From Chlamydiales bacterium (GTDB taxonomy: Bacteria; Chlamydiota; Chlamydiia; Chlamydiales; JBDQID01), in the NCBI GenBank assembly GCA_047611865.1, contig JBLFWS010000025.1, positions 1 through 30,035 of the forward strand: a DNA stretch of 30,035 nucleotides, written 5' to 3'. This document shows positions 1 to 30,035 of this stretch, piece by piece (position 1 is the stretch's first letter; each line of letters starts with the position of its first letter). Made by a program: the position numbers and the translations under genes. The notes beneath the pieces are model-generated. The model saw only the letters and a list, made by a program, of their open reading frames with translations. It was not told the DNA's origin and made no database searches.

Positions 1-127
1 TCTTGGAGGTATTAAGGGAACTGCGAAGAGAAGGCGGCAAGCTGCTTGGGATGACTCGTGGACCATTAGACTCTTGTCAAGAATATTCGAGGTAAAAGTG
101 TAAAGCATTTTTAATCAAAAGACCCTG
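1..127 (+). mobile_element. Right end of a putative ISAs1-family IS; candidate right IR ending ...TAATCAAAAGACCCTG
   Basis: Transposase-like C-terminus followed 24 bp later by a CCCTG end, like the ...CCCTG termini of ISAs1 elements. The left end is outside the window. Confidence 0.5.
2..103 (+). CDS. 3' end of a probable ISAs1-family (H-repeat) transposase, truncated by the window edge
   Basis: Frame 2 reads LGGIKGTAKRRRQAAWDDSWTIRLLSRIFEVKV*, resembling the ISAs1 C-terminal motif (IK..RK.AGWD..YL..VL). Confidence 0.6.
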   Translation, partial: LGGIKGTAKRRRQAAWDDSWTIRLLSRIFEVKV

Positions 128-185
128 GATTTTGAGGGCATTTTTTTGTGATCTTGATAACACCTTAATACGACCCCAATACTAG

Positions 186-231
186 TTAGTTATAATGATC
201 CTATATATTAGTTATATATGATCCCATATAT
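186..231. repeat. Imperfect tandem duplication of about 23 bp upstream of the GNAT gene
   Basis: TTAGTTATAATGATCCTATATAT / TTAGTTATATATGATCCCATATAT; the first copy contains TATAAT (191-196). Confidence 0.55.
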
Positions 232-257
232 AAGCAAACTAGTAGATAAGGGTTAAA

Positions 258-833
258 ATGCCATGTGCAATAGGTTCTTTTCCAGAAGAAAAAGTTTCAA
301 ACCAGGGCTACCTCCAGGTTAAAGGCGAGCCAGAAGTTGAAGCCTTTCAACAGTGTAAAAAAAGGAAATTTCCAGCAGAAATTGCCGGAAGAACAGTCTC
401 TGTTATAACGAGTAACCAGGAAAAAGCTGTAAGAGAAATTGACGATTACCTTGAAGAACAGTTTGAGGGAAAAGATAAAATATACTTATCGAAAACCGTC
501 AATGAATTAATCCAGGGAATAGCCATCACTTCCACAGAAGATAGTGGAGACACTCATATTCAGTGGATAGCTACAGCTCCTTGGAACATAAGAAATTTTT
601 CCAGTATACCCAATCTTCCACAATCTCTTTCCAATCCGGAAGAAGGAGGGGTAGGCACCGAACTTATCTCAGAGATCGCCAGAGACAATCCCGGTCAACA
701 ATTACACGTTAATTCCTCAGATCAAGCCATTGTCTTCTATGAAAAGATGGGTTTTGCCAAAGTGATCGACCCAAGCGGTGAAATGCCCAATTACATGGCA
801 CTCGCTATTCCAGAATGTCCTGGCCATATCTAA
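258..833 (+). CDS. GNAT-family N-acetyltransferase
   Basis: Acetyl-CoA-binding-like GGVGTELI and C-terminal AIVFYEKMGF motifs; HIQWIATAPWN strand. Confidence 0.75.
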   Translation: MPCAIGSFPEEKVSNQGYLQVKGEPEVEAFQQCKKRKFPAEIAGRTVSVITSNQEKAVREIDDYLEEQFEGKDKIYLSKTVNELIQGIAITSTEDSGDTHIQWIATAPWNIRNFSSIPNLPQSLSNPEEGGVGTELISEIARDNPGQQLHVNSSDQAIVFYEKMGFAKVIDPSGEMPNYMALAIPECPGHI

Positions 834-1055
834 GGCCAGGTTTGCCACCTAAATCTCACAAAAGACTTAAGAAAATTAATAAAGACTAAGCAAGTACCTT
901 ATCAAGTCTGCAGAAGTCCCAATCCCCATTAACTCATGCTCATCATTTACAAGCGGAAGAAAGTGAAAAGGAGCTGAGGAGAGTACCTCTGCAGCCTCTT
1001 TATTGGTATGATCGATCCAAATTGCAGAGGGATCTTTACCCATGGTGGATCTGAT

Positions 1056-2195
1056 TTAAGCCATCATCCCTTGACGCACCGAGTAGTAAAGCAACATAAA
1101 TCCCCCTCCCGGCAAAGACACTTTTGGATCCATTAAATAGACATATAGAGGGTCAAACTTCACATTCACCTTTCTGTCCATTCCCCTTTCCAATATCCTT
1201 ACGTCCTCCAATTCCAATTTAGGCCCATTTGAAAGATCTAACTCACGAAGGCAACGCAAGGAGGAAAGAGGAGAAATAATCGCACTTTTAAGTTGAGTAC
1301 AGCCCCTCAAACTCAGAACTTCTAGTTGTTCAAGATTGCCCAAACCCTTGACTGCTTGGTTACTGATCTGTGAACAGTGGCCTAAATTCAGAATTTTCAA
1401 AGAATGATATTTTAAAATTCTCTCTACGTTGTAATCCTCAACCCATTTGCAGCCTGAAAGATCAAGATGTTCCAGATTCAGCGGAAGATTATCCAAGACC
1501 TTATCCTGTAACTCAGAATTACTCAGCGTGGAAAGAAACTTTCGATGAACATCAGTTGAAGAAAGGAAGAAAAATAGACGAACCGCCTCCTCAAAATAGG
1601 CCGCACTCTTTACATCTTGACGACAGACATACACTCTCAATTGTTTCTCCATCTCTGCCATACTGCTTTGCACTCCTTCAGCAGCCCCTTTGATACAAGA
1701 AAATCTATCCAAAAAATCATTACGCCCTTTTGCTCGCTGGAGAAACTCAGTACTTACGTAGTCAGCGAGATTCAGACCTTCACCCGATTTTTCAAGAAGC
1801 ATCTCCCCCTCCTGGCATGAATCTAGCCTCGTAAGACTGCTGGGAAATTCTAAAGCTCTTTGGGCAACCTCATCTATAAGAGATACCAAGGCCTCAGATT
1901 GCCCTGGTAAACGTTTCTGTACCTGGTTCTTTAACTTAAATAAAAGGAGGGTATCAGCCTTAACGATAAACTGAGTGTGCTATTCCAGAAACTGCGTTAA
2001 AGCCTTAGAGATAACCTTGCCATCAGAGTTGCCAGCCCGTATACAAAAAGCGCGCTTTACCTTCATCCAATTTCGAGATTGACTACACAGATTCCCCGTC
2101 TCTGAGAAGTAGTAATAAGCTTGACTGGTCTGTATCTCAGCAAATTGTTCCAACTTCTTATGAAAACTCCCCCAAGACAAGTTCTGCATTTTCAT
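1056..2195 (-). pseudogene. Leucine-rich-repeat protein gene interrupted by one in-frame TAG (1980-1982)
   Basis: ORFs 1980..2207 and 1056..1889 share a frame and the intervening codons are stop-free (HTQFIVKADTLLLFKLKNQVQKRLPGQSEA). Cys-containing LRRs: LEHLDLSGC, LKILNLGHC, LEVLSLRGC, LRELDLSNG. SD GGAGG precedes the ATG at 2195. Confidence 0.7.
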
Positions 2196-2283
2196 ATGCC
2201 CCTCCATTTAACTTTCGTGGAAAACTACCATAAATGATAATATGCACATGTACCATAATCATTATTAAATAAAAGGTAAAAAT

Positions 2284-2895
2284 ATGACTATAGATACTAC
2301 TAGCATACAAACCCTTCAGTATTTATTCCCGTCATGTCAACTTCAAGTCGTCGTTGCAAATGAGGATAGAAGTGAAGAGACCCAACTACCAGTAAGAAAT
2401 TTTCAAATTCAGGGCCCAGAAATTGGCGGTGTTCTGACACGCAATCAAAGAATTGACCTAATAGCCAACAGCAGTCTAACAATCTTAGCTATGGGTGAAT
2501 ATTACGGCTCCTCCACCCGCACAGATGCTCCTATAATCTCATTCAGCCCTGAAGAATACGACTACTCACCCCTTAGCGAAAGAACTTGGGCTAGCATTAA
2601 CGTAAGAGTACAGCTTTTCAATACCACCACAGAAGCCGTAACAGAGATTGCACAACAGACCTTTCATGCTGATGTCATGCAAGCACGTGCTCTTCAAGAA
2701 GAACAAGACCGCTTCCTCCCTGGCTTAACTCTCCGGGATCTACCTCTTCTCAGTGACTTTAGTATGAATCTTCAGAATGACGAAAGCACTGTTGCTATGG
2801 GAGCAAGAGAACTACACCGCTTCAACTACTCTCCCATGCAAGTGTCAGCTATTCACTGGCGTGACCTCTCATTAGAAAGGGTCGCTAGAGGGTAG
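2284..2895 (+). CDS. Hypothetical protein (203 aa)
   Basis: Long ORF with AAGGT SD-like site, ending near a bidirectional terminator; no recognisable motif. Confidence 0.7.
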   Translation: MTIDTTSIQTLQYLFPSCQLQVVVANEDRSEETQLPVRNFQIQGPEIGGVLTRNQRIDLIANSSLTILAMGEYYGSSTRTDAPIISFSPEEYDYSPLSERTWASINVRVQLFNTTTEAVTEIAQQTFHADVMQARALQEEQDRFLPGLTLRDLPLLSDFSMNLQNDESTVAMGARELHRFNYSPMQVSAIHWRDLSLERVARG

Positions 2896-2925
2896 TATGT
2901 ATTTATTTTTTTAATTTTTTCTGAT

Positions 2926-2965
2926 AAAAAACCCGCTTCCTTTACGTAAGGAATTCGGGTTTTTT
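2926..2965. terminator. Bidirectional intrinsic terminator
   Basis: A6-CCCG..TTCCTT-loop-AAGGAA..CGGG-T6 between convergent genes. Confidence 0.8.
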
Positions 2966-2978
2966 ATATCCAGGTGGC

Positions 2979-3257
2979 TTACTTAATATTACGTGTTACC
3001 GAAATAATTGCCTGGTTAGCTGAGGAAACGACGGATGTAGCCATTTCAGAGCTTTGTGAAAGTTTGTTCATAGCCATCTGCATGTCGAACATATCAGCGA
3101 TACTAATGGCGTCTCCTGATTCTTTCAATTTGTTAACTCGGGCTTGAACTTCCTGCGTACGCTGTGCTACGAGTCTCAGTAGGCCTTTGGCATCAAATGC
3201 CGTCGAACTACCGGTGTTACCCACGTGTTGTGTAAGTTCTTGTGTTGATGCAGGCAT
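2979..3257 (-). CDS. DUF5407 / CdsF(SctF)-like T3SS needle-subunit homologue
   Basis: 92 aa helical protein; C-terminal ISIADMFDMQMAMNKLSQSSEMATSVVSSANQAIISVTRNIK follows the chlamydial CdsF pattern (D..MF..Q..M..LSQ..E....V....N...I...R..K). SD AGGAG. Confidence 0.6.
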   Translation of the reverse strand: MPASTQELTQHVGNTGSSTAFDAKGLLRLVAQRTQEVQARVNKLKESGDAISIADMFDMQMAMNKLSQSSEMATSVVSSANQAIISVTRNIK

Positions 3258-3324
3258 ATTATTTCTCCTTGAGTTTTGGTTCTCAGCTGTCTGTAACCAT
3301 ATACAAAGCCTTTAAGAGAAATAA

Positions 3325-3353
3325 TTTATATAGATATTTGTTTTTATTTGCAA
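3325..3353 (-). promoter_or_regulatory. Sigma66/70-type promoter for the DUF5407 gene
   Basis: TTGCAA-17 bp-TATAAA on the minus strand. Confidence 0.5.
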
Positions 3354-3425
3354 GCTCTTTTGCATACAGTAAGAAAAAAACATTGAAACATATAGAACTA
3401 CCTTGAAAACTAGTGAAGAAAGCTT

Positions 3426-3454
3426 TTTACTTTAATTGCCCTTCCCTATATAAT
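3426..3454 (+). promoter_or_regulatory. Sigma66/70-type promoter for ntt
   Basis: TTTACT-17 bp-TATAAT. Confidence 0.5.
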
Positions 3455-3535
3455 CCAACGGGTTTTGAATGTATTAATCCATTCGATAATCTTTAGCTGT
3501 TAGATACTAATAATTACATCAAAACAGCTATTTTA

Positions 3536-5074
3536 ATGTTTAAAGTGATGCCTGACAACACAAAAAAAACATTTAGTAGAATCCGCGAGATTATATGGCC
3601 TATTCACAGCTACGAGCTGAAGAAGGTGATTCCGCTTCTACTTATCAAATTATTCGTCACTCTCACCTACACCATCCTTAAAGATGCTAAAGACACCCTC
3701 ATAGTCACATCTGTTGGCTCAGGAGCCGAAGCTATCCCCATTTTAAAGGGGTGGGTAGTGCTCCCTCTGGCCTTTCTTGCAATGATCGCCTACTCCAAGC
3801 TAAGTAACGCCCTAAGTCGCACATCCCTCTTCTATACGACGATTCTCGCGTTTATGGCCTTTTTCTTTTTCTACGGCTTCATACTCTACCCCTTAAAAGA
3901 CGTCCTTTGCCCCCACGAATCTGCCGACTGGTTAATTTCCGTCCTCGGAGAGGAACGCTCCCATTGGGTAGCCATATACCGCTATTGGATGAACTCCTTA
4001 TTTTTCGTCGCTGCTGAGCTCTGGGGCGGTATGGCCATCGGATTACTCTTCTGGGGCTTTGCCAACCAAGTCTGCCGCATAGACGAAGCTAAACGTTTTT
4101 ATGCTATATACTCCGCCGCCGGAGACATCGGCCTGATCTTAGCAGGTCGCATCACCTGGTATTTTGCCAGCTCCTTCTCCGGAATGGACTTCGGGTACAC
4201 CCTAAAGTACCTCATCACCAGCGTCCTCATCTGCGGAGTAGCCATTATTGCCGCCTATTGGTGGTTTAACCGCTATGTCATGCCCGACGCCCCAATAGAA
4301 GAAGCAAAAGTCAAAAAAATCAAGCCCAAGCTTTCTCTCAAAGAAAGCCTCGGATACCTGGCCTCCTCCCCTTACCTGCTCTCTATTGCCGTTATGGTAA
4401 TAGCCTACGGACTAGCCTTTAACCTCGTAGAAGTTACCTGGAAAGCCACACTGAAATTGCAATACCCCAACCCTAACGACTACCAGTCTTTTATGGGGAC
4501 CATCTCCACCATCTTAGGCTTCGTCTCCCTGCTAACCACACTCTTTATCGGTGGCTTTGTCACCCGTAAGTTCGGATGGCTCTTTAGCGCAAGAGTGACC
4601 CCCATACTTGTTGGAATAACCGCTATAGGCTTCCTCTGTATATACCTCAGCAAAGATGCCCTCTCCGGCGTCCTCGCCCTCGTAGGCATAACACCCATCA
4701 TGCTAGTCGTTATCATCGGCTCAGTACAGAACGTCGTAGGAAAGACACTGAAATACTCTTTCTTTGACCCCACCAAGGAAATGGCCTTCATACCCCTAGA
4801 CGAAGAATGTAAAGTCAAAGGAAAAGCCGCAATAGACGTAGTAGCCTCTCGCTTTGGGAAATCAGGCTCCTCATGGATACAGATTATCCTCATAGAATTC
4901 GTTGGAGGCGGTAGCGTCCTAGGCATCACACACTGGCTCGCCCCCTTCATAATAGTCACCATAGCCATGTGGCTCTACGCCGTTAACACCGTCGGAAAAG
5001 AATTCGCCATACTCACCAACGAAGAAATAAAACCCTCCGCAGAAAACCCCACCCCCAAAGAAGCCTCAGCCTAG
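3536..5074 (+). CDS. ntt: Nucleotide transport protein, TLC/NTT (ATP/ADP translocase) family; substrate not assignable from sequence alone
   Basis: Multi-pass membrane protein with IWPIHSYELKK, YTILKDAKDTL, AELWG, LLFWGFANQ, KYSFFDPTKEMAFIPLD and KGKAAIDVVASRFGKSG motifs. Confidence 0.93.
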   Translation: MFKVMPDNTKKTFSRIREIIWPIHSYELKKVIPLLLIKLFVTLTYTILKDAKDTLIVTSVGSGAEAIPILKGWVVLPLAFLAMIAYSKLSNALSRTSLFYTTILAFMAFFFFYGFILYPLKDVLCPHESADWLISVLGEERSHWVAIYRYWMNSLFFVAAELWGGMAIGLLFWGFANQVCRIDEAKRFYAIYSAAGDIGLILAGRITWYFASSFSGMDFGYTLKYLITSVLICGVAIIAAYWWFNRYVMPDAPIEEAKVKKIKPKLSLKESLGYLASSPYLLSIAVMVIAYGLAFNLVEVTWKATLKLQYPNPNDYQSFMGTISTILGFVSLLTTLFIGGFVTRKFGWLFSARVTPILVGITAIGFLCIYLSKDALSGVLALVGITPIMLVVIIGSVQNVVGKTLKYSFFDPTKEMAFIPLDEECKVKGKAAIDVVASRFGKSGSSWIQIILIEFVGGGSVLGITHWLAPFIIVTIAMWLYAVNTVGKEFAILTNEEIKPSAENPTPKEASA

Positions 5075-5113
5075 GTCCAGGCCCAGGCTTCCATTACCAC
5101 ACGTCGTATATAA

Positions 5114-5313
5114 ATGGGGTTCCACCCCAAACCCCGCCAAAGGACCAGTCCTCTGGACTCCTCATTAGCTGTCGTAGTGTTCGAAGCGTTGTTATCATTT
5201 GCATAGTCATTTTTCTGCACTCGATGAACTTCGTTCCTCTCGCAAGGCAGTCAATATCATTGCTCCAATGACACTGAACAGTTCCACCTCCGGTGGTGTG
5301 ACGATACCTGTCA
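5114..5313 (-). repeat. ~200-bp structured non-coding repeat, copy A
   Basis: Reverse complement runs TGACAGGTATCGTCA...GGGGTGGAACCCCAT and aligns end to end with 5478-5676 and 15869-16065. Confidence 0.9.
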
Positions 5314-5477
5314 GAATATGTATGAATGCTAAAAACCAAAACTAAGATACCCCCCCCCTACTCTCCTAAAGGAAGGCCTTCGGTGGAGTCATGATACCAG
5401 TCGGAATACGCATAAAGGCAAAAAAAGTTAGAACGCTACTTTTAAGCAGTACTTGATCTATGTATAGGTTCGTATTA

Positions 5478-5676
5478 TGACAGGTATCGTCACACCACCG
5501 GAGGTGGAACTATTCAGTGTCATTGGAACAATGATATTGACTGCCTTGCGAGAGGAACGAAGTTCATCGAGTGCAGAGAAAAAATAGGCTCAAAATAACG
5601 ATGCTTCGAGCACTACGACAGCTAATGGGGAGTCCAGAGGACTGGTACTTTGGTGGGGTTTGGGGCGAAGCCCCAT
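5478..5676 (+). repeat. ~200-bp structured non-coding repeat, copy B (inverted relative to A)
   Basis: TGACAGGTATCGTCACACCACCGGAGGTGG...GGGGCGAAGCCCCAT; several hairpins. Confidence 0.9.
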
Positions 5677-5772
5677 AAAGGATGTCTAAGCTAAAAACTC
5701 TTCGAGCACTACGACTGCTAATGGGGAGTCCAGAGGACTGGTCCTTGGCCGGGGTTTGGGGTGGAGCCCCAT
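5677..5772 (+). repeat. Partial tandem copy C (3' half of the element)
   Basis: CTTCGAGCACTACGAC...GGGGTGGAGCCCCAT repeated directly after copy B; its AT-rich leader resembles the variable segment of copy D. Confidence 0.85.
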
Positions 5773-5796
5773 AGACGTTAAATAAATACGCTTCTG

Positions 5797-7236
5797 CTAC
5801 TTAAAAAATAGTTTGAGTTGGGCTTTGGCTTGATTTTCGAACATCTCCATTCCGCTTATGACTTGACATCCGGCTAATTTGGCCTCTCTGAGGAGTTTTG
5901 TTTCTTTGGGGTTTGATATGATATCCATTACGAGGGTGCTGTGGTGGAGGTCTGCTGCTTCTACTGGGGTTTCTTTGATCTTTGGTGACATCCCTAGGGA
6001 GGTGCTGTTTATCAGGATGTCTACTCCCTCTCGTAGTATCTCCTTTTGCTGCTGTATGGTGGCATGGCGACAGTCGTATTTTTCTGCGAGGGCTTTTGCT
6101 TTGTTTTGATCCCTGTTTAGTATGCAGAGCTCTGCTCCTCTGCTGACAGCTTCTTCTGCTATTGCTTTTGCTGCACCACCGGCACCTATTAGGAGCATCT
6201 TCTTTCCTGCTACTGATAGTCTCTCCTCTATGGCATCCAAAGCGCCCACGCCATCGGTGTTGTAGCCATAGAGTTTTCCCTCCCGGAAACGTATCGTGTT
6301 CACAGCTCCGATGCTTAGTGCTCTGTGGTCTATAAAGTCCAGGTAGGGCATCACGGATTCTTTCAGTGGCATCGTTACGCTGAGACCTTGAAAAGGGAAT
6401 TTTCTTGCGTATTCGAAAAATTCTCCGAGCTCGCCAGCGGTAACGTGTATCTTTTCATATACTGCATTAAGATGTTGATTTTGGAAGGCTCTGTTATGAA
6501 AGATATGCCCGACACTTTTGTCTACGGGACTGCCTATTAAGGCGCACAGTTTGCTGTGAACATTTAATTTACGATATCGATAGATCTCTAAAAGGTCCTT
6601 TAAGCGACTTTGATTGGCTACACTCATCGTGTGCTCGTCTAGGCTTGCAAAGGTCCAGGCATTTCCAAAGAGGGGGGATAATGTCCGTGTGGGCAGGCCT
6701 TTCTCTCCCATACAAAGGCCGATGACTCTCTGACCCTCTTTTGCTTTGCTTTTCACTAATTGCATCATACGTAAGGTATCAAGGGAGCTTCTGGCAGAAC
6801 AGGCCATCTTGATAATGTCGGGTCCTTTAGCCTTTATTTCCTCGTAGATAGCTTCCAAGTCGGAGGGTGTCTCATCGAAATTGTGGTAGGAATAAACGAC
6901 TTTCGTACGTCGGCTTTTTTCCTTTAGGACAGCTTTTTGAACATCTTCCGCATCAGCTTCAATATCGAGGTAGTCGGGAGAAAAAGAAAGAAGCCTCTGA
7001 AAAAGCCTCACTCTCTCGACGCCTACACCCTCATACTTCCCACCATGGGAAATATGACGCATCGTTAAGACCAGGGGCACAGGGCCCCCTTCTACAAGCC
7101 TCAGCATTTCTTCAAAATTACTTTGGTCGATGAGGTCCAAACGAATTTCCGCAAGGTCTGCTGATCTCGTTGCCCTCTCCAACTGATCTCGCGCTAAGTC
7201 TATTGAGGGTCCGACTATGGGTACACAAATCATCAT
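5797..7236 (-). CDS. aroDE: Bifunctional type I 3-dehydroquinate dehydratase / shikimate dehydrogenase
   Basis: N-terminal AEIRLD, YSYHNFDETP, IIKMA; C-terminal GLSVTMPLKE, GAVNTI, GYNTDG, IGAGGAAKA. Confidence 0.95.
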   Translation of the reverse strand: MMICVPIVGPSIDLARDQLERATRSADLAEIRLDLIDQSNFEEMLRLVEGGPVPLVLTMRHISHGGKYEGVGVERVRLFQRLLSFSPDYLDIEADAEDVQKAVLKEKSRRTKVVYSYHNFDETPSDLEAIYEEIKAKGPDIIKMACSARSSLDTLRMMQLVKSKAKEGQRVIGLCMGEKGLPTRTLSPLFGNAWTFASLDEHTMSVANQSRLKDLLEIYRYRKLNVHSKLCALIGSPVDKSVGHIFHNRAFQNQHLNAVYEKIHVTAGELGEFFEYARKFPFQGLSVTMPLKESVMPYLDFIDHRALSIGAVNTIRFREGKLYGYNTDGVGALDAIEERLSVAGKKMLLIGAGGAAKAIAEEAVSRGAELCILNRDQNKAKALAEKYDCRHATIQQQKEILREGVDILINSTSLGMSPKIKETPVEAADLHHSTLVMDIISNPKETKLLREAKLAGCQVISGMEMFENQAKAQLKLFFK

Positions 7237-7374
7237 TTTCTACTTTTCTCCAGTATCACAGCTAAAAGAGTACAAAAACTCTCGCTTTTTAAAAAGGAAA
7301 TTCCTTATTAGGAACTTCTGCAAATATATCGTTCACAGGTACATGGGTAATCCACTCAATGCAAAGGCCATATC

Positions 7375-7896
7375 ATGAGTTCTGATCTCAACAATTTAAC
7401 CTGCACAATATCAATGGAAATCATGAACAACCCTGTCAAACTGGGCTGCGACCACAGCTTCGGAAAAGAAGCTCTCAAGAAATGGTTTGCTGAAGGGAAA
7501 AATACCTGCCCACTAGACCAAGGTGTGGTAGATGAGGACGCTATTACCTATGACGATGAATTACGCAGCAAGGTTGAGGAGTATGTAAAAGAACATCCCG
7601 AAATCCTGGAAGAGGGAAAACTAAAAGCAGTCGATAAAGACCTCAGTAAAATAAAAGCTTCCCTGATCCATAGCCATGACTTAATTGCCAAGCAGGTCTT
7701 TGAAGCTCTCGAAAGAGATCATCAAGCGCGCGCTATAGGACGTTTAAATGAAGTAATCGTACGAAGGATCGCAGTCCAAAACGATATTAGGGCCAGAGAA
7801 GACCATGTCATGGATCAACGATGTGGCTGTTACGCCACCTGCTTTGCTATATTTATGGTAGCCTTAGTACTCTTGAGTAAAATTGAACAAGACTAG
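7375..7896 (+). CDS. U-box domain protein with C-terminal transmembrane helix (putative E3 ligase effector)
   Basis: LTCTISMEIMNNPVKLGCDHSFGKEALKKWF...TCP U-box pattern; hydrophobic tail CFAIFMVALVLL. Confidence 0.8.
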   Translation: MSSDLNNLTCTISMEIMNNPVKLGCDHSFGKEALKKWFAEGKNTCPLDQGVVDEDAITYDDELRSKVEEYVKEHPEILEEGKLKAVDKDLSKIKASLIHSHDLIAKQVFEALERDHQARAIGRLNEVIVRRIAVQNDIRAREDHVMDQRCGCYATCFAIFMVALVLLSKIEQD

Positions 7897-7911
7897 TATT
7901 TGGAGATTTTC

Positions 7912-8382
7912 ATGACTGCGAACAACACAAGCTACACTAGCAACTCTCTCTACTGTCCTATCACCCATGACATCATGAGCAATCCCATAAGGCTTGGTTG
8001 TGGCCATAACTTTGAAAAAGAAGCAATCGCCCACTGGTTCGATCTGGGACACAAGGATTGCCCCTGTGGGAGAAGAGAAGTTAACCCCGAAGAAATCACA
8101 TATAATGAAGAGCTGGCAATAAAAATTCACAAATACGTCACCCTACACCCCGAAATCATGGAAGGCGATGAATTACAAAGTACCGATCGGGACTTAAGCG
8201 TGGTCCAATTTGCCCTTCTATCCACAGAATCCTATGCCATTGATGTCGATGAAGACGAATTTTTCGCTGCTCACGACGCCTTTGAGCTAAGACCTCCCTC
8301 TTCTCTCTATGTAATAATACTATCTATTTGCTTTATTGCTATCTTCTTCTTATTCAGCACCAGAGAACGCCTTAACCGCTAA
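7912..8382 (+). CDS. U-box domain protein with C-terminal transmembrane helix, paralogue of 7375..7896
   Basis: LYCPITHDIMSNPIRLGCGHNFEKEAIAHWF...DCP; shared HPEI.E motif; tail LYVIILSICFIAIFFLF. ATG 7912 chosen because GGAG lies at 7902-7905. Confidence 0.8.
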   Translation: MTANNTSYTSNSLYCPITHDIMSNPIRLGCGHNFEKEAIAHWFDLGHKDCPCGRREVNPEEITYNEELAIKIHKYVTLHPEIMEGDELQSTDRDLSVVQFALLSTESYAIDVDEDEFFAAHDAFELRPPSSLYVIILSICFIAIFFLFSTRERLNR

Positions 8383-8397
8383 CTTTAAAATATTTAA

Positions 8398-8426
8398 TTG
8401 ATATTCCACTCTGTGCTTGCTATCAT
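8398..8426 (+). promoter_or_regulatory. Sigma66/70-type promoter with extended -10
   Basis: TTGATA-17 bp-TATCAT, with TG at 8418-8419. Confidence 0.55.
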
Positions 8427-8466
8427 TATTATAGGGCTTTATGCCCTCCAACTATGAGAGGCAGGT

Positions 8467-9171
8467 ATGGTAAGTCTTGAAAGCGGTTCCTTTCCAAACA
8501 TTAATAATCCTCATTCCCCCACAAAAGCCTCAAGAGCAGGCCTGGGAAAAACTAATCCAGCTGTAAATCGTTTTGTCAGTACCCAAAAATTCCCTAGAGT
8601 TCCAGTAGGCGTAAATGCAGAGCGAAACCCTGGCCCTCCTACGAGAGAAACTCGAAAACAAGCCACTTCAAGCGTAGTGTCCATCCGCAAACACCCCCTA
8701 TCCCCTATAATAAATCGCAGAAATGCCCCCTCTCCACAATCCACCAGTGCATCTTCCAGAAGTTCTCTCAGCAGTTCTCCCAGATTCCTTTCACCCTTAG
8801 GCACTCCTGACATTTTAACCAAAACAAAAGGTGAGTATCCAGATTGCAGAAACCCTTCCAAAGGAAGAGTACGATTTGCCGAAAATTCAAGCGCAAGGGA
8901 ATTTGATAAAGAAGCTCCTGCTTCGGAGGTAGGGAGAGGTAAAAATCCTGCCGGAGTCATGGCATCCCAAAAAGGATCAATATCTAAAGTAAAAACGGTA
9001 CCTCTCAGACTCCTCAGAGCATTTGAAGGCGCAATCAATGAAAAAGTTGGTGATGATTTTAAGAGCTCTGTCATTCGTGGAGCAGCAAAGCATCAAAACA
9101 AAGTAATGAATCAAAAGAACCGAGATGTTACCGCCCCCCCCTCAAAAAGAGAAAGAAAAAGACCAAGTTAG
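8467..9171 (+). CDS. Ser/Pro/Arg-rich, probably disordered protein; N-terminal part of a frameshifted gene
   Basis: 234-aa low-complexity ORF with promoter and SD-like site; overlaps the next ORF across a C8 run. Confidence 0.65.
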   Translation: MVSLESGSFPNINNPHSPTKASRAGLGKTNPAVNRFVSTQKFPRVPVGVNAERNPGPPTRETRKQATSSVVSIRKHPLSPIINRRNAPSPQSTSASSRSSLSSSPRFLSPLGTPDILTKTKGEYPDCRNPSKGRVRFAENSSAREFDKEAPASEVGRGKNPAGVMASQKGSISKVKTVPLRLLRAFEGAINEKVGDDFKSSVIRGAAKHQNKVMNQKNRDVTAPPSKRERKRPS

Positions 9172-9448
9172 ACCTATTGAGGAAATGACTGTAGACCAAG
9201 CCCAGGATTTCGTAATGGATTCAATAGCCCGCAACTTAAGAGAAGCCCACAAAGATCTCGCTCATCTCAACACTACTGAGGAGAAACTTAGTACATTCAA
9301 AGAGAATGTCGCCTCAAAAATGAGTATGGCTATGTGTGATGAGTTCAACTTAATGGGTATGGAAACTTTTGATATTGAAGATGCTGTTAATGAACTAATT
9401 TCCGATTCCAACATCAGTAAACAACTTCATGATTTTCTCAACCCCTAA
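9125..9448 (+). CDS. Helical hypothetical protein; probable C-terminal part of the 8467 gene (+1 frame)
   Basis: No good SD at 9125; deleting one C from 9134-9141 fuses it to the upstream ORF. Confidence 0.55.
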   Translation: MLPPPPQKEKEKDQVRPIEEMTVDQAQDFVMDSIARNLREAHKDLAHLNTTEEKLSTFKENVASKMSMAMCDEFNLMGMETFDIEDAVNELISDSNISKQLHDFLNP

Positions 9449-9450
9449 AC

Positions 9451-10554
9451 CTAATCCCCTTGATTACTACAAAGAAGATTATGACACTGCTTGGCGAAAG
9501 GCTGAAATGCTGCCGTGACAATATCGGAATCTACAGTCTTGCAGTAGTCCCCCTCAAATTCACAAGCCTTACCGATAGCTTCTAGAAGAACAAAGCGTGC
9601 TGTCTTTTGAACGGATTTTTTGTCGAGTTGCATCGTTTTCAAGAGTTCTGCCGCGGTGTACTTATCTTTAAGTGTAGGATACATCCCAAACTTCTGAAAA
9701 ATTTCCTGCAGGCGTTCATAATCCTCAAGAGACAAATAACCCAATTTACGAGAAATTTCTCCCTCTATAATACAGCCCAGGACAACGGCTTCCCCATGAG
9801 ATGTCTGATAATTATCCAATAGCTCAATCGCATGTCCGATGGTATGCCCGAAGTTGAGGATACGACGAATTCCCCTCTCTTTGGAGTCTGCATTTGCGAC
9901 ATGATTTTTAAGTCGAACACTTTCATGGATGATCTTATTAATGATATCTGGCTGACCTTTTAAGATGGCATCCACATTTTCTTCTAAAAAAGAAAAGTAG
10001 TCTGCATCTGCAATCAAGCCATGCTTTATTACCTCTGCCATTCCACTGAGAAATTCTCTTTTCGAGAGAGTCTCCAAGGTGAGAGTGTCTATGACTAGGT
10101 GCTTGGCTTCATAAAAACTTCCGATCAGGTTTTTCCCGTGGGGTACATTAACGGCTGTTTTGCCACCGATGCTCGCATCAACCATCCCTAGTAGTGTTGT
10201 AGGAGCAAGGATCAGGGGAACCCCTCTACAATATGTGGAAGCTAAAAATCCCGCCAGATCCGTGACGACACCACCACCGAGACCTATCACGCAAGTATCT
10301 CTCCCTAGTCCAGAGGCCAGCATCTGATCTTCGAGATTCTCCTTCGTGCGTCTTGACTTATGGGTCTCTCCTGCTGGAAAGGCTAATAGTTGCACCTCTA
10401 GTCCTTGACTGCGGAGATACTCCAGAAGCCTCTGCCCATAGAGTCCTTCTACATTGCTGTCGGTAATAATAACAGAGATGCTGCCCAGGCTGCGGCAACG
10501 TTGGGCAAATTTCGGTGTTTCGAGAATACCCTGTCCTATTTCGATTTCAGTCAT
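9451..10554 (-). CDS. aroB: 3-dehydroquinate synthase
   Basis: GLGGGVVTDLAGF, PTTLLGMVDASIGGKTAVN, LNFGHTIGHAIE, HGEAV, DKK motifs. Confidence 0.96.
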   Translation of the reverse strand: MTEIEIGQGILETPKFAQRCRSLGSISVIITDSNVEGLYGQRLLEYLRSQGLEVQLLAFPAGETHKSRRTKENLEDQMLASGLGRDTCVIGLGGGVVTDLAGFLASTYCRGVPLILAPTTLLGMVDASIGGKTAVNVPHGKNLIGSFYEAKHLVIDTLTLETLSKREFLSGMAEVIKHGLIADADYFSFLEENVDAILKGQPDIINKIIHESVRLKNHVANADSKERGIRRILNFGHTIGHAIELLDNYQTSHGEAVVLGCIIEGEISRKLGYLSLEDYERLQEIFQKFGMYPTLKDKYTAAELLKTMQLDKKSVQKTARFVLLEAIGKACEFEGDYCKTVDSDIVTAAFQPFAKQCHNLLCSNQGD

Positions 10555-10588
10555 CCTAATACTTTCCTATCTACAATCTTTAAGTGCC

Positions 10589-10687
10589 GCACCTGCCGGT
10601 GCTCCATAATTGATATTTGATCCTTAAACCGGGCCTTGCTCGCAAGCTCGCTACGACCCGGCCTACATAATGGCGCGCCTCTGGCGC
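10589..10687 (-). repeat. GTAG-type REP-like palindrome flanked by two short hairpins
   Basis: Minus strand 10666-10628 reads GTAG-GCCGGGTC...GGCCCGGT; flanking GCACC-TGCC-GGTGC (10589-10602) and GCGCC-TCT-GGCGC (10675-10687). Confidence 0.5.
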
Positions 10688-10784
10688 TCAATCCATTTCT
10701 TCGACCCTCTCAACACATATAGATCGCCTATGCCGCTCTACTGGCCAAAGCAAAAGAATGTCTACAAGGAGATCGTACACTAAA

Positions 10785-12095
10785 CTACAGAAGCAGAGTA
10801 GCAGGATTCTCAAGGAATCCTCTCATTGTTTTCAAGAAGTCTGCCGCTGCTGAGCCGTCGATGATACGGTGATCCGAAGACATGGTCATAGACATCGTTT
10901 TGCCCGCTACCACCAATCCATCTTTCACAACGGGAACATCGAGTATTCCCCCTACTGCAAGGATTGCTGCCTGTGGAGGGTTGATAATTGCTGTAAAATC
11001 GCTAATGCCGTACATACCCAGGTTGGACACTGTAAAAGACCCACCCCTATATTCGTGCTGTTCCAGTTTTCCCTCTCGGGCTTTCCTCACAAGGTCTTTG
11101 ACCTCCACAGAAATCTGGCCGATGTTTTTGAAATCCGCATGACGAACGATAGGCGTTATGAGACCACCCTCCAAACTCACAGCTACAGAGATATCGATGG
11201 TTTTGAAATGGACGATAGAGTTGTTAACGGAATTAAAGCCTGTATTTATTCCGGGATGCTTGCGCAGTGACAAGGCTACTGCACGAACGACGAAGTCATT
11301 GAATGTTACATTGATACCCTGACTTTTTAGTTGCTTGCGAGTCTCAAACATAGACATGGCATCAATCTTTTGGGTCACGTAATAGTGAGGGATAAAAGTC
11401 TTGGATTCTTGCAAACGCTCTCCGATAGCTTTACGCATAGGAGTCATCTTTTCCTCAGAGAACTCACCAGGCTTTTCCACCGGCACTTCTCTACGACCAA
11501 AAGCTACGGTTGTATTTTTCTGAGCATTCACGAGGTCTTCACTCATCACTCGCCCGGAAGGGCCTGTTCCCTTTACTGTACTCAAGTCCAAGCCTTGTTC
11601 TTTGGCAAGACTCTTAGCCAAGGGTGAGGCTGATATACGCTTTTCGATGTCTTCTGAGGGAATATTGTATTCATAATCTTCAAGTGGTACTTCAGGGGCA
11701 AATGTTGGCTGCCGCAAGCCTGCGGTCTGGTCCACAAAGGCTACCGCTTCACTTTGTTTTGCAAGCTTTGGAGCATCTGCTGTGTCAGTAACAGTGATGA
11801 TCTCCTCTGCAACTGGTGCGAGGCCTTCTGGCTTGTAGGTGTCTATACTTTCCTTTTCCTCTTCTGTCAGAACAGCAATGGCTTGATTGATGATGGCATC
11901 ATCCCCTTCGCTAACAATAATTTTCCGTAGCCATCCTTCATCCAAGGCTTCATATTCAACAGTCGCTTTATCTGTGGCCACCTCAATCAGTACCTCTCCC
12001 GACTCAACAAAATCGCCTTCATTTTTACACCATTTCGTAATCGTTCCTCGTTCCATTGTAGGAGATAATTTGGGCATAGTTAGAGTATATGGCAT
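10785..12095 (-). CDS. pdhC: Pyruvate dehydrogenase E2, dihydrolipoamide acetyltransferase
   Basis: Lipoyl domain EVATDKA, E3-binding ASPLAK...GTGPSGR, catalytic DHRIIDG. Confidence 0.96.
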   Translation of the reverse strand: MPYTLTMPKLSPTMERGTITKWCKNEGDFVESGEVLIEVATDKATVEYEALDEGWLRKIIVSEGDDAIINQAIAVLTEEEKESIDTYKPEGLAPVAEEIITVTDTADAPKLAKQSEAVAFVDQTAGLRQPTFAPEVPLEDYEYNIPSEDIEKRISASPLAKSLAKEQGLDLSTVKGTGPSGRVMSEDLVNAQKNTTVAFGRREVPVEKPGEFSEEKMTPMRKAIGERLQESKTFIPHYYVTQKIDAMSMFETRKQLKSQGINVTFNDFVVRAVALSLRKHPGINTGFNSVNNSIVHFKTIDISVAVSLEGGLITPIVRHADFKNIGQISVEVKDLVRKAREGKLEQHEYRGGSFTVSNLGMYGISDFTAIINPPQAAILAVGGILDVPVVKDGLVVAGKTMSMTMSSDHRIIDGSAAADFLKTMRGFLENPATLLL

Positions 12096-12126
12096 GGGTG
12101 GCTAGCTCCTGTAATTCTTGTCTTAG

Positions 12127-13113
12127 TTAGTTACGATTTAATGCTTTTTCTACCGACCTGATAATTCTCGGTATCGTCGGTAATGTCTCTTTTTCCATAT
12201 TCTTGGAATATGGCATAGGCGTTTCACGCTGGCATACGCGCTCAATAGGAGCATCGAGAAAGTCAAAACAGTGTTCTTGTATCTGAAAACCCAACTCGGC
12301 ACAGATGCCTCCGAAAATATGGCCTTCTTCTACCAGTACACAGAAGTTGGTCTTTTTCACGGAGTGGGCTATCGTTGTAATATCAAGTGGCCTGATAGAT
12401 CTCAGGTCGATAACTTCCGCGTCGATCCCCTTTTTCTTTAGCTCCTTTGCAGCCTCTACACACATATTAGCCATAAGGCTATGGGAAACCAGGGTGATAT
12501 CCTTTCCTTTTTTGACAACTGAGGCTTTCCCAAAAGGAATAAGGTATTCCTCTGTAGGGATTTCCATCTTATTGCCATAGGTCATCTCACTTTCCAGAAA
12601 AATGACGGGGTTGTTGTCTCTAATAGCAGTCTTTAGCAACCCCTTGGCGTCGTAGGGATTACTAGGTGCTACCACCCTTAATCCCGGCAAGTTGCTGTAT
12701 AAAGCTTCTACACAATGGGAATGCTGACAAGATACTTGTGCTGCTGCACCATTAGGCCCTCTGAATACTATAGGAACGCTAAAGCGTCCACCAGACATAT
12801 AGTGCATCTTTGCTGCGTTGGAGATAATCTGATCTATCGCCACAAAGGAGAAGTTAAAACTCATAAACTCCACGACTGGGCGCATTCCTGTCAGAGCGGC
12901 TCCGATTCCTAACCCCGAAAAGCCTAGCTCCGAGATCGGAGTATCGAGGACACGATCTCCTCCCCACTTGTCAAACATACCCTTTGTCACCTTGTAGGCG
13001 CCGTTATATTCGGCTACTTCTTCACCCATAATGACGACATTAGCATCCCTCTCCATCTCTTCATCGAGGGCCTGCCTGAGAGCCTCGCGCATCTCTACTA
13101 CTTGTGTTCCCAT
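12127..13113 (-). CDS. pdhB: Pyruvate dehydrogenase E1 beta subunit
   Basis: GEEVAEYNGAYKVTKG, DTPISE, VFRGPNG, DLRSIRPLD. Confidence 0.96.
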   Translation of the reverse strand: MGTQVVEMREALRQALDEEMERDANVVIMGEEVAEYNGAYKVTKGMFDKWGGDRVLDTPISELGFSGLGIGAALTGMRPVVEFMSFNFSFVAIDQIISNAAKMHYMSGGRFSVPIVFRGPNGAAAQVSCQHSHCVEALYSNLPGLRVVAPSNPYDAKGLLKTAIRDNNPVIFLESEMTYGNKMEIPTEEYLIPFGKASVVKKGKDITLVSHSLMANMCVEAAKELKKKGIDAEVIDLRSIRPLDITTIAHSVKKTNFCVLVEEGHIFGGICAELGFQIQEHCFDFLDAPIERVCQRETPMPYSKNMEKETLPTIPRIIRSVEKALNRN

Positions 13114-13129
13114 TGCTTCGCCTTTTTAT

Positions 13130-14158
13130 TTATGGAGCAAAAACGCCCTCTTCCAAGGTCACCGGATCCGGCCAAGGAGCCTCGTCTGCATGTTTCATCG
13201 CATCTATTGCAATTTGTCGTTGTTCTTTATCCATCACTTTAAAACCCTCGTCATCCATGAAGCCCTGTTCTTTTAGGACAGCCCGCAATTTAGCGATTGG
13301 TCCATTTTCCATGATATGTTGCAGATCCGTCTTGCTACGATAGAGTCCTGGATCTGAAATGGAGTGGCCTCGAAATCGATGTGTCACCGCTTCGATAAGT
13401 ACAGGTCTTTGGGTACTTTTTACCTCTTCAAAGACTTTCTTAAAGCCCGCATAGCAGTTGAAGAAGTCCATCCCGTCAAAGGTGTAGCCCTTCATGCCAT
13501 AGCCGGGGGCTTTATCCTCAGCTAAACGTTTTACGCTGATAGCTCTGTCAACTCCTGTTCCCATTCCCCACTGATTGTTTTCAATGACGATGATACAGGG
13601 AAGGTCCCATAGAGAAGCTAGATTTAACGACTCGTGAAAAGCTCCTTGAGCAACTGCCCCGTCTCCAAGAAAGCAGAAAGAAACTTCGTCTCTATTCTTC
13701 TGATGTTTCAAGGTAAAGGCTGCCCCAATGGCGACTGGCACTTGCCCCCCCACGATACCGAAACCGCCGAGCATGCGGTCTGTGTATAGGTGCATGGACC
13801 CACCACGACCATTGGCGTTACCTGTAGCCTTCCCGTACAGCTCAGCCATAAATTCTTCTGGAGTGACACCCAGCAGTAATGCCAAGGCATGACAACGATA
13901 GGTTGTCGAAAACCAATTATCCTTTCCACAAGCTTCCAGCATAGCTGTCTGGATAGCTTCCTGTCCCATATATGAATGAAAAAAGCCCCCTATCTTTCCA
14001 TGCTGATAAGCGGACTCTGCCCGCACCTCCATATTTCTGATGTATAACATTTTCCGGAGGTTATCAAGGAGACGGTCTTTACCTAGCTCCTTTACTATAT
14101 CAGCAGTATTATGTGGAAAGAACTCTGTTGCTTCTCGTTCTGCAACTTCCGTTTTCAT
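13130..14158 (-). CDS. pdhA: Pyruvate dehydrogenase E1 alpha subunit
   Basis: GRGGSMH, TPP-binding GDGA...ENN, RFRGHSISDP. Confidence 0.96.
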   Translation of the reverse strand: MKTEVAEREATEFFPHNTADIVKELGKDRLLDNLRKMLYIRNMEVRAESAYQHGKIGGFFHSYMGQEAIQTAMLEACGKDNWFSTTYRCHALALLLGVTPEEFMAELYGKATGNANGRGGSMHLYTDRMLGGFGIVGGQVPVAIGAAFTLKHQKNRDEVSFCFLGDGAVAQGAFHESLNLASLWDLPCIIVIENNQWGMGTGVDRAISVKRLAEDKAPGYGMKGYTFDGMDFFNCYAGFKKVFEEVKSTQRPVLIEAVTHRFRGHSISDPGLYRSKTDLQHIMENGPIAKLRAVLKEQGFMDDEGFKVMDKEQRQIAIDAMKHADEAPWPDPVTLEEGVFAP

Positions 14159-14355
14159 ATGGCCCTCTACAAATAGAATTCGCTAGCAAGAGTTTTTCAA
14201 TAGCCCAAAAACCCTCACACTTTAGTGGTATATCAGATATTTGATATTTATCAAACTCTTGGATAAAACAGTCTGATATAGCTAAGGAATTCTACAGGGA
14301 GTCAAGACTTTAGAGCTAGAACAAAGAGAGACTGGGGAGGGCTAAAGAGAAGAGG

Positions 14356-14391
14356 AACGCGAAGTCAGCGAAGAAAGCGAAGGTCGCGAAG
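14356..14391 (+). repeat. Four tandem 9-bp units (NNNGCGAAG) in a purine-rich tract
   Basis: AACGCGAAG TCAGCGAAG AAAGCGAAG GTCGCGAAG. Confidence 0.7.
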
Positions 14392-14537
14392 GAAGATAAG
14401 AGGAGGGAAGAAGAGAGAAAAAAAGTTTACAAAATTTGTATTGATCAACCGTTTCATATTTTTTTCTATTAACATACTCTAGGAGTTCGTATAATTCCTA
14501 TGGTATGCATTCTAAGACACGTGACAAGGTATTAATA

Positions 14538-15242
14538 ATGGAATTCGATATATACTGCGACGAAAGTCAACCTGATCTTTTAGCTTCCCAACATCCACAA
14601 GCCCAATATTTGGTAATAGGAAGCTTATGGCTAAAATCCGAAAAAAGACAAAGTTACAAGGATGCTATTCATACACTTCGAAACAAACACAAAATTGGAG
14701 GTGAATTTAAATGGCAAAAAATCTCCCCCTCTCGTGAAAATTTCTATAATGAATTAATCCAATGGTTTGTTGCACAAGGTGATGAACTGCGATTTCGATG
14801 TATTGCAGTAGCAAACAATAAGGTGAACCTCCTCCAATACCATGACAACAATCAAGAACTCGGATTTTATAAGTTTTATTACCAAATGCTTCACCACTGG
14901 ATAGCTGATTTTAACGAATACCATATTTTCTGCGATTACAAAACAAATCAAAGGCGCGATCGATTACACGTCCTCGAAAGATGCTTAGACAGCTCCAACC
15001 TATCTGCTAAAATAAGCTCCGTTCAGGCTACTCGATCAAGTGAATCTGTTCTTATTCAACTTACTGATGTATTAACCGGAATAGCATCAAGCAGCTTAAA
15101 CCAAACCTTAAAAATCGATAGCTCAAAGCATAAAACTGTATTAGAGTTAGAAAAGCTCCTCGGCAAAAAGGTTTCTCCTACTAGTCGAAACGAGTATAAA
15201 TTCAATGTCTTTCAAATCGACCTTAGTGGTGGATGGCAATGA
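14538..15242 (+). CDS. DUF3800-domain protein (predicted RNase H-like fold)
   Basis: N-terminal IYCDES and C-terminal SSESVLIQLTDVLTG (QxxD) motifs, EFKW. Start placed at ATG 14538 (AAGGT upstream); the ORF track starts at 14505. Confidence 0.85.
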   Translation: MEFDIYCDESQPDLLASQHPQAQYLVIGSLWLKSEKRQSYKDAIHTLRNKHKIGGEFKWQKISPSRENFYNELIQWFVAQGDELRFRCIAVANNKVNLLQYHDNNQELGFYKFYYQMLHHWIADFNEYHIFCDYKTNQRRDRLHVLERCLDSSNLSAKISSVQATRSSESVLIQLTDVLTGIASSSLNQTLKIDSSKHKTVLELEKLLGKKVSPTSRNEYKFNVFQIDLSGGWQ

Positions 15243-15679
15243 CCTACCCCACAATTCTGAAACTAAATTCTGAACAAGAGTACAAAGACCACTGGAAACA
15301 ACATTATTGTCAGGGCGAAATATGCACATTTGATGGCATTCAAGTTCGCTTCAAAATCAGAGACTTTGATCACGCCTTTTTTGAGTCTATTCACAAAAAA
15401 GACGACACTTTTTCCCTCAAACGTGCCGAAAGAATCGACTGGATTAAAGCGGCTCTCAAAGACCAAAGTAGCGAAAAATTTGTTGGGTATGACAGTACAA
15501 AAAAACGTTATGATCCCACAAGGCGAGTAACCATTGTAATGGGAAACTATGTCGTCATAATTGCATTAAAAAAAAATAATACAGCCAACTTTATAAGTGC
15601 TTTTGTTGCTGATACACCAGGAAGAAAAGGGCGACCATCGACAATTGAAAAAATTCGATCTGGCCAAAAATGGACATAA
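15239..15679 (+). CDS. Putative BECR/PBECR-like endoribonuclease, translationally coupled to DUF3800
   Basis: FDHAFF...FSLKRAERIDWIKAALKD...YVVII...FISAF pattern typical of Barnase/EndoU/ColicinD/RelE-like domains; ATGA overlap at 15239-15242. Family call by eye. Confidence 0.55.
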   Translation: MTYPTILKLNSEQEYKDHWKQHYCQGEICTFDGIQVRFKIRDFDHAFFESIHKKDDTFSLKRAERIDWIKAALKDQSSEKFVGYDSTKKRYDPTRRVTIVMGNYVVIIALKKNNTANFISAFVADTPGRKGRPSTIEKIRSGQKWT

Positions 15680-15712
15680 AAAAACCGCTGATTCGCCAGG
15701 CTGGCTCAGCGG
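15678..15712 (-). terminator. Intrinsic terminator oriented for a minus-strand transcript
   Basis: CCGCTGA (15685-15691) / TCAGCGG (15706-15712) stem; A7 on the plus strand left of the stem gives U7 on the minus strand. Confidence 0.7.
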
Positions 15713-15750
15713 GGTGCCTTTTAAGATTCCGCTACCACTGGTAGAGAACA
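15678..15750 (-). ncRNA. Candidate ~75-nt structured small RNA convergent on the DUF3800 operon
   Basis: Own promoter, hairpin UUCUCUACC-AGU-GGUAG(C)GGAA, then CCGCUGA/UCAGCGG stem with inner GCCA/UGGC and a U7 tail. Confidence 0.6.
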
Positions 15751-15755
15751 CCCTC

Positions 15756-15785
15756 ATTATACCTCTTTTCCTGATTTCTTGGCAA
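15756..15785 (-). promoter_or_regulatory. Sigma66/70-type promoter driving the candidate sRNA
   Basis: TTGCCA (15785-15780)-18 bp-TATAAT (15761-15756). Confidence 0.65.
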
Positions 15786-15808
15786 ATCTAATCTAAAACC
15801 CCTATAAT
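15779..15808 (+). promoter_or_regulatory. Divergent promoter pointing into repeat copy D
   Basis: TTGGCA-18 bp-TATAAT; its -35 overlaps the -35 of the minus-strand promoter. Confidence 0.4.
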
Positions 15809-15868
15809 TCTCTTGTGAAATGATAATTTTGAAAAAGTCTCTAATAACTTATTAATCAAACCTTATTC

Positions 15869-16065
15869 TGACAGGTATCGTCACACCGCCGGAGGCGGAT
15901 CTAATCAGTGCCATCGGAACGATGGTGCTGACTGCTGGCGAGAGGAACGAAGTTCATCGAGTGCTGAGAAAAGAGATGTTTAAGCTAAATACGCTTCGAT
16001 TGCTCGGACACTAATGGGGTGTGCAGAGGGCTGGCCCTTTGCTGGGGTTTGGGGTGAACCCCCAT
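15869..16065 (+). repeat. ~200-bp structured non-coding repeat, copy D (diverged, compensatory changes)
   Basis: TGACAGGTATCGTCACACCGCCGGAGGCGG...GGGGTGAACCCCCAT; stems preserved by paired substitutions relative to A/B. Confidence 0.88.
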
Positions 16066-16079
16066 AAGAACTTTGGCCT

Positions 16080-16760
16080 CTAGCGCCCCCCGAAAATTTC
16101 TGTGCCGATGCGTAGGATTGTTGCTCCTTCTTCGATGGCTATTTCGTAGTCGTTGCTCATGCCCATTGACAGGTGAAACACTTCCTCGCGGGAATAGGGG
16201 TTTATCTTGTCTCGAAATTCACGGAGGCGGGCAAAGGTTCCGCGGATGATTTCTTTGTCTTTTGTGAGTGGCGCCATCGTCATTAGGCCTTTTACGCGTA
16301 TTCCTTTTAGGGCGACGATGTCTTTGAAGCATTCTTCCCATTCCTCTGGGGTGAGGCCATTCTTGGACTCTTCTCCGGAGGTATTCACTTGTAGGAGAAT
16401 TTCTGTGATCTTTCCGGCTTTCTTGCTACTTTCTGATATCCTCTCTGCGAGACCTTTAGAATCTACAGAGTGAATCAAGCTGAAAGATGCTACGGCCTTG
16501 GAGACTCGCCCACTTTGCAGGTTGCCCACAAAATGCCAGCGGGCATCATCTGGAGCGCGGCGGATTTTCTCTACCGCTTCCAGCACTCGATTTTCTCCGA
16601 AGTCGAGGCAACCGGCATTGTATGCTAGAAGAACACTGTTGACAGGATGTTGCTTGGAAACTGCGACGAGCGTTATCTCCTCAGGATCCCTGCCTGCCCT
16701 TTGGGCTATCATGTCTATTTCATACTTCAGCTTGGAGAGATTCCGTGATATATTTACCAT
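16080..16760 (-). CDS. yggS: YggS/PLPBP pyridoxal phosphate homeostasis protein
   Basis: LVAVSK, FGENRV, WHFVGNLQS, GLMTM, LSMGMSNDYEIAIEEGATILRIG. Confidence 0.95.
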   Translation of the reverse strand: MVNISRNLSKLKYEIDMIAQRAGRDPEEITLVAVSKQHPVNSVLLAYNAGCLDFGENRVLEAVEKIRRAPDDARWHFVGNLQSGRVSKAVASFSLIHSVDSKGLAERISESSKKAGKITEILLQVNTSGEESKNGLTPEEWEECFKDIVALKGIRVKGLMTMAPLTKDKEIIRGTFARLREFRDKINPYSREEVFHLSMGMSNDYEIAIEEGATILRIGTEIFGGR

Positions 16761-17305
16761 TTTTGTTCCGTCCGCAAACTTCTTGGTGGTGACATAACTT
16801 CATGCATGAGTAGGAGGTCTCTCCGGGCAGCTTTATCAAGAAAGCGACCGTTAAGGGTAGAGCCTGCCTTTCGTTCTTTTATCACATAAGCTTTATTTTT
16901 TGGCATCTCCGAAAATCTTGCGCTGACGAGATGATTGCCTCCACCCTCCTCTACTCTGGTGTTTACGTGCCTCTCTTCGATAGAAGATGTCTGGTGGCGA
17001 TCTGTGAGCTTACCTTTAAATGCAAACTTCTCCTTTCTGGCCTGTGCACGTGTCATCCTCTTTCCTGGAGCTGGAGGGGGCGGCGGCGGTGGGGGCTTAA
17101 CCTTCTCTTCTTCGAAATCCATATCCAGAGATTTCAGAAACTCTTTGACGATCTCTTCCCGTTCGTATTTCTCTTCTACTCTATCTTCATCATCATTCAT
17201 CTGGTCTCTTGTATCGCCTATCCCTTCTTCCTTAATCTTCTTAATGATCGGAGATATTAAAACAAAAGCCATGATGACAAAACCTATCAACTCGAAAAAA
17301 CTCAT
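16754..17305 (-). CDS. Single-pass membrane protein downstream of floA (YqfB-like position)
   Basis: N-terminal TM helix, poly-Pro linker, C-terminal LLMHEVMSPPRSLR resembling the YqfB-type tail. Confidence 0.65.
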   Translation of the reverse strand: MSFFELIGFVIMAFVLISPIIKKIKEEGIGDTRDQMNDDEDRVEEKYEREEIVKEFLKSLDMDFEEEKVKPPPPPPPPAPGKRMTRAQARKEKFAFKGKLTDRHQTSSIEERHVNTRVEEGGGNHLVSARFSEMPKNKAYVIKERKAGSTLNGRFLDKAARRDLLLMHEVMSPPRSLRTEQKW

Positions 17306-17322
17306 TATGCCTCCGCTGCAGA

Positions 17323-17351
17323 TAAAATAGGGAGTCGTTAGACTCCCTATT
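17323..17351 (-). terminator. Intra-operon hairpin after floA (partial terminator or mRNA stabiliser)
   Basis: Perfect 11-bp stem AATAGGGAGTC / GACTCCCTATT with a short U tract on the minus strand. Confidence 0.6.
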
Positions 17352-17368
17352 ACATTAATTAATTCAGA

Positions 17369-18400
17369 TTACTGATCCTGTGGTCTTGCCGGAGGTTCAC
17401 CTAGATTGTCTCGCATCTTGGTATCTGCCTGGACGTTCTGAATACGAGCATAATCCATAACGCCTAGTCTTCCTCCACGGAAAGCCTCTGCCACGGCGAG
17501 TGGTATTACAGCTTCTGCTTCTACCACCTTAGCACGCATATCCTGTACTTTAGCTATATTCTCCTGCTCCACAGCTACCGCCATTGCACGACGTTTTTCC
17601 GCATCCGCGCGGAAGATACGCATGTCAGCTTCTGCTCTGTCAGCACGCAACTTAGCTCCGATGTTTTCTCCCACATTGATATCTGCGATATCGATTGACA
17701 GAATTTCAAAAGCTGTCTGAGCGTCAAGACCTTTGCCTAATACGAGTTTCGATATACGCTGTGGTGACTCCAACACTTCAAGATGTGTGTTAGCACTACC
17801 GATTGCACTGACGATACCTTCACCCACACGAGCAATCACTGTCTCTTCTGTCGCACCACCTACAAGCTGTTGAATGTTTGTCCGTACAGTAACACGAGCG
17901 CGGCACAAGAGCTGTACGCCATCTTTAGCGACAGCGACGATATAGTCGCCCGGTGTATTAGAAGGACAATCAATAACTTTAGGGTATACAGAGGTTTTTA
18001 CCGCGTCGAGAATGTTACGCCCTGCAAGGTCGATAGCTGTAGCTTCTCTCCAACCCAATGGGATATTCGCTTTGTCGGCAGCAATCATCGCCGACACAAC
18101 ACCAGATATATTTCCTCCTGCGAGAAAGTGAGTCTCCAAGTCGGCAACTTCTATCCCCTTAAGGCCCGCTTTATACGTGGTAATACGTGCTGTTACAATA
18201 AGTGCCGGGGGGATTTTTCTGAGGCTCATCCCGATGATGTTAAACAATGAGATTGGTGTGCCAGATACAAACGCCTGAAACCACAAACTAATAAATTTGC
18301 CGACAATCGTTAATAGGACGATGACGACGATAGCGAGAATTACTATCAGAAAGTAAAACTCCAGGGCCAGGTCAGACTGCCCTAGGATTTGCATGGTCAT
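17369..18400 (-). CDS. floA: Flotillin-like protein FloA (YqfA, UPF0365)
   Basis: [52 protein letters not shown]. Confidence 0.92.
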
Positions 18401-18879
18401 GAATAATTTTCCTTTTTGCAGGGTTTAACAAATAAATATGCACCTTTACCACCGGTGACGATAACTTCAGAACCCTTTAGCAGGTATCCTGTTTTGGAAA
18501 CGGCCTGAAATTGTTTTCCCTCTATGAGAATGTGTCCCGAGGGCTTCATATCGGTCAGAACGCTGCCCATTTTCCCGACCGCCTCAGCGGAAAATGTCGG
18601 GGCTCGGTAGCCCTCTTGGTCGTCACTTAGGTAGACGCTGGATTCTGGATCAGCAGACTTTATCCGATTCAATGCGAACATGACGACAAAAGCCAGACCC
18701 ACCATTGCTCCCACAGTAAACAACATGACGTGAAGGGGATTTTCGCTTCCCTGTGAGAAAAATACGACACCCATCACCAGAAGTATGGAGCCACATGTGC
18801 CCATAATTCCTCCGGGCAAATAAAACTCCATGTAGATTAGCAGGAGACCTACTCCCAACATAACATAGGGAACAATCAT
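18397..18879 (-). CDS. Short-form NfeD family membrane protein
   Basis: N-terminal TM helices (EFYLPGG) and C-terminal OB-fold (TDMKPSG...QAVS). Confidence 0.85.
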
Positions 18880-18881
18880 CT

Positions 18882-21173
18882 TTATACAGCTCCCGTTTTG
18901 GATTCTTCTACGATAACTTTATTTCTTTCTACCTGTACAACGATAATAGGTATGCCCTTTTCTATAAAGCCTCCCCTGCTCATTGCATCATATACTTCAT
19001 CATCTACCATGACCTTTCCTGATGGACGCAGAGTAGAGAGCACTTCTCCGTGACTTCCCACACTAGGATACGCACTAGGATCTGCTCCTGCTACAAAGCC
19101 GTCACTGGAGCTTTCTTCTCCCACGAGTACCAAACGGTTGAAAAGAGTAAACTTTGGCATTACAAAGCGCGCTAGCAAAGAGATCACAAGAAATCCCATG
19201 ATGAGCGAGCTACAGAGCCACGCTAAGCGGTACATAAACACTTCACCTGCAGCGTTAAAAGTCTCCGTCTGAAGATCGAAATCCACAGAACCAACAGAGG
19301 GTAGCATCAGGGCAAAGAGCCCTACTAATACAAGCAACCCTCCCACAATCCCCGCTATACCAAAACCCGGTAAGATCAGGAGCTCTACTGCAAGGAGAGC
19401 GAGACCAGCCAATAGGATGATTACCTCTAACCAAGACACTGCTGCCAAGGAGAAACTCGATAGAACAATAAAAAAGAGACATACAAGAGCTACTGAACCC
19501 GGTAGACCAAATCCTGGGGAGTTCATCTCCACATAAAAACCCACCATCATTCCCATAAACAACAGCGACGCTACTGCAGGAGATGCTAAAATGGCGAAGA
19601 AACTAAGTTTCCAGTCCATCTTATACGTTTCGATGGTAGCGCCAGGAATTCCCTTGAAAAAGCTATGGGAGAAAAGCAGATATTTTTCCGCTGGCCACTC
19701 CCCACTTTCCTCTTCTAGCGCAGTGATCGGCTCCAACTTCATGGGTTCGACCATAAAATCCGCCACCCCATAGAGCATCATCTTTTGAGCATCGAGAGTT
19801 AAAAGCTTGCCCTCTGCCGAAATCAAAACATCCGGAGAAGAACCACCTGTAATGATCTGCTCAACTGTCTCTAACTTAAGGACTTTCTTGTTACGCAGAA
19901 CAAGAATCATCGACTTATCTACCATAGCCTCAGCTATAAGAGTTTCCCTGTCATAGAAGCCTGCCCGGTTTGCAAAGTCGGCACGCAGTGCGGAATTAAT
20001 TTTCTCCGATGCCGTCTGCATTCCTCCCTCAGCTCCTGCCAATACTGGCTCTGCGGCACCCATCGTAGCATCCTTTACTATCCCGATAAAACGACAGGAA
20101 TAAGCCAGCATCGCGCCAGCAGAGACTGCCCAGTTATCGATGAAAGCAACCGTTGGAATACTGTAGTTCGTGTCAAGATCCATGAGGGCATCAGAGATCT
20201 GTTGAGAAGAGAATACTTCTCCCCCGGGGGTATTCAACTCCAGGATAATGAATACGGGCTTTTTTTCTTTGTAATAGTCCAGTGCCGATTTCACATATAT
20301 CCATGTGGACTGGTCTATTCCCGTTTTCTTGTTATCGATGGTGATCCGACCGACAGTATTCTTACCGTCTGAATCAAATTGAATATGCTTGCTGAGCTTT
20401 TCTAGCACATCTTTCGGGAGTTGCTCGAGGGTCGTGTCTTCTGACCTGACCTGTTCCTTCAGATGGGCCACTTGCTCCTGAGTGAGATCAAAGAAATCTT
20501 TCAGCATATCGCGAGGAAATAAGGCCGTTGCTAGTCCCAGTTTTTGCAATTGATTGTGGTCGATCACAAGAGTCTCGCTCTCAGGAGAGACCACGCTTGT
20601 GGAGTCTCTACCTTCTTCCGACCCGCGTTTCCATCCTCTGTCATCAACAACCACTACTGCAGGGTCCACCATGGCTTCTGCAATAAGCGTCATCAATTTA
20701 TGTTGTGGATGAGAGTTTGAGATAAGACTACGTATTCTGCTCCGCAGAATATTCGTTGGCAGTACAGAGTCTTCTCCAAGGTTCGTACCACCCCATGAGA
20801 CAAATACCGATGCTAGCAGTTCATCCGCAACAAAGGGGATGGCTGATGCTGGCCCGATGGCAGATCCATTGATGTACACCACGACTTTAATACCCCGTGA
20901 TACTTTAGCTTCATAGATAACTCTTGCCATGTCAAGAACCTGAAGTATATCGCCGGATGTGGAGTCTACCTCCACCACAAGAGTATCTTTTTGTGAGTCT
21001 TTTAAGGCTTCAAATTCTTCTTTAGCCTTGTCTATAGCTTCTTTTCCGAGGTGACCGTTCAAAATAATCACATCAGCTGTGCGCATCTCTTCTGCGAAAA
21101 GACCGAAATTGAAAAACAAAAATCCAAACAGGGTTAAGAAAGCAACCCTTAGGGCCGGTAATCCACTCATCAC
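18882..21173 (-). CDS. nfeD: Long-form NfeD membrane serine protease with duplicated ClpP-like N-terminal domain
   Basis: ELNTPGG...AVSAGA...MGAAEP protease domain, PGFG TM region, STLRPSG OB-fold; an extra degenerate ClpP-like domain at the N-terminus. Confidence 0.85.
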   Translation of the reverse strand: MMSGLPALRVAFLTLFGFLFFNFGLFAEEMRTADVIILNGHLGKEAIDKAKEEFEALKDSQKDTLVVEVDSTSGDILQVLDMARVIYEAKVSRGIKVVVYINGSAIGPASAIPFVADELLASVFVSWGGTNLGEDSVLPTNILRSRIRSLISNSHPQHKLMTLIAEAMVDPAVVVVDDRGWKRGSEEGRDSTSVVSPESETLVIDHNQLQKLGLATALFPRDMLKDFFDLTQEQVAHLKEQVRSEDTTLEQLPKDVLEKLSKHIQFDSDGKNTVGRITIDNKKTGIDQSTWIYVKSALDYYKEKKPVFIILELNTPGGEVFSSQQISDALMDLDTNYSIPTVAFIDNWAVSAGAMLAYSCRFIGIVKDATMGAAEPVLAGAEGGMQTASEKINSALRADFANRAGFYDRETLIAEAMVDKSMILVLRNKKVLKLETVEQIITGGSSPDVLISAEGKLLTLDAQKMMLYGVADFMVEPMKLEPITALEEESGEWPAEKYLLFSHSFFKGIPGATIETYKMDWKLSFFAILASPAVASLLFMGMMVGFYVEMNSPGFGLPGSVALVCLFFIVLSSFSLAAVSWLEVIILLAGLALLAVELLILPGFGIAGIVGGLLVLVGLFALMLPSVGSVDFDLQTETFNAAGEVFMYRLAWLCSSLIMGFLVISLLARFVMPKFTLFNRLVLVGEESSSDGFVAGADPSAYPSVGSHGEVLSTLRPSGKVMVDDEVYDAMSRGGFIEKGIPIIVVQVERNKVIVEESKTGAV

Positions 21174-21510
21174 GCTCCCATCATAATTAAGTCATTAAGT
21201 TAAGGTGATGTTGGCATAAACTAATAATTAATATCCATAGACACAAAACAAAGAGAAAAATGAGGATTATTGCGCCTTCACGGCCACTCCTCTACTAAAG
21301 TTATGAAATGCAGTCTTAATACCTTCAGGCAGAGACCCTGATTGTCACATAAGCCTCGCTCTCGAAAACTGGAGCAGTAAGACATTGAAATTGTCATGAC
21401 TTCAGCTATAGAAAAATCAGACACAGGGGCAAGATCTTCAAAAGGAAAAGATCTTACCCGGGTCGTTCAATGAATTTGACTTAGATTTTTAGCATTCAGA
21501 ATCATCGAAT

Positions 21511-23109
21511 CTATGACTCATCATTTATCGCTTCCAAAAGAGCTTTGAATTCCTCATCAAAAAACGCTAACTCCCAGTTCTCTGCTTTTTTAATTTGTTC
21601 GACGTCCAAGCCATAAGCCCCTCTGAAATCAGCTCTTTCAATATCCGCGTCGTCAAAAGCTGTCCCCTGACAATTAGCCCCTCGAAAATTCGCCTGAAAA
21701 AGGTATGATTTGTAAAACTTCCCATCTTTTACATTGGCCCCGAAAAAGTCTGCTTTATGGAGGTCTGCGTTGCATAACTTCAGGCCCTCGAAGTTTCGGG
21801 CGTATTCTAAAGCTCTCAAGCGGATAGATACAGCAACTTCTTCATGTAGTGACAGAGAGGTCACTAACCTTTTTGCCAAATCCTGAACACGCCACTTTTC
21901 CTTTCCATACAGTCTTTTGATTCCCATTCCAGAACTACTCTTTGCATAGGATGCTATAAGTTCTATAGCACTTGGGATTCTATCTTCCTTTGGCATGCAA
22001 CAAAAGCAGGTAAATATCGATGGTTTTGTTGGAACCGTATCTCCATCCAGAATAATTTTTCTCAAGTCGTCGCTTGCATCCAAATGACATTGCTTTACCT
22101 TATCAACGATTGCATACAACGCAGTGACTCCTGTATATTTTACAACCCAGTCACTGCTTTGCCGAGTCTTGGCAATAATATCCTCCAACTTATCCTGAAG
22201 AAGAAGTACTTTGCCGTATTTGTTATACTTCAGCGCTAGTCTTTTGTAGGATTCTATGGCCAAGACCTCGTGATACGCCTTGCCTTTCATCGCTTCCCTA
22301 ATGTTAGCAATAATCCCCCTAAAGAAGAGAAAAGTCTTTACTCCGGCATTTCCAGCACTTTCCAGATCAGCAGATCCACGGGCAGCCGTTACCCCTACCT
22401 TCGACACATCCCCCATAATATCCGCTGCCTTAAAAAGCTCAGCATCCATCCCTCCTCGTAAGGTAGGCAGGCTATATATCCCTCTTCTTGTGCAGCGCAA
22501 ATCAAAATGCAGCTCTGGCGTGTTGGTCGCATTTTTTTCTATGCAATCAACAATATTTATCATTCGCCTCTTCTCCGTTTCGTGGAGGTTGGATTTGAGA
22601 TAAATATCTTTAAGGTGCACCTCTTGTACAAGACGCCTAAGGAAGATCCCAATCATTTCCATTTCATTACGCTGAGGAGCGATAAATTCAACGGGTTCCA
22701 TTTTCCTGTTAAGAAAAGTCATCAGCTGCCTGAAAGTATACATAGGATCTTCTGTGTCGAAGCCCACTCCCCCTTCGAGATATTCCAAAGAATTAACTCT
22801 TGCCGCCAGAGCATCAAGTTCCAGACACAACCAAGCTTCTCTCTCTTCATGAACTATGTGATTCAGCTGATAGCGAAAAGTACTCAGAATTATTTCGGGA
22901 AGATTCTCTCTGACAAGCCTTTCAAGGGTTTTCCTAATGCCTTTTTCATGACTAGCCGCATGCTCTCTCGCTTGAATTTCTCCTGTTTCAGAAACCCCCA
23001 CTGCACACATGTCACATTCGTATAAAGCTGGCAGTACATGTGAATCTCTATTCGGGAAGAACCCTACGGATATTTCAGAAGTAATGGGTGGGTATATTGT
23101 CGTTTTCAT
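21511..23109 (-). CDS. Protein with C-terminal pentapeptide repeats
   Basis: ADLHK ADFFG ANVKD ... ANFRG ANCQG TAFDD ADIER ADFRG followed by the usual GL..EQI..A cap; N-terminal ~430 aa unrecognised. Confidence 0.8.
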   Translation of the reverse strand: MKTTIYPPITSEISVGFFPNRDSHVLPALYECDMCAVGVSETGEIQAREHAASHEKGIRKTLERLVRENLPEIILSTFRYQLNHIVHEEREAWLCLELDALAARVNSLEYLEGGVGFDTEDPMYTFRQLMTFLNRKMEPVEFIAPQRNEMEMIGIFLRRLVQEVHLKDIYLKSNLHETEKRRMINIVDCIEKNATNTPELHFDLRCTRRGIYSLPTLRGGMDAELFKAADIMGDVSKVGVTAARGSADLESAGNAGVKTFLFFRGIIANIREAMKGKAYHEVLAIESYKRLALKYNKYGKVLLLQDKLEDIIAKTRQSSDWVVKYTGVTALYAIVDKVKQCHLDASDDLRKIILDGDTVPTKPSIFTCFCCMPKEDRIPSAIELIASYAKSSSGMGIKRLYGKEKWRVQDLAKRLVTSLSLHEEVAVSIRLRALEYARNFEGLKLCNADLHKADFFGANVKDGKFYKSYLFQANFRGANCQGTAFDDADIERADFRGAYGLDVEQIKKAENWELAFFDEEFKALLEAINDES

Positions 23110-23294
23110 TAGTTTTTCCTTTTTTCGCTACTTCGATCGTAATTTCCAAAGCTTGTATCAAGGAATATTTTTCACTTCAATGTTTTTTTTGAACTTGTTT
23201 GTGTATGTAAGTAAATCCTGAACTCAGGTAATAGAGACATACCGACTTTGCATCAAATTTGATATAAATCCACTACAAAACCAAGGAATTACTT

Positions 23295-23621
23295 ATGACT
23301 AAATTAAGTGAAAAAAAATGCGTTGCTTGTGCCGTTGGTGTACCTTGCCTACAGGGCGAGGAACTACAAAACCTGGTCGATGAACTAAACTCAGGATGGT
23401 CAGTAGTAGACGGACACCACATTGAAAGAGAATTCGACTTTGAAAATTTCGTTCAGGCTCTGGACTTCACCAACAGAATGGGTGCCGTAGCAGAAAAAGA
23501 GGGACATCACCCCGACATTTTCCTTACGTGGGGCAAGGTAAAAGTAAAAATCTTTACTCACAAGATCAACGGATTGTCTGAGAGTGATTTCATCCTCGCG
23601 GCTAAAATAGACGCATTATAA
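23295..23621 (+). CDS. phhB: Pterin-4-alpha-carbinolamine dehydratase
   Basis: AEKEGHHPDI, FTHKINGLSESDFILAAKID. Confidence 0.93.
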   Translation: MTKLSEKKCVACAVGVPCLQGEELQNLVDELNSGWSVVDGHHIEREFDFENFVQALDFTNRMGAVAEKEGHHPDIFLTWGKVKVKIFTHKINGLSESDFILAAKIDAL

Positions 23622-23686
23622 AGTCCAACAGCAGGTGATCTAAATATTTTTTATTCATATGTTCACCCTCTTAGCTTATACTTAAT

Positions 23687-23737
23687 TTATACCAATCTCG
23701 TATCAAATTTTTAATTTGTGAGCCGAGATTGGTATAA
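23687..23737. repeat. 14-bp perfect inverted repeat with inner stem
   Basis: TTATACCAATCTCG ... CGAGATTGGTATAA, inner CAAATT/AATTTG. Confidence 0.75.
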
Positions 23738-23742
23738 TTTGT

Positions 23743-23771
23743 TTGATCTCCACTCAACAACAACGTATAAT
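23743..23771 (+). promoter_or_regulatory. Sigma66/70-type promoter for the desaturase
   Basis: TTGATC-17 bp-TATAAT. Confidence 0.6.
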
Positions 23772-23815
23772 GTCTGCTTCAAGCGAAAACCAATATCTTA
23801 TTTGGGGGGTTTCTA

Positions 23816-24946
23816 ATGATTAAAAATAAAATTACTTCAGGTGCTGGGATTGCTATCATCTGCTACCACGCATTCTTACTGGTTTCCTTGCCTGTTTACC
23901 TTTACTACAACCCACCAGGATTAAGCTTAGTCCTTGTTAGTATCGCGCTATTTTTTGCGACAGGTATCGGCATCACAGCAGGTTATCATAGATACTATTC
24001 GCACAAAGCTTATAAAATGAAAAGTATCCCGGAAGCCGTATTGCTTTTCTTCGGTACGATGGCCACACAAGGCAGTGCCTTACGCTGGAGCTACGACCAC
24101 AGAAAACATCACGCATTCGTTGACACTGACAAGGATCCCTATTCCATAAAAAAAGGATTCTGGTACGCACACATGTGGTGGTTGATGGATGAATCTCCTG
24201 AAATTGAGCCAAAGGTCGTCAGCGACTTGCTTAAAAACAAAATGGTCGCCTTCCAACACCGTCACTACTATAAGCTCATGGTTTTCACCAATATCCTGGC
24301 ATTTCTCGTCACCGGTTGGGCACTCGGCGATTTCCTCGGAGCCTTTTTCATTACTCTTTGGGTACGTCTGCTAACACTGCACCACTGCACATGGTTTATT
24401 AACTCCCTGGCCCACACTTGGGGTTCTAAAAGTTTTTCAAAAGAACACTCCGCTGTGGATAACTTCCTGATATCGCTCCTGACTTTTGGAGAGGGCTACC
24501 ACAACTACCACCACACCTTTGCCAATGACTACAGAAATGGTATCCGCTGGTACAACTTTGATCCCACAAAATGGCTCATCTGGGCCCTTCATAAAACCCG
24601 TCTTGCATGGGACTTAAAGAAAGTGGATTTTTTCACAGTGCAAAAACGACTGGTTTTGGAAGATGCCCAAAACATGAAAGAGCAGATCAAAGAGTTAATG
24701 TATGTCAAAAAGGAAATTCTCGAGCAAAAAGTTCAGGAGATGTCAGACAATATCTCTGCTCAAATTGTTGAATTCCAAAAGCTCATGAATGAGTACAAAG
24801 CCTGTAAGTACGAGCAGGTGGAAAAAGAAACTCTTAAGGAGTTGCGCTTAGAAATCAAACGCATGAAAAAATCCCTTAAGAAAGACTGGCAAGACTGGAT
24901 AATCCTGTCTCAACAGATCATGGATCTCAAACCTCTGATGGTATAA
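23816..24946 (+). CDS. Membrane acyl-CoA (delta-9 type) fatty acid desaturase with C-terminal coiled coil
   Basis: Three His boxes HRYYSH, HRKHH, HNYHH; INSLAH; DPTKWLI. Confidence 0.93.
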   Translation: MIKNKITSGAGIAIICYHAFLLVSLPVYLYYNPPGLSLVLVSIALFFATGIGITAGYHRYYSHKAYKMKSIPEAVLLFFGTMATQGSALRWSYDHRKHHAFVDTDKDPYSIKKGFWYAHMWWLMDESPEIEPKVVSDLLKNKMVAFQHRHYYKLMVFTNILAFLVTGWALGDFLGAFFITLWVRLLTLHHCTWFINSLAHTWGSKSFSKEHSAVDNFLISLLTFGEGYHNYHHTFANDYRNGIRWYNFDPTKWLIWALHKTRLAWDLKKVDFFTVQKRLVLEDAQNMKEQIKELMYVKKEILEQKVQEMSDNISAQIVEFQKLMNEYKACKYEQVEKETLKELRLEIKRMKKSLKKDWQDWIILSQQIMDLKPLMV

Positions 24947-24971
24947 TCCAAAAAGAGAAGAGAATCAACAA

Positions 24972-25026
24972 ACAGAGAAAGGAAAAATAGAGAGATCGAG
25001 ATTCTCTCTATTTTTCCTTTCTCTGT
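24972..25026. terminator. Perfect 24-bp inverted repeat between convergent genes (likely bidirectional terminator)
   Basis: ACAGAGAAAGGAAAAATAGAGAGA-7 nt-TCTCTCTATTTTTCCTTTCTCTGT. Confidence 0.65.
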
Positions 25027-25041
25027 AATCAACCTTCACTC

Positions 25042-26580
25042 TTATCTTCCTCCGCCTTCCTTTTCCCAGGCTGCACGGCTTAAGAGCAAATTTTTCTTCG
25101 CCATTTCGTTGTCCTCTTGAATCTCAAGAGCGTGCTCGAAAAAGCACATTGCATCTTCATAACGTTTCATTTCATAGAAAAGCACACCCATATTCAAGAT
25201 AATCAAAGATTCTTCCTTCGAAACGCTATAAAAATTGTCCCAGATATTGTGCATCGTTTGGGCTAGCTTATCCTTCATCTTCTGATCAGCGGAAGTAATC
25301 TTTTTTCTTATTTCATCGAAAAAGGCATGAAAGTTACTGACATCCCAATGGCCCAACTTAAGAAGAAAGAGCATGTGGTCTAAATCTGTGTGTTTCAGAT
25401 TCTCATTTACACTGTTGACCATAGACCAATAATTTTGAGGTTCAAAAGCATCCATACCCTCACGATAGGCTAAAGTCGTCTCCGGGAAATCCTTAGCCTC
25501 TCCCCCCTGGATCCCTGCCAGAACTACAAAAGAGGGATCTGGAGAGGTCGTTGTTAACGCCAGCCCTTCCTTCATTTGGAAGTAAGAGGACAAAGCATGG
25601 TAGTTAACCGGAATGGAAAAACTTGCGTGTTTGGAAATCACAGGCTCGCCCGAGTCAACGACCTGTTGACTCGTGCAAACACCTTGATCACCTACGAGAA
25701 GAAGGTAGCGATCCTTTGTTAAACGAGAAACAAAGCGTATCGCTTCAAAAGCTCCAGATGGAAACAAAAAAGGTATACCACCAAAATTTTGAGTATAATT
25801 CTTTAGGAGTATATTAAGGTCTGGATGATTGGGGTAATAGTTATCTGGATCTTCAATATCGTAGTAAGAGTATTGACATTGTAAGTAATCGATTATTGCG
25901 GGGTCTTCTGGATCAGAGACCTCACCATCCTGAACATATAAAGAGACTCTACCTTCTTTGAGTTTTCCTTTTTTAGTATAGAATAAATCCTGATGGACAG
26001 TGTCGAAAAAATAGTTACCGATAACCACTGAAGGGTTCCGCATACTTTCCCGGTCCAAAGACAGCCCTGATTCTTTTAGCTGTAAGCCCGGTGTGTCTTT
26101 ATCTCCCAGGCGGTAGTAGGCAAAGTCGAGAATGCCTTTCTCTATAAAGGGCTTCAGCCGTGGGTGCTTCCTCAGTGAGGATATATTATCCTCCACCATA
26201 TCCGTCATAATGTAACGCAATTTAATTTTGCTGAGGGGATGACCTTCCAGCCATCCAAGGAGGTGCTTTAGAAAAAGAAAACCGAATCTACCGGAACCTG
26301 CTCCCAAATCTAAAATGTTAACGGGTTCATTTAGATCCAAAGCCATCTCTCCCTTAGCTGCCGCACAATCTCGTAAAAAACCCAAGACCACCTGTGCATA
26401 CCGACGGGCAGTAAAAGGGTTACTCGTGATGTAAAAGGGTACTCCCTTATGGCTCCATGCCGTAGGTCCGAATTGCGTATATGCTGTTGTCTGCAAATCC
26501 CACAGTAGGCATTCAGAAAACCGCGTACTCTCCTGCACTATAACCTTGTCTGTTGAACCCTTCGATATACTCACGCACAC
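25042..26580 (-). CDS. SAM-dependent methyltransferase-like protein (MidA/NDUFAF7-like) with C-terminal TPR
   Basis: Motif I ILDLGAGSGRFG, YIMTD, VVIGNYFFD; TPR-like LNMGVLFYEMKRYEDAMCFFEHALE. SD AGGAG before the GTG. Confidence 0.7.
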   Translation of the reverse strand: MCVSISKGSTDKVIVQESTRFSECLLWDLQTTAYTQFGPTAWSHKGVPFYITSNPFTARRYAQVVLGFLRDCAAAKGEMALDLNEPVNILDLGAGSGRFGFLFLKHLLGWLEGHPLSKIKLRYIMTDMVEDNISSLRKHPRLKPFIEKGILDFAYYRLGDKDTPGLQLKESGLSLDRESMRNPSVVIGNYFFDTVHQDLFYTKKGKLKEGRVSLYVQDGEVSDPEDPAIIDYLQCQYSYYDIEDPDNYYPNHPDLNILLKNYTQNFGGIPFLFPSGAFEAIRFVSRLTKDRYLLLVGDQGVCTSQQVVDSGEPVISKHASFSIPVNYHALSSYFQMKEGLALTTTSPDPSFVVLAGIQGGEAKDFPETTLAYREGMDAFEPQNYWSMVNSVNENLKHTDLDHMLFLLKLGHWDVSNFHAFFDEIRKKITSADQKMKDKLAQTMHNIWDNFYSVSKEESLIILNMGVLFYEMKRYEDAMCFFEHALEIQEDNEMAKKNLLLSRAAWEKEGGGR

Positions 26581-26798
26581 ACTCCTTTTCTCAATGAATT
26601 GCCCATCGAATGTTATAGTGCCTATCGTAACATCATTGTTTTATATAGGTGAATCCCTAAAAAATGAATTTGAAGCATCAAGATTTTATAAAGGTCAAAA
26701 TAGAACGGGTATTATTCAGTATTTATTTAAAAACAACTAAAACACCATCTTTTATTAAAATTAATATACAAGTTTAGTTACATAGTTTTGTATGATTT

Positions 26799-26807
26799 TG
26801 CTATAAT
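26799..26807 (+). promoter_or_regulatory. Extended -10 promoter for the OTU gene pair
   Basis: TGCTATAAT in an AT-rich intergenic region. Confidence 0.45.
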
Positions 26808-26861
26808 AAATGTTACGGCCGGTAATCTTATTTATCAGCCAACAAAAATGGGAGGGAAACC

Positions 26862-28325
26862 ATGGGGAGTATCGACACTATTAACCTTAATCTCATGCTA
26901 GTGGTAACTTCTCTCGAAAAGCTAGAACTTCTAGAAGGCCGGGTCAATGATGTAGTTGTCAGTATGTTCTCAGAGAAATTCTCCCAACCAGAATTACTTG
27001 AAATGCACCAAGAAGTGCACTCTATGACGGATGAAATGAATACCATCCATGGTAAAGTTGCGGAAATCCTAGGTACTACAGACAGACTATTTTCTGAAAT
27101 TTTTCAATATAATGACATCGAAGTTGCTGAGGCTATTGAACTTGTGAAAAGCCACAGCCTTTTCGAAGATCTTTTGTCCGATAGCACTGGAAAAATGTAC
27201 TTTATTCAAGAAGTTCAGGAGATCAACCACCAATTTCATGTGGAATGCACCCTCAACAACCTCGAAAATGACTATAATCATATCATTTGCGAGCCATCTC
27301 AATATAAAAAGTTAAGCTCTCTATACTCTCTTAATCATCGAATTCCTTCATTAAACCATCAAACTCCCCCAGGATTCAGACAACGCATACTTGATCTTCA
27401 TGATCTAATCCAAAACAACATCTGTGCTCTCTCTCCTTCAGACTCTGAAAACCTGCAACAATTCGATGTGGAGACCCTGTCTAATGAAATTAAAGATATC
27501 GAGTTGACCCTTGTGGAGTGCAGAAACCTGCCTTGTGAAAACCCTCAAGGATTTATGGACGTTCGCCAAAGACTACAGGAATTACAAAGTGAACTGGAAG
27601 AATTCCATGGTATCATCTTATCTCAAAAAGGGACGAATAGTCAGGTGGCTATACATAAAATTCAAGACTATGCCTCAAACCTTCTTGAAGAAATCGAAAT
27701 ACTTTTACGGGAGAACCTAAAGGCTCTGCAAGTATGTGTGAAGCATTCCTTGCAGTCTATAGAAACTCCCAACAAGGGGGACTGCCTCTTCCTCTCTCTC
27801 CAACAGCAGGTAGAGGGATGCTCTCACGAAAAGTTTAGGGAGATTGCCGTCAAGTATTTGAAAGAACATAAAAACGACTACAAAAACGCCGTTTGCGACT
27901 CTATGATCAACGATATCGATCTACAATACACCTACAGCTGCTTCCTGAGATCCTTAGGTGAAGACATTATGGCCAAACGCTTCGGGTATCAAGAAGATGA
28001 TATACGAAATGCCGACAATAGATTTCTGACGGAGCTCGGTTTAAATCAGCTGAACGACGCCCTCGAAAAAGAACTGGGAACCTCCCCCGATAGTTTTGAC
28101 CGTTATTGTAAATGGATGAGTGAAAGTCAACAATGGGGTAGCGACTTAGAAATAGATGCTATCAGTAAGAAACTTGATAGGCCTGTTATTCTTTTCAAAG
28201 GCGATGGTTCCATATTTGAAAAGATTGTCAATGGGAGGCTACCGGGCTACCCGCTCCTCCTTCACCATGTCAGCGACAAGCACTTTCAGCCCCTGGTCTC
28301 TCGGCCACAAGTGCGCAAAAGATAA
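26862..28325 (+). CDS. Helical/coiled-coil protein with C-terminal OTU deubiquitinase domain (putative effector)
   Basis: PNKGDCLFLSL (Cys308), WGSDLEIDAISKKL, HHVSDKHFQPL (His474): Cys-box, WG..E helix and His-box of OTU proteases. Confidence 0.82.
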   Translation: MGSIDTINLNLMLVVTSLEKLELLEGRVNDVVVSMFSEKFSQPELLEMHQEVHSMTDEMNTIHGKVAEILGTTDRLFSEIFQYNDIEVAEAIELVKSHSLFEDLLSDSTGKMYFIQEVQEINHQFHVECTLNNLENDYNHIICEPSQYKKLSSLYSLNHRIPSLNHQTPPGFRQRILDLHDLIQNNICALSPSDSENLQQFDVETLSNEIKDIELTLVECRNLPCENPQGFMDVRQRLQELQSELEEFHGIILSQKGTNSQVAIHKIQDYASNLLEEIEILLRENLKALQVCVKHSLQSIETPNKGDCLFLSLQQQVEGCSHEKFREIAVKYLKEHKNDYKNAVCDSMINDIDLQYTYSCFLRSLGEDIMAKRFGYQEDDIRNADNRFLTELGLNQLNDALEKELGTSPDSFDRYCKWMSESQQWGSDLEIDAISKKLDRPVILFKGDGSIFEKIVNGRLPGYPLLLHHVSDKHFQPLVSRPQVRKR

Positions 28326-28355
28326 CCTCCACTTAGATAGAAAAAGGAGTACAGC

Positions 28356-29990
28356 ATGAGTGATGACCATTCCAAAGACAACCCCACTATCATTGAATTT
28401 CCCAAGGAGGACACTGATCTTAAACTAAGTACTATTTCACAGATGTTCGAGGATAAATTTCGGATACTTGAAGAATTTGAATTAGAACTTCAGCACCTCA
28501 CTACAGAAATCGTAGAAGAAGAAGGTGACAGCGAGCACTTAAGAAAAGACCTGGACTACATTCTCGAACGAATCAAAGTCACCCGTATGCTCCACATCAA
28601 ACTTCAGGGAGCGGTCTCTGACTTGCAGCAAACGTTTATTCATTCTTTAAGTGAGGGCACACTATACCCAGAGGAATCACAACGTGTCACCTGTGATTTA
28701 GCAGAGCTGGACAAAGCTTGTAAGATCCTCGACAGCCATATCAAGAAAATTAATGACATCCACAACCTCATCCAATATCTGGAGCATGATTTTAGGATCT
28801 CGGAAATATCACAGAAAATTGATACGGACTGTAATCCTCAGCAAACCTTAGCGGAGCTCCACCAGCTCCAGGAAGAGATACAATTTGATGAAGACTGGGA
28901 TCACTCCGATGATAACATGCTCTTTTTAAAGGAGATTCAACATCAGGTCGGTCGCGCAGAAGAACAAATCCGCGGTGAAAGCCTTGATGATCTGATAAAA
29001 GAAACTACCGAGATCTTAAATAATACCCTGACGGAGGAGCATCCCCCATCAGAAAAAATTATAACCCTTCAAAGTCTCTTAGAAGGCTTGGATCTCATAG
29101 AAGAATACTCTTTTAATGACGACTCTTTCCCTCTTAGAAAGCTTCCTATGTACGACAATATGATGAAACAAGCTCAAAGCCTTTATGCTGATATTGAAGA
29201 ATCTATCAACCAGATCTCTAATCAACTGGACCCTCTTGCCGATACCTTGCCGGGCGTAAAAGGAATAATGGATAATGCCGATGATATCCTTGATGACATC
29301 GTCTATGATTTAGAAGTAGGTGAGGATCTCGACATCCAATCCTTCATTGTTTCAAAATACCTTCTTGAAGAGCAGGAAGAGTCTATCAATACTGTCCTGG
29401 AAAAAATGTTCCAATTCACCGGAATTGAAGACCCCGTTCAATACTCTCATTTCCAGGTGGCTCTCACTCGGGCACAAAACATTCGCTCACAGATATACAT
29501 GCAGATGGAGACAACCCAGCACAGCTTTGCAGAGTTTATAAAATCTCAGTACCTCAGAAACAAAGACATCCTCCCTGACAGTGACAGCTTGTACCGCGCC
29601 ACTGCCGAAGCTCTTGACGGAGTACCATGGGAATATCGGGATGCTCTAGAAAAACACCTGCGCGAGCACAATGAAGATGCGACCTACCTTCTTGCTTTAC
29701 AGACTGCCTTAGAGTTTAAAGAGGACAAAACAGGATCTTTTAATATCAACTCTTATGCTGATCTTATGGAATACAACGTGCCCCGTTCTGGTAACAGTCT
29801 AGAAGTTCTAGCTCTGAGTGATTTCCTCAATAAGCCTATCTTTGTCTTCCAGGATTCCTACCATAGCAAAGAGCATTGGGAAGTCTTCCTCTCTCTCAAC
29901 GACCTTTTGATCGTCGATGAAGACATAGAGCCCGTCCTCCTTTTCTATAACGAAGAGGGCTTCTACGAAAACCTTCTGCCTAACGAATAA
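28356..29990 (+). CDS. Acidic helical protein with degenerate, probably inactive C-terminal OTU domain
   Basis: LPDSDSLYRA (Ser411 at the Cys site), GNSLEVLALSDFLNKPIFVF, LFYNEEGFYENL (Phe536 at the His site). Confidence 0.7.
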   Translation: MSDDHSKDNPTIIEFPKEDTDLKLSTISQMFEDKFRILEEFELELQHLTTEIVEEEGDSEHLRKDLDYILERIKVTRMLHIKLQGAVSDLQQTFIHSLSEGTLYPEESQRVTCDLAELDKACKILDSHIKKINDIHNLIQYLEHDFRISEISQKIDTDCNPQQTLAELHQLQEEIQFDEDWDHSDDNMLFLKEIQHQVGRAEEQIRGESLDDLIKETTEILNNTLTEEHPPSEKIITLQSLLEGLDLIEEYSFNDDSFPLRKLPMYDNMMKQAQSLYADIEESINQISNQLDPLADTLPGVKGIMDNADDILDDIVYDLEVGEDLDIQSFIVSKYLLEEQEESINTVLEKMFQFTGIEDPVQYSHFQVALTRAQNIRSQIYMQMETTQHSFAEFIKSQYLRNKDILPDSDSLYRATAEALDGVPWEYRDALEKHLREHNEDATYLLALQTALEFKEDKTGSFNINSYADLMEYNVPRSGNSLEVLALSDFLNKPIFVFQDSYHSKEHWEVFLSLNDLLIVDEDIEPVLLFYNEEGFYENLLPNE

Positions 29991-30035
29991 TTAAGTTCAA
30001 AAGTACCGGAAAACAGAAAGAAAGAAGAGGAAGAG

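Follow-up and report, generated by a model that had tools for sequence, protein, structure and literature searches.

The window analysed here is the whole 30,035-nt stretch, from the genome (G000) of an uncultured Chlamydiales bacterium. It contains copies of a ~210-nt hairpin-forming repeat, the element, which has 42 hits dispersed in that genome. Genes were taken to be open reading frames of at least 100 codons, called in this analysis. Gene ends that face the element carry a compositional trail: an excess of third-position G+T on the element strand, which reads as A/C-ending codons in the facing gene. The features concerned are the following:

3536..5074, plus strand: ntt (TLC ATP/ADP translocase), with the trail in its 3' part
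5110..5324, minus strand: element copy A, ~215 nt, its 3' end 36 nt off the ntt stop codon
5115..5135, minus strand: terminal unit of copy A, 'GGGGT + triloop hairpin', as read from the sequence
5325..5467, no strand: spacer between the back-to-back copies A and B
5468..5679, plus strand: element copy B, a 5' body with covarying hairpins followed by the 3' module
5555..5565, plus strand: DNA mini-hairpin C(GAA)G within the 5' body of copy B, a motif as in the available part of PMC13037366
5655..5675, plus strand: terminal unit of copy B, likewise a reading of the letters
5677..5778, plus strand: extra tandem 3' module (terminal unit 5751-5771), 18 nt off the aroDE stop codon
5797..7236, minus strand: aroDE fusion, with a mirror-image trail in its 3' part
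15861..16070, plus strand: single element copy C (terminal unit 16044-16064), 9 nt off the yggS stop codon
16080..16760, minus strand: yggS-type gene (Ala_racemase_N), the name yggS coming from the earlier sequence-only reading

A recount of A/C-ending codons reproduced the values of the earlier note exactly: 46/47 at the end and 26/47 at the start of ntt, 39/47 and 26/47 for aroDE, and 37/48 at the end of yggS as against 26/48 for floA. The biased ends depart from a binomial expectation of 0.55 (ntt p=2e-11, aroDE p=5e-5, yggS p=1e-3). Proceeding from the stop codon in blocks of 50 codons, the ntt value is followed by 39/48 and 40/49, with 27/47 and 28/49 near the start; aroDE continues with 39/49 and 34/49 and falls to 19/48 nearing its start, and the yggS-type gene continues with 40/47, 29/50 and 28/49.

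This gene-end trail, anchored at the repeat, is confirmed as real and is not limited to the three gene ends sampled at first. Element ends number 33 in the genome, and the 29 that could be scored all have a positive G+T excess over local background on the element strand, the skew following element orientation at every scored end. The mean excess is +0.197, as against +0.009±0.058 at 1,844 other gene ends. Over the last 66 codons, the A/C fraction averages 0.71-0.79 in 24 element-adjacent genes, whereas 637 element-free convergent genes, in which an equal bias would have spoken against the element, have 0.506 (Mann-Whitney p=2e-15).

The proposed polarity is also borne out. The trail lies only 3' of the element, and 11 single copies have no skew on their 5' side (0.479, 0.499). 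Of the 15 top windows in an unbiased scan, 12 begin at most 130 nt from an element 3' end, and 2 others sit behind decayed hairpins. At C46 and C192 the trail is still present although the hairpins have decayed. It decays with constants of 656±122 and 403±58 nt and passes across gene boundaries inside operons. It is also present where the 5' neighbour of the element is transcribed away from it, so read-through from that neighbour is not required. Five back-to-back pairs with two facing genes have mirror-image trails on both flanks. The background skew more than ~2 kb away does not switch at such pairs, which indicates that any initiation there is local. An IncQ-type paired ssi model was rejected, since single copies already have the trail, without reverse skew upstream.

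Chance, a generic 3'-end bias and amino-acid or gene-specific effects were ruled out by gene-end and orthologue controls. Module-free orthologues of aroDE have +0.02±0.05 (n=23; a set of 24 rows with one frameshifted row left out) vs +0.26 in the gene itself, and those of yggS -0.01±0.09 (n=18) vs +0.21. A generic repeat effect was dismissed because 21 other repeat families in this genome have no trail, and a strong-transcript effect because none is seen at tRNA/tmRNA ends, of which 24 of 38 could be scored. An assembly artefact was rejected, since the contigs of a public run, which may be near the source sample, differ from the window by 0 letters outside repeats. For run X2 no variants outside repeats are among those listed, and coverage is patchy in three other runs.

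The ~55-nt 3' module suffices for the trail (0.18 at module-only copies, n=5; 0.19 at full copies, n=19). In the element hairpins, 13 of 33 pairs have changed on both sides, a level reached by 0 of 500 shuffles, a figure that related copies inflate. The hairpins are of DNA type: 26 of the 29 copies of the 5'-body hairpin in the genome have a C(GNA)G loop, and the triloops and G·T pairs place the fold on the element strand, the template for the facing gene, and not on the sense strand. No match to Rfam RNA families was found at the gathering threshold. A G-quadruplex requirement is unsupported, the four-G-run pattern being dispensable (trail 0.182 with it, 0.200 without). Searches for the full element by BLAST of 60 relatives, in viral contigs and in two metagenome scans gave no hit, and a plasmid search gave no match.

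Element ends face a gene 3' end in 26 of 29 cases (expected 42%, p=1.5e-7), with a median of 30 nt from hairpin to stop codon, and the trail is confined almost only to such facing ends. In this genome, facing ends have +0.213 (n=26) and same-direction genes +0.063 (n=3); in the other genomes tested, the values are +0.137 (n=53) and -0.014 (n=11). The 14 same-direction chlamydial cases lie at about 0 to +0.06. In a Selenomonad, same-direction genes have 0.029 vs 0.031 in the control, an apparent trail there being gone after control for generic 5'-end bias. Several same-direction cases come from copies that are trail-free in both orientations (G134), which young age may explain.

The trail recurs across lineages: of 8 further chlamydial genomes tested, 5 have it, and in a Selenomonad it is weak. 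In G016, mirror-image trails reach 119/127 and 96/134. G134 and G115 have the module without a trail, and module-side skew is positive in just 10 of 23 cases in Clostridia and in 9 of 15 in mixed other taxa.

As the earlier note had held, downstream DNA is G/T-rich on the element strand and flips with element orientation, and chromosome replication skew does not explain it. The excess is +0.19 where the background is G/T-rich (n=16) and +0.21 against the background (n=13), with replichores read from the contig skew of a fragmented assembly. At fourfold sites, odds ratios are 4.5 for the A→G type and 2.0 for the C→T type, both unpolarised. The shift is seen in every codon box, U is depleted, and first codon positions are shifted too. 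The spectrum matches the one the earlier note expected of single-stranded DNA, with A→G types outweighing C→T. In the part of the mtDNA study available, both changes track the time spent single-stranded (PMC9561281). A new strand that is collinear with the element would yield an identical spectrum through G·T-wobble errors.

In our judgement the trail is best explained, with somewhat better than even probability, by a displacement loop at the 3' module that exposes the element strand. The module would be a single-stranded-DNA signal where a loop, of D- or R-type, opens in one direction. From the module a new strand would extend 5'→3', collinear with the element, and enter the end of the facing gene. 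This strand could be an antisense RNA, G-rich and untranslated, or else DNA that starts at a nick or primer and grows by strand displacement. Over a length between a few hundred and ~1,500 nt, the element strand would be pushed off and gather A→G and C→T, chiefly next to the module. Such a loop would be local, abortive, run by host enzymes and indifferent to chromosomal fork direction. Single-strand exposure as the cause, loop opening at the module and the identity of the primer are what we infer.

Within this model, a DNA loop seems slightly the likelier form and an R-loop nearly as likely. The phage origin-like terminal unit favours the DNA loop, although a plain DNA loop leaves the near-zero same-direction cases (chlamydial and Selenomonad) unexplained. 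An R-loop accounts for the need for a facing gene, since antisense RNA has no ribosomes. Relative to the folded strand, classical complementary-strand origins prime toward its 5' side, opposite to the side of the trail, which counts against the displacement loop. So do the lack of a sigma-70-type promoter in 5000-5900 and of a conserved -35/-10 upstream of 27 copies. The suggestion of a nickase, helicase or primase loaded by the element gained no support, as no element-linked enzyme was found in this genome or in the relatives searched. PriA, which is near-universal, was found in 5 of 5 genomes.

It is rather unlikely that transcription of the facing gene itself makes the gap. RNA polymerase would stall at or open the module, and the template (element) strand would be left single-stranded into the 3' end, with the sense strand nicked at the module and resected, or with stalled complexes skipped by the replisome. 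This would give the correct side and strand irrespective of replichore, and it agrees with the facing of 26 of 29 ends, the short distance to the stop codon and both contrasts between facing and same-direction genes. However, the triloops and G·T pairs fold the template and not the sense strand, and same-direction cases are few, several being the G134 copies that lack a trail either way. The need for a facing gene would also follow from reverse transcription, in which cDNA begun at the module on the facing mRNA acquires G·U/G·T-wobble errors and, on recombining with the gene, recodes its 3' end; T→C and G→A on the sense strand, with decay from the 3' end, are predicted and match. We nevertheless consider it very unlikely, as one of the 5 relatives with a trail has RVT_1, in a search that could overlook distant RT families, and none was found in G016, which is 98% complete and has one of the strongest trails. 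Both RVT_1 hits of G000 contain stops and have no module nearby; no intact reverse transcriptase (DGR/retron-like) was found in G000 by the RVT_1 search. Selection on mRNA, in favour of 3' ends that are either unstructured and A/C-rich or C-rich (Rho-loading) in front of the hairpins, would fit the limitation to facing genes and the position of the module directly behind stop codons. It is highly improbable in view of the shift in all codon boxes and first positions, the depletion of U, the smooth decay over more than 1 kb and across gene boundaries, and the survival of the trail at C46 and C192.

A block of the kind described for E. coli RRS (bioRxiv 10.1101/2023.10.01.560376 = PMC11194060; PMC10287960; PMC13308219), in which the folded module halts lagging-strand synthesis and the gap either undergoes deamination or is filled in by a polymerase prone to errors, is clearly unlikely. 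RRS resembles the element in length and layout, being a ~220-nt intergenic multi-hairpin repeat that ends in GGGGT and a hairpin with a G-rich arm, the 'G4' of RRS. The terminal 12-mer and closing arm are identical in RRS, G009, a Selenomonad and a microvirus, with the variant GGGGTTTGGGG in G000. At RRS, ssDNA peaks at the element and trails for 1-2 kb, with a gap of about 700 nt to which SSB/RecA bind; the trail here is similar in range, and the in vitro gaps average 698 nt (PMC13308219) vs a decay constant of 656 nt. RRS is lagging-template specific, and inverted RRS has no in vivo peak, whereas here the 16 and 13 ends of opposite orientation have equal excess and the trail is tied to facing genes. 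The RRS gap is modelled between G4 and the preceding Okazaki fragment, a geometry that we read as 5' of G4, and the trail here is 3'; one RRS text, in its available part, says 'downstream' without defining direction. The indifference to four-G-runs also speaks against such a block. RRS is one pair of copies flanking Ter, symmetric about dif; here ~30 copies (42 hits) are dispersed, in a genome where dif was not located. Local alignments of the element body to the 222-bp RRS do not surpass shuffled sequence in any significant way (scores 33 and 42.5, shuffle means 37 and 42), and the flanks of RRS at two MG1655 loci have no clear skew.

The terminal unit lies on the capsid-gene strand in 7 of 7 microviruses. 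For a sister pattern, 67 of 75 distinct loci, mostly inoviruses, have it on the majority coding strand; we take the coding strand of these ssDNA phages to be the virion strand. The element shares one-strand hairpins with GNA triloops with ssi/PAS origins, and the virion-strand placement holds for the terminal unit only. C(GNA)G is the DNA mini-hairpin of the G4 phage origin, RSF1010 ssiA and phiX174 PAS in the available parts of PMC13037366 and PMC9865509. Unlike those complementary-strand origins, the element is chromosomal and multicopy, with no cognate primase or Rep found, and priming of DNA synthesis at it by the routes of such origins (PriA, DnaG or RNA polymerase) is putative. One-directional gradients are also known from loop-forming starts with A→G/C→T on the exposed strand, in the parts of the sources available: the Pol I footprint at the ColE1 origin decays over ~1.3 kb (Allen et al., 2011, PMC3167613), and the mtDNA heavy strand is similar (PMC9561281). 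Both are productive replicon origins, whereas any initiation at the element pairs is local.

In its dispersal, its position behind stop codons and its frequent back-to-back arrangement, the element resembles the palindromes REP/BIME and REPIN, which share all three traits. Unlike REP/RAYT and the IS200/IS605 and IS91 non-autonomous elements, it was not found to flank a cognate HUH transposase: 5 Y1 transposase loci in G000 have no module beside them, 10 in relatives gave one weak match, and Y2_Tnp matched in 0 of 5 genomes, with the control search likewise without signal.

The view that this is an undescribed system stands in part: no description of a repeat-anchored gene-end trail was found in the literature searched, but E. 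coli RRS and ssDNA phages have the terminal unit too, which gives the element a known relative. Just two bacterial elements, RRS and Neisseria pilE G4, have been described as programming ssDNA gaps (PMC13308219). The element offers a defined ~55-nt module, linked by sequence to RRS and ssDNA phages, with tens of natural replicates and a measured side, strand, range and spectrum. A compositional anomaly thus becomes a transplantable test, and genomes can be screened for such elements by their trails. At gene ends the local effect is so big that it can distort signals of codon usage and phylogeny.

A wider reading, possible but doubtful, would join these observations to GRINS. It posits a cross-phylum 'GGGGT-hairpin' module class, whose unit is common to ssDNA-phage intergenic hairpins and RRS, and which would program local displacement loops head-on into gene ends, recode the last kilobase of the neighbouring genes and be the missing cis trigger of GRINS-type skews. 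Such loops would be what the D-loop is in mitochondria, and might serve as a swivel where positive supercoils build up in front of RNA polymerase. GRINS are correlated ~1 kb GC and TA skews, strongest at third positions and of both signs per strand, and in the available part of the source their cause is unknown (Nivina et al., 2021, PMC8256042). They are PKS regions, duplicated at >80% identity within a gene cluster, for which that part describes no cis trigger, whereas the trails here are apparently single-copy, module-anchored and sit in unrelated genes. The GRINS skew threshold (mean absolute GC and TA skews >0.15 over >500 bp) is reached by 12 of 30 ends vs 176 of 1,600 random windows.

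The genome under study, G000 (3.59 Mb in 272 contigs, 95.5% complete), holds the window as contig C25, the unique DNA of which is identical in contigs of the public sequencing run X2. A profile of the element, a ~210-nt intergenic hairpin repeat whose 3' module (~55 nt) ends in a terminal unit of GGGGT and a triloop hairpin, was built from 24 copies and gave 42 matches and 33 outer 3' ends in G000. No Rfam family matched the element. Genes adjoining elements are unrelated housekeeping genes and genes of unknown function. The window as a whole encodes TLC translocase, DUF5407, U-box and OTU proteins, a gene content that suggests a member of the Chlamydiales.

Past the 3' end of the element, third codon positions carry an excess of G+T on the element strand (the trail). 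The earlier note had seen this as A/C codon bias at the ends of ntt, aroDE and yggS, with floA for comparison, and its six codon counts were all reproduced exactly on recount. Third-position G+T is 0.74 over the first 300 nt, 0.62 at 400-600 nt, 0.57 at 800-1,500 nt and 0.52-0.53 beyond (decay constants 656 and 403 nt); at the fourfold sites of the nearest 100 nt, base frequencies are A 0.13, C 0.08, G 0.45 and T 0.35. Of the 33 ends, 29 were scorable, having 40 or more third positions in the nearest 400 nt, and all 29 exceed the local background, by +0.197 on average; 1,844 other gene ends in G000 average +0.009±0.058, and single copies show no excess on their 5' side. Where an orthologue lacks the module, its tail is unbiased, and in G000 no trail was found at 21 other intergenic repeat families or at 24 tRNA/tmRNA ends. 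Among 1,973 gene ends, 11 of the 13 richest in A/C-ending codons adjoin an element; one of the remaining two lies behind a decayed hairpin, the other 350 nt from an element end. The trail persists at C46 near 21093, C192 near 3660 and C101 near 130, where the 3' modules are interrupted or decayed by other repeats, and trails can therefore mark lost elements. The tenth strongest local G+T excess (C53:19399-19717) lies inside a gene with no element nearby.

The excess is alike on element strands already rich in G/T (+0.19, n = 16) and on G/T-poor ones (+0.21, n = 13), a comparison in which the replichore is deduced from contig skew in a fragmented assembly, and back-to-back element pairs bear mirror-image trails on both sides. 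A single passing fork therefore cannot explain the trail, and chromosome replication skew is insufficient as its cause, in agreement with the earlier note. Changes of A→G type outweigh C→T (odds ratios 4.5 vs 2.0 at fourfold sites); both shifts extend to all codon boxes, and no sequence context stands out strongly apart from a C→T excess at CpG (small counts). On the mtDNA heavy strand, both changes become more frequent the longer the strand stays single-stranded, according to the cited part of PMC9561281. From composition alone, deamination of an exposed strand looks the same as G·T wobble in the synthesis of a new strand with that sequence; on either reading the start is at the module and the direction 5'→3'.

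None of 60 relatives yielded the full element. A covariance-model search of 150 further genomes from the order detected the 3' module in 20; flanks were taken for 69 of these matches, in eight chlamydial genomes, and 50 of the 64 scorable ones are positive.

Trail beside 3' modules in relatives (G+T excess, positive flanks)
G009: +0.26, 5/5
G016: +0.24, 8/10, up to 119/127
G011: +0.15, 7/9
G045: +0.09, 5/7
G143: +0.09, 13/13
G139: +0.04, 9/12
G115: +0.02, 1/2
G134: -0.04, 2/6

An exact-pattern search returned 99 stretches from many phyla; among flanks taken for 80, positive ones numbered 24/29 in Selenomonadaceae, 10/23 in Clostridia and 9/15 in others. With masking and a gene-end control, facing genes (those transcribed towards the module) of the selenomonad G061 show a weak excess (+0.054±0.024, n = 14; control +0.005), and same-direction genes no effect (+0.029, n = 7, vs control +0.031). 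The terminal unit has 156 copies in G061, 93 in G062 and 84 in G063, both also Selenomonadaceae, often back-to-back about an AT-rich spacer.

Five hairpins of the element covary, both sides having changed in 13/33 pairs, a count inflated by the relatedness of copies. The hairpins end in triloops, namely C(GNA)G in 26/29 copies of one hairpin and GAA, GGA or AAA in all 29 terminal hairpins counted. Because the GNA triloop forms a stable DNA mini-hairpin, present at the G4-phage origin and ssiA (cited part of PMC13037366), the fold is best taken to be that of single-stranded DNA, formed by the element strand. A copy that has the 3' module only leaves the same trail as a full one; a four-G-run pattern occurs in 19/33, and the trail is no different with or without it. 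In alignment A2, a conserved CTA (once CTG) occupies columns 205-207, 2-3 nt ahead of the first G run, and CTG is found in loci L247, L249 and L288 of G009; both are recognition triplets of DnaG.

As the cause of the trail we lean towards a putative displacement loop that would open locally at the module; the direct findings end with the composition analysis, and each mechanism weighed here is a candidate. A gap driven by transcription of the facing gene ranks second, though it is unlikely. Element ends face a gene 3' end in 26/29 cases (p = 1.5e-7), at a median of 30 nt from the stop, and same-direction genes give +0.063 in G000 (n = 3) and -0.014 in relatives (n = 11). Since the trail occurs mostly where a gene 3' end faces the module, it sits on the template strand of that gene. 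This restriction may come from the mechanism itself, or else from a young age of the same-direction copies. Recombination with cDNA is distinctly improbable: G000 has two RVT_1 matches, with internal stops, and RVT_1 occurs in one of five trail-positive relatives. None of the RVT_1 loci of G000, nor of its five Y1 transposase matches, adjoins a module; Y2_Tnp gave no match, but the positive control for that search was also silent. The trail is likely made by host enzymes. Selection at the mRNA level is the least probable source, and we give it very little weight.

A literature search on the terminal-unit motif led to the paper on E. coli Replication Risk Sequences (RRS; bioRxiv 10.1101/2023.10.01.560376 = PMC11194060). 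RRS end in the same terminal unit as the element, and make ~700-nt gaps according to the cited part of PMC13308219; they are, however, lagging-template specific, their bodies do not align to that of the element, and their authors' model, as we read its geometry, has the gap 5' of the G4, whereas the trail is 3'. The flanks of the two RRS loci of MG1655 have no clear trail, and a block of RRS type is a rather poor candidate, slightly ahead of cDNA recombination. GRINS, duplicated PKS regions with GC/TA skews, resemble the trail in composition, with 12 of 30 element ends reaching their skew threshold against 176 of 1,600 random windows, and the cited part of PMC8256042 describes no trigger for them; the ColE1 Pol I footprint has its geometry in common with the trail (cited part of PMC3167613). 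We class the element as a putative programmed-ssDNA element, outside RRS and probably outside GRINS; a literature search with most subscription journals outside its reach found no account of a dispersed repeat in bacteria from which such a skew trail extends.

The terminal unit is also present in 63 viral stretches. Typing covered 24 short ones and two phage records, with 56/79 ORFs compared with Pfam: seven are microviruses, whose capsid strand carries the unit in all seven cases, four are CRESS-type, and three have an HUH Rep just downstream of the unit. At L138, L145 and L171 the unit lies ~25 nt upstream of an HUH Rep gene, on contigs that also encode terminase; at L132, L135, L156 and L161 the bacterial-type unit lies in the intergenic region of ~2-kb CRESS-type genomes. 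A sister pattern matched more than 146 stretches; of the 75 distinct ones among 80 fetched, 67 have it on the majority coding strand. An inovirus Zot domain was found in 13/18 sampled ORFs of sister-pattern stretches, and those matches that have a name are filamentous phages of Stenotrophomonas and Xanthomonas, where the motif is unannotated. Six inovirus-like loci (L373, L376, L393, L399, L419, L435) have two units ~0.9-1 kb apart that face each other.

Two further repeats lie in the window: a copy of a second, ~110-nt palindromic family at 10580-10690 (42 copies, no trail), and a purine-rich repeat with GCGAAG units at 14340-14416 (19 copies, no consistent trail). The region 14505-15750 holds a DUF3800 gene, an unknown ORF and, at ~15680-15750, a short structured-looking stretch that matches nothing in Rfam, with E values up to 1 allowed; RNA motifs are known to be associated with DUF3800. 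Tandem U-box genes and tandem OTU-domain genes stand at 7375-8382 and 26862-29990, and such eukaryote-like ubiquitin-system proteins are typical of environmental chlamydiae.
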